This document shows positions 1 to 60,919 of a stretch of DNA of 60,919 nt, in pieces. The position numbers and the translations under genes are program-made. Position 1 is the stretch's first letter, and the number at the start of each line of letters is the position of its first letter. The stretch spans positions 1-60,919 of the forward strand of contig JACAAW010000006.1 in assembly GCA_013377115.1 (NCBI GenBank), given 5' to 3'. Source of the DNA: Bacteroidota bacterium (GTDB lineage Bacteria > Bacteroidota > Bacteroidia > Bacteroidales > CG2-30-32-10). The notes under the pieces were generated by a model, which was given only the letters and a program-made list of their open reading frames with translations, was not told where the DNA came from and made no database searches.

Positions 1-40
1 TTTTTCATTTTCAAATCTTCAAATTGACCCATCTTCAAAT
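1..40. repeat. 8-nt periodic tandem repeat (YTTCAAAT-type), probably continuing left of the window
   Basis: tttttcat|tttcaaat|cttcaaat|tgacccat|cttcaaat; every unit ends in AT. Confidence 0.65.
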
Positions 41-47
41 CAATAAT

Positions 48-3000
48 TTACTTCCCAAACTCTTCTGCCTTCTTAGTAATATCTTCCGCCAGTTTTTTTA
101 AATCGGATTTAGTACCATTTACAATGAAACTATTTATTTTTTCTTTTCCCTTAAAGAGATTCATTTTTACAATAATCTCATTCTTTTTATTGATTTCGTA
201 ACGGCCTCTTAAACGATAGGCGTCAGGATAATCTTTGGTTTCCAGAAAAACAATTGGAGCTTTTGCACCTTTTGAAGAATGCATGCTGAATTCATCATCT
301 ACCAGTGCATCCAAATTTAAAACATCATCAAACGATTCACTTTCCTGAAGGCTTGTTGATAAAAACAAAGGTTTTGCCATAGCAAGCGGTATTTTTGCAT
401 TTTCTTCAGCCGTTAGTTCACCGATATCAAAACTCTCAGAACCATAAGGAGCAAAGGTTTGTGGTTTTTGTATTCCGCCAATTCCCGCAGCCAATTCAGG
501 AACTCTTTCTTTTGCTTTATTAAACAGGTTGGCAACGTCAACAAATTTTCCTTCACGAAGCGATTCTCCTTTAATTCCGGCTAAAAGACAATAAGTTAAC
601 AATCCTTGTCCGTAGCGGCTTGCTTCGTAACTTACTGCATCAGCAGCACAACCAGTAATGATATACATTCCGGTTCGGTCTTTCATTCTGTCCAAGGCAC
701 GAACGGTGCTACTTGAAATGTCTCTTTTCGACATTAAATTCTCCACCAATTTTCCCGAAGCGCAGGCATCAATCATTAAAACTTCTTTAAGTGCAGGAAC
801 CTTTTTTATCAATTCCGTAAGTTCTGTACTGGAAATTGCAGAAGATTTTCTAATCGCTGGATCGCCATAACCATCAGCACTGGCAGAATAGGCTTCTTGC
901 GTTAAATAAAAGAAATCGCCGTCTTGTCCACCCCAGTTGATTCCATGTCCAGAAAGATAAACGGCAATTACATCTGTTGATTTTGCTTCTTTTGCAATCT
1001 CTTCGAATTTCTTAATAATATTAACTTTGCTGGGTTTCAATTTTTCATCCGTTTGATTGGAAGTCATTTTAGTTAGGAAGGTGTTTTTTTCACCAAACAA
1101 TCTTTTGCCAACGAGACCTAAAGCATTTGCAATATCTTCAGCGTCTTTGGCAGCATATTTCAAATCAATTTTGTCACCTGAATAATCCGAAACTCCAACG
1201 CAAATAATAAAAATCCTTGGATCTGCTTTTAGACTTGGGTCATCTGCAGTAATTACCATTTGTACACCCCGACTTACAAGGTAGCCTTCAGAATTGTATG
1301 CTTTTACTTCAATGGTATTGTTTCCATCCGATTTTAAATAAGGATGATTTTTCACATTCACTTTTAAATTGACTTCTTTGGCATTTTCATCAGGTTTGTC
1401 GCCACGCGCATCAGAAGCAATTTCTTTTCCATTGATAAAGACAACCACTTTCCCAATTCCACCACCTTGATTTAAAAGGTTGATATTTATTTGATCAGAG
1501 TTATTTTCAGTGGCAGAAAGTTTAACTTCCGGATACAATTTCACATCTGCAAAATTTTCAACACTTCTAAGTTTTTCCTCTTTGAAACCTAAAAGCTTTT
1601 GAAGTAAAGATGGTTCGTAATATCTTTCTTTCAACTGCTGTAACTCCACAGTTTCGAAGCCAGATAAATAATAAAGAAGTTTCATTGCTTCGGGAGATGC
1701 ATCAAATAAACCACCGCTAGATGTTACCACCCAGTCAGAATTATCCAGACAAATAAAAGAGGCCAATTCCTTTGCATTTGACACTGTCCAAATTCTGGTA
1801 GTGGCGTCTTTGCTTCCAGTAAGGATGTATTTATCATCGGGACTAAATGCTACAGAATTTACCCAACTAGTGTGACCTCGGAATGCTTTCAATTCATTTC
1901 CACCTTCAATATCCCACATTTTAGTGGTATTGTCCCAGCTGCCGCTTAATAAATATTTCCCATCATTGCTAAAACAAATTGAAGTAACCGATAAATTGTG
2001 TTTTTGAAGTGTTTTGAGTTCCTTGCCGGTATTGGTATCCCAAAGTTTTATGGTTCCGTTTGCTAAACCTGTTGCAATGATTAAACCATTGGGACTAAAA
2101 GCAACCGCTTCAACAAAACTGGAACTTGTAGAATACGTTCGAATTTCTTTGCCTGTTGAGACATCCCAGGATTTTGTCAAACCATCCCAGCCTGCAGTCA
2201 ATGCGGTTTTTCCATCTGGGCTAAAACAAACAGATTTAATCCAGGCTGTATGACCTCGCAAAGTAAAAATCTCTTTACCGGTTTCGATGTTCCAGATTTT
2301 TGCCGTTTTGTCGGAGCTTCCAGTAATCAAGAGTTTTTCATCAGGACTAATTGCAAGAGAATTAATAGCACCAGTATGTCCTAAAAAGGATTTTATTTCT
2401 TTAACATTTGCAGCATCCCAAACTTTTGCTGTAGAATCAGCACTTCCACTGAAGATGGTATTTCCGTCTTTGCTCAAAACTACAGAATTCACAGCACCAG
2501 TATGACCAAGAAAACAACGAACATCTTTTCCGGTACTGATATCAATAAGTTTAACGGTTTTGTCAATACTTCCTAATAGAATAAAATTTCCATCTTTGCT
2601 ATAAGAAGCCGATGTAATTGCTCCGGAATGACCAATAAAGTCTTCTTTTGGATTTGAACTGTTAAAATCCCATAAATAAGCGCTTTTATCAGAACCAGCG
2701 GAGGCCAGTAAATCAGAAACAGGACTAAATGCCACGGAATTTACCCAAGCCGAATGTTTTTTAAGAATCTTTATTTCATTTCCTTCGGCAACATTCCAAA
2801 CTCGAACTGTTTTGTCATAAGAGGCTGAAGCGAAATATTTGCCATCGCGACTAAACGAAACCGAATTGATCCAGGAAGTATGACCGGCAAAAGATTTTAA
2901 AACTTTACCAGAGGCAAAGTCCCATAATTTTGCAGTTTTATCACCACTTCCAGTTAGAATTGTTTTTCCATCTGGACTATAAACTGCAGAATTGACCCAG

Positions 3001-3611
3001 TCAGTATGGCCGATCAGCGTTTTTAGAGGTTTCGTTTTTTTAACATCATAAATTTTTGCCAATTTATCCTGACATGAGCAAACGAAAAAGGTTCCGTCTG
3101 GGCTGAAATTTACTGAAGTTATTCTGCCTTCGTTACCTTTGTATTGCCTGATTTTCTTGCCGGTTTGCACATCCCACAATCTAATTGTTTTATCATAACT
3201 CCCGGTTAGAATATTTTTCCCATCTGGACTAATGGCAACTGCAGTAATCCAATCTGTATGACCAATAAATGTTTTGAGTTCTTTGCCAGAAGCCATATCC
3301 CAAATCTTTGCCGTTTTATCCCAGCTACCAGTAACAACAAATTTTCCGTCTTTGCTAAAAGCAACGGAAGTAACAGAATTGGTGTGACCATTATAGGTAA
3401 TGAGTTCTTTGCCAGAAGAAGCATCCCAAAGTTTTGCTCTTCCATCCTGGCTTCCGGTTAAAACAAATTTTCCATCAGGAGAATAGGCAATTGAGAAAAC
3501 AATTCCTGTATGACCAACTGGGACAATTAAATTCGGTTGGGAAAACAAGAAACTGTTTTGAAAAAAGAGGAGGAAAATTATTGCCACAAAGGCTTGTAGA
3601 AATTTCTTCAT
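48..3611 (-). CDS. Exported WD40-repeat protein (14 repeats) with C-terminal caspase-like (peptidase C14) domain
   Basis: 14 GH..V.S.AFS.DG...SGS.D.T.K.WD repeats of about 42 aa; dyad motifs LSGHG and IDACASG; GQGLLTYCLL. Start moved to ATG 3611 (MKKFLQAF.. signal peptide), supported by -7 box TATATTTG at 3644-3651. Confidence 0.9.
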   Translation of the reverse strand: MKKFLQAFVAIIFLLFFQNSFLFSQPNLIVPVGHTGIVFSIAYSPDGKFVLTGSQDGRAKLWDASSGKELITYNGHTNSVTSVAFSKDGKFVVTGSWDKTAKIWDMASGKELKTFIGHTDWITAVAISPDGKNILTGSYDKTIRLWDVQTGKKIRQYKGNEGRITSVNFSPDGTFFVCSCQDKLAKIYDVKKTKPLKTLIGHTDWVNSAVYSPDGKTILTGSGDKTAKLWDFASGKVLKSFAGHTSWINSVSFSRDGKYFASASYDKTVRVWNVAEGNEIKILKKHSAWVNSVAFSPVSDLLASAGSDKSAYLWDFNSSNPKEDFIGHSGAITSASYSKDGNFILLGSIDKTVKLIDISTGKDVRCFLGHTGAVNSVVLSKDGNTIFSGSADSTAKVWDAANVKEIKSFLGHTGAINSLAISPDEKLLITGSSDKTAKIWNIETGKEIFTLRGHTAWIKSVCFSPDGKTALTAGWDGLTKSWDVSTGKEIRTYSTSSSFVEAVAFSPNGLIIATGLANGTIKLWDTNTGKELKTLQKHNLSVTSICFSNDGKYLLSGSWDNTTKMWDIEGGNELKAFRGHTSWVNSVAFSPDDKYILTGSKDATTRIWTVSNAKELASFICLDNSDWVVTSSGGLFDASPEAMKLLYYLSGFETVELQQLKERYYEPSLLQKLLGFKEEKLRSVENFADVKLYPEVKLSATENNSDQININLLNQGGGIGKVVVFINGKEIASDARGDKPDENAKEVNLKVNVKNHPYLKSDGNNTIEVKAYNSEGYLVSRGVQMVITADDPSLKADPRIFIICVGVSDYSGDKIDLKYAAKDAEDIANALGLVGKRLFGEKNTFLTKMTSNQTDEKLKPSKVNIIKKFEEIAKEAKSTDVIAVYLSGHGINWGGQDGDFFYLTQEAYSASADGYGDPAIRKSSAISSTELTELIKKVPALKEVLMIDACASGKLVENLMSKRDISSSTVRALDRMKDRTGMYIITGCAADAVSYEASRYGQGLLTYCLLAGIKGESLREGKFVDVANLFNKAKERVPELAAGIGGIQKPQTFAPYGSESFDIGELTAEENAKIPLAMAKPLFLSTSLQESESFDDVLNLDALVDDEFSMHSSKGAKAPIVFLETKDYPDAYRLRGRYEINKKNEIIVKMNLFKGKEKINSFIVNGTKSDLKKLAEDITKKAEEFGK

Positions 3612-3839
3612 TATCGGGGGATTAAACTTTAAAAATTTGACTCCAAATATACAAAAAACCGTGCCGAAAATTAATAAGTTTAATATCTTCAGATTTACAA
3701 ACCTTAACAAATTAAATAATTTCTATTAACAAAATTTTAGTTGAATCAAAATAATAGCGAAAATTTCAAAAACTCTTGCGAGTATTTTAAAATATAACTA
3801 CTTTCGTAATCAAATTAAACCAAATAAAATCAATGTATC

Positions 3840-5498
3840 ATGGTAAAAAATCTAACTAAAGCATTGTTCATTGCAGTAAGTATTTCAATGGTTTCGGGCT
3901 GTGGCTCAGGAACAACATCTACTAAAGAAAATAAAGATTCAACCAAAACACCTATGCAGGAAAAATTAGCGCAATTTGCCCAAGTAAAATTAAGTTCCGA
4001 CATTTCTGGTCTTTCAGAAAAAGAAAAACAAATGTTGCCTTTGCTTTTCGATGCCGCAAAAATTATGGATGAATTATTTTGGGAACAAAATCTTGGTGAT
4101 AAAAAAGCTTTTTTAGAAGGTATTAAAGATGAAGATACCAAGAAGTTTGCTATGATTAATTATGGCCCTTGGGAAAAACTTGAAAACGAAAAACCATTTA
4201 TTGAATCATACGGAGCAAAACCTGCAGGAGCGAATTTCTATCCTAAAGACATGACCAAAGAGGAATTCGAAAAATTCAAATCAAAAGACAAAACCAGTTT
4301 ATACACCATAATTCAAAGAAACGAGAAAAAAGAATTGGTTTCTGTTCCTTATCACATCGCATATAAAGAACAATTAGAAAAAGCTGCCGCTTTAGTAAAA
4401 AAAGCTGCTGAATTTGCAGAGGACAAAGACTTCAAAAAATATTTAACACTCAGAGCAGAAGCTTTATTGACTGATAATTACCAAGCCAGTGATTATGCAT
4501 GGATGGATGCAAAAACTTCCAACATTGATTTCGTTATTGGACCAATCGAAAATTATACTGACGCATTATTTGGATATAAAGCAGCTTTCGAATCTTTTAT
4601 TTTAATTAAAGATAAAGAATGGAGCAAGAAATTGGCAAAATACTCAGCAATGTTACCAGAACTTCAAAAAGGATTACCTGTTGACGAGAAGTATAAAAAA
4701 GACGTTCCTGGTTCTGAGTCTGATATTAATGTTTATGATGCAGTTTATTACGCTGGTGATTGCAACGATGGAAGCAAAACAATTGCAATTAATTTACCAA
4801 ACGACGAGCAAGTTCAGGTTAAAAAAGGTACTCGAAAACTACAACTTAAAAACTCAATGAAAGCCAAATTCGATAAAATTTTATTGCCTATTGCAAACAT
4901 GCTCATCAATAAAGATCAACTAAAAAATGTAAAATTCGATGCTTTCTTCCAAAATGTAATGTTTCATGAAGTTGCTCACGGAATGGGAATTAAAAACACC
5001 ATCAATAATAAAGGAACAGTTAGAAATGCATTAAAAGAGCAATATTCTGCAATCGAAGAAGGAAAAGCAGACATTTTAGGCCTTTACATCGTTACCAAGC
5101 TTTTTGAAAAAGGTGAAATTAAAGAAGGAACCGTAATGGATAACTATGTTACTTTCTTAGCTGGAATTTTCCGCTCAGTTCGTTTTGGAGCTGCAAGTGC
5201 TCATGGAAAAGCAAATATGGTAAGATTTTATTATTTCCAAGAAGCTGGTGCTTTTACAAGAGATAAAGATGGAACTTATGCTGTAAACTTTGATAAAATG
5301 AAAGCAGCAACGATTTCTTCTGTTCAAGAAATAATTACCATGCAAGGTGATGGAAATTATGATGCAGCTAAAAAACAAATCGAAGAAAAAGGGAGTATCA
5401 AAACCTTACTTCAAACTGATTTAGACAGATTAAAAGCAGCAAGTATACCAAAGGATATTTTCTTTGAACAAGGTAAAGAAGTTTTAGGGCTTAAGTAA
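3840..5498 (+). CDS. Dipeptidyl-peptidase III family (M49) zinc peptidase, lipoprotein
   Basis: Lipobox-like MVSGC; HEVAH and EEGKAD zinc motifs; IGPIENY, AINLPND. Confidence 0.85.
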   Translation: MVKNLTKALFIAVSISMVSGCGSGTTSTKENKDSTKTPMQEKLAQFAQVKLSSDISGLSEKEKQMLPLLFDAAKIMDELFWEQNLGDKKAFLEGIKDEDTKKFAMINYGPWEKLENEKPFIESYGAKPAGANFYPKDMTKEEFEKFKSKDKTSLYTIIQRNEKKELVSVPYHIAYKEQLEKAAALVKKAAEFAEDKDFKKYLTLRAEALLTDNYQASDYAWMDAKTSNIDFVIGPIENYTDALFGYKAAFESFILIKDKEWSKKLAKYSAMLPELQKGLPVDEKYKKDVPGSESDINVYDAVYYAGDCNDGSKTIAINLPNDEQVQVKKGTRKLQLKNSMKAKFDKILLPIANMLINKDQLKNVKFDAFFQNVMFHEVAHGMGIKNTINNKGTVRNALKEQYSAIEEGKADILGLYIVTKLFEKGEIKEGTVMDNYVTFLAGIFRSVRFGAASAHGKANMVRFYYFQEAGAFTRDKDGTYAVNFDKMKAATISSVQEIITMQGDGNYDAAKKQIEEKGSIKTLLQTDLDRLKAASIPKDIFFEQGKEVLGLK

Positions 5499-5517
5499 TG
5501 TCCTGAATCATAATGAC

Positions 5518-5612
5518 GTCATTGCGAATGAAATGAAGCAATCTAAATTGTACTGATTTAGATTGCTTCGTTGTTCTTTCCCTCGACTAACCCAGTGTAA
5601 CCTCGCAATGAG
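5518..5612. repeat. Intergenic palindromic REP-like element (GTCATTGCGA..GAAGCAATCT..AGATTGCTTCG..TCGCAATGA type)
   Basis: Perfect 14-bp stem 5535-5548/5556-5569; outer 9-bp stem 5519-5527/5603-5611. Confidence 0.75.
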
Positions 5613-5642
5613 GAAATTCATTAAAAAACTGACAACAATTAA

Positions 5643-6614
5643 ATGAACAAACTTTTTCTTCTGATTTCTATTCTTCTATCGCAGATTGTCTCAGCCCAAA
5701 AGGTTTATGATCAATCTACGGAAGCCATTGAAAAAAGAATAAAAAAAGATATTTATATTTTAGCATCAGATTCTTTTGGCGGAAGGGAAGCGGGAACAAA
5801 ATTTGAATCAATAGCAGCAAATTATATCGCCAACGAATTCAAAATAATTGGCTTAAAATCTGTGATGTACGATAGTTCTTTTTTTCAAAGTTTTGTTTAT
5901 TCGAGCTCTAAATCAGCTATCAATGTTCTTGGACTTATAGATAATGGAGCAAAATCGACAGTTATAATCGGCGGGCATTACGACCATCTGGGAATGGGAA
6001 AAGAAGGTTCGAGATATTCGGGTCCTCCATTGATTCATCATGGCGCTGATGACAATGCCAGCGGAACTGCAGGAATGATTGAGCTGGCAAGATATTTGTC
6101 AAATTCAGGAATTAAAACCACCAATTTTCTTTTCATTGCATTTTCTGCTGAAGAGAAAGGTTTAATAGGTTCCTGGTATTTTGTCCAAAATAAAGCAATG
6201 AAGAATCTAAATATTAAATATATGCTAGATTTAGACATGATAGGACGTATGAATTCAAAGAACAAACTCATTGTAGAATGTGTTGGCTCTTCGCCTATTT
6301 GGGATACTTTATTAACGAATACCAATAATAAAAAACTAAGACTTAAAAAGTTAAAACCAGATTTTGGGGGCTCGGATCAAAATTCTTTTATTGAAAAAAG
6401 AATACCTTCATTGTTTTTTATTACAGGACTTCATGCGGATTATCACACACCATATGATACTCCAGACAAAGTAAATTATCAGGGGGAAGTTGAAATCATC
6501 CAGTTTATTGAAAAATTAATTACAAAACTTGATAAAACAACCACAATTCCATTTACAAACAGTAAGAAAACCATTCGTCAAATCATTAAAATGGCAATTG
6601 CCTACAAAAATTAA
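5643..6614 (+). CDS. M28 family aminopeptidase (compact, no PA or PDZ domain)
   Basis: Signal peptide; GGHYDHLG, GADDNASG, AEEKGLIGS, LDMIGR, GSDQ, DYHTP. Confidence 0.9.
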   Translation: MNKLFLLISILLSQIVSAQKVYDQSTEAIEKRIKKDIYILASDSFGGREAGTKFESIAANYIANEFKIIGLKSVMYDSSFFQSFVYSSSKSAINVLGLIDNGAKSTVIIGGHYDHLGMGKEGSRYSGPPLIHHGADDNASGTAGMIELARYLSNSGIKTTNFLFIAFSAEEKGLIGSWYFVQNKAMKNLNIKYMLDLDMIGRMNSKNKLIVECVGSSPIWDTLLTNTNNKKLRLKKLKPDFGGSDQNSFIEKRIPSLFFITGLHADYHTPYDTPDKVNYQGEVEIIQFIEKLITKLDKTTTIPFTNSKKTIRQIIKMAIAYKN

Positions 6615-6627
6615 AAAAAAGAAACAA

Positions 6628-8316
6628 ATGAGACAACAATATTTCAAAATCGTGCTTTTTTCAGCTTCCTTATTTGCTTTGATTCCAAGTATTGCGAATG
6701 CACAGAGCAGGTTCCAATTCGATACACAAAGTATTGAAAACCGCATAAAAAACGATATTAAAATACTTGCATCAGATTCAATGGAAGGCAGAGAATCCGG
6801 CACAAAAGGTGAAATGATGGCTGCAGATTATATTGTTGCCCAGTTCAAAGAAATAGGTTTAAAACCTTTTTATGAAAATTCTTACAAAAAGAGTTTCGAT
6901 TTTTTGGATGGATGGGTTTATGGAGATTCAAACAATCTCACAATCAATAACAAAGTATTCAAACTTGGGAAAGATTTTTATCCACTCACTTTTTCTGAAA
7001 ACAAATCCTTTGAAGGAGATTTGGTAAAAGTTGGTTATGGAATCATTTCTCCAAAAGATAATATGGACGATTATAAAAACCTTAAAAATCTTAAGGATAA
7101 AATTTTCGTAATTGAAGCTTCAATGCCAAATAATGTTTCAAAATCAAATGATATTACTGATTATGAATCCAAAATTGACACCGCAATAGCAAAAGGTGCA
7201 GCTGGTATTATTTTCATTAATTCTGATATTAAATGCGATAAACCAACTAGAGATTTATCCTCAACAGTTTTGAAAAGACCAATCCCAATTATTTTTGCTG
7301 ATCAATTAGCATACAAACTCATCATGGATGGAACTGTTTGGAAAGCTAAAATAAAAGTTGATTTAAAAAAAGTGGAGAAAACAGGTTATAATGTTGCTGG
7401 ATATATTGATAACGGAGCAAAACAAACGGTGATAATTGGCGGTCACTTCGATCATTTAGGATTTGGTGGAGATGGATCCAGAAGTCCTGGCTCAAAAGAA
7501 GTTCATCATGGAGCCGACGACAATGCCAGCGGAACTGCTGGTATGATTGAAATGGCAAGATATTATAAATCAGTTTCAAACCTAAAAAACAATTATGTTT
7601 TTGTTGGATTTTCTGCTGAAGAAAAAGGGATGATTGGTTCTTCAAATTTCTTAAAATCATACACCGATGTATCAAATATCAATTTCATGATTAATCTTGA
7701 TATGATTGGAAGATTAGATACTTCAAAGAAAGGTCTTTTAATTAATGGAACCGGTACTTCAACCATTTGGGATTCATTAATTAAAGTAACTCAAACCAAT
7801 GAATTTAAAATAAAAACATCGGAGTCCGGAATGGGAAGTTCTGATCAAATGGCATTTACTTTGAAAGACATTCCTGTTTTATTTTTCTTTTCTGATATAG
7901 AACCTGATTATCATAAACCTTCTGATACCTGGGATAAAATCAATTTTCCTGGCGAAGCAAAAATAATTCAATATGCTGAGCAAATTATCGATAAAGCAGA
8001 TAAAATGGGTAAATTGACTTTTGTAAAACTAAAAGAAGCCAATAATCAAACTCAAAAGTTTAAAGGTGTTACTATTGGTGTGGTTCCTGATCATTCTTAT
8101 TCAGGTGTTGGAATGCGAATTGATGGTATTATTGATGGTAGACCTGGTCAGAAAGCTGGATTATTGGCTGGAGATATTGTGTTGAAAATTGGCGAGCACG
8201 AAGTAAATGAAATCATGTCCTACATGAAAGCATTGGGTTTCTTTAAAAAGGGCGAAAAATCAACAATCACAATAAAAAGAGGAGAAGAAACTTTAGTAAA
8301 AGATATTGAATTTTAA
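6628..8316 (+). CDS. M28 family aminopeptidase with PA insert and C-terminal PDZ domain
   Basis: GGHFDHLG, GADDNASG, AEEKG, DYHKP; PA-like insert (VGYGI..AKGAAGIIF); PDZ (GVVPD..GRPGQKAGLLAGDIV). Start set at ATG 6628 (MRQQYF), after the upstream stop. Confidence 0.9.
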   Translation: MRQQYFKIVLFSASLFALIPSIANAQSRFQFDTQSIENRIKNDIKILASDSMEGRESGTKGEMMAADYIVAQFKEIGLKPFYENSYKKSFDFLDGWVYGDSNNLTINNKVFKLGKDFYPLTFSENKSFEGDLVKVGYGIISPKDNMDDYKNLKNLKDKIFVIEASMPNNVSKSNDITDYESKIDTAIAKGAAGIIFINSDIKCDKPTRDLSSTVLKRPIPIIFADQLAYKLIMDGTVWKAKIKVDLKKVEKTGYNVAGYIDNGAKQTVIIGGHFDHLGFGGDGSRSPGSKEVHHGADDNASGTAGMIEMARYYKSVSNLKNNYVFVGFSAEEKGMIGSSNFLKSYTDVSNINFMINLDMIGRLDTSKKGLLINGTGTSTIWDSLIKVTQTNEFKIKTSESGMGSSDQMAFTLKDIPVLFFFSDIEPDYHKPSDTWDKINFPGEAKIIQYAEQIIDKADKMGKLTFVKLKEANNQTQKFKGVTIGVVPDHSYSGVGMRIDGIIDGRPGQKAGLLAGDIVLKIGEHEVNEIMSYMKALGFFKKGEKSTITIKRGEETLVKDIEF

Positions 8317-8326
8317 TATTATTTGA

Positions 8327-9325
8327 ATGGAAAACAATAAACGTTTTGCAGTAATAGGTTCGGGAAGTTGGGCTACTGCAATTGTGAAAATACTTTTAAA
8401 TAACTGCAATAAAGTTAATTGGTGGGTTCGTGAGCCTGAAGTGATGGAAAATTTAATGCTTTATCATCACAATCCTATCTATTTAAGCTCTGTTGAATTT
8501 GATATTGAACGCTTGAATATCAGCAATGATATCAATGAAATAATTGAAGTTTCGGATGTAATTATTTTTTGTATTCCATCTGCTTTTTTGCATCAATCGC
8601 TAAGTCCACTGAAAAGAGATAGCTTAAAAGGTAAGTTGATTCTCTCAGCCATTAAAGGAATTGTTCCCGAATACAATAAAATTGTGGCAGAATATTTCAA
8701 TACTGAATTTAATATTTCATTTGAAAATATTGGAATCATTAGTGGACCTTCACATGCAGAGGAAGTTGCTTTAGAAAAATTAACTTATCTAACTGTAGCT
8801 TCACAAAATCAAGATTTTGCTGAGTACATTGTTTCAAAAATAAATTGTAGGTATATTTTTGCATCTGTTTCTGATGATATTTTTGGAACTGAATATTCTG
8901 CAGTACTAAAAAATGTGGTTGCAATTGCAAACGGAATATGCATTGCCTTGGGTTATGGAGATAATTTTCAGGCGGTTCTAATTTCTAATGCCATTCAAGA
9001 AATAAAAAGATTCGTTGATGAAGTTCATCCTATTAATAGAGACATAAATAGTTCTGTTTATTTGGGAGACTTACTCGTTACTTCCTACTCACAATTTAGT
9101 CGTAACCGTACTTTTGGAAATATGATTGGCAAAGGTTATTCTGTTAAATTTGCACAATTAGAAATGAAAATGATTGCTGAGGGGTATTATGCTGTAAAAT
9201 GCATTAAGGAAATCAACGATGAACATGGAGTTGACATGCCTATTACAACAGCGGTATACAATATTTTATATTCTGGTTTTTCTCCTGAAAATGAGATAAA
9301 ACGACTAACAAAAAAATTAAGTTAA
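8327..9325 (+). CDS. gpsA: NAD(P)H-dependent glycerol-3-phosphate dehydrogenase
   Basis: GSGSWATA Rossmann motif, SGPSHAEEV, LKNVVAIA, GDLLVT.YS..SRNR. Confidence 0.93.
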   Translation: MENNKRFAVIGSGSWATAIVKILLNNCNKVNWWVREPEVMENLMLYHHNPIYLSSVEFDIERLNISNDINEIIEVSDVIIFCIPSAFLHQSLSPLKRDSLKGKLILSAIKGIVPEYNKIVAEYFNTEFNISFENIGIISGPSHAEEVALEKLTYLTVASQNQDFAEYIVSKINCRYIFASVSDDIFGTEYSAVLKNVVAIANGICIALGYGDNFQAVLISNAIQEIKRFVDEVHPINRDINSSVYLGDLLVTSYSQFSRNRTFGNMIGKGYSVKFAQLEMKMIAEGYYAVKCIKEINDEHGVDMPITTAVYNILYSGFSPENEIKRLTKKLS

Positions 9326-9344
9326 AGAACAAACTGAAGGTAAA

Positions 9345-10067
9345 GTGATGAAGAAAATTATTAAATCAATTTTGTTTGCAATTGGAATTGACATTACGCA
9401 AAATCAAAAATACGACCGGCAAACTTTGCAAATTATGAGTAAGTCGATCAAACCTAATTCAAATTGCATTGATATTGGTTGTCATAAAGGTGAAATGCTT
9501 GAAATTATGTTCAAACATGCTCCACAAGGAAAGCACTATGCTTTTGAACCCATTCCGCAAATGTATGATGATCTCCTCAAGAATTTTAATGGACCAAATT
9601 TCAAGATTTTTCCCATTGCATTATGCGAAACAAAAGGAGAAACCACTTTTAATCATGTAAAAAATGCACCAGCATACAGCGGAATAAAACAAAGAGAATA
9701 CAATATTAAAAATCCAGAAATTTCTCAGATTACAGTTAAAACAGATTTACTTGATAACATCATTCCCTCAGATGAGAAAATAGATTTTATTAAAATTGAT
9801 GTTGAAGGAGCTGAATTAAATGTTTTAAAAGGTGCTGAAAAAACAATTATAAAAAACCAACCTTTAATTATTTTTGAATGTGGAATCGGCGCTTCAGATT
9901 ATTATAATACAAAACCTGAGGAGGTTTTTGAGTTCCTTACAATCAATTGTGGATTAAAAATTTCACTTTTAATTGACTGGCTGAAATCTGCTAATAGCTT
10001 GAGTCTTGATGGTTTTTGTGAGAACTATTCAAAAAAAATTAATTATTATTTTGTAGCACATCCATAA
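9345..10067 (+). CDS. FkbM family SAM-dependent methyltransferase
   Basis: IDIGCHKG, AFEP, FIKIDVEGAELNVLKG. Confidence 0.88.
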   Translation: MMKKIIKSILFAIGIDITQNQKYDRQTLQIMSKSIKPNSNCIDIGCHKGEMLEIMFKHAPQGKHYAFEPIPQMYDDLLKNFNGPNFKIFPIALCETKGETTFNHVKNAPAYSGIKQREYNIKNPEISQITVKTDLLDNIIPSDEKIDFIKIDVEGAELNVLKGAEKTIIKNQPLIIFECGIGASDYYNTKPEEVFEFLTINCGLKISLLIDWLKSANSLSLDGFCENYSKKINYYFVAHP

Positions 10068-10155
10068 TTTGCTGTAACAAAATTTAAATCTCATTCGTCT
10101 TAAGATTATTTAACAAATAGATTTTCTGAAAACTTTTACACGACAAAAAAAAATA

Positions 10156-10163
10156 TATATTTG
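10156..10163 (+). promoter_or_regulatory. Bacteroidota -7 promoter element for the S46 peptidase
   Basis: TATATTTG (TAnnTTTG) 43 nt upstream of ATG 10207. Confidence 0.6.
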
Positions 10164-10206
10164 CAAATAAGTACAAAAACAATTAACTTTTAACAATAAT
10201 ATCTTT

Positions 10207-12381
10207 ATGAAAAAATTACTTTTAGGACTAGTTCTTTCTCTTAGTCTAGCATTTCGCGGGTTTTCAGCAGTGCCTGATGAGGGAATGTGGTTGCCAATGT
10301 TTATTGACAGATTAAACTATGTCGATATGCAAAAAATGGGTCTTCATCTTACTTCGGAAGAACTCTACAGTATCAACAATTCAAGTTTGAAAGACGCCAT
10401 TATTTCTTTAGGTGGATTTTGCACTGCCGAAATTGTATCTGATCAAGGACTTCTTTTTACAAATCACCATTGTGGTTATGATGCCATTCAAACTCATAGC
10501 ACACTTGAGCATGATTATTTAACCAATGGTTTTTGGGCGATGGATAAAAATGAAGAGCTTGAAAACAAAGGTCTTACAGCTTCAGTTCTTGTAAGAATGG
10601 AAGATCTTACCGAAAAAATCAATAAAGAATTAAATGATAAAATGTCGGTTGAAGAAAGAGCAGCAAAAATTGATCAATTAAAGAAAAAATATAAAAAAGA
10701 TGCTTCTGAAAAAGGAAAATATGTAGTTCAGGTAAAAGACTTTTTCGAAGGTAACGAATTTTATATGTTTGTTTATCAAGAATATAAAGACATTCGTTTA
10801 GTTGGAGCTCCTCCTTCAGCTGTTGGAAAATTTGGTGGCGATACTGATAACTGGATGTGGCCAAGACATACTGGTGATTTTAGCATTTTCAGAATATATA
10901 CAGCTCCTGATGGATCTCCTGCAGAATATTCAAAAAGCAACATTCCTCTAAAACCAAAACACTTTTTGCCAATTTCATTAGATGGCGTTAAAAAAGATGA
11001 TTTTACAATGATTTGGGGATATCCAGGAACAACTGATCGTTTTTTAACTTCTTATGGAGTAAAATTAGCTGTTGAAGAATCAAACCCTGCTGTTGTTAAA
11101 ATTAGAGATGAAAAATTATCTATTATGAAAACTGATATGGATGCAGATCCATCAGTTAAACTAAAATATTCTTCTAAATACGCGCAATCTGCAAACTATT
11201 GGAAATATTTTATTGGACAAACTCGCGGTCTAAAAAGATTGGATGTTTTTGGAAAGAAAAAAGAACTAGAAGATGCTTTTACAACATGGGTAAACGCTGA
11301 TGCAGCTAGAAAAACAAAATATGGTACTGCTTTAAACGATATTGCAATTGGTTATGATTCATTGAAAAAATATAATTTATCAATGAAATATTTGGAAGAA
11401 GCTGCTTTCCAAGGACCAGAGGTAATTTTCTTTACTTTTGGAGCTTATAGTCTTTATAATACTTTAAAAACAACCCCAGAAGGAAAAGAAGCTATTGAAG
11501 CGGCTGCTAATGATTTTAAAGCAAAACTAAAAGATTTCTTTAAAGATTATAATGTTGCCACTGATAAAAAACTTTTTGCCTCACTTATGGAAATGTACTA
11601 TAAAGACATTTCAAAAGCTCAACGTCCTGCAATTTTCGAAACAATAGAAAATAAGTATAAAGGTGACTTTAATAAATTTTCGGATGCATTGTATTCAAAA
11701 TCAATTTTTGTTGATCAAGTGAAATTAGAAGCTTTCTTAGCAAAACCATCTTTAAAGGTTCTGGATAAAGATTTAGGTTTCCAAACAATGCTTTCGATGA
11801 TTAAAGCTTATATGGATGTTTATGGAAAATTAGGAACAGTTGAAGAAAAAATAAACGAAGGAAATAGATTGTTTGTTGCTGGTTTAAGAGAAATGAATCC
11901 TGATAAAAAATATTATCCCAATGCAAATTCTACCATGAGAATGACGTATGGAAAAGTTGGCGATTATTTTCCTGCTGATGCAGTTCACTACGATTATAAA
12001 ACAACAGTTTCTGGTATTATTGAAAAAGAGGATCCAAAAAATGACGAATTTATTGTACCATCTAAATTGCATGATTTAATATTAAGCAAAGATTATGGTC
12101 AATATGCAGATAATGAAGGAAAATTGAATGTTTGTTTTATCACAAATACTGATATTACTGGTGGAAACTCTGGAAGTCCTGTTATGAACGGATACGGTCA
12201 ATTAATTGGTCTTGCTTTTGATGGAAACTGGGAAGCAATGAGTGGTGATATTGCATACGAACCAGATCTTCAAAGAACAATCGCGGTTGATATCAGATAT
12301 GTGCTTTTCATTATTGACAAATACGCTGGTGCATCAAATTTAATTAAAGAATTAAGTATTGTAAAAAAACCTGTAAAATAA
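10207..12381 (+). CDS. dpp7: S46 family dipeptidyl peptidase, DPP7-type
   Basis: DEGMW, TNHHC, WPRHTGDF, TGGNSGSP; AFDGNWE has Gly at the S1 position (DPP7-type) rather than the Arg of DPP11. Confidence 0.88.
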   Translation: MKKLLLGLVLSLSLAFRGFSAVPDEGMWLPMFIDRLNYVDMQKMGLHLTSEELYSINNSSLKDAIISLGGFCTAEIVSDQGLLFTNHHCGYDAIQTHSTLEHDYLTNGFWAMDKNEELENKGLTASVLVRMEDLTEKINKELNDKMSVEERAAKIDQLKKKYKKDASEKGKYVVQVKDFFEGNEFYMFVYQEYKDIRLVGAPPSAVGKFGGDTDNWMWPRHTGDFSIFRIYTAPDGSPAEYSKSNIPLKPKHFLPISLDGVKKDDFTMIWGYPGTTDRFLTSYGVKLAVEESNPAVVKIRDEKLSIMKTDMDADPSVKLKYSSKYAQSANYWKYFIGQTRGLKRLDVFGKKKELEDAFTTWVNADAARKTKYGTALNDIAIGYDSLKKYNLSMKYLEEAAFQGPEVIFFTFGAYSLYNTLKTTPEGKEAIEAAANDFKAKLKDFFKDYNVATDKKLFASLMEMYYKDISKAQRPAIFETIENKYKGDFNKFSDALYSKSIFVDQVKLEAFLAKPSLKVLDKDLGFQTMLSMIKAYMDVYGKLGTVEEKINEGNRLFVAGLREMNPDKKYYPNANSTMRMTYGKVGDYFPADAVHYDYKTTVSGIIEKEDPKNDEFIVPSKLHDLILSKDYGQYADNEGKLNVCFITNTDITGGNSGSPVMNGYGQLIGLAFDGNWEAMSGDIAYEPDLQRTIAVDIRYVLFIIDKYAGASNLIKELSIVKKPVK

Positions 12382-12455
12382 AAAAACAGAACCGATTGAA
12401 CTGAAAAAGTTTAAGAAGATAAAGAAAACTTTATTTCAGGACGAAACGTCAGGAT

Positions 12456-12486
12456 AAAAAAAGGGAGCAATTTAGCTCCCTTTTTT
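12456..12486. terminator. Bidirectional rho-independent terminator between convergent S46 and C1A genes
   Basis: aaaaaaagggagc-aattta-gctccctttttt. Confidence 0.88.
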
Positions 12487-12487
12487 A

Positions 12488-14857
12488 TTAACTGCCAATT
12501 ATCACCTTTTTTACCAATATGCTTTTAGAGTCTTTTACTCTAAATAGATAAATACCAGGACAAAGGTTTTCCATATCAATTATTTCTTTGAATTTTTTAT
12601 TTTCATTTTTTATGGTTTTTGAATATACATTTTTCCCAATAGGGTCAAATAAATCTATTTCGATTTGGCAATTTAATGCATTTGGGAGTATTATTTCAAA
12701 TTTCCCATTATTTGGATTAGGATAAATACCAATATTCTCGTCCGCCTCCGCTTCATTAATATTAGTGCAGCTTTCAACATTAATTTCTATGCTTTTTGAA
12801 TTTTGACAACCTTCAGAATTTATTGTTTTATATTTTAAAATATGTAAACCGACACCAGCAATACTTGGATTGAAAATATTGCCAAAAACTCCATCACCTT
12901 CAAAAACACCACCTAATGGACTTGCCAATAAACTAACGGATGTTTCCGAAGTGCAATATTCATGGTTTTCAATTTCAAATTCGATTGGATCAACCGGAAT
13001 AACATTTAAAAATGTCTCCTCAGAAATAACTTCACCGCATGAGTTTGAAATTTTTACACTATAATTTCCTTCGGTTTTTGCAAAAAACAGCTGGTTATTT
13101 GCATTAATAATATCTACTCCATTTAGCAGCCATTCATATTGGTAACTGCCTCCAATTGACGCGCTTAATAAAACCGAATCATTTTCACAAATACTCAATG
13201 AATTTGAACCCGAAATTGCAGAGATAATTGGAGCATCTTCCTGTATAAAGATTTCGCCACTGTGGTTTAAACATCCATATTCATTTAAAATTGAAAGATG
13301 ATAATTTCCGGTTTCTGTTGCATAAAATGTCGAATCTGTTGCTCCAGGAATTTGTATACCATTAAAAAACCAATGATAAAGCGAATCATTTATTGAATTT
13401 CCTGATAATTTTAAAGAATCACCCTCACAAAAGTTATTTCCACCAATTACATTTACGTTTACTGGAATTACTTCACAAGAAGAGTATGCTTTTATGCATA
13501 AATCATAAGGATTGTTTGTGGTGGCTCCTAACAAATTCCAGGTAGAATTATTTGAACTAACCCAACATTTATTAGATTCAATACTCGCATTACTGGAATA
13601 TCCAGCTATGGCTAATTCGATTGGAATAGGATAATAGAATCCAGGAGTTTCATATTTTACCTTAATATAAAAATCATTTCCTAATGTCATTTTTATGGGA
13701 CTTGGCAAATCAAATGTGTAATAACCAGGATATTCACAATATAAATTAGCTGAAGAGGATAATAAATTGGTAAAGTTTATTCCATCAAAATTATCGTAAA
13801 CTTCAATTTCAATTGTTGCATTTCCTGAAGAAATCCAAGTTCCTACTTTTGTAATTGGTTGTATATTATCAGAAACATATTTTACCGTAGCCCAGGCAGT
13901 TGGGTTATTAAAACCCCAATCAGCGATTCTTCCAAAATCATCATAATGATAAACTTTTGCATTTTTTGGAGAATTTAATTTTTCTGGAAAAAAAGCGATA
14001 TCAGAAAGAACTTTGGTATCATTATAAGAAATATAAAAATATCCATTTTCACCCCAATTTGTACCCCAGCTATTTTGAATAATCCAAGCACCAACACCTC
14101 CAGCCGTTGGCTTGTAATCGTCCCAACCAACAAGCATTACTGCATGATTTGGATAATTCGTTCCATCATAATAATAAGTATTGTCATTTGAATTAAAAGC
14201 ACTGCCATCCCATCTCATCGAAATATATAATGCACCATTATTTTTTATTGTCTCTTTCACCAAATGTACATCTTTTGGTAAAAATCTGGAATCTGTAACA
14301 TAGGTGAAAGGACTTAATCCGTTCGGACATGATCCGGAAATGGGAATATAGTAATCTTCATTTTCAAAAACGGGGCCTGAAAGTCTTGATAAATAAGATA
14401 CCGCTATTGATTGATTTCCTCCTGTGCAACCATTCCAATCAAATAAATGGCAATTTTTTAAATTATTCTCTGAAAGATTAAAATCCCCAAGGCCAAGAGT
14501 TTTCCATCTTGATTCGATGGATCCCAAAACTGCAAATGCCCAGCAAGAGCCACAACTGCCTTGATCTTTAACAGCTGTCAATCTATTTAATGTTCGCAAA
14601 TCATAAACAGAACTTGTTAAATCCACATGTTTATTTTCAGCGAGAATTCTATAATTTTCATTGAAATTATTCTCAGAAATAGATGGAATGAGTCCTAGTC
14701 CATGACCCTCTGGGGTAATCATGATATTTTTTTCTGATGTGTTTTCCAATAAAAATTGTTTGTAATTGTCACTTATAGGAGAACGTTGTGAATTATTTTG
14801 GCAAAAAATATTTTCTGAAATTATCATTAAGAAAATTATTATAATAAAGTTTTTCAT
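12488..14857 (-). CDS. Papain-family (C1A) cysteine protease with lectin-like domain, Ig-like repeats and T9SS type A CTD
   Basis: QGSCGSCWAF, NHAV, QNSWGTNWGENGY; lectin-like segment ending DLCIKAY; CTD IYPNP..GIYL..KKVII. Start set at ATG 14857 (MKNFII). Confidence 0.88.
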   Translation of the reverse strand: MKNFIIIIFLMIISENIFCQNNSQRSPISDNYKQFLLENTSEKNIMITPEGHGLGLIPSISENNFNENYRILAENKHVDLTSSVYDLRTLNRLTAVKDQGSCGSCWAFAVLGSIESRWKTLGLGDFNLSENNLKNCHLFDWNGCTGGNQSIAVSYLSRLSGPVFENEDYYIPISGSCPNGLSPFTYVTDSRFLPKDVHLVKETIKNNGALYISMRWDGSAFNSNDNTYYYDGTNYPNHAVMLVGWDDYKPTAGGVGAWIIQNSWGTNWGENGYFYISYNDTKVLSDIAFFPEKLNSPKNAKVYHYDDFGRIADWGFNNPTAWATVKYVSDNIQPITKVGTWISSGNATIEIEVYDNFDGINFTNLLSSSANLYCEYPGYYTFDLPSPIKMTLGNDFYIKVKYETPGFYYPIPIELAIAGYSSNASIESNKCWVSSNNSTWNLLGATTNNPYDLCIKAYSSCEVIPVNVNVIGGNNFCEGDSLKLSGNSINDSLYHWFFNGIQIPGATDSTFYATETGNYHLSILNEYGCLNHSGEIFIQEDAPIISAISGSNSLSICENDSVLLSASIGGSYQYEWLLNGVDIINANNQLFFAKTEGNYSVKISNSCGEVISEETFLNVIPVDPIEFEIENHEYCTSETSVSLLASPLGGVFEGDGVFGNIFNPSIAGVGLHILKYKTINSEGCQNSKSIEINVESCTNINEAEADENIGIYPNPNNGKFEIILPNALNCQIEIDLFDPIGKNVYSKTIKNENKKFKEIIDMENLCPGIYLFRVKDSKSILVKKVIIGS

Positions 14858-15158
14858 GATTTTCCTCCTCTGAAATTTCTTTTGTTTAATTGATAAAATT
14901 ACCAGTTGAGCGAAAAAAAAGTAAGCGTATTTCAGCCGTTTATTTTTCAAGGTGTAAAAAGGATCTTTAAGAATTTAGCTTAGTTTCTTCTAGGGTGTTT
15001 TACTTGAAGTTTAAATAACCCCTTTTGGACTTTTTTAAACCAATTCTTTTCTCGATAATTTTCAGGTATATTACCCTAAATTAAATGGAGTAATTAAACG
15101 CTATTATTGTCTTTTAAATAGTAAGAAATTTGTGATAAGTCATTAAAAATTAGAAGTC

Positions 15159-17231
15159 ATGAAAACGAATTTTTTTAAAACAGCAGTGATAATTGGAGTT
15201 ATTTGGTTAATTAACCCATTGGAGTTATTTTCCCAAAGTAAAAACTTCAGAAAAATATACGAAATAGCTGATGATTTGTCCTTTGAAAACAAATTTGAAG
15301 AAGCCTTGCCTTATTGGAAAATGCTTGATTCTATTTCTCCCAATAATCCCAATATTGCTTTTAATATTGGATTGTGCTATTTAAATTCGTCAGAAAAGGG
15401 CAAAGCCATTCCTTTACTTCAATTTGCCTCAAAGAAAGCTTCAGTTGACTACGAAGGATCTTATGATGAAAGGAGTGCCCCAGTTTTTGCATATTTTTTT
15501 CTTGGTGAGGCTTTTCATTCCGAAAGCAAGATGGACGAGGCTGTAAAAAATTTTAACAAATTTAAAACCTTCCTTCCAAAAGAAGATGAAGAGGATATTA
15601 ATGCTGTAAATAATCAAATTCAATATTGTTTGGTCGCAAAGAAAAACCTCAATAATCCTTTAAATGTAAATATTCAAAATTTGGGACCATCAGTAAATTC
15701 ATCTCATTCTGACTATTCTCCAGTTCTTTTTGGTGATAATAGCCAACTATATTTTACTTCGAAAAGAGACTTGTTAAGCAGCTCCAATTCAAAAAAGATT
15801 ATTGAAGGAAAAGAAGCAATCTATTTTACAAAATATAACCCAGAGGAAAACTTATGGAGTAAGGCAATTGCAATGGGTGAACCATTTTCAAGTAATAAAA
15901 ATATTGCAACCATAGGAAAAACATGGAATGAAAAAGGAATGTATTTTTTCAAAAATGAAGAAAAAGAAAATGGGGATATTTATTTTTCAGCAAAAAATGA
16001 AAACGGTTGGGAAGCACCAAATAAACTTTCCAAAAAAATAAATAATAATACAATGGAATACCACTCATTTGTTTCTTATGATGGCTCCTCATTCTTTTTT
16101 GTAAGTGACCGAAAAGGTGGTTACGGTGGAAAAGATATTTGGAAAAGTAGTTTAAAGGAAAATGGAGAGTGGTCTGATCCAGAAAACTTAGGTCCTGAAA
16201 TTAATACGGAATATGATGAAGATGCACCTTATATAACTGAAGATGGAAGAACATTGTATTTTAGCTCCACTGGTCACGAAAGCATGGGAGATTATGATGT
16301 ATTTTACTCAAAACTTCAAAATAATGGATGGTCGAATGCAATAAATATTGGAAGTCCAATTAATTCAATGGAAGATGATATTTATTTTGCCCCAAGCAAA
16401 AATGGTCAATCAGCAATATTTTCATCTTCAAGATCAGGAGGTTATGGAGAAATGGATATTTATAAAATTGATTTTGAAAAGCAAAATAGGGAAATAATGT
16501 TAAAATGCATTACTATTAATCAAGAATCTATGCCGGTGCCTTCTAATATTATTCTTAAAGAAGCAGGAAGTGGTCAAATAATTAATCCAATTTCAATAGA
16601 AATGAAAAGTGGAGAGGCATTTTTTAGTGTTCAAAATGAAAAAACTTACGAAGCGTCCATTTTTGTGAATGACAATATGGAAATCAAAGAAAACTTGACC
16701 ATTTTATCCGAAAAATCAATTAATCAAAACTTTAATAATCCAGAAAATCTTTATGCTGTATTACAAATACAAGATTCCGAAACAATCTCTAAAGAATTTG
16801 TAATAAGCGATCCAGTTATTGCAGTTATTGAATTGAAAGAAAATACTGAAGAAACTAAAATTGTCATCTCCAATATTTATTTTGGTTTTGATAAATCTGA
16901 TCTTACTGAAGAAACCACAGGAGAGTTGGAAAAAATATCATCTATTTTAATTAAAAACTCAAATTATAAAATAGAAATAGCAGGCCATACTGATAATATC
17001 GGATCGGATGAATATAATGATAAATTGTCTTTACAAAGAGCTGCTGCCGCGGAAAAATTCCTGGTTGAAAAAGGAATTGGTATCGAAAGAATCAATAAAA
17101 ATGGATTTGGATACCATAAACCAATAAGTGACAATAAAACCCCATCAGGAAGACAATTGAACAGAAGAACAGAGTTTAAAATTTTTAATGAGAAAAATGA
17201 ATTAATTTATTCTTCGGTAAGCCTTTCATAA
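15159..17231 (+). CDS. TPR / PD40 propeller / OmpA-C peptidoglycan-binding protein (PorE-like architecture)
   Basis: N-terminal TPRs; PD40 repeats (NLGPEINTEYDEDAP, SDRKGGYGGKDIW); OmpA motifs IYFGFDKS, GHTDNIG, LSLQRA, NRRTEF. Confidence 0.88.
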   Translation: MKTNFFKTAVIIGVIWLINPLELFSQSKNFRKIYEIADDLSFENKFEEALPYWKMLDSISPNNPNIAFNIGLCYLNSSEKGKAIPLLQFASKKASVDYEGSYDERSAPVFAYFFLGEAFHSESKMDEAVKNFNKFKTFLPKEDEEDINAVNNQIQYCLVAKKNLNNPLNVNIQNLGPSVNSSHSDYSPVLFGDNSQLYFTSKRDLLSSSNSKKIIEGKEAIYFTKYNPEENLWSKAIAMGEPFSSNKNIATIGKTWNEKGMYFFKNEEKENGDIYFSAKNENGWEAPNKLSKKINNNTMEYHSFVSYDGSSFFFVSDRKGGYGGKDIWKSSLKENGEWSDPENLGPEINTEYDEDAPYITEDGRTLYFSSTGHESMGDYDVFYSKLQNNGWSNAINIGSPINSMEDDIYFAPSKNGQSAIFSSSRSGGYGEMDIYKIDFEKQNREIMLKCITINQESMPVPSNIILKEAGSGQIINPISIEMKSGEAFFSVQNEKTYEASIFVNDNMEIKENLTILSEKSINQNFNNPENLYAVLQIQDSETISKEFVISDPVIAVIELKENTEETKIVISNIYFGFDKSDLTEETTGELEKISSILIKNSNYKIEIAGHTDNIGSDEYNDKLSLQRAAAAEKFLVEKGIGIERINKNGFGYHKPISDNKTPSGRQLNRRTEFKIFNEKNELIYSSVSLS

Positions 17232-17479
17232 TTAGTATTAATTTTTTCGACCAAGAAAAGGCTATCAAAATAATGATGGTCTTTTTTGGGTTGAAATCTC
17301 TCTTTTGGAAATATTAAAATACTGGATTTTCTGTTTTTAAGGTTGTTATTCCGGAATCTATCATTTTTATTAAGGGCCAAAACACATACAATGAATATCC
17401 AGGAAGAAACAAAAATTTCCTTTAAAAGAATGAAAATATACCTTAAATTTGACAAATATACAATTGAAAAATTTTTAAT

Positions 17480-20089
17480 ATGATTTTATTGCAATACCTT
17501 CATTTTTTTTGTTTAATAACTTATGCTTTAATGGCAGGTTATGTTATTTATATCGATAGTAAATCACTGTTGAATAGGGCTTGCGCAGCGTTAATGGTTT
17601 GCTTTTTTGTTTGGTCGACTTATGAAGTTTTTGGCAATAGGGAGGGTATTTCTAAGGAGATAGCCATTCTTTTTCAGAATATTTCTTCATTTGGATGGAT
17701 TGGTTTTTCTGGAGCTCTTATCGTTTTTTCTTTAGCATTTTCGAAAAATGAAAGATTATTGAAATCAAAATTTCTTATAGTTATAATGGCTCTAATCTCA
17801 TTGGGGTTAATATTTGTGCAGTGGACAGAGGGCATGGTTGTAAATCCAGTAAAGTTGCAATTTGGTTGGGTCTTTGGTTGGTCAAATAGTTTTTGGACCT
17901 ATCTCTATTTTCTTTATTATTCCTCAATAACTTTAATTTCTATTTTTATTATTTACAACTTTCGAAAAAAAACGAATTTAGTTAGTAAGAGAAAGCAATC
18001 CAACATTTTGTTAATTACAATCACAATTTCATTAATTACGGGGACCATTTCGAATGTAATAATACCCTTGTTTTATAATATTGCAATCGTTCAGTTAGCT
18101 GATGTCTTAATAATAATTTTTGCAATTGGGCTGTTTTATTCGATAGTAAAATTTAAATTCTTAAATATTACACCTGCAATTGCTGCTGAGAACATCATTT
18201 CAACAATGTCCGAATTATTAATAATAACTGATAATGAAGGAAATATCTTGGATGTTAATAATTCCGGATTAAAAACATTGGAATATAATCAACGGGAATT
18301 AAAGGGGAAATCAATCGAGATATTATTTGGTAAAAATAAAAAGATTAAATCTTTCCTTCAAAAAGTTTCATTGGGTGAAATAATTTTAAATCAAGATGAA
18401 GAATTTATTTCAAAGAAATTAAGAATCATACCTGTAATTTATTCATGTACACCATTGAAAGATGAAGAAGGGGAAAAAAGAGGGAATGTAATTGTTGCTA
18501 GGAATATTAGCGAAAGATTGGATACCGAAAAATTATTAAAAGAAACTGAGGATAAGTACCAGTTTATTGTTGAAAATACCGATGATGTGTTGTGGCTTAT
18601 GAATAGCAACCTTCAGCTTGAATATGAAACGCCGTCAGTCTATAGATTTTTTGGTTATACTGTTGAGGAACACATGAAAATGTCTCTTGAAGAATATTTA
18701 ACTCCTGATTCCGCGCAATTAATTCAAAATGAATTTCAAGAGGGGATGATAAATTTGATGAAAAAGGACTATGCCAAACTAAGAAATAAAGCAGAACTTG
18801 AAGTTGAATTTGTTCGGAAGGATAAAACAACAGGGTTTGCAAGAATATCAATGACCATTATTCGTGATGAAGAATATCGAATATTAAAAATAAGAGGAAT
18901 TACCACAGATATTACAGAACGAAAAATTGCAGAAAAAGAACTCGTTAAAGCAAAGGAAAAAGCTGAGGAAGCTGATCGTCTAAAATCTGCTTTCCTTGCA
19001 AATATGAGTCATGAAATCCGCACCCCAATGAATGGAATTATTGGATTTGCACAACTACTAAATTTAGAAAGTACCACAACCGAAGAAAGAAAAGAATTTG
19101 TAAATATCATCAATGAAAGTGCTGATCATCTGCTAATTTTAATAAATGATATTATTGATATTGCAAAAATAGATAGCAATCAGATAGCAATCAATAAAGT
19201 AACTATAAATTTAAACCAGCTTTTAAATGATTTATTTCTCTTATACGAAAGAGAAAAAGTTCAAAAGAATAAAAGTGATATTGTTTTGGTATTAGAAAAA
19301 GCATTGCCCGACAATCAAAGCAATATTTATACCGATGATGTGAGATTAAAACAAGTATTGTATAATTTAATTAGTAATTCATTGAAATTCACTAAAGAAG
19401 GATTCATAAAATTTGGTTATACAATTGAAAATGAAGCAATACAATTTTTTGTGAAAGACACAGGAAAAGGAGTTGCAGATTCAAAGCAAAAATTGATTTT
19501 TGAGCGCTTTAGACAAGAAGAAGAATCAAATACCCGACAATATGGTGGTTCGGGTTTAGGTCTTTCTATTTCCAAAGGACTAATTGAACTTCTTGATGGA
19601 AAAATATGGATGGAATCCAGAGAAGGACATGGTGCTTCATTCTTTTTTACACTCCCAATAAATGTTATTACAAATGAGCATTCAATTGTTCGTTCTAAAG
19701 AAATTAGTTTAAAAGAGTATGATTTTAGCGGGAAAACAATTTTAGCAGTTGAAGATGTTGAAATAAATGCAATGATAATTCGTCAATATCTAAAAACAAC
19801 AAATGCAAAAGTTATTGAAGCAAAAAATGGTGATTCAGCGATTAAAATTTGTAATGAAAACGATAAAATTGATTTGGTTTTAATGGATATTTTGATGCCT
19901 ATAATGAATGGCTATGACGCAACAAAAGAAATTAGAAAAATAAGACCAAACTTGCCAATAATCGCACTTACGGCCTATGCTTATGCCGAAGACAGAGAAA
20001 AGTGCTTAAAGGCGGGATGCAATGATTTTGTGACAAAACCAATCGATTGGTCAGAATTGTATGCTGTGATTGATACTTGGTTAAAATAA
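17480..20089 (+). CDS. Hybrid sensor histidine kinase (7TM input, two PAS, HisKA, HATPase, receiver)
   Basis: Hydrophobic N-terminus; FLANMSHEIRTPMNG; NLISNSLKFT; DTGKG; GGSGLGL; receiver LMDILMP..KP; -7 box TAAATTTG 17444-17451. Confidence 0.92.
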   Translation: MILLQYLHFFCLITYALMAGYVIYIDSKSLLNRACAALMVCFFVWSTYEVFGNREGISKEIAILFQNISSFGWIGFSGALIVFSLAFSKNERLLKSKFLIVIMALISLGLIFVQWTEGMVVNPVKLQFGWVFGWSNSFWTYLYFLYYSSITLISIFIIYNFRKKTNLVSKRKQSNILLITITISLITGTISNVIIPLFYNIAIVQLADVLIIIFAIGLFYSIVKFKFLNITPAIAAENIISTMSELLIITDNEGNILDVNNSGLKTLEYNQRELKGKSIEILFGKNKKIKSFLQKVSLGEIILNQDEEFISKKLRIIPVIYSCTPLKDEEGEKRGNVIVARNISERLDTEKLLKETEDKYQFIVENTDDVLWLMNSNLQLEYETPSVYRFFGYTVEEHMKMSLEEYLTPDSAQLIQNEFQEGMINLMKKDYAKLRNKAELEVEFVRKDKTTGFARISMTIIRDEEYRILKIRGITTDITERKIAEKELVKAKEKAEEADRLKSAFLANMSHEIRTPMNGIIGFAQLLNLESTTTEERKEFVNIINESADHLLILINDIIDIAKIDSNQIAINKVTINLNQLLNDLFLLYEREKVQKNKSDIVLVLEKALPDNQSNIYTDDVRLKQVLYNLISNSLKFTKEGFIKFGYTIENEAIQFFVKDTGKGVADSKQKLIFERFRQEEESNTRQYGGSGLGLSISKGLIELLDGKIWMESREGHGASFFFTLPINVITNEHSIVRSKEISLKEYDFSGKTILAVEDVEINAMIIRQYLKTTNAKVIEAKNGDSAIKICNENDKIDLVLMDILMPIMNGYDATKEIRKIRPNLPIIALTAYAYAEDREKCLKAGCNDFVTKPIDWSELYAVIDTWLK

Positions 20090-20104
20090 TGGATTAAACA
20101 ATAA

Positions 20105-21235
20105 TTATTTTGAAATAATAAAATCTTCCACATTTTTTCTCCAGGATTTGTAACTTGATTTTGCTCTACCAACTCGAACAATCATTTGGATTTTTTCTTT
20201 TGATTTAGTTTTGGTTAATTTATTAAATTCCTTTTGCAATTCTTCCATTTGAGAATATTCTTGAATAACTTGATTGTAAGGATGAGTTACGATTCCAAGC
20301 TTTGCAATAGCAACATTATAGCGGGCGTAATCTCTGCCAGCTAAAATCCAATCCAACATTGTGTTTGTATTGGTTTTAAACATGATAATTCCTTTTGAAG
20401 AATACACTCCTTTATTGATTCCTTTCATTGTTGCTTTGAAAATTTTACCACTATGCCAGGTGAGGCTATCGCCTTTTTTTAATGACATTTCTGCAAACAT
20501 TTTTCCCATGCCATCTGTTCCCATTTGTGGAATGCTAATTCCATCTTTTTTTGTTTGCCTTTCTTCTTCGTTAAAGCGAAACATCTTTCTGGTTTCTTCA
20601 TTGGTCATTTTTGTTTTAGTTTCAATTTCCATTGCTTTACTAAAAATATCCAAATAAGGCTTCATTTCTGATTCGCCTGTAATAAAAGTCATTTCACTAT
20701 GAGCCTTGTCCATTAATAATTTTATTTGATTAAATTCTTCGATAGTTATCATTTTTCCAGTATAGGGTTTTCGATTTGTGCCCCGCTGGTAAATGAAATC
20801 ATAAAGTACATCTTTTTGAATCGAAGAATTTTTTATAAAAGAAATTTTGGCCAATGGTTTTTCTGCAATTTTATTTTTCTGTATTTCATATTCACCAAAT
20901 GGGAAATATTCAACTTTGGTTTCGTAACCCTCATTTGACATTCCTATTGCCATTAGCTCAATAAAACAACCTGCTCCCATATGAATTTGCCTTGCCGGTG
21001 GATCGGTTTCAGGAAGAACATGCTTTACATAAAGCAACATTTCATTACTAGATAATGTATCAATAAACCAGCATTGTGTATTGTGTGGACTTGGTGCCGT
21101 AATCCCATAAGCAATGGCCTTTAAAACTGGAGATTTATACGCAGTTGGATTTGGTCGCTTTTCATATTGAGCATTACTCGTATTTATGGCAAAAACAAAT
21201 ATTGCCATTAAAATTAATTTAAAATTGTGGTTCAT
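20105..21235 (-). CDS. Acg-family FMN-binding nitroreductase-like protein with Sec-type signal peptide
   Basis: APSPHNTQCW, ETDPPARQ..MGAGC, RGTNRKPY, AGRDYAR, VRVGRA; start set at ATG 21235 (MNHNFK). Confidence 0.78.
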   Translation of the reverse strand: MNHNFKLILMAIFVFAINTSNAQYEKRPNPTAYKSPVLKAIAYGITAPSPHNTQCWFIDTLSSNEMLLYVKHVLPETDPPARQIHMGAGCFIELMAIGMSNEGYETKVEYFPFGEYEIQKNKIAEKPLAKISFIKNSSIQKDVLYDFIYQRGTNRKPYTGKMITIEEFNQIKLLMDKAHSEMTFITGESEMKPYLDIFSKAMEIETKTKMTNEETRKMFRFNEEERQTKKDGISIPQMGTDGMGKMFAEMSLKKGDSLTWHSGKIFKATMKGINKGVYSSKGIIMFKTNTNTMLDWILAGRDYARYNVAIAKLGIVTHPYNQVIQEYSQMEELQKEFNKLTKTKSKEKIQMIVRVGRAKSSYKSWRKNVEDFIISK

Positions 21236-21311
21236 GATTTTTTGTTTTTCATTTAGAATTGAGTGGTTTTTCAAAATATTATGAATTTAGGTTTCCAATA
21301 ATATTGAAACA

Positions 21312-21355
21312 CAAAATTAAAGTGCAGGAAAATGCAAATCGTTAACCTGGGTTAA
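21312..21355 (-). promoter_or_regulatory. Promoter with palindromic operator TTAACC-NN-GGTTAA (putative Crp/Fnr site)
   Basis: Palindrome 21342-21355; -7 box TAATTTTG at 21312-21319; 22-nt spacer. Confidence 0.65.
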
Positions 21356-21362
21356 AAAGTGA

Positions 21363-21944
21363 TTATTGTTTGGATAATCTTTTTCGAATGCGGCTTAAGG
21401 ATGGACCTTGAATTCCTAGATAGGATGAAATGTTTGTTAAAGAAACTCGTTGAAAAATATCTGGATGTTGGTTTAATAAATTAATATATCGTTCTTCTGC
21501 AGTGCGAAATAAAAAATCCTGAACTCGATTGGCGGTTTCTGCATAAACAGATTCGGAGATGATTCTGCCAAGGCGCTCCCAATTATGGGATTTGGCATAA
21601 AACTCTAAAATTTTCTTTCGTTTTGGTAGTAATATCACTTCGGTATCTTCCATTGCCTGAATGAACATCTGACTTGGATTTTGTGTTAGAAAGCTCTGAT
21701 ATTCAACAACAAAATTCTGGTCGAAAAAGAAATGAAAATTTACTTCTTCACCTTTTTGATTGATATAAAACCATTTAAAACTTCCTTTTGTAATAAAGCC
21801 AATTTGTTGCTCAATTTCACCTGATGATAAATAATAATCATTTTTCTTGAATTTTTTTATTTTGAGCATTGGCTTTAAAACAAGCCATTCTTCTTCAGTA
21901 ATAGTTGTAATGGAAGCAAAAACAAATTTTAGATGATCAACCAT
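21363..21944 (-). CDS. Crp/Fnr family transcriptional regulator (cNMP-binding-like domain plus HTH)
   Basis: GFITKG, IQAMED, AEERY..L, ISSYLGI...SLSRIRK; start likely ATG 21944 (MVDHL). Confidence 0.9.
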   Translation of the reverse strand: MVDHLKFVFASITTITEEEWLVLKPMLKIKKFKKNDYYLSSGEIEQQIGFITKGSFKWFYINQKGEEVNFHFFFDQNFVVEYQSFLTQNPSQMFIQAMEDTEVILLPKRKKILEFYAKSHNWERLGRIISESVYAETANRVQDFLFRTAEERYINLLNQHPDIFQRVSLTNISSYLGIQGPSLSRIRKRLSKQ

Positions 21945-22028
21945 TTTTATATTCAAGAATTTTATTATTATTCATAAATGAATCACAAAAACTAGAATGT
22001 AAATTTATTATTTTCTTCTCTTTTTTAC

Positions 22029-22060
22029 AAAAAAAAAGCTCGAGAAAGTCTCAAGCTTTT
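22029..22060 (-). terminator. Rho-independent terminator of the lipoprotein gene
   Basis: Minus strand aaaagcttgaga-ctt-tctcgagc followed by a T run (one G-U pair). Confidence 0.75.
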
Positions 22061-22079
22061 AAAAAGAACTGATTAATAA

Positions 22080-22709
22080 TTATTGATTGAAAGTTGTTGG
22101 AGCACTATTTAAATTGCCTTTCATATAAAAGTAAGCCCGCTCCAAGTTTTTCATGAATGGAATTTCTTTCCCCTCTTTTAATTTATATAAAAACACCGTT
22201 TCTTCTAAAATCCCTTGTTCATATTTGTATTCCTGTGTTATTCGAAGATGATCGTAAGGGGCATATTTACTGATGCCAATCACATTAAAATCCAAAGTTT
22301 GGTTACGGAATTCTTTGTCTGTTGTTCCATTTCCATTTCCTAGAGAGGAGGTTAATTCAGATATAATATTCCCATCTTTGAGACTATATTTTAATTCAAA
22401 ATACATTGTCTGATCTCTATCGCCTGCTTTTCCATCATAATTTGGATTTCTGCGATGAAGACTTTTTATTGATTTCCAATGATTATTATATCGTTTTTGA
22501 ATTACATCGAACTGGTAATCATAAGATTCGTCTCTTTCCCATTTGTCATTAGTAAATCTATATGCTTCACTTGTTCCATTCCAAATGATTGTGTAGGTAT
22601 CCTCAATTGTTAATTTGCTACTTAATGGAATAATTGTATTTTTTGTTACTCCGCATCCGCTCAACCAAAGTAAAGCTATGGTTGATAAAAACATCCAAAT
22701 TTTTTTCAT
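22080..22709 (-). CDS. Hypothetical lipoprotein, beta-rich
   Basis: Lipobox LSGC after a hydrophobic stretch; no family recognised. Confidence 0.75.
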   Translation of the reverse strand: MKKIWMFLSTIALLWLSGCGVTKNTIIPLSSKLTIEDTYTIIWNGTSEAYRFTNDKWERDESYDYQFDVIQKRYNNHWKSIKSLHRRNPNYDGKAGDRDQTMYFELKYSLKDGNIISELTSSLGNGNGTTDKEFRNQTLDFNVIGISKYAPYDHLRITQEYKYEQGILEETVFLYKLKEGKEIPFMKNLERAYFYMKGNLNSAPTTFNQ

Positions 22710-22745
22710 TTTAATTTAAGTTTTGTGATTAATAATTTAACGTCA

Positions 22746-22789
22746 CAAATTTCTATAAAGTAGGGCTGAAAAAAATTAACAAATGTTAT
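22746..22789 (-). promoter_or_regulatory. Promoter with palindromic operator TTAACA-AA-TGTTAT (putative Crp/Fnr site)
   Basis: Imperfect palindrome 22776-22789; -7-like GAAATTTG at 22746-22753; 22-nt spacer, same as the 21312-21355 site. Confidence 0.6.
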
Positions 22790-22794
22790 TTTCG

Positions 22795-23376
22795 CTATTT
22801 CTGAGCAATTTTTTTTCGTAATCGGCTCAAACTTTCTTTTTCGAGACCAATGTATGAAGCAATATGGTACAATGGAACTCTGTTTAAGAGGTGGGGTTCG
22901 TTCTCGAGGATTTGAAGATATCTTTGTTCTCCATCTAAAAATAAAAAACTCTCGGCTCTTTGAGTAATCATTTTATATAATTGTTCAGCCATTAAACGGC
23001 CAAAACGTTCCCAGTTGTGGGAGTGATTATAGGCATTTTGTAATACTGAAAGATTAAAGGTTACAATTTCTGATTTTTCAAGGGCTTCAATAAAATATTT
23101 ACTTGGCTTTTCTTGCAAAAAGCTATTATAATCTGTTATAAATTGGTTTTCGAAAATGAATTTTGTGTTAATTTCTTTACCTTCTGAAAGATAATAAATT
23201 CGAAAACCACCGTAATTAACAAATCCAACCTCTTTACAAATATTGCCTTCGCTTAGAATAATCTCTTTTTCTTTTATGATTTTTTTCTTCAGAAAAGGTT
23301 CAAAAAATAAACCATCTTCTTCACTCATAAATGGAACATCTTTTAACCAGTCACTAAATTTTTGAAATTCGGTCAT
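22795..23376 (-). CDS. Crp/Fnr family transcriptional regulator
   Basis: GFVNYG.FRIYY, IEALE, GEQRY, IASYIGL.KESLSRLRK. Confidence 0.9.
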   Translation of the reverse strand: MTEFQKFSDWLKDVPFMSEEDGLFFEPFLKKKIIKEKEIILSEGNICKEVGFVNYGGFRIYYLSEGKEINTKFIFENQFITDYNSFLQEKPSKYFIEALEKSEIVTFNLSVLQNAYNHSHNWERFGRLMAEQLYKMITQRAESFLFLDGEQRYLQILENEPHLLNRVPLYHIASYIGLEKESLSRLRKKIAQK

Positions 23377-23464
23377 TTTTTATACTTGAAAATTGGGTTT
23401 TAATCAAAAAATTATCAAAGCTAATTTATGGAAAAAAGTAAATATTGCAAAAAGAAAATTCTCT

Positions 23465-24223
23465 TTAATTTTCATTATTGGAGTAAACCTTCTTTTTTTC
23501 CTTAGAAATATTGATAATTGAAAAAATAATGAGAATTACCAATGCGCCGAAAAGGATTAAAGATGAACCCGCAGTTCCAAAATTGAGTCCATCCTGTTCT
23601 GTTGGTTTTGTTAGTAAATCTCCAAAAGTTGCTCCAAATGGCCTCGTGAGAACAAAAGCAAACCAAAAAAGAATAACATATGATATTTTAGTAAAATAAT
23701 AACCGATTACAATTAATATAAGTAAGCTTCCTATAAGCAAGGCACCACCGGCAAAACCCAATCCTGAATTGTCTGCTAGGAAATCCCCCAAAGCGGTTCC
23801 TAATGTATTTGAAAATAAAATGGCTGTCCAATAAAATAATTCACCACGCAATGATTTAATATTGGTTACCGATAATGACTTTTCAGTAGCTTTCCAAATT
23901 ACCAGCGTAACGATAAGTAAAGAAACCAAAATTGAGGACCCAAAAGCATAGCCCAATTCTAGAGTTCGGTCCATAAAGTCTGACATTGTAGTTCCAGCAG
24001 TACTAGTTGCTAAAATTACCGACCAAAAAATAATTGGATGATGTTTTTTTGTAAAAAGTTGAATCACCAAAACAACAATAAAAAAGCTAATTAAAATGAT
24101 AGAACTAAATCCATAACCGATTTTCATGGTCATCGATAATAAATCACCAGCAGTTTCTCCCAAAGTGGTAGCGCAGATTTTCATTATCCAAAAAGCAATT
24201 GTTATTTGGGGTAACTTGTTCAT
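23465..24223 (-). CDS. COG4705 / DUF347 repeat membrane protein
   Basis: KLPQIT..FWIMKI.ATTLGETAGD; NTLGTALGDFLAD; LTRPFGATFGDLLTKP. Confidence 0.85.
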   Translation of the reverse strand: MNKLPQITIAFWIMKICATTLGETAGDLLSMTMKIGYGFSSIILISFFIVVLVIQLFTKKHHPIIFWSVILATSTAGTTMSDFMDRTLELGYAFGSSILVSLLIVTLVIWKATEKSLSVTNIKSLRGELFYWTAILFSNTLGTALGDFLADNSGLGFAGGALLIGSLLILIVIGYYFTKISYVILFWFAFVLTRPFGATFGDLLTKPTEQDGLNFGTAGSSLILFGALVILIIFSIINISKEKKKVYSNNEN

Positions 24224-24302
24224 GCTTGATTTTTAAATTGCAAAATACACTGCATTAATGTTCTTCAGAAAAATTGGCAAGGAACTTCAAAATAGGATTT
24301 TG

Positions 24303-26936
24303 TTATAATTTACTAGCCAACACCGCAGTTTTTTTATAGTGTTTTGTGTTTCCTTTCAAATCGAAAACTTCCATATAAACTATATAAATTCCAATTGGAG
24401 ATTTTTCAGCGTCTTCATTAATTCCATCCCACGAAAAAGTCCCAGAAGTCCCTAATAACTGGCTCTTTTCTAAAACTCTAACCAATCTTCCTTTTGAATC
24501 ATAAACCATGATAGTAGCAACATATCCAGGTTCGCTAAACAAATAATTGATATTCAAAACATCATTTACTCCATCATTGTCTGGAGAAAAAATTTCAGGA
24601 CTTAAAGTTAATTCATTTGTTGGAATTTGGTCAGGCGTATATTGTGAATTCTTATATGCTGGAGTTGCAAAACCAACATTTTCTGCTGCCGAATGCCAGT
24701 TTGATTTATCATCTGTTGGCCTTTCAAAACTTAAGCGTTCTAATGAAACACCATCTGTTGTGGATAGTAATGGAAACTGCATTCCTAAAGAATAAGTGAA
24801 TTTATCAATTATGACTTCACTTTGATTTGCAATTACAACAACACCATCATCATTATTGAATGAAGGAAGTGAACTCATTTTAACAAAACCTTTCGGGTTG
24901 GTTGTAGAATACTGGCTTTTCACCATATCAGGGTTGGTTGTCAAAACGTAATATTCTTGTGGGAAAATTAAAAAACCATCAGCACTAATTGGATTTACTG
25001 AAGTTAAAACATTGTTTATTGTATCGTAAGAAGCCAATACAAGATATTTCATTTCAATTACTTTATTGGAATGATTGTAAATTTCAACAAAGTCAACACC
25101 ATTGTCTTTTGGGTTTGAAAGAACTTCGTTTATCAAAATATCACCTTTTACGGCAGCAGAAGGAATTGCAAATTTAGCACTTGAAAACGTTGCAATATTT
25201 CCAGCACAATCTTTTATTGTATCAGAAATGGTGATATAATAAATGACACTATTTTGAAAAGTGCCGGCAAATTGCAAAATTACCGATTTGAAATCCGGAC
25301 CAACAATAGAAACACTTGAAGGATTTCCAATTGAATTGTCAACAGAATAATTTGAAACATTTTTTAATAATAAACTATCAAGCGTTTCAGTAAAAAACAA
25401 TTGAATGCTAGATTGAGTGAGCATGCCAACTCTATCAATTTCTGGACGAATATTATCAGCATTGGCGGCATTTATAGAATTTGTTGAACCCGGCGTTCCA
25501 CCTTTTACATCAACAGAAGCACGCCAATTATTCATTGCACCACAAGGATTATTTGGATCAATTTGTTCGAGCGACCAACCACCATCTTTTTTATTTGCGT
25601 TCTGATACCAGTCACTGCTATAGGTAATCGTATGAATTATTTTTCCAAGATTATTGGATAATACAATCGTTGCACCATCGTTGGTAAGGGAATAAATATT
25701 GGTGAAAAAATCAACACAAGTTCCATAAACAGATAATCCGGTAATTGCCTCAGCTTTGGTAAGAATTAAATAGCCGTGAGCCTGAATACTTACATCTGGA
25801 AATATTTTGGTGTAGGAACCAAAAGCAAGGGTCCAGTCTTTTAAGCTGATTGGGAAGTTAGTTCTATTATACAATTCCATATACTCATATGCAGGAAGTC
25901 CGACGGCTGGGTCTGGGTCGGCCATAAGTTCGTTAATAACGATATCATATGATTTTGGTAAGTAAAATACAAAATCATTATTCGCTGTAACCATAGTGTT
26001 TACAGCAAGATCCTGAATGTTTGAAGTAGTTAAAGAATAAGTTTGTCCTTCGATAAAACCAGAAGCAAATGTTAAATGAACTAGTGCAAGATTAGTAGCA
26101 TCCCGAATTGCAGTAATTGGATTTCCAATTCCTCCATTTACACTATAATTTGAAATTGTTTCAGCAATGGACTGAAATACTGATTCAGAAAATAAAACTT
26201 CAACCTGATTATTAGAAATTGCCGAAATAGAAGAGATTACTGGGGCAATGGTATCAACAATTATTCCTCCGGCATAAATGTCATCAAAATAATAACTTGT
26301 TCCATTGCTACTGGTATAATTGCAATAAACTCCAGCAAAACTAGGAACTAAAGTTACAATTGGCTCGCTAAATGTACCATGAAGAATATAGGAGTTTCCA
26401 GTAACAGTATTTGTTGTGTCAGAAAAGAGGCTCCAGTTTCCGGCTAAATCTCTGGTTACTTTCACATGAATTTGATTAATGCTAGAAAGACATTCAACGG
26501 GTCCAGGAACCAATACGGAAAAAGAACCAGTGGCTCCGGTCTGCTTGCAGAGAGATATTTTATCATCAGCACCACCAATTTGAACAAAATAGCCATTTAA
26601 TGAACCCTCTAAATTTTGTTGGTCAGAAGCTAAATAAAATCGTGCATAATTAGTTGCTGAGGTAGAAGGAACTCTTGAATAAAAATGCCATTCAGTATTA
26701 TTTATTAGCGTATTGGTTGTTGCCAAATATGATATGGCAGTAATCGTATTATTAAGCTGTAATAAAGGTTTTGTTGGAATTGTAGAAATAGTTGTATTTA
26801 TTTTATATTCAGAAGTGTCACCAACCCATTCAGAACCAGCAGGATTGATATGAAAATTCCCGTCTGAAAAGGTCTCGTTTATTTGACCTTGAACAAAAAT
26901 AGGAAAGAATGATAAAAGAAAAAATAATTTTTTCAT
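24303..26936 (-). CDS. Lamin-tail-domain protein with Ig-like domains and T9SS type B (CHU_C) CTD
   Basis: Two LTD motifs (IVINELMADP..EYMELYN; ILINEVLSNP..DFVEIYN); CTD FSPDNDGVND..WDG..GIYI. Confidence 0.85.
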   Translation of the reverse strand: MKKLFFLLSFFPIFVQGQINETFSDGNFHINPAGSEWVGDTSEYKINTTISTIPTKPLLQLNNTITAISYLATTNTLINNTEWHFYSRVPSTSATNYARFYLASDQQNLEGSLNGYFVQIGGADDKISLCKQTGATGSFSVLVPGPVECLSSINQIHVKVTRDLAGNWSLFSDTTNTVTGNSYILHGTFSEPIVTLVPSFAGVYCNYTSSNGTSYYFDDIYAGGIIVDTIAPVISSISAISNNQVEVLFSESVFQSIAETISNYSVNGGIGNPITAIRDATNLALVHLTFASGFIEGQTYSLTTSNIQDLAVNTMVTANNDFVFYLPKSYDIVINELMADPDPAVGLPAYEYMELYNRTNFPISLKDWTLAFGSYTKIFPDVSIQAHGYLILTKAEAITGLSVYGTCVDFFTNIYSLTNDGATIVLSNNLGKIIHTITYSSDWYQNANKKDGGWSLEQIDPNNPCGAMNNWRASVDVKGGTPGSTNSINAANADNIRPEIDRVGMLTQSSIQLFFTETLDSLLLKNVSNYSVDNSIGNPSSVSIVGPDFKSVILQFAGTFQNSVIYYITISDTIKDCAGNIATFSSAKFAIPSAAVKGDILINEVLSNPKDNGVDFVEIYNHSNKVIEMKYLVLASYDTINNVLTSVNPISADGFLIFPQEYYVLTTNPDMVKSQYSTTNPKGFVKMSSLPSFNNDDGVVVIANQSEVIIDKFTYSLGMQFPLLSTTDGVSLERLSFERPTDDKSNWHSAAENVGFATPAYKNSQYTPDQIPTNELTLSPEIFSPDNDGVNDVLNINYLFSEPGYVATIMVYDSKGRLVRVLEKSQLLGTSGTFSWDGINEDAEKSPIGIYIVYMEVFDLKGNTKHYKKTAVLASKL

Positions 26937-27018
26937 AATTGATAAAATAGATTTGAAGGTAAATATACTACTTTTGTATAATTATTTAATATTAATTAAA
27001 AAAATTAAAATAATTAAT

Positions 27019-28005
27019 ATGAAGATTGCAATTATTGGTGCTACCGGACTTGTTGGCACAATGATGATTAAAGTTTTAGAAGAAAGTAATATTTCTGTTT
27101 CAGAATTTATTCCAGTTGCTTCTGAAAAATCTGTTGGAAAAGAAATTTTTTTTAAAGGAAAATCATACAAAGTTGTTGGAATTGAAGAGGCAATTTCTAA
27201 AAACCCTCAATTTGCAATTTTTTCGGCTGGAGGGTCTACTTCAAAAAAATGGGCTCCTGAATTTGCAAAAATTGGAACAATAGTTATTGATAATTCCTCA
27301 GCTTGGCGTATGTTTCCTGAAATTCCATTGATTGTTCCTGAAATTAATGCCGATCTTTTAAATAAAAGCCATTATATTATTTCCAACCCAAATTGCTCTA
27401 CTATCCAAATGGTGGTTGCTTTAGCTCCCTTACATTTAAAATATAAAATAAAAAGATTGGTGATTTCAACGTATCAATCCGTCACCGGAACTGGAGTTAA
27501 AGCTGTTGAGCAATTAAATAATGAGCGAAATAAAATCGATGGAATAAAAGCATATCCACACCCTATTGATTTAAATTTGATTCCTCATGGTGGCGATTTC
27601 CTCGAAAATGGATATACTACCGAAGAACAAAAATTGGTTGATGAAACAAGAAAAATATTAAGGGACGAATCGATTAGAATTACTGCCACAGTAGTGAGAG
27701 TTCCTGTTTTTGGAGGTCATTCAGAATCCGTAAATATTGAATTTGAAAATGATTTTGAATTAAATGAATTGAAGGATCTTCTTTCATCATCACCTGGAAT
27801 CACAGTTTTGAATGATGATAAAAATAATGTTTATCCGATGCCTTTATTTGCAGAAGGAAAAAACGACGTGTTTGTTGGTCGAATTCGCAGAGATGAGTCC
27901 AATCCGAATTCCTTAAATTTATGGATTGTTTCTGATAATCTAAGAAAAGGTGCAGCTACAAATGCTGTCCAAATTGCTGAATACATAATTGATAAAGTCC
28001 TTTAA
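27019..28005 (+). CDS. asd: Aspartate-semialdehyde dehydrogenase
   Basis: GATGLVG, DNSSAWR, NPNCSTIQ, GHSESV, DNLRKGAATNAVQIAE; start ATG 27019. Confidence 0.95.
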   Translation: MKIAIIGATGLVGTMMIKVLEESNISVSEFIPVASEKSVGKEIFFKGKSYKVVGIEEAISKNPQFAIFSAGGSTSKKWAPEFAKIGTIVIDNSSAWRMFPEIPLIVPEINADLLNKSHYIISNPNCSTIQMVVALAPLHLKYKIKRLVISTYQSVTGTGVKAVEQLNNERNKIDGIKAYPHPIDLNLIPHGGDFLENGYTTEEQKLVDETRKILRDESIRITATVVRVPVFGGHSESVNIEFENDFELNELKDLLSSSPGITVLNDDKNNVYPMPLFAEGKNDVFVGRIRRDESNPNSLNLWIVSDNLRKGAATNAVQIAEYIIDKVL

Positions 28006-28014
28006 CAGTCTTTT

Positions 28015-28656
28015 CTACTGACAAACAAAATCCATTACGCAGCAAGTAGCATATTTTTTATGTGGTTGAATTGAAACTCCAATGAAATTGTATTCTTTGT
28101 CGAGGATATTATTTCGATGCCCATATCCACTAACACCATCATCTATTAATAAATCCATAACAATTGTCAGAGGATCACTATATCCATAATCGCAATTCTC
28201 ACCTCTAGAAGAAAAACTGGTTTTTAATACCGCAAATCTTTTTGTAACATCTTTGTGTCCAGTAAATCCTTCTTTTCCCATTTTTATTGCGTATTGTTTT
28301 GCAATTAAGGAAACTTCTTTTGATGGAACTAATGGTTTAAGAGCCGACTGATTTTTCAATGTCGAAAACAAAGAATTCACATAAATCGTCTTTTTCTGTT
28401 TGGTTGAGTCAATGAACTTCTGTAAATAAGTTTGAGCAAAAAGTTTTCCGTTTATTCGAGCTAAATTTGAATAAAAAATCACACTTTTTTCGTCTTTTGA
28501 TAAATAATCAGAGGTTTTGGCAGAATTGGCTGCATCTATTTCTGATTGTTTCCATTTATCAAATGGATATTTCTGTTTAATTTCCTGCGAATATACTACT
28601 GCAGAAAAGGATGATAATAATAAAAGAAAGAGTATTTTAAAAAATTGAAGTTTCAT
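28015..28656 (-). CDS. CAP (SCP-like) domain exported protein
   Basis: Signal peptide; NLAR, GH, GENCDYG, LLIDDGV..GHRNNIL. Confidence 0.85.
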   Translation of the reverse strand: MKLQFFKILFLLLLSSFSAVVYSQEIKQKYPFDKWKQSEIDAANSAKTSDYLSKDEKSVIFYSNLARINGKLFAQTYLQKFIDSTKQKKTIYVNSLFSTLKNQSALKPLVPSKEVSLIAKQYAIKMGKEGFTGHKDVTKRFAVLKTSFSSRGENCDYGYSDPLTIVMDLLIDDGVSGYGHRNNILDKEYNFIGVSIQPHKKYATCCVMDFVCQ

Positions 28657-28760
28657 TTATTGAGGCATTTAATTTATTAACGAAAAAGTTTCGGAATAAT
28701 TGCAAAAATTATGCTTAATTGGTTTTAAGTTGATATAATTATTAATCTCTATTCCAAGAA

Positions 28761-28826
28761 TTAACAATTCGTTAACAAATTTATGCATTTCCTATTAAGG
28801 AAAAGATCATTTTTAGATTAATTTTG
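28761..28826 (+). promoter_or_regulatory. Promoter of the metal-transport operon with an 11-bp-period direct repeat
   Basis: TTAACAA-ttcg-TTAACAA at 28761-28778; -7 box TAATTTTG at 28819-28826. Confidence 0.5.
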
Positions 28827-28843
28827 TGCAAAATTCATTTTCA

Positions 28844-29320
28844 TTGAAAGCAATTTTTCGAAATAGTATTATTTTTTCTTTCTTATTAATTTTTATTGCC
28901 TCAACAGGTGGTATAAATTTATATAAAAGTTTATGTTCATGCACTGGACACGAAACTATTTCTTTTTTCAAGAAAGAAAGTACATGCTCACTTCAACATA
29001 AATCAAAAGACTCTGAAAAAGAAACCAAATATTGCTGTTCGAAAAAGAAAACTTCTAAAAAAGCAAAGAAATGTTGCTCAACAACCAATAAATATTTAAA
29101 AGTACGCAGTGATTTTGATGCTTTGGATGCAGTACAAATAAAAAATCATTCAGAGGATTTCGTTTTTCTTGTTAATTTGAAGAGCATCATTACTCTTAAA
29201 TCAAAATATCTCATTAAAGAAATTGTTCCCCCAGATTCGGTGGATCCGCCTTTACTTTTCGGCAAAAACCTTGTTTTCTTTTTACATCAATTAAAAATTG
29301 ACGCCTCAGATATTGCTTAA
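28844..29320 (+). CDS. HYC_CC_PP-like Cys/Pro-rich protein preceding a TonB-dependent receptor
   Basis: N-terminal hydrophobic segment; CSC, C, CC, CC; C-terminal PPDSVDPP. GTG 28826 overlaps the -7 box, so TTG 28844 is the more likely start. Confidence 0.72.
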   Translation: MKAIFRNSIIFSFLLIFIASTGGINLYKSLCSCTGHETISFFKKESTCSLQHKSKDSEKETKYCCSKKKTSKKAKKCCSTTNKYLKVRSDFDALDAVQIKNHSEDFVFLVNLKSIITLKSKYLIKEIVPPDSVDPPLLFGKNLVFFLHQLKIDASDIA

Positions 29321-29369
29321 TTATTTCAATAATTTTCAATATTACTTATTTATTTAGGAGGCATCATTT

Positions 29370-31760
29370 ATGAAAGCATATCATTTTAAAACATTTTTAT
29401 TTATTTTACTTTTATTTGGATTTTTCAAAGGGTTTTCCCAGAATTTAACTGGAACCATTTATGAAATTGACAATGCAAAAAAGAAAGCTCCATTAACTGG
29501 CGTAAATATGTATTGGGTCGGAACTCAAATATACGCAACAACGGATGTTACTGGAAAATTTAAGATTAAAAAACCAGATACAAAAAAGCTGCAATTGGTA
29601 ATTAGTTTTGTTGGCTATAAAACAGATACCTTAACTGTTATGAAAAGTGAAAAGGATCTTGAAATTGTACTTTCTGTGAATAAAGAATTAAAAGAAGTAG
29701 TAATTCAGGCCAGTCAAGATGGTTCTTATATTTCGAAAATGAAAACCATTAAAACTGAGGTTATTACAACGGCGGGTTTGCAAAAAGCAGCCTGTTGTAA
29801 TTTGTCAGAAAGCTTCGAAACAAATGCTTCTGTCGACGTTTCATACAGCGATGCGATTACTGGGGCTAAGCAAATACAATTGCTTGGTTTATCTGGTATT
29901 TATAGTCAGATTCAAACGGAAAATATTCCTTCAATCAGAGGGATGGCATCCACATTTGGATTAAACTATATTCCTGGTTCTTGGATGGAATCGATACAAA
30001 TTTCGAAAGGAACTTCATCGGTTATCAATGGTTATGAGTCAATTACAGGACAAATTAATGTTGAATATAAAAAACCAACCACTTCAGAAAGATTGTTGGT
30101 TAATGTTTATGGTAACCAGAATCAACGACTTGAAGCAAACGTAACCAGTGCGTTTAAACTCAATAAAAAATTAAGTACCATGTTGATGATTCATGCCGAA
30201 GATTTTTCTGAGAAAATTAACAATATCGATTCTACAACAATCAATTTGAATGGAGAAAAAGTGAATCTTGGTGAAAATTTTATGGATTTGCCACTTGTTA
30301 CTTCCTATAATATTTTCAATCGTTGGGAATATTCTACAAAAAGATGGGAATCTAGATTTGGAATCAAATATATGAATGAAGACCGCAGAGGTGGAACCAT
30401 GGATTATAATAAAAACACCTTTGTTTTAGATACCTCAAAGATAAATTCAAAATCATTGCCTTATGGTTTTGGATTGAAAACCAATCGCGCTGAAGCCTTT
30501 TGGAAAAATGGGTTTATGTTTCCAGACAAACCATATAAAAGTGTAGGTTTAATATTATCAGGAGTTTATCATGATCAAAAAGGTTTTTTTGGAGTAAATG
30601 ATTATTATGGGAAAGAGCAAAGTCTTTATGCCAATCTAATTTATCAATCAATAATTGGAAATACAAATCATAAATTTTCTACTGGATTAAGTTATTTATA
30701 TGATAATTACGAGGAAGGATATGATCAAACACAATTTAGATATTTGTACCAAGTAAATTCTTATCCTGTTGGCGCATCGGCACCAATGTATGATATTACC
30801 ACCCTTTATGATTACAGACATGTAAAGTATAATTGGGACAGAATGGAATCAGTTCCTGGAGCATTTTTTGAATATACTTATAACTATCTGACAACCTTTA
30901 CATTAATTGCTGGAATTAGAGCTGATTACCACAATAAATACGGCTTATTTTATACTCCTCGCACCAATATGAGATGGCAAATTAATGAAGGTCTGACTGT
31001 TAGAGCCTCTGCTGGATTAGGTTATAGAACTGCAAATATTATTTCGGAAAATTTATCATTATTGGCCAGTCAGAGAATTTTATTGGTTGAAGAACCATTG
31101 AAACAAGAAAAAGCAGCCAATTATGGAATCAATATTACAAAAGATTTTAGATTGTTTAAAAACAAAGCCCAATTTACTTTAGATTTTTATCGTACTGATT
31201 TTATGAATCAGGTAATAGTTGATTTAGATAGAGATCCAACGACAGCTTATTTTTATAATCTCAGAGGTAAGTCATATTCAAATAGTTATCAGGCACAATT
31301 AACTATTGAACCTCTAAAACACTTGACAATTTTGATGGCATATAGAATAAATGATGCTAAAACAACAATAGACAGTGTTTTACAAGAAAGATTGTTGCAA
31401 AATAAATACAAAGGCTTGCTTAATATTTCCTACGCAACAAATTTTGAGAAATGGAAATTTGATTTCACTTCACAATTTAATGGAAGTGCAAGAATTTCGC
31501 CTCAAGAAAAAATGCCTGAGATTGTGAGACGAGATTATGAAAGAACCCCAGAATACATCATTCTAAATGCGCAAATAACAAAGAAATTTAGACATGATAT
31601 TGATGTTTATGTAGGTGTTGAAAATTTGACTAATTTTAAGCAAAAAGATCCAATTACAGAAGCATTTATTCCTTACCATACTCATTTTGATACTACAATG
31701 GCATGGGGTCCGATTATTGGTAGAGTTATTTATGCCGGAATGAGATTTAGTATTAAATAA
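29370..31760 (+). CDS. TonB-dependent receptor, metal-associated subfamily
   Basis: CarboxypepD_reg-like N-domain; plug with AACCNLSESFETN; C-terminal YAGMRFSIK; upstream of an HMA gene. Confidence 0.9.
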   Translation: MKAYHFKTFLFILLLFGFFKGFSQNLTGTIYEIDNAKKKAPLTGVNMYWVGTQIYATTDVTGKFKIKKPDTKKLQLVISFVGYKTDTLTVMKSEKDLEIVLSVNKELKEVVIQASQDGSYISKMKTIKTEVITTAGLQKAACCNLSESFETNASVDVSYSDAITGAKQIQLLGLSGIYSQIQTENIPSIRGMASTFGLNYIPGSWMESIQISKGTSSVINGYESITGQINVEYKKPTTSERLLVNVYGNQNQRLEANVTSAFKLNKKLSTMLMIHAEDFSEKINNIDSTTINLNGEKVNLGENFMDLPLVTSYNIFNRWEYSTKRWESRFGIKYMNEDRRGGTMDYNKNTFVLDTSKINSKSLPYGFGLKTNRAEAFWKNGFMFPDKPYKSVGLILSGVYHDQKGFFGVNDYYGKEQSLYANLIYQSIIGNTNHKFSTGLSYLYDNYEEGYDQTQFRYLYQVNSYPVGASAPMYDITTLYDYRHVKYNWDRMESVPGAFFEYTYNYLTTFTLIAGIRADYHNKYGLFYTPRTNMRWQINEGLTVRASAGLGYRTANIISENLSLLASQRILLVEEPLKQEKAANYGINITKDFRLFKNKAQFTLDFYRTDFMNQVIVDLDRDPTTAYFYNLRGKSYSNSYQAQLTIEPLKHLTILMAYRINDAKTTIDSVLQERLLQNKYKGLLNISYATNFEKWKFDFTSQFNGSARISPQEKMPEIVRRDYERTPEYIILNAQITKKFRHDIDVYVGVENLTNFKQKDPITEAFIPYHTHFDTTMAWGPIIGRVIYAGMRFSIK

Positions 31761-31796
31761 TTAAAAACAAACAAATATTAACTTAAAAAAATCAAT

Positions 31797-32150
31797 ATGA
31801 AAAACTTAGCAAAATTATTCGTTGTAGTAATTGTGGTTTTATCACAAGTGTCTTGTGCACAAAGCAATAAAAAAACAGCCGAAATTAAAATTAAAACATC
31901 TGCAGTTTGTGGTATGTGCAAAGAAAAAATTGAAAAAGAACTGCAATTTGAAAAAGGTGTAACTGCAGTTACCTTGGATTCTGAAACAAAAATCTGCACA
32001 ATTACTTACAAAACAGAAAAAACCACTCCTGAGAAATTGAGATTGGCCATTTCTAAAATTGGTTACGATGCCGACGAAGTTTTAGCCGATCCAAAGGCAT
32101 ATGAAAAACTTTCGCCCTGCTGTAAAAAAGATGCTGGGATGCATGAATAA
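31797..32150 (+). CDS. Exported heavy-metal-associated (HMA, MerP/CopZ-like) protein
   Basis: Signal peptide; CGMC metal motif; GY; C-terminal YEKLSPCC. Confidence 0.88.
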   Translation: MKNLAKLFVVVIVVLSQVSCAQSNKKTAEIKIKTSAVCGMCKEKIEKELQFEKGVTAVTLDSETKICTITYKTEKTTPEKLRLAISKIGYDADEVLADPKAYEKLSPCCKKDAGMHE

Positions 32151-32180
32151 AAAAAAGGTTCTCGATTGAGAACCTTTTTT
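32151..32180 (+). terminator. Rho-independent terminator ending the metal operon
   Basis: aaaaaaggttctc-gatt-gagaacctttttt. Confidence 0.88.
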
Positions 32181-32219
32181 GTTTAATTTTTTACTAAATT
32201 TGAAGATTATTGCTACCCT

Positions 32220-32954
32220 ATGAATTTAGTTGTTGATATTGGAAATACCCAAACCAAAATTGCTCTTTTTGATAAAAACGAACATCAAAAAACTGAGATT
32301 GTTGAGGGTTTTTCAAATGAATTTCTATTGAATTATCTTTCTAATCGAAATGATATTAAATCAATTATTGTTTCTTCGGTAAAGAATCTGAGGATTGATT
32401 TTGAGCCAATTCGTCAAAGAAATATTTTCGTAATCGAATTTGACGAAAATACGCTACTGCCAATTATCAACAATTATCAAAGTTCGAAAACTCTTGGAAA
32501 AGATCGCTTAGCGGCAGCTGTTGGAGGATATCTTTTGCATCAAAATGAAAATGTTTTGGTAATTGATGCTGGAACTTGTATAAAGTATGATTTTGTCGAT
32601 TCGATTGGTAATTACGAAGGTGGGGCAATCTCTCCAGGAATATTGATGAGATTTAAAGCTTTAAATACTTTTACTGATAAATTGCCGTTAGTAGAAAAGT
32701 CGAATTTTAATAAATTAATTGGAAAAACAACTGAGGAATCAATTTTATCAGGTGTTTTTAATGGTGTTTTTGCTGAAGTTGATGGAATAATTGACCAGTA
32801 CAAGCAGAAATTTGGAGAGGTTAAAATTGTTTTAAGCGGTGGCGATATGAATTATTTTGATAATAGACTAAAAAATAGCATCTTTGCATTTCCAAATATA
32901 GTGATATTCGGGTTAAACAAAATATTGAATTTTAATGACAAATCGAATTTTTAA
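32220..32954 (+). CDS. coaX: Type III pantothenate kinase
   Basis: VDIGNT, LGKDR, IDAGTC, GGAISPG, SGGD; -7 box TAAATTTG 32195-32202. Confidence 0.93.
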   Translation: MNLVVDIGNTQTKIALFDKNEHQKTEIVEGFSNEFLLNYLSNRNDIKSIIVSSVKNLRIDFEPIRQRNIFVIEFDENTLLPIINNYQSSKTLGKDRLAAAVGGYLLHQNENVLVIDAGTCIKYDFVDSIGNYEGGAISPGILMRFKALNTFTDKLPLVEKSNFNKLIGKTTEESILSGVFNGVFAEVDGIIDQYKQKFGEVKIVLSGGDMNYFDNRLKNSIFAFPNIVIFGLNKILNFNDKSNF

Positions 32955-34221
32955 GGTTTCATTTACAGTTGTTTTACTGTTAATTATGTTTTCTGGTTTG
33001 GTTCATTCTCAAACAGTTATTAGTTCACCATATTCAAGATATGGTTTGGGAAAATTGCAAAATAGCAATCAGGCATACACTATGTCGATGGGAGGAGTTG
33101 GTTATGGAATTAGAAATTCGAGTATAATAAATTTTTCAAATCCAGCATCATACAATTGTGCCGATACGCTTTCTTTTGTTTTCGAAACAGGAGTTTATAG
33201 CAATTTTTCAGTAATGAAAACAAAGGAATTAAGTCAGAATAGAAACTATACTTCCTTAAGTTATCTTTTGTTTGGTTTTCCCGTAACAAAATGGTGGGGA
33301 GTTGGCTTGGGTGTGTTGCCTTATAGTAATGTTGGATATAAAATTTCTGACGAGCAAACTATTGCAAATGTGGGAAGAACAGATTTTACTTATGAAGGTT
33401 CTGGTGGATTAAACAAAGTTTTTATTGGGAATTCTTTTAAACCTTTCAAGAATTTTTCTATCGGATTTAATGCTTCGTACGTCTTTGGAGCATTGGTAAA
33501 AACACGTACTGTTAATTTTCCTGATTCTGTGTCGTTTTTCAACTATAAAATAAAGAACAATACCAATGTTGGTGATTTTTCATTTAATTACGGATTACAG
33601 TACATTTTGCCATTAAAAAAGGGGAATTCATTAAATTTCGGACTTGTTTTTAGTAATTCTCAAAAAATGGGTGCCAGCAAAGATGAATTAGGAATCAGGT
33701 TTCTTCCTCAAACTGGTGGTGGAATTATTGTTAAAGACACTGTTGCTTTTACCTCCGACTTGTCTGGGGATATCGTTATTCCAACTTCAATTGGCGGAGG
33801 AATTGTTTTTAAAAGAACCGAAAAATTGCTAATTGGTGCTGATGTAAATTGGCAAAATTGGTCAAAATACACATCTTTTGGTGAATCTGATTCCTTGAAA
33901 AATAGCATGGACTTTGCTTTTGGAGGTCAATTTATTCCAAATAGTACTTCATCAAGTAGTTATTTTAAGAAAATGGCTTATAGGTTAGGTGTGAGATATG
34001 GTCAAACTTACCTTCAAATAAAAAACTCCCAATTAACTGAATATGCCGTTAGTTTTGGATTTACGTTTCCTCTAAGAAAAACCAGAACAACTGTTAATTT
34101 AGCATTTGAACTTGGAGAAATGGGAACCTACGAAAACAATCTTCATAAAGAGCAGTTTGGCAGGGTGATGTTAACTTTCAATATCAAAGAAAGATGGTTT
34201 ATTAAGCCAAAATTTGATTAG
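32935..34221 (+). CDS. Outer-membrane beta-barrel protein (FadL/PorV-like superfamily)
   Basis: SSPYSRYGLG, MGG, NPASY, GSGGL; C-terminal ERWF; position after coaX. Confidence 0.75.
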   Translation: MTNRIFKVSFTVVLLLIMFSGLVHSQTVISSPYSRYGLGKLQNSNQAYTMSMGGVGYGIRNSSIINFSNPASYNCADTLSFVFETGVYSNFSVMKTKELSQNRNYTSLSYLLFGFPVTKWWGVGLGVLPYSNVGYKISDEQTIANVGRTDFTYEGSGGLNKVFIGNSFKPFKNFSIGFNASYVFGALVKTRTVNFPDSVSFFNYKIKNNTNVGDFSFNYGLQYILPLKKGNSLNFGLVFSNSQKMGASKDELGIRFLPQTGGGIIVKDTVAFTSDLSGDIVIPTSIGGGIVFKRTEKLLIGADVNWQNWSKYTSFGESDSLKNSMDFAFGGQFIPNSTSSSSYFKKMAYRLGVRYGQTYLQIKNSQLTEYAVSFGFTFPLRKTRTTVNLAFELGEMGTYENNLHKEQFGRVMLTFNIKERWFIKPKFD

Positions 34222-34243
34222 TTCAGAATTTAAGTTTTTTTCA

Positions 34244-34852
34244 ATGTCTTCTTCTTCAAAAAAAAATTCCATTTTTTCTAAAAAGAATCTTCTTTTTATT
34301 TGTTCCATTTTTTTGCTTTTTTTGTCTGCGTGCGAAAACGACATGAAGGTGATTAACTCGCTTGTTGCTGATAAAAAATTACCCGAAATGTCAGCAAAAG
34401 ATGTTGAAATGATTATTAGTGATTCTGGAAATGTAATTGCTTATATGACTACCAAGCAATTGGATAGGTATAATTTTGAACGACCTTATATTGAAATGCC
34501 AAAAGGAGTGAAAGTTTTGTTTTATGATAGCCTGAAACGTGTAAATGCCAGTCTGTCTGCAAGTTATGCAATAAATTACGAGAATGAAAAAGTAATGGAT
34601 GTTAGAAGCAATGTAATTGTTGTTAATGTTAAAGGCCAAGTTTTAAATACAGAACATCTTGTTTGGAATCAAAAAACCAAGCGAATTTATTCTGATGTTT
34701 TTGTGAAAGTGACCACTCAAGATGAAATAATAAAGGGAACCGGTCTTGATGCTGACGAACAATTTGATAAATGGAAGATTACCCATGTCACGGGAACCAT
34801 TATGGTGAAAAATGATAAAGAAGGCGAGAATGATTCAACAAATACAAAATAA
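34244..34852 (+). CDS. lptC: LPS export periplasmic protein LptC (lipoprotein type)
   Basis: LSAC lipobox; SDSG, PKG, LNTEHLVWNQ, IKGTGL; start uncertain (34214 or 34244). Confidence 0.8.
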   Translation: MSSSSKKNSIFSKKNLLFICSIFLLFLSACENDMKVINSLVADKKLPEMSAKDVEMIISDSGNVIAYMTTKQLDRYNFERPYIEMPKGVKVLFYDSLKRVNASLSASYAINYENEKVMDVRSNVIVVNVKGQVLNTEHLVWNQKTKRIYSDVFVKVTTQDEIIKGTGLDADEQFDKWKITHVTGTIMVKNDKEGENDSTNTK

Positions 34853-34864
34853 TAAGAAAAATTA

Positions 34865-36124
34865 ATGGAAAATTGGATCGTTATTTTATTTACACTCCTA
34901 TTTTCTGCTTTTTTTTCGGGAATGGAAATCGCTTTCGTTTCAGCAAACTTATTGAAGATAGAACTCGATAAGAAGAAAGGATTAATTTCTGGAAGAATTC
35001 TTTCCCGGTTTTCTCAAAACCCAACCAATTTTATTGCTACCATGCTTGTTGGAAACAACATTTCTTTGGTTATTTATGGGGTTTTTATGGCTAAAATTTT
35101 GGAACCTGTTTTAATTAATTTTTTACCAGAAGCTTTTCAATCTGATTTTCTCTTTTTGACGATTCAAACCATTCTTTCTACTTTGTTGATTTTAATTGTT
35201 GCCGAATTTATGCCAAAAGTTTTTTTCCGCATCAACCCAAACTATATGTTAAGCGTTTTTTCAGTTCCTCTCATTGTAAGCTATTATTTTCTTTTTCCTG
35301 TTGTTTTTGTTACCATTTATTTATCCGAATTTATTCTTCAAAAAGTATTCAAAGTAAAGTTCATTTATGAGAAACGCGTTTTTGGAAGTGTTGATTTAGA
35401 CAATTATTTGAAAGAATTCACGGATGAAGATTCACATGTAAATGAGCAAAACCAGGAAATCAAGATGTTTCAAAATGCTATGGATTTTTCGGATATTAAG
35501 GTTCGGGAATGTATGATTCCTAGAACTGAAATTGTGGCAATAGAAGACAATGAAACAATTATTGATTTGAAAAATAAATTTATCGAAAGTGGTTTGTCAA
35601 AAGTGTTGATTTTTAACGAAAGTATTGATAATATTATTGGATACGCACATTCTTTCGACATGTTTAAAAATCCAAAAACGATTAACTCAATTCAAAGGCC
35701 AATTTTATTTGCTCCAGAAACACAAAAAATACAAGAACTTCTTACCTTATTGATTCAGCAGCAAAAGAGCATTGCAGTGGTTGTCGACGAATTTGGTGGC
35801 ACATCAGGCATGGTGACAGTTGAAGATATTATTGAAGAAATATTTGGTGAAATAAACGATGAATTTGATTTGGACAAATTGGTAGAAAAGCAAATCTCAG
35901 AAAATGAATTTCTTTTCTCTGGTCGCACGGAAATTGACTATATCAATGAAAAATATCATTTGAAAATTGAAGAATCAGACGATTATGAAACAATTGGAGG
36001 CTTTATTATCCATCACCATGAAAGTATTCCAAAAAAAGATGAAGTGATTGAAATTCATGATTTTATATTCACGATTGTTCAGGTCTCTGAAACAAAAATT
36101 GAACAAGTTATTCTTAAGATTTAG
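34865..36124 (+). CDS. CNNM/DUF21-CBS-CorC_HlyC hemolysin-family membrane protein
   Basis: FSAFFSGMEIAF, AEFMPK, MIPRTEI, VDEFGGTSG.VTVEDIIEEIFGEI.DE. Confidence 0.9.
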   Translation: MENWIVILFTLLFSAFFSGMEIAFVSANLLKIELDKKKGLISGRILSRFSQNPTNFIATMLVGNNISLVIYGVFMAKILEPVLINFLPEAFQSDFLFLTIQTILSTLLILIVAEFMPKVFFRINPNYMLSVFSVPLIVSYYFLFPVVFVTIYLSEFILQKVFKVKFIYEKRVFGSVDLDNYLKEFTDEDSHVNEQNQEIKMFQNAMDFSDIKVRECMIPRTEIVAIEDNETIIDLKNKFIESGLSKVLIFNESIDNIIGYAHSFDMFKNPKTINSIQRPILFAPETQKIQELLTLLIQQQKSIAVVVDEFGGTSGMVTVEDIIEEIFGEINDEFDLDKLVEKQISENEFLFSGRTEIDYINEKYHLKIEESDDYETIGGFIIHHHESIPKKDEVIEIHDFIFTIVQVSETKIEQVILKI

Positions 36125-36190
36125 TCGTTTTTGAATTGAAGCGAAACATCAAACGAAAGATTTGCTATCTTTGCCACCTCAAATAAATTT

Positions 36191-38140
36191 ATGATTTCGG
36201 TTAACAATCTTTCTATTAGCTTTACAGGCACCTACTTATTCGATGATGTTTCATTTATCGTAAATGATCGTGACCGAATTGGTTTGGTAGGAAAAAATGG
36301 TGCAGGAAAATCTACTTTATTAAAAATCCTATCAGGTCTCCAAGAAGCTGAAAAAGGAACTTTTGTTAAGCCTAATGATACAACAATTGGTTATTTGCCT
36401 CAGGAGCTTAAGAATAAAAGCAACAAGACGATTTTAAATGAGGCGCTTTCAGCTTTTGTTGAAGCAAAGGATCTTGAATCCAAAATAAAGCATTATACTT
36501 CGGAAATTTCGAAAAGAACTGATTATGAATCGGATGCATATTATCAAATAATCCACCAGCTTACAGATGCAAATGAAAGATTTCAAATTATTGGAGGTCA
36601 CACGATGCAGGCTGATGCAGAAAGAGTTCTGATTGGACTTGGATTTACTCAAAACGATTTCGAAAGACCGATTAGTGAGTTTAGTGGTGGCTGGCAAATG
36701 CGTGTTGAACTTGCAAAAATCTTACTTCAAAAACCAGATGTGTTATTACTGGATGAGCCAACGAATCACCTTGATATAGAGTCAATTCAGTGGTTAGAAG
36801 ATTTCTTGATTGGATATTTTGGTGCAGTTGTTTTGGTTTCTCACGATAGGGCTTTTCTGGACAATATTACTCAACGAACTATTGAAATTTCTTTAGGGAA
36901 AATTTATGATTTCAAGGCATGTTACTCAGACTATTTGATTTTGCGGGCTGAAGGTCGCGAACAACAGATGGCAACCTACAATAATCAGCAAAAGCAAATT
37001 CAGGATATTGAAAAATTTATTACCCGGTTTAGAGCGCAAGCTACCAAAGCAAAGCAGGTTCAATCAAGGATAAAACTGCTTGATAAAATCGATAGAGTGG
37101 AAGTTGAGGCAATTGATAGTTCGGCAATTCATTTTAGATTTCCTCCAGCTCCACATTGCGGAAAAGTAATGGTTGAGGCTGAAAATCTTTCGAAAGCTTA
37201 TGGAAATAAGAAAGTTTTATCAAATTTAACTTTTTTGGTAAATAAAGGAGAACGGGTTGCGCTCGTTGGGAAAAATGGAGAAGGAAAAACAACATTGTCT
37301 AGAATAATTATCAAAGATCTTGATTATGAGGGAAGTTGCAAGCTCGGACATAATGTTTCGGTTGGGTATTATGCTCAAAATCAGGCAGATTTACTTAATC
37401 CAGACAAAACAGTTTTTGAAACTATCGATGATATCGCAGTTGGTGAAATCAGAACTAAAATTAGAAATATCTTAGGATCTTTTCTTTTTGGTGCAGAAGC
37501 AATTGACAAAAAAGTTAAAGTATTATCTGGTGGTGAAAAATCACGTTTGGCATTGGCAAAACTTTTATTGACTCCTGTGAATTTATTGGTTTTGGATGAG
37601 CCAACAAATCATTTGGATATGCAATCCAAAGATATTTTAAAAAATGCTTTGAATAAATATGATGGAACTTTAATCATCGTTTCGCACGATAGGGATTTTC
37701 TTCAAGGTTTAACCAATAAGGTTTACGAGTTTAAAAATCAGAAAATTAAGGAATATATTGGTGATATTTATAATTTCTTGCAGTCAAGAAAAATGGAATC
37801 GCTTAAGCAATTGGAGAAGAAAACCAATGATAATCTGAAGGTTGCTGTTTCTGGTGAATCTCAAAATAAAGTTAATAGAGAAAAAAGGAAGCTTTTCGAA
37901 AAGGAGTTACGGAAAATTGAAACTCAAATCGAGCGCAGCGAGAAGGAAATTGATAGATTGGAAAAGGAAATTAAAGCAATTGATGATATTTTGCTCAATC
38001 CTGAAACTTACAAAGAAGCTTTAAAATCAAAGGATTTTTACTCGAACTATGAAGAATTAAAAGGTCAACTCGAAAAGGAAATGCAAATTTGGGAAGAGCT
38101 CAATAGTAAAGCTGATGAATTGAAGAATTCTGAAATCTAA
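36191..38140 (+). CDS. ABC-F family ATP-binding protein
   Basis: Two NBDs (GKNGAGKST, FSGGW, LDEPTNHLD; GKNGEGKTT, LSGGE), no TM segments, C-terminal coiled coil; -7 box TATCTTTG 36166-36173. Confidence 0.92.
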   Translation: MISVNNLSISFTGTYLFDDVSFIVNDRDRIGLVGKNGAGKSTLLKILSGLQEAEKGTFVKPNDTTIGYLPQELKNKSNKTILNEALSAFVEAKDLESKIKHYTSEISKRTDYESDAYYQIIHQLTDANERFQIIGGHTMQADAERVLIGLGFTQNDFERPISEFSGGWQMRVELAKILLQKPDVLLLDEPTNHLDIESIQWLEDFLIGYFGAVVLVSHDRAFLDNITQRTIEISLGKIYDFKACYSDYLILRAEGREQQMATYNNQQKQIQDIEKFITRFRAQATKAKQVQSRIKLLDKIDRVEVEAIDSSAIHFRFPPAPHCGKVMVEAENLSKAYGNKKVLSNLTFLVNKGERVALVGKNGEGKTTLSRIIIKDLDYEGSCKLGHNVSVGYYAQNQADLLNPDKTVFETIDDIAVGEIRTKIRNILGSFLFGAEAIDKKVKVLSGGEKSRLALAKLLLTPVNLLVLDEPTNHLDMQSKDILKNALNKYDGTLIIVSHDRDFLQGLTNKVYEFKNQKIKEYIGDIYNFLQSRKMESLKQLEKKTNDNLKVAVSGESQNKVNREKRKLFEKELRKIETQIERSEKEIDRLEKEIKAIDDILLNPETYKEALKSKDFYSNYEELKGQLEKEMQIWEELNSKADELKNSEI

Positions 38141-39486
38141 TTTTTCAGTCTTTTATCTAATTCTTCTTTTTGTTTTTCAAAACCTGGCTTTCCAAGTAAT
38201 GCGAACATATTAGCTTTATAAGCTTCAACTCCAGGTTGATCGAATGGATTGACATCCAAAACATAACCGCTCAATGCACAGGCAAATTCAAAAAAGTAAA
38301 TCAATTCACCTAGATTCTCTTCATCCAATTTTGGAATAGTTATTTTGATGTTTGGAACGTTTCCATCAACGTGTGCCAGCATGGTTCCTGCTTCTGCCTT
38401 TTCATTAATCTCTTGAATATTTCTACCGGCGAGGAAATTCAAACCATCTAAATCATTTTCATCGAAAGGAACTTTTAAACTGTTTTTTGAATTTTCAACA
38501 GAAAGAACTGTTTCGAAAATTATTCTCAAACCATCTTGAACGTATTGTCCCATTGAATGCAAATCTGTTGAAAAATTTACTCCAGCAGGAAATATTCCTT
38601 TGCTTTCTTTTCCTTCGCTCTCGCCATAGAGTTGCTTCCACCATTCCGTAAAGTATTGAAGGTAAGGTTGAAAGTTTGCCAAAATTTCAATTTTCTTTCC
38701 TTTTTGATAAAGTAAATTTCTGACCACGGAATATAAAACAGCTGGATTTTCTTCAATTTTTGATGAAGCTTTTAATGTAGTTTCCATTTTTCTTGCACCT
38801 TCAACAATTTTTTTAATGTCGAAACCAGCTGCAGCAATTGGCAAGAGGCCAACTGGAGTTAAAACTGAATATCTTCCACCAACGTCATCAGGTATACCGA
38901 ATGTTTTATAATTTTCGGTAGTTGCTAATTGTTTTAATGCGCCTCTGGAAAAATCTGTCACGGCCACAATTCTTTGATTTGCAGCTTCTTTGCCGTATTT
39001 ATTTTCTATATGGTTTTTTAATAGACGAAAAGCTAAAGCAGGTTCGGTGGTAGTTCCTGATTTTGAAATAACTACAATCGAATAATCTTTATTATTTAAT
39101 AATTCCAAAAGTTCAAAATGATAATCTTCACTGATGTTATTTCCTGCATAAATAACAAATGGTTTTTTTTGATTATTGCTCAACGCAGCGAATTGATTGT
39201 TTAAAGCATCAATAACTGCTTTCGCTCCTAAATAAGAACCTCCAATTCCAACAACAACAATTAAATCGGAATTATTTGAAATAATTTCTGCGGATTTATT
39301 TATTTCATCCAATTGATCATTGGAAATGGAAGATGGCAAATCTACCCAACCCAAAAAATCATTTCCTTTTCCTTTTTTGTTGATTAGATCAGAGTGATGC
39401 TGACTAATAATTGATTGATAAGCATCAATCTCATTTTGAGTTATGATTCCTATTGTTTTTTTGATATCAATTTTTAAATTTATCAT
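38137..39486 (-). CDS. pgi: Glucose-6-phosphate isomerase
   Basis: GIGGSYLG, SKSGTTTE, GGRYSVLT, QLYGESEGK, NPFDQPGVEAYK. Confidence 0.96.
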   Translation of the reverse strand: MINLKIDIKKTIGIITQNEIDAYQSIISQHHSDLINKKGKGNDFLGWVDLPSSISNDQLDEINKSAEIISNNSDLIVVVGIGGSYLGAKAVIDALNNQFAALSNNQKKPFVIYAGNNISEDYHFELLELLNNKDYSIVVISKSGTTTEPALAFRLLKNHIENKYGKEAANQRIVAVTDFSRGALKQLATTENYKTFGIPDDVGGRYSVLTPVGLLPIAAAGFDIKKIVEGARKMETTLKASSKIEENPAVLYSVVRNLLYQKGKKIEILANFQPYLQYFTEWWKQLYGESEGKESKGIFPAGVNFSTDLHSMGQYVQDGLRIIFETVLSVENSKNSLKVPFDENDLDGLNFLAGRNIQEINEKAEAGTMLAHVDGNVPNIKITIPKLDEENLGELIYFFEFACALSGYVLDVNPFDQPGVEAYKANMFALLGKPGFEKQKEELDKRLKN

Positions 39487-39506
39487 GAAACCAGTATGTT
39501 TAATAA

Positions 39507-40106
39507 TTATTTACGTTTTAATTTTAAAAATGGAATAAGCATTGGAACTTCTTTTTTGTAAAATAAATATTCGTCGCCAAATTCTTTTATTAATCTTTTT
39601 TCTTCAAGAAATGAGCCCACAACGAGATATGCAATTATGCAAATCACTGCAGTGAGAGTTGAATAAGTTGGAAAACAAATAAAAAACCCCATAAACATTA
39701 CAAAAGTGGCTAAATAAATGGGATGTCTTACAATGCTATTAAATCCTTTTGTATTAAGTTTTGAATTCTCTGGTTTGGGTTTTGAAATTCCAAGAAATTC
39801 CATAGTGCTATAGTTTCTAAAAGCCAAAATAAAAAGAACTATTGAAATAATTACCAGAGTTAATCCTGAATATAAATAAGTTCGGGATGGTTTAAAAACA
39901 TAAAAGGAAATGGATGTTATTTGGAAATGCATAACAGGAAATAAATACAATACTGCTAAAATATTGTAAATTAGCCTGTAGCGATTGGTTCTTCTTTTTG
40001 GGAAAGCTTTAAAATAAAACTCCTTGCAATAATTGGTCGCGAAAAAGCTATGCAGAAAAAAATATAGAATCCAAACTAAAGATAAGGTTATTAATTCTGA
40101 TGGCAT
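39507..40106 (-). CDS. ICMT/PEMT-like (NnrU/MddA-like) membrane methyltransferase
   Basis: LHSFFA, YRLIYN, VRHPIY, EEKRL..FGDEY..Y..EVPMLIP. Confidence 0.75.
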   Translation of the reverse strand: MPSELITLSLVWILYFFLHSFFATNYCKEFYFKAFPKRRTNRYRLIYNILAVLYLFPVMHFQITSISFYVFKPSRTYLYSGLTLVIISIVLFILAFRNYSTMEFLGISKPKPENSKLNTKGFNSIVRHPIYLATFVMFMGFFICFPTYSTLTAVICIIAYLVVGSFLEEKRLIKEFGDEYLFYKKEVPMLIPFLKLKRK

Positions 40107-40111
40107 TATTG

Positions 40112-40630
40112 TTATTTGGTTTTTAATGAATCTTTCGGCGCTTCTGTATTGACAAATTTTAATTTTGGAAGAATGATAGGAGCTATTGATGAAATTGGAT
40201 TGTAAAGCATTGATTTGTTGCGAGTTTCTTTTGAAATCATCGTGCCTTTGTCATCTAATTTGTTAAATATCAATAAAATAACGCTAATAACCAATACCGT
40301 TTTTGCCAATCCAAATACCACTCCTAAAATTTTATTTGGAATGCCCAAAGCTAGCAGGTTAAGTGATTTTTCTAACATTTTTGCAAGAGTGAAAACAATA
40401 ATCAGAACTAAAATAAAAGTAATGATAAAAGCGATAATTGGAGTGTATTTTGGTCCCATTCCTAATGTATTTACCAAAAAACCAGCAGCAAAATTTGAAA
40501 AATAAACTCCACAATAAACGGCTAATATTAATGCAATTAATGAAGCCAATTCAACAACAAATCCCTTTGAGAAACCTTTGTAGGCGAACCAAATCAGTGG
40601 TATGCAAAATAAAATGTCGAGGAAGTTCAT
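40112..40630 (-). CDS. CvpA (colicin V production) family membrane protein
   Basis: MNFLDI, KGFSKGFVVE, NKILGVVFG, SMLY. Confidence 0.85.
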   Translation of the reverse strand: MNFLDILFCIPLIWFAYKGFSKGFVVELASLIALILAVYCGVYFSNFAAGFLVNTLGMGPKYTPIIAFIITFILVLIIVFTLAKMLEKSLNLLALGIPNKILGVVFGLAKTVLVISVILLIFNKLDDKGTMISKETRNKSMLYNPISSIAPIILPKLKFVNTEAPKDSLKTK

Positions 40631-40638
40631 AAGCTGAT

Positions 40639-41385
40639 TTATTTTTTTAACCTTCTTAATAATTCTGTTGCATAAACAAAATCGTTTATTTCAGGATTGT
40701 CAGTTCTTAAAATAGAATCTTTATCACCGGTCCACCACAATTCTCCTTTAAAAATATATGCAATTTTATCGCCAATTTCAATAACGGAATTCATGTCGTG
40801 CGTATTGATAACAGTAGTGATTCCGTATTCTTGAGTTATTTCTGAAATCAAATTATCAATAAGAATAGATGTTTTTGGATCTAATCCAGAATTTGGTTCA
40901 TCGCAAAATAAATATTTAGGGTTCATCGCAATAGCTCTAGCAATTGCAACACGCTTTTTCATACCACCACTAATTTCAGCAGGAAATAATTTGTTGGAAT
41001 TCAATATGTTTACCCTGTTTAAACAAAAATTGGCTCTATCTGTCATTTCTTCTTCCGACATTTTTGTGAACATTGAAAGTGGAAATTTTACATTTTCTTC
41101 AACAGTCATTGAATCAAAAAGGGCAGAACCTTGAAACAACATTCCAATTTCTTTTCTAATTTCCTTTTTTTCTTCTAAAGGCATTTCAGAAAAAACTCGG
41201 TCATCATAAACAATTTGACCTTTGTCAATCTCAATCAATCCAACCAAACAGCGCATCAACACAGTTTTGCCGGAGCCGCTCTGACCAATAATTAAATTCG
41301 TTTTGCCGCGTTCGAAAGAAAAGGAAACGTTTTTTAAAACATCTCTTCCGTTAAATGATTTTGTAATATTTTTAACTTCAATCAT
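40639..41385 (-). CDS. mlaF: MlaF-type ABC transporter ATP-binding subunit
   Basis: GQSGSGKT, LFQGSALFDS, ISGGMKKRVAIARA, DEPNSGLDP; start overlaps the mlaE stop. Confidence 0.88.
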   Translation of the reverse strand: MIEVKNITKSFNGRDVLKNVSFSFERGKTNLIIGQSGSGKTVLMRCLVGLIEIDKGQIVYDDRVFSEMPLEEKKEIRKEIGMLFQGSALFDSMTVEENVKFPLSMFTKMSEEEMTDRANFCLNRVNILNSNKLFPAEISGGMKKRVAIARAIAMNPKYLFCDEPNSGLDPKTSILIDNLISEITQEYGITTVINTHDMNSVIEIGDKIAYIFKGELWWTGDKDSILRTDNPEINDFVYATELLRRLKK

Positions 41386-42116
41386 TAGAGTAATAATTTA
41401 GTTAAAATAAGGTTAAACAAAATAATCATAATGCTACTAAAAACAACCGCTTTTGTGCTTGAGCGTCCAACTTCTAGTGCGCCACCAGAAGTGTAATAAC
41501 CATTATAGCCAGATACAGAGGCGATTAAAAATGCAAAAACAATAGTTTTAATGATAGCATAGAAAACATGAAAAGGTTCAAAAAATATTTGAACACCATA
41601 AACGTAATTATGAGAAGTAACCAATCCAGTTAAGATACAAGCAAGCCAACCTCCAAAAATACCTAAAAACATACTGATGATAATTAAAATAGGATTGATT
41701 AGAAGTGAAGCAATAATTTTGGGCATTATTAGGTAATTTGCAGAATTAACGCCCATGATATCTAAGGCATCAATCTGTTCAGTAACTCTCATAGTACCAA
41801 TTTCAGAAGAAATTCTTGAACCAACTTTCCCAGCTAGAATTAAGCTTACGATTGTTGGAGAGAATTCAAGAATAACAGATTGGCGGGCAGTAAAACCTAC
41901 TGACCAAATAGGCATTAAAGGGCTGTCAATGTTTGCAGCAGTTTGCAAAGCAACAACTGCGCCCATAAAAACTGAAATAATGACAACAATTCCTAAGGAA
42001 TCAAGTCCTAAATTGTCAATTTCGGTAATAATGAGTTTTCGGAGTATCTTGCCTTTATCAGGTCTTTTAAAAACCTGACTCATTAATATGAAATACCTTC
42101 CTAAATGAAAAAACAT
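41385..42116 (-). CDS. mlaE: MlaE-type ABC transporter permease
   Basis: AGKVGS.ISSEIGTMRVTEQIDAL, GGALEVGRSSTKAVV. Confidence 0.9.
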   Translation of the reverse strand: MFFHLGRYFILMSQVFKRPDKGKILRKLIITEIDNLGLDSLGIVVIISVFMGAVVALQTAANIDSPLMPIWSVGFTARQSVILEFSPTIVSLILAGKVGSRISSEIGTMRVTEQIDALDIMGVNSANYLIMPKIIASLLINPILIIISMFLGIFGGWLACILTGLVTSHNYVYGVQIFFEPFHVFYAIIKTIVFAFLIASVSGYNGYYTSGGALEVGRSSTKAVVFSSIMIILFNLILTKLLL

Positions 42117-42239
42117 ATATTCTTAAAATTTTGGTAAAATTAAAGATTATTTGCGAATGTATTTTCAAGAAAGTGAATAATTAAATACCAATTTTATTAA
42201 TTTTGCGTTTTCTATTAAAATACTTTAAACATCAAGCCG

Positions 42240-42389
42240 ATGAAAAAGATTCGCTTTTATTTGATTGCAGTTGCTTGTATTTTGTTTTTAGCAAGTTGTC
42301 ATGGATCTAAACATAGACCAAAGCATCGTAAATGCGACTGTCCTACTTTCACAATAGCTAAAACTGCTGCTACTTTAAAAACTGCTTAA
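42240..42389 (+). CDS. Small (49 aa) predicted lipoprotein, absent from the ORF track
   Basis: MKKIRFYLIAVACILFLASCHGSKHRPKHRKCDCPTFTIAKTAATLKTA*; lipobox LASC; -7 box TAATTTTG 42198-42205; stop is separated by 1 nt from the sprT TTG. Confidence 0.75.
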   Translation: MKKIRFYLIAVACILFLASCHGSKHRPKHRKCDCPTFTIAKTAATLKTA

Positions 42390-42390
42390 A

Positions 42391-43008
42391 TTGCATTCTA
42401 GAGATTATTTTACTGATAATTTAAAAAAATATTTACCGGAGAATTCAATAAATTCTATCGTTGATTTAATTTTTAAATACAAAATTCATTTAAAAATTAC
42501 GAAGGCAAGGAGTTCAAAATTAGGAGATTACCGGCCGCCAATTAGAACCAAGTTTCATCAGATTTCTGTGAATGAAGATTTAGGAAAATATCATTTCTTA
42601 ATTGTTCTTCTTCATGAAATTGCTCATTTAATTGTTTGGGAGCAACATTATAGAAAAGCATTGCCTCATGGAAAAGAGTGGAAAGCTGAATTCAAAAAAA
42701 TAATACTCCCATTTTTAAATTTAAGTATTTTTCCAGAGGAAATTTTAGAAGCATTAATTGTTTTTGTAAAAAGTTCTTTTTCATCAAGTAATGCTGAATT
42801 AAACTTGAATCGTGCTCTAAAAAAGGATTTAAATGGTAGCGATATTTTAATTGAAGATATTCCAGATAACACTGTTTTTAGTTATTCCGGCACAAAAACC
42901 TTTGTGAGGTTACAAACTGTAAAAAAGAGAATTAAATGTAGATGCCTCGAAAATAATCGAATGTATTTATTTAATCCACTTACCAAAATTATTCTAATTG
43001 ATAAATAG
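42391..43008 (+). CDS. SprT-like zinc metalloprotease domain protein
   Basis: R.SKLGDY, LLHEIAH, PHGKEWK, R.KC....NRMYLF. Confidence 0.85.
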   Translation: MHSRDYFTDNLKKYLPENSINSIVDLIFKYKIHLKITKARSSKLGDYRPPIRTKFHQISVNEDLGKYHFLIVLLHEIAHLIVWEQHYRKALPHGKEWKAEFKKIILPFLNLSIFPEEILEALIVFVKSSFSSSNAELNLNRALKKDLNGSDILIEDIPDNTVFSYSGTKTFVRLQTVKKRIKCRCLENNRMYLFNPLTKIILIDK

Positions 43009-43161
43009 GGTGAAGATCTCAATTGTCAGTGTTTTTAGCGAATTGATTAATTAAAAATTTAATACTGTTGACACTTTTAAGGAAAAATTTTCATTTTTTT
43101 TAAAGTTTTATTACCTTTGCCTCCCTTGAATTAAAATAATTGAATTACCTACAATTGAATA

Positions 43162-44253
43162 ATGAATAAAAACAATTATTGCGTGATTATGGCAGGAGGA
43201 ATCGGTACTAGATTCTGGCCAATTAGTAAAACATCTCATCCAAAACAGTTTATTGACATACTTGGTACTGGTAAATCGCTCATCAGACAAACCTATGATC
43301 GGTTTCTAAATGTTTGCTTGAAAGAAAATATTTACATTGTAACCAACGAAATATATAAGAATCTTGTTTTAGAACAAATTCCAGGAATTTCAGTCGATCA
43401 AATTATTTGCGAGCCAACACGCAGAAATACAGCACCTTGTATTGCTTATGCAAGTTATAAAATTGCACAAATTAATCCTGATGCAAATATTGTTGTTGCA
43501 CCTTCTGATCATATTATCTTAAAAGAAGAAAATTTTATTGAAATTATTGAAGCTGCTTTAAAGGCTACTGCTAAAAATAATTGGTTATTAACTCTAGGAA
43601 TTACACCAAGTAGACCAGATACTGGTTATGGTTATATTCAATTCAATCAGGATTCTTGTTATTTAGAAGAAGATAAAATTAAAAAAGTAAAGACATTTAC
43701 TGAAAAGCCAGGCTTAGAAATGGCACAGTCGTTTTTACAAAGTGGCGATTTCCTTTGGAATTCCGGAATTTTCATTTGGTCATTGAAAAGTATCCTTAAA
43801 GCATTTGAAGAATATTTACCAGAAATTGCTACTAGTTTTATTGAGGGAAACTCAAAATACAATACTCCAGAAGAAGAAGGTTTTATTAAAGAAACCTATA
43901 CCATTTGCAAAAGCATTTCCATCGATTATGGAATTATGGAAAAAGCTGATAATGTTTACGTTTTGCGCTCGGATTTTGGTTGGTCGGATTTAGGAACCTG
44001 GGGTTCCTTATACGATACGCGCGAAAAAAATGCAGATGGTAATACTATTGTTGGCAAGAATGTAATCGTTTATGATTCAAAGAATTGTATAGTAAATATG
44101 CCAAATGAAAAACTTGTTGTTATGCAAGGACTTGAAGGTTACATAGTTGTAGAATCAGACAATATTTTATTGATTTGTAAAAAGACTGATGAACAGCAAA
44201 TTAGATCATTTGTAAATGATGTAAAAGTTGAAAAAGGAGAGCAATTCGTTTAG
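43162..44253 (+). CDS. manC: Mannose-1-phosphate guanylyltransferase
   Basis: MAGGIGTRFWP, PKQF, RNTAPCI, PSDH, TGYGYI, FTEKP, WNSGIF, WSDLGTW; -7 box TACCTTTG 43112-43119. Confidence 0.93.
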   Translation: MNKNNYCVIMAGGIGTRFWPISKTSHPKQFIDILGTGKSLIRQTYDRFLNVCLKENIYIVTNEIYKNLVLEQIPGISVDQIICEPTRRNTAPCIAYASYKIAQINPDANIVVAPSDHIILKEENFIEIIEAALKATAKNNWLLTLGITPSRPDTGYGYIQFNQDSCYLEEDKIKKVKTFTEKPGLEMAQSFLQSGDFLWNSGIFIWSLKSILKAFEEYLPEIATSFIEGNSKYNTPEEEGFIKETYTICKSISIDYGIMEKADNVYVLRSDFGWSDLGTWGSLYDTREKNADGNTIVGKNVIVYDSKNCIVNMPNEKLVVMQGLEGYIVVESDNILLICKKTDEQQIRSFVNDVKVEKGEQFV

Positions 44254-44348
44254 AATCCTCTGATTAATATCAAGCTATTTTTGCAAAATAAATTCCTCTA
44301 ATATTCTTTTTTAGTTTAATTTAGTAGTGTTTTAATAATTACTATATT

Positions 44349-45845
44349 ATGATAAAAAGATATTTTCTCCTTTTTGTATTTTCATTATTTTTTTATTCAG
44401 GTTTTACTCAGAATTTTCAGATTTTCAAATCTGGTTATGATTTTTATTATAAAAATTCTTCTGGAAATTTAATGCCAGTTAGATGGGATGATGTTCAAAT
44501 TTCAGCATCTGACACCACATTTTTTTCTTTTAAATCGGTTCGTGATACCAGTGGATTTCAACATTGTGTCGATACAATAGGAGGCTCAATACTTGGCAAA
44601 AAAGCAATAAAATCGATCACAAATAAAGTTTCATTCCTAAATTTTCAAAATGATTCCATTTTCTTTTTCCCGGATGCAATAATCAATGATTCGTGGAGTT
44701 TGTATAATTTTCCTAATGGGTCCTATATTGAGGCGAAAATGACTTCATTGATTACCGACTCGGTTTTTAATAATTTGGATACCATTAAATTTTTTACTTT
44801 ACAGAAAAAAGATATTTCTGGAAATATTATTTCTAGTTCTTTCAATAACAAGCAAATATCTTTAGGAAAAAATAATGGCTTTATACAATTGTTTGATTTT
44901 TATTTATTTCCTAATGATGAGCAAATCTATACTTTAGCTGGAGAGAATTGGCCTGATGTTGGAAACCACAATATCTATCACCGACAAGTTTATGATTTTC
45001 AACCGGGAGATGAGTTTCATATCGATTTTGCCAATGTAAATAATAATCAAGGGGCCGCATCGACTTACATAAAGACAATAAAGAAATGTCTTTCGCGTAC
45101 TGATGATCATTGTGGAAATTCGGTGGCATATTTATGGGAAGAATGCAAAAAAACGGTGATTTCAATTAACAATCCTTTTTCAATTACCACAACTTTTCAA
45201 AATGATACAATCCAAGATTCCATCCATTTTGCTAATTTGGATTTCTTAAGATTTGATCATATTCCTACTGAGTATTTTCTTGATTCTTCTAATACCAATC
45301 TCTCTCCGAATATTTTAACAACATCTTCGCTATACCATGGAAGGACAATAAAATCCTTATTAGATATTCAATATTGGAATGATGGAAATTGTTGGTCAGG
45401 AGCAATAGTTGATCCAGGACCTCCTTATTATGATTATATTGAGGGTTGCGGTGGCCCTTATTATTCAACCATGCCTTGGTTTTTAGGGAATTATTCCAAA
45501 AACGTTCTGGTTTATTATAAAAAAGGAAATGAAATTTGGGGAACTCCTTTAGCTTCTGATTGTAATGCACTTGGAGTAGATGATTTCTTGGCTAATGATA
45601 TTGATGTTTCAGTTTTTCCCAATCCAGCATCCAATAAATTAAATTTTAGAATTGACAAATTTCCATCAAAAAATGAAATTAAAATCGAAATTTTTGATTT
45701 TACTGGAAAAAGTTTAATTGATATTTCTTCAAACAGCAATCAAATTGAAATCGGAACAGAAACCTTACCACCGGGATTGTATTTTTACACTTTGTCAATT
45801 GGTGATAAATTTATTAAATCCGATAAAATTGTAATTGTAAGATAA
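44349..45845 (+). CDS. T9SS type A cargo protein of unknown function
   Basis: Signal peptide; VYDFQPGDEFH, YYKKGNEIWGTP; CTD VFPNPA..GLYFY..KIVI. Confidence 0.8.
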   Translation: MIKRYFLLFVFSLFFYSGFTQNFQIFKSGYDFYYKNSSGNLMPVRWDDVQISASDTTFFSFKSVRDTSGFQHCVDTIGGSILGKKAIKSITNKVSFLNFQNDSIFFFPDAIINDSWSLYNFPNGSYIEAKMTSLITDSVFNNLDTIKFFTLQKKDISGNIISSSFNNKQISLGKNNGFIQLFDFYLFPNDEQIYTLAGENWPDVGNHNIYHRQVYDFQPGDEFHIDFANVNNNQGAASTYIKTIKKCLSRTDDHCGNSVAYLWEECKKTVISINNPFSITTTFQNDTIQDSIHFANLDFLRFDHIPTEYFLDSSNTNLSPNILTTSSLYHGRTIKSLLDIQYWNDGNCWSGAIVDPGPPYYDYIEGCGGPYYSTMPWFLGNYSKNVLVYYKKGNEIWGTPLASDCNALGVDDFLANDIDVSVFPNPASNKLNFRIDKFPSKNEIKIEIFDFTGKSLIDISSNSNQIEIGTETLPPGLYFYTLSIGDKFIKSDKIVIVR

Positions 45846-45881
45846 TTGCATATAATCAAATAATGGTTCTTAGAAATAATT

Positions 45882-47030
45882 ATGAGCAAAAACAGCTTTA
45901 ATAAAGAGGAACTTTTAGGTTATCCCAAGAATGAATTGGTTGATATTATTTTGCAATTAAAAAAGGATGCGCTTGCAATAGAACAAAGGAATACTGAACT
46001 AGAGGATGAAATTGATAGATGCCAAGAGGCTGAATCAAAATTTCATCTTCTTTTTGAAATGTCTGATGATGCAATTTTAGTAATAGAAAAAGGCAAATTC
46101 GTTGACTGCAATAAAGCCGTAGTAAAAATGCTTGGCTACGAAAATAAGGAGCAATTTTTAAATACTCACCCTTCCGAACTTTCTCCAAAACGCCAGCCTG
46201 ATGGAAAGCTTTCTCATCAAAAAGCTGAAGAAATGATGAGGTTAGCCCGAAAAAACGGAAGTCATCATTTTGAATGGATTCATACGAAACTCAATGGGGA
46301 AGATTTTCCTGTTGAAGTATGGTTATCAGCAACAAAATTCAAAGGAAAATATCTGATAAATACCATTTGGCGTGATTTGTCTGAAAGAAAAAGAACGGAA
46401 CTTGAGCTAAATAAAAATTTCAGGGAAAGAGAGGTTTTGTTACAAGAAATTCATCACCGCGTTAAAAACAATCTCCAGATTATCATCAGTTTACTTCGTC
46501 TTCAAAAAAGCAAAATCAATTCGGATGAAATACAGTATCATTTTACTGAAGTAATTAATCGTATTTTGGTCATTTCTTCTGTTCATCAAAAGCTTTATCA
46601 GGAAAAAGTATTGGCACGCATTAATCTAAAATCTTATTTAGTCGAGCTTTCTGAGGAAATAAAACATTCTTCAAAGCGCTTCGAAATAGTTGAAATTCAG
46701 ATAGATACGGATGTTGTTGATGTTGGTTTGAAAACCATAGTTCCATTAGGCCTGCTTGTTAATGAATTGATATATAACTCATTAAAGCATTCATTTGCAA
46801 GTCAAAAATCGCCAAAAATAAGTATTTCTTTAATAGTCGAAAATAGTAGTTCATTCATATTCAAATACCTAGACAATGGAAATTCAACAATGGTAAATAA
46901 TTCACCACAGGATTTTGGTGTTGAATTAATTGAAATTCTTGTTCAACAATTGGAAGGAAATTTGCAAAAAACAATTGGTAAAACTGGATCCAACTATTTA
47001 ATTAATATTAAAAATTTGGACAAACTTTAG
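45882..47030 (+). CDS. Cytoplasmic PAS sensor histidine kinase (HisKA_2 type)
   Basis: PAS (DCNKA..LGY..HPSELSP); EIHHRVKNNLQ; NELIYNSLKHSF. Confidence 0.85.
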   Translation: MSKNSFNKEELLGYPKNELVDIILQLKKDALAIEQRNTELEDEIDRCQEAESKFHLLFEMSDDAILVIEKGKFVDCNKAVVKMLGYENKEQFLNTHPSELSPKRQPDGKLSHQKAEEMMRLARKNGSHHFEWIHTKLNGEDFPVEVWLSATKFKGKYLINTIWRDLSERKRTELELNKNFREREVLLQEIHHRVKNNLQIIISLLRLQKSKINSDEIQYHFTEVINRILVISSVHQKLYQEKVLARINLKSYLVELSEEIKHSSKRFEIVEIQIDTDVVDVGLKTIVPLGLLVNELIYNSLKHSFASQKSPKISISLIVENSSSFIFKYLDNGNSTMVNNSPQDFGVELIEILVQQLEGNLQKTIGKTGSNYLINIKNLDKL

Positions 47031-47064
47031 TCTTTGTATCAAATTAATTTGATTACTAATTGTT

Positions 47065-47097
47065 TTTGAGCTTGTTAAAAATAATTTTCTATATTTG
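47065..47097 (+). promoter_or_regulatory. Canonical Bacteroidota -33/-7 promoter
   Basis: TTTG 47065-47068, 21-nt spacer, TATATTTG 47090-47097. Confidence 0.65.
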
Positions 47098-47125
47098 CTA
47101 AATAGATTCATTAATTCCTCTATTT

Positions 47126-49924
47126 ATGAAGCATAGATACTCCTCAAGAATCCTTTTCATTGCTATTTTTTTTCTTTTTTCCCAAATTGTTTTTTCTAAC
47201 ACTTACACGGTAAGCAATACCAATGATGCCGGTGCTGGCTCACTTCGTGAAGCAATTGGTTTAGCCAACTCCAATCCAGGTCCAGATAATATTTATTTTA
47301 ATATCCCGCTCGCGGATGCCGGATATAATGCAGGTACAGGAACTTGGACAATTAATGTAGTAACATTATGGCCAATGGTTTTGGGCGGTTATACCAATAT
47401 TGATGCTACAAGTCAAACCACAAATCAGGGAAATACCAATTTAAACGGACCGGAAATCGCCATTCAGGGAAATGGAACTTTGGACTATTCCTTCAACCTT
47501 GTTTCTCCAAACAACACAGTCAAAGGTTTTATTGTTAATGGCTTTAATTACGGAATTTTGGTTTATAATTCCACTGCCACTGGGAATCAAATAAATGGAA
47601 ATTATATTGGAACCAACTATAATGGAACAATTGCGGCCGCAATAACCAATCAATATGGAATCGCACTCTCAGGAAGTGCTACAACCACAACAATAATGAA
47701 CAATCTTATTTCTGGGAATGCAATGGGTGGAATTGGTTTAACGGCTTCTAATTCAAACATTTTTAAAGGAAATAAAATTGGAACTGATAGAACTGGAATG
47801 AATAAAATTCCAAATCCATATGGAATAGCTATTGATAATTCTTCGAACAATACTGTTGGAGGTAACTCTGCCGCAACAAGAAATATTATTTCTGGAAATA
47901 TCAGTGCTGGAATTGTAATAAACGGAACTGTTTCATCAGGGAATATTATAACTGGAAACTATATTGGAACAAACGTAAATGGAACTGATTCACTACCTAA
48001 CGACAATGGAATAATTTTGGCTGGTTCCAATAGCACAACAATTGGTGGTAGTTCGAGCAATTTAAGAAATATTATTTCTGGAAACTATTTGGCCGGAATC
48101 GTATTAAATGGAACTGGTACCAGATTAAATAGTATTAAGGGGAATTTTATTGGAACTGCTGTCACAGGAATGCAACATTTGAGCAATCATACTGGAATTA
48201 TTGTAAAAGCTCAAAGCAATTTAAACACAATTGGTGGCACATCAACAGGAGAAAGAAATGTTATTTCAGGAAATATTGAAATTGGAGTTTATATTGAAGC
48301 CAGTGATAGCAATGTCGTTGTGAATAATTTTCTTGGGCCTGATTCCACAGGAATGAATGCGTTTAAAATTGGAGACTCTTTGGTACAGGCAAATGGAATA
48401 GAATTAAATACCGTCGCAAAACGGAATACAATCGGTGGCTCTAATGCCAATACAAGAAATATCATTTCTGGAAATCGTGTTTACGGATTGATTTATTATG
48501 GAAATTGCTCTTATAACAACACTTCTGGAAATTATATCGGAACCAATGTTACTGGCAATGCCGCTTTACCAAATGCAACTGGAATCTGCGTGGATGCCGG
48601 TTCCAACCACAATCAGATGAATAATAATTTGCTGTCAGGAAATAAAAGTTATGGAATCTTTTTCGTAACGACCAACACTTACTATAATGAATTCAAAGGA
48701 AATATAGTTGGACTCAATGCTGCAGGAACCGATACCATTCCAAACGATATTGGTGTTGTATTAGTTGCAGGAACTCGTTACAATCAAATTGGTGGGCTCA
48801 ATGCAGGAGAAAGAAATATTATTTCGGGAAATCGTTATGATGGGATTGAGATCGCCGATAATGGAACCAAGTTCAACCAAATTATAGGAAATTATATTGG
48901 AACCGACATTACCGGAACCATTGCAAAACCAAATGAAAATGGAATTGGAATGGCTACCAACCCAAAATTCAATACTATCGACCAAAACGTAATTAGTGGA
49001 AACGACCGGATGGGAATCATTATTTTTGAATTTGCGGATAGCAATACCATTTCAAATAACAAAATAGGATCCAACGCTTCAGGAACCGCTGCATTGAGTA
49101 ATCATTCTTGCGGAATTGTCCTTTTGCAGGGTGCTTCCAATAATATTATTGGTCCAAATAATACTATTGCGTTTAATGATTCTGTTGGTGTTTTGGTTGT
49201 TGACAATAATACAATTCAAAATAGAATCACAGAGAATTCAATTCATGATAATGGTTTTTTTGGAATTGATTTGGCACCTTATGGTCCGACACCAAACGAT
49301 GCTGGAGATGCTGATTCTGGTCCGAATTTGTTAATGAATTATCCAGTAATTTCTACAAGTGTTTATGATCCAGCAAACAGTTTAACTTGGTTAACGGGAA
49401 CCATCGATTATTCCTACCAGAGTCCATTAGGAATTAAAATTGAAGTTTTTAAATCAGACAATGATCCTTTTGGATTTGGCGAAGGAGAAGTTTATTTGGG
49501 TTCGGCCATTGTTGATGCAAGTGGAAACTGGGCAACAAATTTTCCTGGTGTAACTCAAGCTGATAATTTAACAGCAACGGCTATTGATTTGGCTGGAAAT
49601 ACTTCTGAGTTCTCAGCAAATACAAGTATTGTTGTTGGAATAAAAGAAAACACCAATTCAAACTTTTCATTTTTTCCAAATCCTGTTATCGACAATTTCA
49701 CGATCAATTATTCTTCAGCAAAGGATTCTAAAATTGAAATAAACCTTTATGAACCCAATGGAAAATTGATTGGCAATTTATTCTCTGGAGATTTAAAAAC
49801 AGGCAATAATAGATTAAATCTTAGCATTAATAAATTTTCAAATTTAACTACCGGTATTTATTTTTTAAATATCATCTCGAATGAGGGTAAAAGTGAAATG
49901 AGGAAAATTTCGGTGATTAAATAA
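47126..49924 (+). CDS. Right-handed beta-helix repeat protein with T9SS type A CTD
   Basis: NTNDAGAGSLREAI; nine GN.IG repeats with RN.ISGN; GNTSEFS; CTD FFPNP..GIYFL. Confidence 0.85.
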   Translation: MKHRYSSRILFIAIFFLFSQIVFSNTYTVSNTNDAGAGSLREAIGLANSNPGPDNIYFNIPLADAGYNAGTGTWTINVVTLWPMVLGGYTNIDATSQTTNQGNTNLNGPEIAIQGNGTLDYSFNLVSPNNTVKGFIVNGFNYGILVYNSTATGNQINGNYIGTNYNGTIAAAITNQYGIALSGSATTTTIMNNLISGNAMGGIGLTASNSNIFKGNKIGTDRTGMNKIPNPYGIAIDNSSNNTVGGNSAATRNIISGNISAGIVINGTVSSGNIITGNYIGTNVNGTDSLPNDNGIILAGSNSTTIGGSSSNLRNIISGNYLAGIVLNGTGTRLNSIKGNFIGTAVTGMQHLSNHTGIIVKAQSNLNTIGGTSTGERNVISGNIEIGVYIEASDSNVVVNNFLGPDSTGMNAFKIGDSLVQANGIELNTVAKRNTIGGSNANTRNIISGNRVYGLIYYGNCSYNNTSGNYIGTNVTGNAALPNATGICVDAGSNHNQMNNNLLSGNKSYGIFFVTTNTYYNEFKGNIVGLNAAGTDTIPNDIGVVLVAGTRYNQIGGLNAGERNIISGNRYDGIEIADNGTKFNQIIGNYIGTDITGTIAKPNENGIGMATNPKFNTIDQNVISGNDRMGIIIFEFADSNTISNNKIGSNASGTAALSNHSCGIVLLQGASNNIIGPNNTIAFNDSVGVLVVDNNTIQNRITENSIHDNGFFGIDLAPYGPTPNDAGDADSGPNLLMNYPVISTSVYDPANSLTWLTGTIDYSYQSPLGIKIEVFKSDNDPFGFGEGEVYLGSAIVDASGNWATNFPGVTQADNLTATAIDLAGNTSEFSANTSIVVGIKENTNSNFSFFPNPVIDNFTINYSSAKDSKIEINLYEPNGKLIGNLFSGDLKTGNNRLNLSINKFSNLTTGIYFLNIISNEGKSEMRKISVIK

Positions 49925-49958
49925 TTTATTTAATCCGTTTTGTATGGTTTTTTAATAG

Positions 49959-50036
49959 CCACGACCTTGACTTCGACAGGCTCAGCCACCGAAGGTCGTG
50001 GGTAATAATCGAAAAAAAAAAGGAGACTTTAGTCCC
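49959..50036. repeat. Composite palindromic REP-like element
   Basis: ccacgacctt 49959-49968 / aaggtcgtgg 49992-50001 enclosing cttcgacaggctcag; small palindrome gact-tt-agtc 50025-50034. Confidence 0.7.
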
Positions 50037-50053
50037 AAAACAAATTTATATTT

Positions 50054-52087
50054 ATGAAAAAAATCATAATCATTATTTCAATCTCATTATTGGTCAATCT
50101 TTCAAATGCAACAAACTATATTGTCACCAATACCAACGATGCTGGAACTGGTTCTTTACGCGAACAAATTACTTATGCAAACGCTTTTGTCGGAACGCAC
50201 ACTATTTCTTTTAATATTCCAACTTCTGACGGAAATTACAATGCAGTGCAAGGAGTCTGGACGATTCATTTATTGTCATCCCTGCCATACATCACCAAGG
50301 CGAATTTGAATATTGACGGCACGACACAAACAACCAATCAAGGCAATACCAATGTAAATGGACCAGAAATAGTTATTGATGGAAACAATGCTGTGGATTA
50401 TGGGTTTTTCATTTATAATGTTGCTGGAGTGACAATCAATAGTTTTGTTATTTCCAATTTCCTGTATGGAATTGAAATAACTGGAACCAATGCTCAAAAC
50501 AATGTAGTTAAAGGAAATTACGTTGGTGTAAATTACAATGCAAGTGATTCAGCAAGCAATTACATTGGCATCGAAATAATTGGAAATCCGCAACACAATA
50601 CCATTGGAGGAACCACAGCGGCTGACAGAAATATTGTTTCAGGGAATTCGCATATCGGCATTAGAGTAGTGAATTCGAACTACAATATCATTTCAGGAAA
50701 TTATGTTGGGACCAACAGAACAGCAACCGCTTCTTTAGGGAATTATGATGGCATCAGCATCGAGGGAACTGCAAAATTTAATATTATCGGCGGTTTAACA
50801 CTTGGCGAAAGAAATATTGTTTCTGGAAACGTGGCATACGGAATTCCGGTTTTTGGAGCTGGCTGTGATAAAAATAAGATTCTTGGAAACTATATCGGCA
50901 CTGATATTACTGGAAGCTATGCTATTCCGAATACTTATGGGATTTTATTCGACGATGGTGCAAAATACAATATCATTGGCGGAAGAGTGAATGGTGCAGG
51001 AAATTTGATTTCAGGAAATAGCGGTTATGGAATTTTCCTTTATAATAACATGACCAACAGCGATACTACAATTGGAAATATTATTGGCGCCAATGCAAAT
51101 GGAACCCTTGCAATTCCTAATGCCAATGGAATTGTAATAGATGGAATTCCAAAATACCAATATATTGACAGTAATTTAATTTCTGGAAATTTACAACATG
51201 GAATTGTTGTTCATGCAACCGGTACGGATTACAATACCATAATCAGAAATAAAATTGGAACAGCAATGAACGGAACAACTGCATTGGCAAATGGAATTGA
51301 TGGTATTAGAATCAGCGAAGGTCCGCAACACAATATTGTTGGTGGCGACCAAGGAAAAGGAAACATCATTTCATTTAATGGTGGAGTTGGCGTTTCGGTA
51401 ATGACTGCCAGCGATGACTATAATAAAATTTCAGCCAATTCGATTTTTGGAAATGGAGGATTGGGAATTGATCTTTATCCAATTGGGCCAAATGCAAATG
51501 ATGCCGGTGATGCTGATTCTGGGCCAAACCAAGAGATGAATTATCCGGTGATTACTTTCGCTGAATACAATCCATATTCGACAGGTACAACTGTAAATGG
51601 AAACATCAGCACCATTGCTGCAAATTTTGTGAAAATAGAGTTTTTTGTTTCAGATAACGATGTTTCTAATTATGGTGAAGGGAAAACTTATTTAGGATTT
51701 GCAACTCCTGATGTGGCTGGTAATTTTACTGCATCATTTTATGGCATTACGAGTGCCAATAAAATCACAGCAACGGCGACTGATTCATCTGGAAATACAT
51801 CCGAATTTTCAGCAAACTTTCAAGTTTCACTTTATGCCGGTATCAATTCTATGGATGATGATTCTAATATCCAACTTTTTCCAAACCCATCAAAAGAAAT
51901 CATTTCCATTACAGGAATAGAAAATTCTGAAATTAGAATTTCAAATGCTCAAGGAGAAATTTTGAAAATAATTCCCGCTGCGAAATCATCTGAAAGTATT
52001 GATGTGAAATTGCTTGCAAAAGGAATTTATTTCGTTCAAATTTCAAATTCAAAAGGTGTTTTTGTAAAAAAGTTGATGAAAGATTAA
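50054..52087 (+). CDS. Right-handed beta-helix repeat protein with T9SS type A CTD (paralog of 47126-49924)
   Basis: NTNDAGTGSLRE; five GN.IG repeats; NDAGDADSGPN..MNYPVI; GNTSEFS; CTD LFPNP..GIYFV. Confidence 0.85.
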   Translation: MKKIIIIISISLLVNLSNATNYIVTNTNDAGTGSLREQITYANAFVGTHTISFNIPTSDGNYNAVQGVWTIHLLSSLPYITKANLNIDGTTQTTNQGNTNVNGPEIVIDGNNAVDYGFFIYNVAGVTINSFVISNFLYGIEITGTNAQNNVVKGNYVGVNYNASDSASNYIGIEIIGNPQHNTIGGTTAADRNIVSGNSHIGIRVVNSNYNIISGNYVGTNRTATASLGNYDGISIEGTAKFNIIGGLTLGERNIVSGNVAYGIPVFGAGCDKNKILGNYIGTDITGSYAIPNTYGILFDDGAKYNIIGGRVNGAGNLISGNSGYGIFLYNNMTNSDTTIGNIIGANANGTLAIPNANGIVIDGIPKYQYIDSNLISGNLQHGIVVHATGTDYNTIIRNKIGTAMNGTTALANGIDGIRISEGPQHNIVGGDQGKGNIISFNGGVGVSVMTASDDYNKISANSIFGNGGLGIDLYPIGPNANDAGDADSGPNQEMNYPVITFAEYNPYSTGTTVNGNISTIAANFVKIEFFVSDNDVSNYGEGKTYLGFATPDVAGNFTASFYGITSANKITATATDSSGNTSEFSANFQVSLYAGINSMDDDSNIQLFPNPSKEIISITGIENSEIRISNAQGEILKIIPAAKSSESIDVKLLAKGIYFVQISNSKGVFVKKLMKD

Positions 52088-52105
52088 ATAGCAAGTTCTC
52101 AAAAA

Positions 52106-54928
52106 TTACTTCAAACCAATTTTAATTTTTTTACAATATTTATTTTTGCCCAAGCTATAATTATCAGAAGCAATAAGCTTTGAAATAGTTAATTTATTTT
52201 CAATTTCAGAAATAGTCCTTCCAAATTCGTCTTTAATTAGAGTTATTACTGAAACTTCATCCAGAGGGTCTGCAAAAAAAGGAGTATCAGACATTATCAT
52301 AATGACGTTTTTTTGTACTTCATTTGTTGAAGCTTCTTGTACCATGTTTTCTGCATGCTTTATTATTATTTCACATTTCTTGAACTTGTTTCGTTTATTT
52401 GCAGTAAAGGAAATACTATTAACTTTTACTTTTAAAATAGGAGGTATGTTAAATTCAATTTTTTGTGAATTCTCAGATAATGTGTAGTGATTTTTTTGAA
52501 TTTCTGCTTTGTAGTTTATTGTAAAAACTTGTTTTCCAGTTAACCTGTCTAATAAATAATAAGGAATGTTCCATGTTTGATGGTGTGCTGGAAAAGTTTT
52601 AAATCCAAAGGATTCCGTGGATAATTTATTTTCAGAATAGACAGGCATGATAATTTCATCAGTTTCATTTTTAAAGAAGGAAATTGATGACCATATTTCT
52701 TCTGGTTTGCAAAATTCAAATAAACCTTCGGAAGCAGGATTTTGAATGGATAAACTAATACAATTAATTCCGTTTATCATTTGATTCTCTTTTAGAGAAT
52801 AGGTTGGTAAAATGATATTTTTCAAATTTGCTTCTGAAGGTAATTTTAGTTCTTTAATACTCAGCAAAATATTTGGTGTGCCAAGTTCAACTTTTACAAA
52901 TAAACTACTGTCGGATTCATACTCAAACTGAGGAATAAAGAATGTTTCTTTTCCAGTTGATACATCAAGAGGGAAAGATTTAGTATATATTTGAGCCGGC
53001 TGTTTTGTTGTGTTCAAATAGGAGATGGGTATTGCCTGATTGGTTTTACTGAGAACACCGGGCATCAAAGATATACCATTTAAACTGGCTAAGTTTCCAA
53101 ATTGGAATTCAAAATCCATTATAATGCCTGGTAGTCCTTTATAATTTGAAGCAGTAGTTTTGGTTTTAAGTATTTTTAATTCTGGAAGTATTGATTTTTT
53201 AAAAATGATATTTCCTTGCTTAATATTACCGTTGGTTGCAGTATCAATTTGCAAAATTCCTGTTCCTCTTGGTGGCATAATTTTAAAAGTGCCAATAAAA
53301 TCGTTAAAAGAAAGGTAATCGAAATCATAAACATCAATGGAGAAATCGTCATCGTCTAATATTCTCATATTAATAACTCCATCTAACCCTAATCTACTAT
53401 TAAAAGCCACAGAGGAACTGTAAAGTGTTTCTTTTCCATCTTTCAGAAACCACTGTACATCTGGAGTCCCTTGGCCTTTTTTAGCTTTTTTGCTAACAAA
53501 GAGATTAACAATTGGGATGTTTTTAGCGGCAATATCGTAATCCCCCGGGCCAACTTCTATATTGCGCACATCGAAATGTGCAAGGTAAACCTCTGGCTGT
53601 TGAATTTTTATTTGTTTGGTCAATAATATTGGGAATCGAACAGTATTTGCCGAATCAGTGACATATAATTTCAGATTGACCTGTTGTTGCCCTTTAGGTA
53701 AAAGCAATTGCCGAAATGGAAAATAGAAGTTCAAATTGTAATTGTCGTTTGGTTTAAGAGGTGTAATTTTTATTCTAGGTGTGGCAATCGTGGAATTGTC
53801 TTTTTCAATAAAAATTTTATTTCCTAAAGAATCTGTTAATTCAGCAACGAAATAAAAGTTCTTAAATTCAGGTTTTGTAAGAGCTTCCTTTATTTGAACT
53901 GTGGTGTATTTCAACTTGCAGTTGGCATTAAAAACAAGACCATTTCTTATTTCCTTGTTGTTTTTGACGCTCTTTTTATGAACTTCCTTAAAATTTATAT
54001 CGTTAACGGTAAAGCTTTGAGAAATATAATTGACCATTATCGGCTTTTTAATTTCAATATTTTTAGAAAAGCAAGTTGGAAAAATTATAGATCCTGATGC
54101 GTTTTTTGCTCTAATTTCTATTGTTGCAGTAAATTTGCCATCACTAATTATTTGTGTGAACGGTATAAACTGCCGCACATTTTCCATCGGTTTGTCATCC
54201 ATCCAGATATTTATTTTAGGATATATCTTAGACGTGTTTTTATGCTCTGATCCATCATAAATTATTTGTCCTGAATTGTCTTTTATGACGTTATAGAAGA
54301 GATAGGCTGCATCATTTCCATCGCTTAAATCAATGTTTTCATAAGGAGTTTGGAAAAGACAATTGTATGAAATGCTGATTCCTTCAGCATTTTTGTAATT
54401 GTTAAACTCTTGATTAATTGAAAACGCTGAAATTGTGAAACTTTGTTGATTGTACTTTTTTATATTTGAAACGGGAATATTTAAACTGATATCGAATTTC
54501 CCAGCAGAAGCGGTATCAGCATCTTTGAAGGTCACTAACAATTCAAGTTTTGCATCAAATTTACCATTGATTTGAGATAGATTTCTGTAAGGAATGAATA
54601 TTTTACGTGCTTTTTCAATAGCTTCATTGTTAGTAAATTCATTGTTAAAGAATCCTTCTTCTTTTGAAACCTCTTTAGAAAATCGAAGTTCCTGATTGTT
54701 TTTGGTATGAATTATTGGATAAAAAGTAAATGATTGAAAGGAGCGAACTGTTTTTAATGCTTTAACGACAATATCAAAATTAATTTGAATTCCTTTATCA
54801 TTATCTTCGAAAATGTTTTCCTTTACAAAAACATTCATTGCTGTAAAAGCATAATCATGAGTTGATTGCCCTAATACTTGAATTGATAATAGAAGTAGAG
54901 CGATAATTGGATATATTTTTCTTTGCAT
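52106..54928 (-). CDS. Large exported multi-domain hypothetical protein with a C2-like motif
   Basis: Signal peptide MQRKIYPII (start 54928; -7 box 54949-54956); repeated F.P[YF]..L...G modules; VYDFDYLSFNDFIG. Confidence 0.7.
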   Translation of the reverse strand: MQRKIYPIIALLLLSIQVLGQSTHDYAFTAMNVFVKENIFEDNDKGIQINFDIVVKALKTVRSFQSFTFYPIIHTKNNQELRFSKEVSKEEGFFNNEFTNNEAIEKARKIFIPYRNLSQINGKFDAKLELLVTFKDADTASAGKFDISLNIPVSNIKKYNQQSFTISAFSINQEFNNYKNAEGISISYNCLFQTPYENIDLSDGNDAAYLFYNVIKDNSGQIIYDGSEHKNTSKIYPKINIWMDDKPMENVRQFIPFTQIISDGKFTATIEIRAKNASGSIIFPTCFSKNIEIKKPIMVNYISQSFTVNDINFKEVHKKSVKNNKEIRNGLVFNANCKLKYTTVQIKEALTKPEFKNFYFVAELTDSLGNKIFIEKDNSTIATPRIKITPLKPNDNYNLNFYFPFRQLLLPKGQQQVNLKLYVTDSANTVRFPILLTKQIKIQQPEVYLAHFDVRNIEVGPGDYDIAAKNIPIVNLFVSKKAKKGQGTPDVQWFLKDGKETLYSSSVAFNSRLGLDGVINMRILDDDDFSIDVYDFDYLSFNDFIGTFKIMPPRGTGILQIDTATNGNIKQGNIIFKKSILPELKILKTKTTASNYKGLPGIIMDFEFQFGNLASLNGISLMPGVLSKTNQAIPISYLNTTKQPAQIYTKSFPLDVSTGKETFFIPQFEYESDSSLFVKVELGTPNILLSIKELKLPSEANLKNIILPTYSLKENQMINGINCISLSIQNPASEGLFEFCKPEEIWSSISFFKNETDEIIMPVYSENKLSTESFGFKTFPAHHQTWNIPYYLLDRLTGKQVFTINYKAEIQKNHYTLSENSQKIEFNIPPILKVKVNSISFTANKRNKFKKCEIIIKHAENMVQEASTNEVQKNVIMIMSDTPFFADPLDEVSVITLIKDEFGRTISEIENKLTISKLIASDNYSLGKNKYCKKIKIGLK

Positions 54929-55118
54929 AACTGGCTTATTTAGAAACTCAAATATAATCAAATAACTTTAAATTATTGAATTCAAAAACCGTTAACTTGT
55001 TAAATACTACCTTTAACTTTATTCTTTCAGCCATTGTCTTTTAAATCATTGTATTTAGGTGTGAAATAATATATATTTACATGATTAATATATTTTCATT
55101 TTCTAAAAATCATTAATT

Positions 55119-56873
55119 ATGAAAAAAAAATATTTACTTACGGCATTATTTTTTGCTTTTTTCATTAATCTTAAATCTCAAACTCCAGTTAGAGATTCAT
55201 TGAATTTAAACAATATCAACGCGTCCATAAATTCAGATGGATTTTTGTTCACAAACACTTCAAATATGACACCAAGATTTGAAGTGCCCAAAGGTTCCGG
55301 AAAAAATACTTTTTTCGCAGCAAATTTGTGGATTGGTGCAAAGGATTTGAATGACAGTTTGCATTTAGCCGCAATGCGTTACGGACAAGTCGGAAAGGAT
55401 TTTTGGCCTGGACCAGTTTCAAATGTTTACGATTCTGCATATGACGCTCAGTGGAATAAAATATGGAAAATAAGCAAATCAGAAATTGATTATCATCTTT
55501 CTAATTGTTGGACTCCTGGATATATTCCCTCACAAAATCTTATTGATTGGCCAGGAAATGGGAATCCTTCACTTGGTCAAGCAAAACTGATGGCACCGTT
55601 TTTTGATTTTAATAATGACAGTATTTATGATCCATTCGCTGGAGATTATCCTATTATCAAAGGTGATCAAGCACTTTTCTTTATTTTTAATGATGACAGG
55701 AATCTCCATACAGAATCGGGTGGCTTAAAACTTGGGATAGAGCTTCATGGTATGGCCTATGAATTTGATTGCCCTCAAGATTCTGCTTTTTGGAATACAT
55801 TGTTTATTAATTACAAAATATTCAATCGGTCAACGAATTTGTATGAATCTGTTATTGTGGGTGTTTTTACAGATTTTGATATTGGATATCCTTCTGATGA
55901 TTATGTTGCTTGTGATGTAAAACGAAGTAGCTTTTATGGATATAATGGCAGACAAAAAGATGGTAATGGTGAGCCTGAAGCTTATGATTATTTCGCCCCA
56001 GCACAATCAGTTACATTTCTTGGTGGACCGAATATGGATTCAGATGGAATTGATAATGCAGTAGGCGGATGTGATGTGAGTATCAATGGTTCTAATTTTG
56101 GAAATGGAGATATTGATGATGAACGGTTTGGGTTGCGAAAATTTGTTTATTTTAATAATGGAGGCGATTTTGCCACTAGTGATCCAGAAATAGCATCACA
56201 TTACTTTGGATTCCTAAATGGAACATGGAAAGATGGAGCGCAAATGCAATGGGGAGGAAATGGCCATCCTTCTTCGGGTTCTTGTGGTCCTGATTGTAAT
56301 TTTATGTTTCCTGGTCAAATTGATTCTTGTTTTTGGAATACCGGTGGTCTTGCACCAAATTGTGATACTGTTTGGACAGAAGTGACAGCTAATAATCCTC
56401 CAGGAGATAGAAGAGGCTTAGGATCATCAGGTCCATTCTCACTTCAACCTGGAGCGAGCAATGAATTCGATTTGGCATTTGTTTTTGCAAGAAATTATTC
56501 CGACTCGAGCAATTTAGCAAGTGTTGTCGTAATGCAAGAACGCATTGACTCTATAAGCAAAGCATTTACAAATGATATAACACCTTGTGGGGGAAGTTTC
56601 TCAGCTGTTAATGAAATTAATCAAATACCACTTCAGGTAAATGTATTTCCAAATCCATCCACCGGAATATTTACAATTCAGCAAAACAATTCTAATTCGC
56701 AAAAATATTCATTATCAGTCTGGAATATCCAGGGTCAGTTAATGCTTTCAGAAAAAGTTGAATTTGAAAAAACAATCCAATTGGATATCAACAAATTTGC
56801 AAATGGCATTTACTTTTTATCATTGCAAAATGAAAAGGAACAGATTGTTAAAAAACTGGTTATACAACATTAA
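55119..56873 (+). CDS. T9SS type A cargo protein, uncharacterised family with DxNxD Ca-binding-like motifs
   Basis: Signal peptide; WPGNG, FFDFNNDSIYDP, TDFDIG..DDY, PGDRRG; CTD VFPNP..GIYFL. Confidence 0.82.
   Translation: MKKKYLLTALFFAFFINLKSQTPVRDSLNLNNINASINSDGFLFTNTSNMTPRFEVPKGSGKNTFFAANLWIGAKDLNDSLHLAAMRYGQVGKDFWPGPVSNVYDSAYDAQWNKIWKISKSEIDYHLSNCWTPGYIPSQNLIDWPGNGNPSLGQAKLMAPFFDFNNDSIYDPFAGDYPIIKGDQALFFIFNDDRNLHTESGGLKLGIELHGMAYEFDCPQDSAFWNTLFINYKIFNRSTNLYESVIVGVFTDFDIGYPSDDYVACDVKRSSFYGYNGRQKDGNGEPEAYDYFAPAQSVTFLGGPNMDSDGIDNAVGGCDVSINGSNFGNGDIDDERFGLRKFVYFNNGGDFATSDPEIASHYFGFLNGTWKDGAQMQWGGNGHPSSGSCGPDCNFMFPGQIDSCFWNTGGLAPNCDTVWTEVTANNPPGDRRGLGSSGPFSLQPGASNEFDLAFVFARNYSDSSNLASVVVMQERIDSISKAFTNDITPCGGSFSAVNEINQIPLQVNVFPNPSTGIFTIQQNNSNSQKYSLSVWNIQGQLMLSEKVEFEKTIQLDINKFANGIYFLSLQNEKEQIVKKLVIQH
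56629..56858 (+). repeat. 230-nt direct repeat, copy 1 (T9SS CTD coding)
   Basis: Aligns without gaps to 58745-58974; 20 mismatches by manual count. Confidence 0.85.
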
Positions 56874-56928
56874 TAATAATGCAATAAACAATTTATTGTA
56901 TTTGTTTTATTAACTTAATATAATAATT

Positions 56929-58986
56929 ATGAAAAAATTTTACATAATTTCCTGTTTCTTCCTAATTTTTACAACCATTTCTATTGCTCAGAATATTCCC
57001 CCAACTGCTGTAAATGACACAGCTGCAACTTTGAGAGGATACATAAAATTAAATGTTCGTAGTAATGATTTCGATGTAGAAGGGAACCCCTTTTATGTAT
57101 TTATCATTTATGGAACAGGACCAAAACATGGCATCGCGAAAAGATTAAATGATAGTATTATAGAGTATTCTGCAAACCCATCATTTACTGGTTTGGACTC
57201 ATTTTCTTATAAAATACGAGAATATAGTAGCCCTCAAATGTGGAGTATTGGCAAAGTGTGTTTGACTGTTGATAATTCATATACAATTGATTCTATTGAC
57301 ATTAACAATATTAATGCTGGTTTCATGGCCAATGGAAATTTGTTTTGGGAACGAAATCCCCTTTCTAATTATTCAAGCAATTGGATTAATCATTTTGAGG
57401 TTCCAAAAGGTAGCAAGAAATCTACAATATTTAATGGACAGTTATGGATTGGAGGAAAGGATAGTCAAGACTCATTGCACTTTGCAGGTCAAATGTACAA
57501 TCAGTTAGGATATGATTTTTGGGCTGGCCCTGTTTCAAATGTTTACGATTCGATATATGATGTAAATTGGAATCGAGTCTGGAAAATTAAAAAATCCGAA
57601 ATTGATTATCATCTTGCTCATTGTTGGTCGCCTGGATATATTCCTTCACAAGTTTTACTTGATTGGCCTGGAAACGGTGATGTGTCTCAAGGTCAACTTG
57701 CGATTACAGCACCATTTAAAGATTGGAACAGTGATGGAATTTATAATCCATGGGCAGGAGATTTTCCATTAATTAAAGGTGATGAAGCAGTTTATTTCAT
57801 TATAAATGATGATAGATACCTCCACACCGAAAGTCTTGGTAAAAAATTAAAAGTTGAAGTTCACGGTATGGCATATAGTTTTGATTGTAAAAGTGATTTA
57901 GCTTTGTGGAATACGGTTTTTTTAAATTATAAAATTTATAATCGGTCATTGGATATTTATGACAGCACTTTTATTGCAACATACATTGATTTTGACAATG
58001 GGAATCCAAATGATGACTATATTCGTTGTGATGTTCAAAGAGGCGCTTTTTATGCTTATAATGGACAAAATCTTGATGGTAACGGTGGATTAGGAACTTA
58101 TGGCGCAAATCCTCCTGCTCAAGCAGTAGTTTTTTTAGCTGGGGCTAAAATTGATAATGATGGGATAGATAATCCGGCTGGGTTATGTGACGATGGAGTT
58201 AATGGATTTAATTTTGGAAATGGAATTGTTGATGACGAAAGATATGGGTTAAGTAGATTTATGTATTTTACAGGAGTTAGTCCAACTGTGATAAGCGATC
58301 CTGATATTGCAACCGACTATTTTAATAATATGAATGGTAAATGGAAAGATTCGTCGCCAATCATGTGGGGAGGCAATGGAAATCCTCTGTTTGGTTCATG
58401 TGGTCCAAAAAGCAAATTTATGTTTCCTGGAAATAGCGACACTTGCCACTGGGGAACAAATGGTTTATTTCCAAATTGTGACAGTCTTTGGACAGAAGAA
58501 ACAGTGTTTAATTTACCTGCTGATAAACGAGGCCTTGGGAGCACTGGTTTTTTTACTTTTAATCCTGGCGATATCCAAGAATTGGATTTGGCATTTGTTT
58601 TTGGGAGAGATTTTTTAAATCCAAATGCTACTGCGGCAATTACCACATTGGAACAAAGTATTGATAATATAATTTATTATTTCAGAAATGATTCAACACC
58701 TTGTAGTGGAATTTTTACATCTATAGATAATCCAAATCAACCGTCACTTCAGATAAATGTATTTCCAAATCCATCCGCCGGAATCTTCACTATTCAGCAA
58801 AACAATTCTAATTCGCAAAAATATTCTTTGTCCGTGAGGAATATCCAGGGTCAGTTAATGCTTTCAGAAAAAGTTGAATTTGAAAAAACAATCCAATTGG
58901 ATATCAGCAAATTTGCAAAAGGCATTTACTTTTTGTCATTGCAAAGTGAGAAAGAGCAAATTGTGAAAAAGCTGATTAAAAACTAA
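56929..58986 (+). CDS. T9SS type A cargo protein, paralog of 55119-56873 with an extra N-terminal Ig/cadherin-like (Big_9-like) domain
   Basis: PTAVNDT..NDFD.EG..PKHG..FTGLDSFSY; same core motifs (WPGNG, DWNSDGIYNP, DFDNG..DDY); CTD. Confidence 0.82.
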   Translation: MKKFYIISCFFLIFTTISIAQNIPPTAVNDTAATLRGYIKLNVRSNDFDVEGNPFYVFIIYGTGPKHGIAKRLNDSIIEYSANPSFTGLDSFSYKIREYSSPQMWSIGKVCLTVDNSYTIDSIDINNINAGFMANGNLFWERNPLSNYSSNWINHFEVPKGSKKSTIFNGQLWIGGKDSQDSLHFAGQMYNQLGYDFWAGPVSNVYDSIYDVNWNRVWKIKKSEIDYHLAHCWSPGYIPSQVLLDWPGNGDVSQGQLAITAPFKDWNSDGIYNPWAGDFPLIKGDEAVYFIINDDRYLHTESLGKKLKVEVHGMAYSFDCKSDLALWNTVFLNYKIYNRSLDIYDSTFIATYIDFDNGNPNDDYIRCDVQRGAFYAYNGQNLDGNGGLGTYGANPPAQAVVFLAGAKIDNDGIDNPAGLCDDGVNGFNFGNGIVDDERYGLSRFMYFTGVSPTVISDPDIATDYFNNMNGKWKDSSPIMWGGNGNPLFGSCGPKSKFMFPGNSDTCHWGTNGLFPNCDSLWTEETVFNLPADKRGLGSTGFFTFNPGDIQELDLAFVFGRDFLNPNATAAITTLEQSIDNIIYYFRNDSTPCSGIFTSIDNPNQPSLQINVFPNPSAGIFTIQQNNSNSQKYSLSVRNIQGQLMLSEKVEFEKTIQLDISKFAKGIYFLSLQSEKEQIVKKLIKN
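58745..58974 (+). repeat. 230-nt direct repeat, copy 2 (T9SS CTD coding)
   Basis: Matches 56629-56858. Confidence 0.85.
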
Positions 58987-59044
58987 GTTTCAGCAAACAA
59001 ACAATTATTTTTCTTAATTTTGTATAATACACTTAATTATACAA

Positions 59045-60577
59045 ATGAATTTAGATAATAATCCAAATATAAAAAATACTGAAGAATCTATTTCTTCTAG
59101 CTCCTTTCCTGTTTTCTTAGAACAACTTAAATCGAAAATGAAACAGGTTTTTCGAGAGTTAAATTCAACCGATCCATTCACAAAAAAACGTGGTGTTCCG
59201 GATTTAGTGCTCAGCGAAATAATGCCATTGGTGCCACTTTCAGTGGTCATACCAAAAGAATTTGGGGGAAGAGGTGGTAGAATTGAAGAAAATCTTTTAA
59301 TGACTTCTGCTGCGGCTTATGAATCTCTTGCTTTTTCATTGACCTTAGGAATAAATTCAGCACTTTTCTTACAACCAGTTATAAAATATGCCAAAACAGA
59401 AGTGAAAACCCAAGTTCTTAGCGGATTTATCAACGAGAAGAAAATGGGCGGCTTAATGATTACCGAACCTGATTTTGGAAGTGATGCATTGAATATGCAA
59501 ACTTATTTCACAAAGGAAAATGAGCATTATCATTTAAAAGGCACCAAACATTGGGCTGGTTTAACTGGTTTCGCTAATTATTGGCTGCTCACAGGACGAG
59601 AACAAACAAAAAGTGGTCAATTAAAGCGTGACATAGACTTTTTTATTTGTGATGTAAAAAGTCCTGGACAAGAAATCATTGTTGAAGAATATTTCGATAA
59701 TCTGGGTTTACACCACATTCCTTATGGAAGAAATATTATTGATGTAAAAATTCCAAAGCTTCAAAGATTAGAGCCAATAAGTTCTGGTATAAATGTTTTA
59801 CTTGATGTTCTTCATCGCAGCAGATTGCAGTTTCCAGCAATGGGCCTTGGTTTTATTCAGCGGATGATGGATGAAGCTATTGAACATACCAAACAACGAA
59901 ATATTGGAGGAAAATGTCTTGCTCATTATGATCAAGTTCAATATAGATTGGCAAGAATGCAAGCTTTCTACACCATTTGTTCATCAATGTGTTCCTATAG
60001 CAGCGAAAATGCTGGAATTGAAAATGATCTTTCTACCTGTGGTTTGGAAGGAAATTCGTTTAAATCATTCGCTACTGATATGATGCAGGAAGCTGCGCAA
60101 TCTCTTGTTCAGTTGGTTGGTGCAAAAGCATACCGATACAGCCATATTGGTGGAAGAGGAATTATTGATAGTCGTCCGTTCCAAATTTTCGAAGGTTCGA
60201 ATGATATGCTTTACGCTCAGATAACCGAAAGTTTGATGAAGCAGATGAAACAGGCAAAGGAACAAAACCTGTATTTGTTTTTAAAGAATTTTAGATTTAC
60301 AAAAAATGCGGCTTCATTGGTCAAAGAACAACTTATTTTCGATTTAAATCCTCAATTATCTCAGCGCAAAATGGTTGATTTGGGACAAATTATCAGTCGG
60401 ATTGTTGCCATGCAGATGGTTATTGAAATGGGTGAAAAGAACTATAGAAAGGACTTAATTAACAATGCGATTTCTATTTTACGAGCTGATATTTCAGGAA
60501 TAATGGGGCATTTTAAGCAAGTCGAAAAGGCGCAAATTATTGAAGATTATATGGAAAATTCATCTTGGGGGAGATAA
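59045..60577 (+). CDS. Acyl-CoA dehydrogenase family protein with C-terminal extension
   Basis: IPKEFGGRG, MITEPDFGSDA, LKGTKHW, QLVGAKAY, IFEGSNDML. Confidence 0.88.
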   Translation: MNLDNNPNIKNTEESISSSSFPVFLEQLKSKMKQVFRELNSTDPFTKKRGVPDLVLSEIMPLVPLSVVIPKEFGGRGGRIEENLLMTSAAAYESLAFSLTLGINSALFLQPVIKYAKTEVKTQVLSGFINEKKMGGLMITEPDFGSDALNMQTYFTKENEHYHLKGTKHWAGLTGFANYWLLTGREQTKSGQLKRDIDFFICDVKSPGQEIIVEEYFDNLGLHHIPYGRNIIDVKIPKLQRLEPISSGINVLLDVLHRSRLQFPAMGLGFIQRMMDEAIEHTKQRNIGGKCLAHYDQVQYRLARMQAFYTICSSMCSYSSENAGIENDLSTCGLEGNSFKSFATDMMQEAAQSLVQLVGAKAYRYSHIGGRGIIDSRPFQIFEGSNDMLYAQITESLMKQMKQAKEQNLYLFLKNFRFTKNAASLVKEQLIFDLNPQLSQRKMVDLGQIISRIVAMQMVIEMGEKNYRKDLINNAISILRADISGIMGHFKQVEKAQIIEDYMENSSWGR

Positions 60578-60678
60578 ATTTCAATAGTACCAACACTTTT
60601 TTTTGATTCTTTTTATTTTGCATAATCTTTTATGTATCTTTGTCGACCAATTCGATATACATTAAAATTTACCAAATT

Positions 60679-60919
60679 ATGGAACTTATGAAAAAATTCG
60701 AAGACATAGATTTGCTTTTCGAACAACAAAAAGATAATATTACCAATCCAGCTGCACTTACTGATCTTGTGAAGAATTTTGAATTCAGCATCGAGGAATT
60801 TAAAGATACATTAGAGTTTCCTGAAGATTTGCCTTATGGCCGAACTTTGGTTTTTCAGTCACCCAATTTTGAAGCCATTTTAATGAATTGGAAACCTCAA
60901 AAAGGGAGTAATATTCATA
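60679..60919 (+). CDS. Cysteine dioxygenase family (cupin) protein, partial, runs off the window
   Basis: Own translation MELMKKFED..PYGRTLVFQSPNFEAILMNWKPQKGSNIH matches the CDO Y.R.L..F...L..W....S.IH pattern; -7 box TATCTTTG 60635-60642; not in the ORF track. Confidence 0.75.
   Translation, partial: MELMKKFEDIDLLFEQQKDNITNPAALTDLVKNFEFSIEEFKDTLEFPEDLPYGRTLVFQSPNFEAILMNWKPQKGSNIH

Follow-up and report, generated by a model that had tools for sequence, protein, structure and literature searches.

The closest described counterparts of the locus analyzed here are two DUF2946 leader proteins, CutF and CruR. [quoted passage not shown] The excerpt of PMC9973294 also describes a catalogue of CutF-like proteins, for which sequences were filtered by a length of <150 aa and a PP within the last 15 residues. 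[quoted passage not shown] In SecM, MifM, and VemP, which are exported or inserted leaders, a paused ribosome opens a stem-loop holding the downstream start (PMC9973294, in excerpt).

The window studied here is a whole stretch of 60,919 nt (positions 1 to 60,919 of contig JACAAW010000006.1, assembly GCA_013377115.1) from a Bacteroidota bacterium of the order Bacteroidales, and it contains a small leader gene upstream of genes for a TonB-dependent receptor and an HMA-domain protein. Because most Bacteroidota genes lack Shine–Dalgarno (SD) pairing, translational control in this phylum is poorly understood, and to our knowledge most of its annotated metal uptake and efflux genes have no known regulator. 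We consider it reasonably likely that the leader is cis-acting and works like CutF and CruR, in that a ribosome at its 3′ end unmasks the start of the receptor gene.

Similar to CutF as portrayed in the excerpts, the window leader is the small first gene of a metal operon and has an export signal, a Cys motif, and a C-terminal Pro motif, and a ribosome at the leader end could reach the mRNA structure shielding the next start, which is here supported by prediction and co-variation. The analogy with CutF and CruR drawn in an earlier note on this DNA is apt. Different from CutF, the leader family has no detectable sequence relationship to DUF2946, which none of 50 members matches at E ≤ 1. Compared with the same excerpts, the DUF2946 motifs CxxC/CxxxC and RAPP/PPP are not matched and CxC and CC pairs are found here; PP lies ~22 residues from the C-terminus rather than in the last 15, and ~55 rather than 45 residues separate it from the last Cys pair. 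The 5′ arm of the helix consists of the last codons and stop of the leader, whereas only spacer is used in CutF, and the next gene encodes an uptake receptor instead of a detoxifying oxidase.

The locus shares with CruR, within what the excerpts cover, a three-gene operon and an exported Cys/Pro leader before a TonB-dependent transporter, which is copper-linked in the case of CruR. The conserved feature here is a start-masking helix, however, and RAPP is absent; the third gene encodes an HMA protein and not a PepSY_TM protein. Similar to SecM, MifM, and VemP in their excerpted descriptions, the leader has a conserved C-terminal segment and the downstream start is located in a stem-loop, but those leaders regulate Sec/YidC and sense translocation, whereas the genes downstream are metal-related here, the leader is Cys-rich, and the arrest is a candidate one.

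Operon layout and the leader family

Leader, receptor, and HMA gene form a three-gene operon in the window, with the leader in the promoter-proximal position (Table 1), and a single promoter just 5′ of the leader is predicted to transcribe all three genes. TAnnTTTG, the −7 promoter consensus of Bacteroidota, was identified within 120 nt 5′ of the leader start in 81 of 92 related loci, with a mode at −25. A promoter of the receptor's own within the leader–receptor spacer was considered and ruled out, the −7 box being present there in only two of the 92 loci. The ORF coordinates, Cys clusters, PPDSVDPP, AGGAGG, ATG 29370, and inner stems described in the earlier note all agree with the sequence. 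The receptor plug carries a conserved ACCNL(S/A)ESF, and its CC motif occurs in all 123 orthologous N-terminal parts. In nine relatives, an HMA orthologue is encoded on the leader strand ~2.5–3 kb farther 3′. The single RNA sequencing run considered (X13) yielded no contig on this locus. By eye, the N-terminal hydrophobic segment of the HMA protein ends in a Cys and looks lipoprotein-like.

Table 1. Features of the leader–receptor–HMA locus, given in window positions.
Feature	Positions	Strand	Basis or details
Candidate Bacteroidota −7 promoter box TAnnTTTG	28819..28826	+	Box begins 25 nt 5′ of leader start codon
Leader ORF, 158 aa, TTG start; divergent HYC_CC_PP-type small Cys-rich protein	28844..29320	+	ORF list
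N-terminal hydrophobic helix, residues 2-22; membrane anchor or export signal	28847..28909	+	AlphaFold2
Cys-rich segment C31, C33, C48, C64/65, C77/78	28934..29077	+	Conserved columns
PPDSVDPP; family-conserved PP (P135-P136) at 29246-29251	29228..29251	+	Read in sequence
Conserved C-terminal block GKNLVFFLHQLKI; candidate arrest-like segment	29261..29299	+	Consensus GKxLLxxLHQLKI(P)
Masking helix, 5′ arm, inside final codons of leader	29299..29307	+	MFE and centroid
Nested A/U-rich inner hairpins around leader stop codon 29318-29320 (TAA)	29309..29343	+	Folding
Receptor initiation region	29356..29372	+	SD-like AGGAGG 29356-61, helix 3′ arm 29358-29366, ATG 29370-72
TonB-dependent receptor, CarbopepD_reg_2 + Plug + barrel	29370..31760	+	Pfam
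Small HMA-domain protein	31797..32150	+	Pfam HMA, E 9e-13
Bidirectional intrinsic-terminator-like hairpin; closes operon	32151..32180	.	Terminator search

The window leader matched no Pfam family at E ≤ 0.01 and no NCBIfam model; NF047658 (HYC_CC_PP; curated cut-off 28 bits) did not match it even at E ≤ 10, and a word-based homologue search retrieved only the leader itself. The relationship to HYC_CC_PP suggested in the earlier note was nevertheless borne out through relatives: phmmer identified full-length relatives in 132 clusters at E ≤ 1e-3, and 37 of 50 such relatives match NF047658 at E ≤ 0.01 (best 2.6e-15). Among five relatives from neighboring genomes, four scored 19.8–25.4 bits, below the cut-off, and one gave no match. 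Judged from sequence, the window leader is homologous to recognized HYC_CC_PP members. Like these, it is a small Bacteroidota protein that begins with a hydrophobic helix and contains a (Y/H)xCxC-like motif (Y-K-S-L-C-S-C, the H being replaced), CC pairs (64/65 and 77/78), and PP (135/136), and it thereby carries the motifs that we take the family name to denote, namely H/Y-x-C close to the membrane helix, CC, and PP toward the C-terminus. The family was found in 46 of 201 sampled Bacteroidota genomes, about a quarter. Protein-atlas neighbors of the leader are labeled DUF8199 (PF26622), an automatic cluster label with a score of 0.95–0.96 in which 40–65% of cluster members carry the family, and the Pfam release searched, which is perhaps older than this model, gave no DUF8199 for any of 50 members. 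Neither name, HYC_CC_PP or DUF8199, was mentioned in the literature searched.

In a 50-sequence alignment, C31, C48, and C77 never vary, at least 90% of sequences have C64, C65, and C78, and P136 is nearly invariant. The Cys-rich segment is presumed to be a periplasmic part that binds metal or forms disulfides. In 77 of 117 relatives, the last CC precedes PP by 54–57 residues, and this constancy over a poorly conserved stretch is ruler-like, resembling the fixed CxxC-RAPP spacing of DUF2946 described in the CruR excerpts. The median distance from PP to the C-terminus is 22 residues, and only four of the 117 have PP in the last 15. The window subfamily (median 158 aa) is also longer than HYC_CC_PP, with a longer tail after PP, and the catalogue filters (<150 aa, PP in the last 15) would exclude most of it; to judge from these filters and the C-termini, canonical HYC_CC_PP proteins are probably among the catalogued Bacteroidota CutF-like proteins and the longer subfamily mostly is not. 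IKIP, LKIP, MKIP, and PKIP are the commonest leader endings. AlphaFold2 modeled a partly folded leader (pLDDT 71) with a membrane helix (residues 2–22, pLDDT ~90, preceded by basic residues), a small sheet, and a C-terminal helix that contains residues 141–149 of the conserved block, and Foldseek retrieved nothing for this model from the PDB at E ≤ 0.001.

Predicted pairing of the leader end with the receptor start

Folding of positions 29280–29385, as proposed in the earlier note, returned the hairpin described there, with an RNAfold MFE of −13.5 kcal/mol (z −1.93; 7 of 200 shuffles equal or better, p ~0.035) and −13.0 kcal/mol for its 86-nt core (z −2.06; 8 of 200 shuffles as good). The core helix is retained in the MFE and centroid structures of a 221-nt context, which as a whole is of unremarkable stability (z 0.04), and the start-occlusion score of this locus alone gave p 0.10; single-locus thermodynamic support for the hairpin is weak. 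Inner stems were predicted at 29310-15/29337-42 and 29319-24/29329-34. The outer helix had been drawn as 29295-29307 with 29358-29369, running up to ATG 29370. Its core pairs and its overlap with AGGAGG hold, but in the MFE only 29299-29301 and 29303-29307 pair with 29358-29362 and 29364-29366, leaving 29295-29298 and 29367-29369 unpaired, and the helix therefore ends 3 nt 5′ of the ATG.

A functionless chance A/T-rich palindrome with a short GC match would be compatible with a z of only about −2, with the 7–8 of 200 shuffles that fold equally well, with inner stems that are purely A/U, and with the 12% of foreign 5′ arms that match the window 3′ arm equally well. We regard it as very improbable, given that the stop-region/start-region duplex of the window (−12.1 kcal/mol) falls in the top 1% of junctions of the same genome (reached by five of 487 co-directional junctions, with crude ORF calls), that none of 75 foreign 3′ arms equals the cognate pairing with the window 5′ arm, that pairing survives in the natural strain variant C29365T, in which G-U takes the place of G-C, and that the helix recurs across the family with different sequences.

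Related loci were collected via the N-terminal 350 aa of the receptor, and metagenome loci were then added. An HYC_CC_PP-like ORF is located directly 5′ of the receptor orthologue on the same strand in 75 of 80 loci, and all seven loci from relatives also have the leader–receptor pair. No leader match was found in the other five of the 80 (one with too short a flank) or in nine of 65 loci of a second set, three of which have at most 145 nt upstream; in L099, one of these nine, the leader C-terminus is visible by eye. Duplicates (L003, L004, L007, L009, L011-L014) were removed before counting, and L017, which is without a receptor, nine loci in which the receptor start could not be picked (L006, L008, L041, L131, L132, L136, L142, L156, L160), and those with doubtful start picks (L054, L067, L079, L097, L138, L154) were dropped.

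Co-variation was measured as cognate versus shuffled arm pairing by whole-duplex energy. Cognate duplexes averaged −11.05 kcal/mol against −6.69 kcal/mol for non-cognate ones in 76 loci (0/5000 permutations), and −11.20 against −6.94 kcal/mol for mismatched arms in 93 non-redundant clusters (0/10,000 permutations); the mean was −11.4 kcal/mol for 27 representatives from the added set. When junctions of 64 loci, selected to exclude spacers >135 nt, were folded with 60 shuffles each, the mean z was −2.5, with z < −1.64 in 43 loci, and in 29 the start region paired significantly (p ≤ 0.05) with the leader end. Pairing persists although the arm sequences vary from lineage to lineage, and the inner hairpins of other loci, one or two in number, are unrelated in sequence. 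The comparison of HYC_CC_PP-TBDR junctions suggested earlier thus indicates that the helix is kept through sequence change in most loci. Compensating changes appear to maintain the pairing between leader end and receptor start in most of them, and such conservation through sequence change points to a probable built-in translational switch.

The position of the helix is also conserved. When ~400 nt upstream were scanned, 35 of 76 loci had the best partner of the start region centered −20 to +15 of the leader stop. In a set of 66 loci, the 5′ arm spans approximately −13 to +6 relative to the stop, begins a median of 4 nt past the conserved I codon of K-I-P, and overlaps the stop codon in 49. The 3′ arm ends −6 to +5 of the ATG in 63 of the 66 and covers part of the ATG in 44. 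SD-like 4-mers were identified in only 24 of 93 receptor start regions, and the masked element is therefore usually the start region and not an SD. The best duplex was weaker than −10 kcal/mol in 27 of the 93 cluster representatives, and the helix is mostly absent from spacers of at least 140 nt (mean −8.0 kcal/mol, one of 14 significant). RNAalifold returned no consensus pairs for a 15-sequence MAFFT alignment of junctions because the helix register shifts between lineages. An Rfam search of 10 junction loci gave no family except an unrelated tRNA in L026.

Terminator-like GC hairpins with a T-run are present in 16 of 93 spacers, compared with ~1.8 expected from shuffles, and are nested within the long-range helix. 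Together with the precedent of CruR, for which the excerpts report copper-triggered Rho-dependent termination between leader and receptor, this leaves some room for a junction that acts chiefly on the transcript, through attenuation, termination, or processing/stability, with start masking being secondary. Such a function is improbable in our view, since no terminator-like site was found between leader and receptor in the window, since 77 of the 93 spacers contain none, and since the anchoring of the 3′ arm to the start codon would be needless for termination.

A candidate co-translational switch and its generality

The switch that we favor builds on the operon layout, the family relationship, the co-varying helix with its geometry, and the conserved CC-PP and PP-stop spacings observed here; its cis action, metal sensing, arrest, regulatory sign, and the metal concerned are what we infer. 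The final codons and stop of the leader would pair with the 10–20 nt 5′ of the receptor start codon, often including it, and the receptor initiation region would thus be masked by default. A ribosome on the leader 3′ end would keep the 5′ arm in its mRNA channel and free the receptor start for initiation or re-initiation, the relevant ribosome positions being the stop codon and the 5–7 codons that follow the conserved K-I-P. If the parallel with CutF and CruR holds, the N-terminal helix might direct co-translational insertion or export of the leader, and ribosome dwell at the C-terminal block might depend on whether the periplasmic Cys-rich part has bound metal or on its redox state. As for the sign, we prefer that metal-dependent folding would pull the chain out and shorten the dwell, so that the uptake receptor would be OFF when metal is plentiful.

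The earlier note had ribosome progress past PP decide whether the receptor and HMA genes are translated; the geometry argues against opening of the stem by a ribosome paused at PP. With a median of 22 residues between PP and the C-terminus and, in the window, ~45 nt between PP and the 5′ arm, a ribosome stalled at PP would not open the helix, and direct opening from PP was ruled out.

The helix geometry suits plain translational coupling without sensing equally well. The stop/start helix would then merely tie receptor synthesis to leader synthesis, which may be useful where the phylum initiates poorly on structured, SD-less mRNAs, and the leader would be a stable, trans-acting envelope membrane protein serving as a metal-binding or redox partner. 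Its conserved Cys residues, its moderately confident fold, and its retention as a full-length protein in 132 clusters agree with such a role. We judge coupling of this kind unlikely, although it deserves serious weight, because this leader family is found in front of systems with opposing functions, namely receptors, RND efflux pumps, and HMA proteins, the leader is always promoter-proximal, the fixed CC-PP spacing over non-conserved sequence resembles a nascent-chain ruler, and conservation of the C-terminal block extends to the very edge of the 5′ arm.

If the favored cis-acting switch is real, the HYC_CC_PP family would be a self-contained sensor-switch that can be recognized by sequence alone, from the leader, the fixed spacings, and the stop/start helix. 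In CutF and CruR, an exported peptide informs the ribosome that is still making it about periplasmic metal; this principle would be extended to an unrelated protein family and a different RNA geometry, and a natural comparison would be at hand for asking what such switches essentially need.

More tentatively, and with slightly more doubt than belief, HYC_CC_PP/DUF8199 leaders may be phylum-wide co-translational sensors of envelope metal that originated independently of DUF2946. Each would head an operon that serves either metal import, with TonB receptors, or export, with RND pumps or HMA proteins, with its stop region pairing with the SD-less start region of the next gene to exert control, and rulers of ~55 residues from CC to PP and ~22 from PP to the stop would time the pull of the Cys domain on an arrest segment at the C-terminus. 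No cis-translational metal switch would have been described in Bacteroidota before.

The same stop/start helix was identified in 23 canonical HYC_CC_PP loci, where cognate duplexes averaged −10.37 kcal/mol against −6.29 kcal/mol (0/10,000 permutations); this set was obtained after dropping L178 and L182 (doubtful starts), four spacers >135 nt, and one locus without a downstream ORF. A downstream ORF could be called in 29 loci of the canonical sample, and these ORFs encode eight receptors, 11 RND pumps, five HMA/HMBD proteins, and two others, with three having no Pfam match. That one leader family stands before import as well as export genes is more readily explained by a sensor role than by a dedicated partnership.

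The leader, its family and its gene neighborhood

Exhaustive phmmer searches identified 132 cluster representatives related to the leader (E ≤ 1e-3), all of which are 108–195 residues long and most of which match it from end to end. The leader itself had no Pfam or NCBIfam match in family-model searches; 37 of 50 aligned relatives matched NCBIfam NF047658 (HYC_CC_PP family protein), none of the 50 matched DUF2946, and the clusters nearest the leader carry the DUF8199 label in the protein atlas. Neither HYC_CC_PP nor DUF8199 occurs as a name in the literature searched. Cysteines of the leader lie at residues 31, 33, 48, 64/65, and 77/78, and its C-terminal sequence is GKNLVFFLHQLKIDASDIA. In the alignment of 50 relatives, G23, C31, C48, and C77 are invariant, C64, C65, C78, P136, and G140 are nearly so, and the C-terminal consensus is PPPxxGKxLLxxLHQLKI. 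The last CC and the PP are separated by 54–57 residues of unconserved sequence in 77 of 117 relatives. The basic N-terminus leads into a hydrophobic helix (residues 2–22) in the AlphaFold2 model (pLDDT 71), which comprises a confident membrane helix, a small Cys-bearing sheet, a central part of poor model quality, and a helix at the C-terminus; a structural search against the PDB gave no match. The leader might also act as a stable protein.

Of 92 loci, 81 have a TAnnTTTG box in the 120 nt that precede the leader start (sharp mode at −25), and only two have one in the leader–receptor spacer (49 nt in the window). Nine related genomes encode an HMA orthologue on the same strand, 2.5–3 kb downstream of the leader. 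The HMA protein of the window begins with a hydrophobic segment ending in Cys, lipoprotein-like by eye; a paralogue with 43% identity is encoded elsewhere in the same genome (G000, contig C263, 8377–8658). All 123 orthologous N-terminal receptor parts contain ACCNL(S/A)ESF in the plug, whose Cys-Cys pair (residues ~140–160) is a candidate metal site. The divergent neighbor (28015–28656, minus strand) encodes a secreted CAP/YkwD-like protein with no apparent operon link.

Features of the leader–receptor locus and of compared junctions
Feature	Position	Strand	Basis
TAATTTTG box	25 nt 5′ of leader start	+	sequence
Leader ORF, 158 codons, TTG start	28844–29320	+	open frame in sequence
PPDSVDPP of leader	29228–29251	+	sequence
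TonB-dependent receptor (CarbopepD_reg_2, Plug, barrel)	29370–31760	+	domain matches
Small HMA-domain protein	31797–32150	+	domain match
Terminator-like hairpin directly after HMA gene	32151–32180	both	perfect 13-bp palindrome between A-runs and T-runs
Stronger stop/start junctions in G000 (the window's genome)	C79 ~20305–20394; C78 ~4648–4776; C269 ~8725–8852		duplex energies
Spacers with GC-rich hairpin and T-run nested in long-range helix	Loci L018, L028, L032, L035, L036, L074 and 10 others		

Predicted pairing of the leader end with the receptor start

The earlier note placed a hairpin at the junction, with the last leader codons paired over the receptor initiation site. Its coordinates were all correct when checked against the sequence, and RNAfold reproduced the structure in 29280–29385 (−13.5 kcal/mol, z −1.93), with seven of 200 shuffles folding as well. 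The 86-nt core also gives the proposed structure (−13.0 kcal/mol, z −2.06, RNAfold) and is retained when 221 nt are folded, a stretch whose overall stability is unexceptional (z 0.04). The predicted outer helix joins 29299–29307 (codons I-D-A-S of the leader's tail) to 29358–29366, which covers four bases of AGGAGG, but it ends 3 nt short of the ATG instead of running up to it. At the window's own locus, occlusion of the start region by the leader end gave p 0.10 against shuffles, and the stability of this hairpin taken alone is weak evidence. The stop-region/start-region duplex reaches −12.1 kcal/mol, a value that only five of the genome's 487 co-directional junctions attain (mean −5.4, sd 2.4; crude ORF calls, ATG starts only). 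Three other junctions, on contigs C79, C78, and C269, are stronger (−14.1 to −14.8 kcal/mol). C29365T, present in a nearly identical strain from a public run, converts a G-C pair of the helix to G-U.

Using the receptor's N-terminal 350 residues as query, we fetched 80 species-genome loci and 65 metagenome loci. In 75 of the 80 genome loci the receptor gene is immediately preceded by a leader-family ORF in the same orientation. Spacers range from 42 to 467 nt, mostly 55–130 nt. Nine orthologue loci with more than 1 kb upstream had no detected leader-family ORF (L024, L031, L063, and L078 from genomes; L100, L110, L123, L127, and L140 from metagenomes), so that the receptor evidently can occur without a leader.

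Co-variation was assessed free of alignment by combining each 5′ window (stop−24 to stop+15) with every 3′ window (ATG−24 to ATG+6). Across 76 loci the cognate mean was −11.05 kcal/mol versus −6.69 for non-cognate combinations (0/5000 permutations as low), and 124 loci grouped into 93 clusters gave −11.20 versus −6.94 kcal/mol (0/10,000); the proposed stem pairing is thus maintained at most leader–receptor junctions. Cognate pairs of the 27 newly added metagenome representatives had a mean of −11.4 kcal/mol by themselves, and an unbiased scan of ~400 nt upstream located the best start-region partner within −20 to +15 of the leader stop in 35 of 76 loci. A strong duplex was absent in 27 of 93 representatives, and loci with long spacers mostly lack the helix. 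RNAalifold detected no consensus pairs when 15 junctions were aligned, as the register of the helix differs from one lineage to another.

Folding of 64 junctions from stop−30 to ATG+15 yielded a mean z of −2.5 against shuffles, with z < −1.64 in 43, and pairing of the start region (−14 to +2) with the leader end exceeded that in shuffles (p ≤ 0.05) in 29. The common predicted architecture is a long-range helix in which the 10–20 nt before the ATG pair with the stop and final codons of the leader; it encloses one or two inner hairpins, and its arm sequences vary between lineages. In the 66 representatives whose duplexes were at least as strong as −10 kcal/mol, and whose arm ranges are partly fixed by the windows searched, the median 5′ arm runs from −13 to +6 around the stop codon, which the arm overlaps in 49; it starts at a median of 4 nt past the I codon conserved in (L/I/M)-K-I-P, among five to seven variable tail codons. 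Relative to the ATG, the 3′ arm extends from −17.5 to +3; it touches the start codon in 44 of 66 and has its end between −6 and +5 in 63.

The canonical HYC_CC_PP model matches 46 of 201 sampled Bacteroidota genomes. Thirty such loci were fetched, 29 with a callable downstream ORF: eight TonB receptors, 11 RND (ACR_tran) pumps, five HMA or HMBD proteins, one DUF3347 protein, one beta-propeller protein, and three small proteins without Pfam match. The 23 loci usable in the duplex test gave means of −10.37 kcal/mol for cognate versus −6.29 for non-cognate pairs (0/10,000 permutations), and the stop codon is usually where their 5′ arm begins. In a related genome, locus L017 (G007:C142, ~18609–19601) carries a second, shorter leader-like ORF; an HMA gene lies ~550 nt further on, and no receptor intervenes.

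Possible regulation and relation to described leaders

These findings are consistent with a leader that acts in cis to gate translation of the gene after it: only a ribosome on the leader's final codons or stop would unmask the receptor start site. The idea that a ribosome paused at PP opens the stem does not fit the geometry, as the median distance from PP to the C-terminus in the leader family is 22 residues, which puts PP out of reach of the helix; any helix-opening regulatory pause must therefore fall on the K-I-P tail or the stop, and the receptor would stay off if the ribosome paused at PP. In the presumed periplasmic Cys domain, metal binding or the formation of disulfides may modulate this gating, and we favor a sign in which metal-replete cells would have a short dwell and the receptor off.

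Transcription attenuation may contribute in some lineages, since terminator-like inner hairpins (GC-rich hairpin plus T-run) are present in 16 of 93 spacers, compared with ~1.8 expected. The window's spacer has no such hairpin and T-run, and no terminator-like site was found in its leader–receptor interval.

The closest described systems are CutF of Rhodobacter capsulatus and CruR of Bordetella pertussis. Passages of PMC9426467 describe how copper relieves RAPP arrest in CruR and triggers Rho-dependent termination upstream of the gene for a TonB-dependent transporter. The analogy drawn earlier stands as one of working alike and not of membership, since the leader family has no detectable relationship to DUF2946 (0/50 matches) and differs in motifs, spacings, and helix placement. 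The main text of the 2023 CutF paper (PMC9973294) mentions "CutF-like" proteins in Bacteroidota, and TonB-like neighbors; its sections 10–13 and the passages searched describe no conserved helix for these proteins. The length and PP-position filters, as that text gives them, would leave out most of the leader's subfamily.
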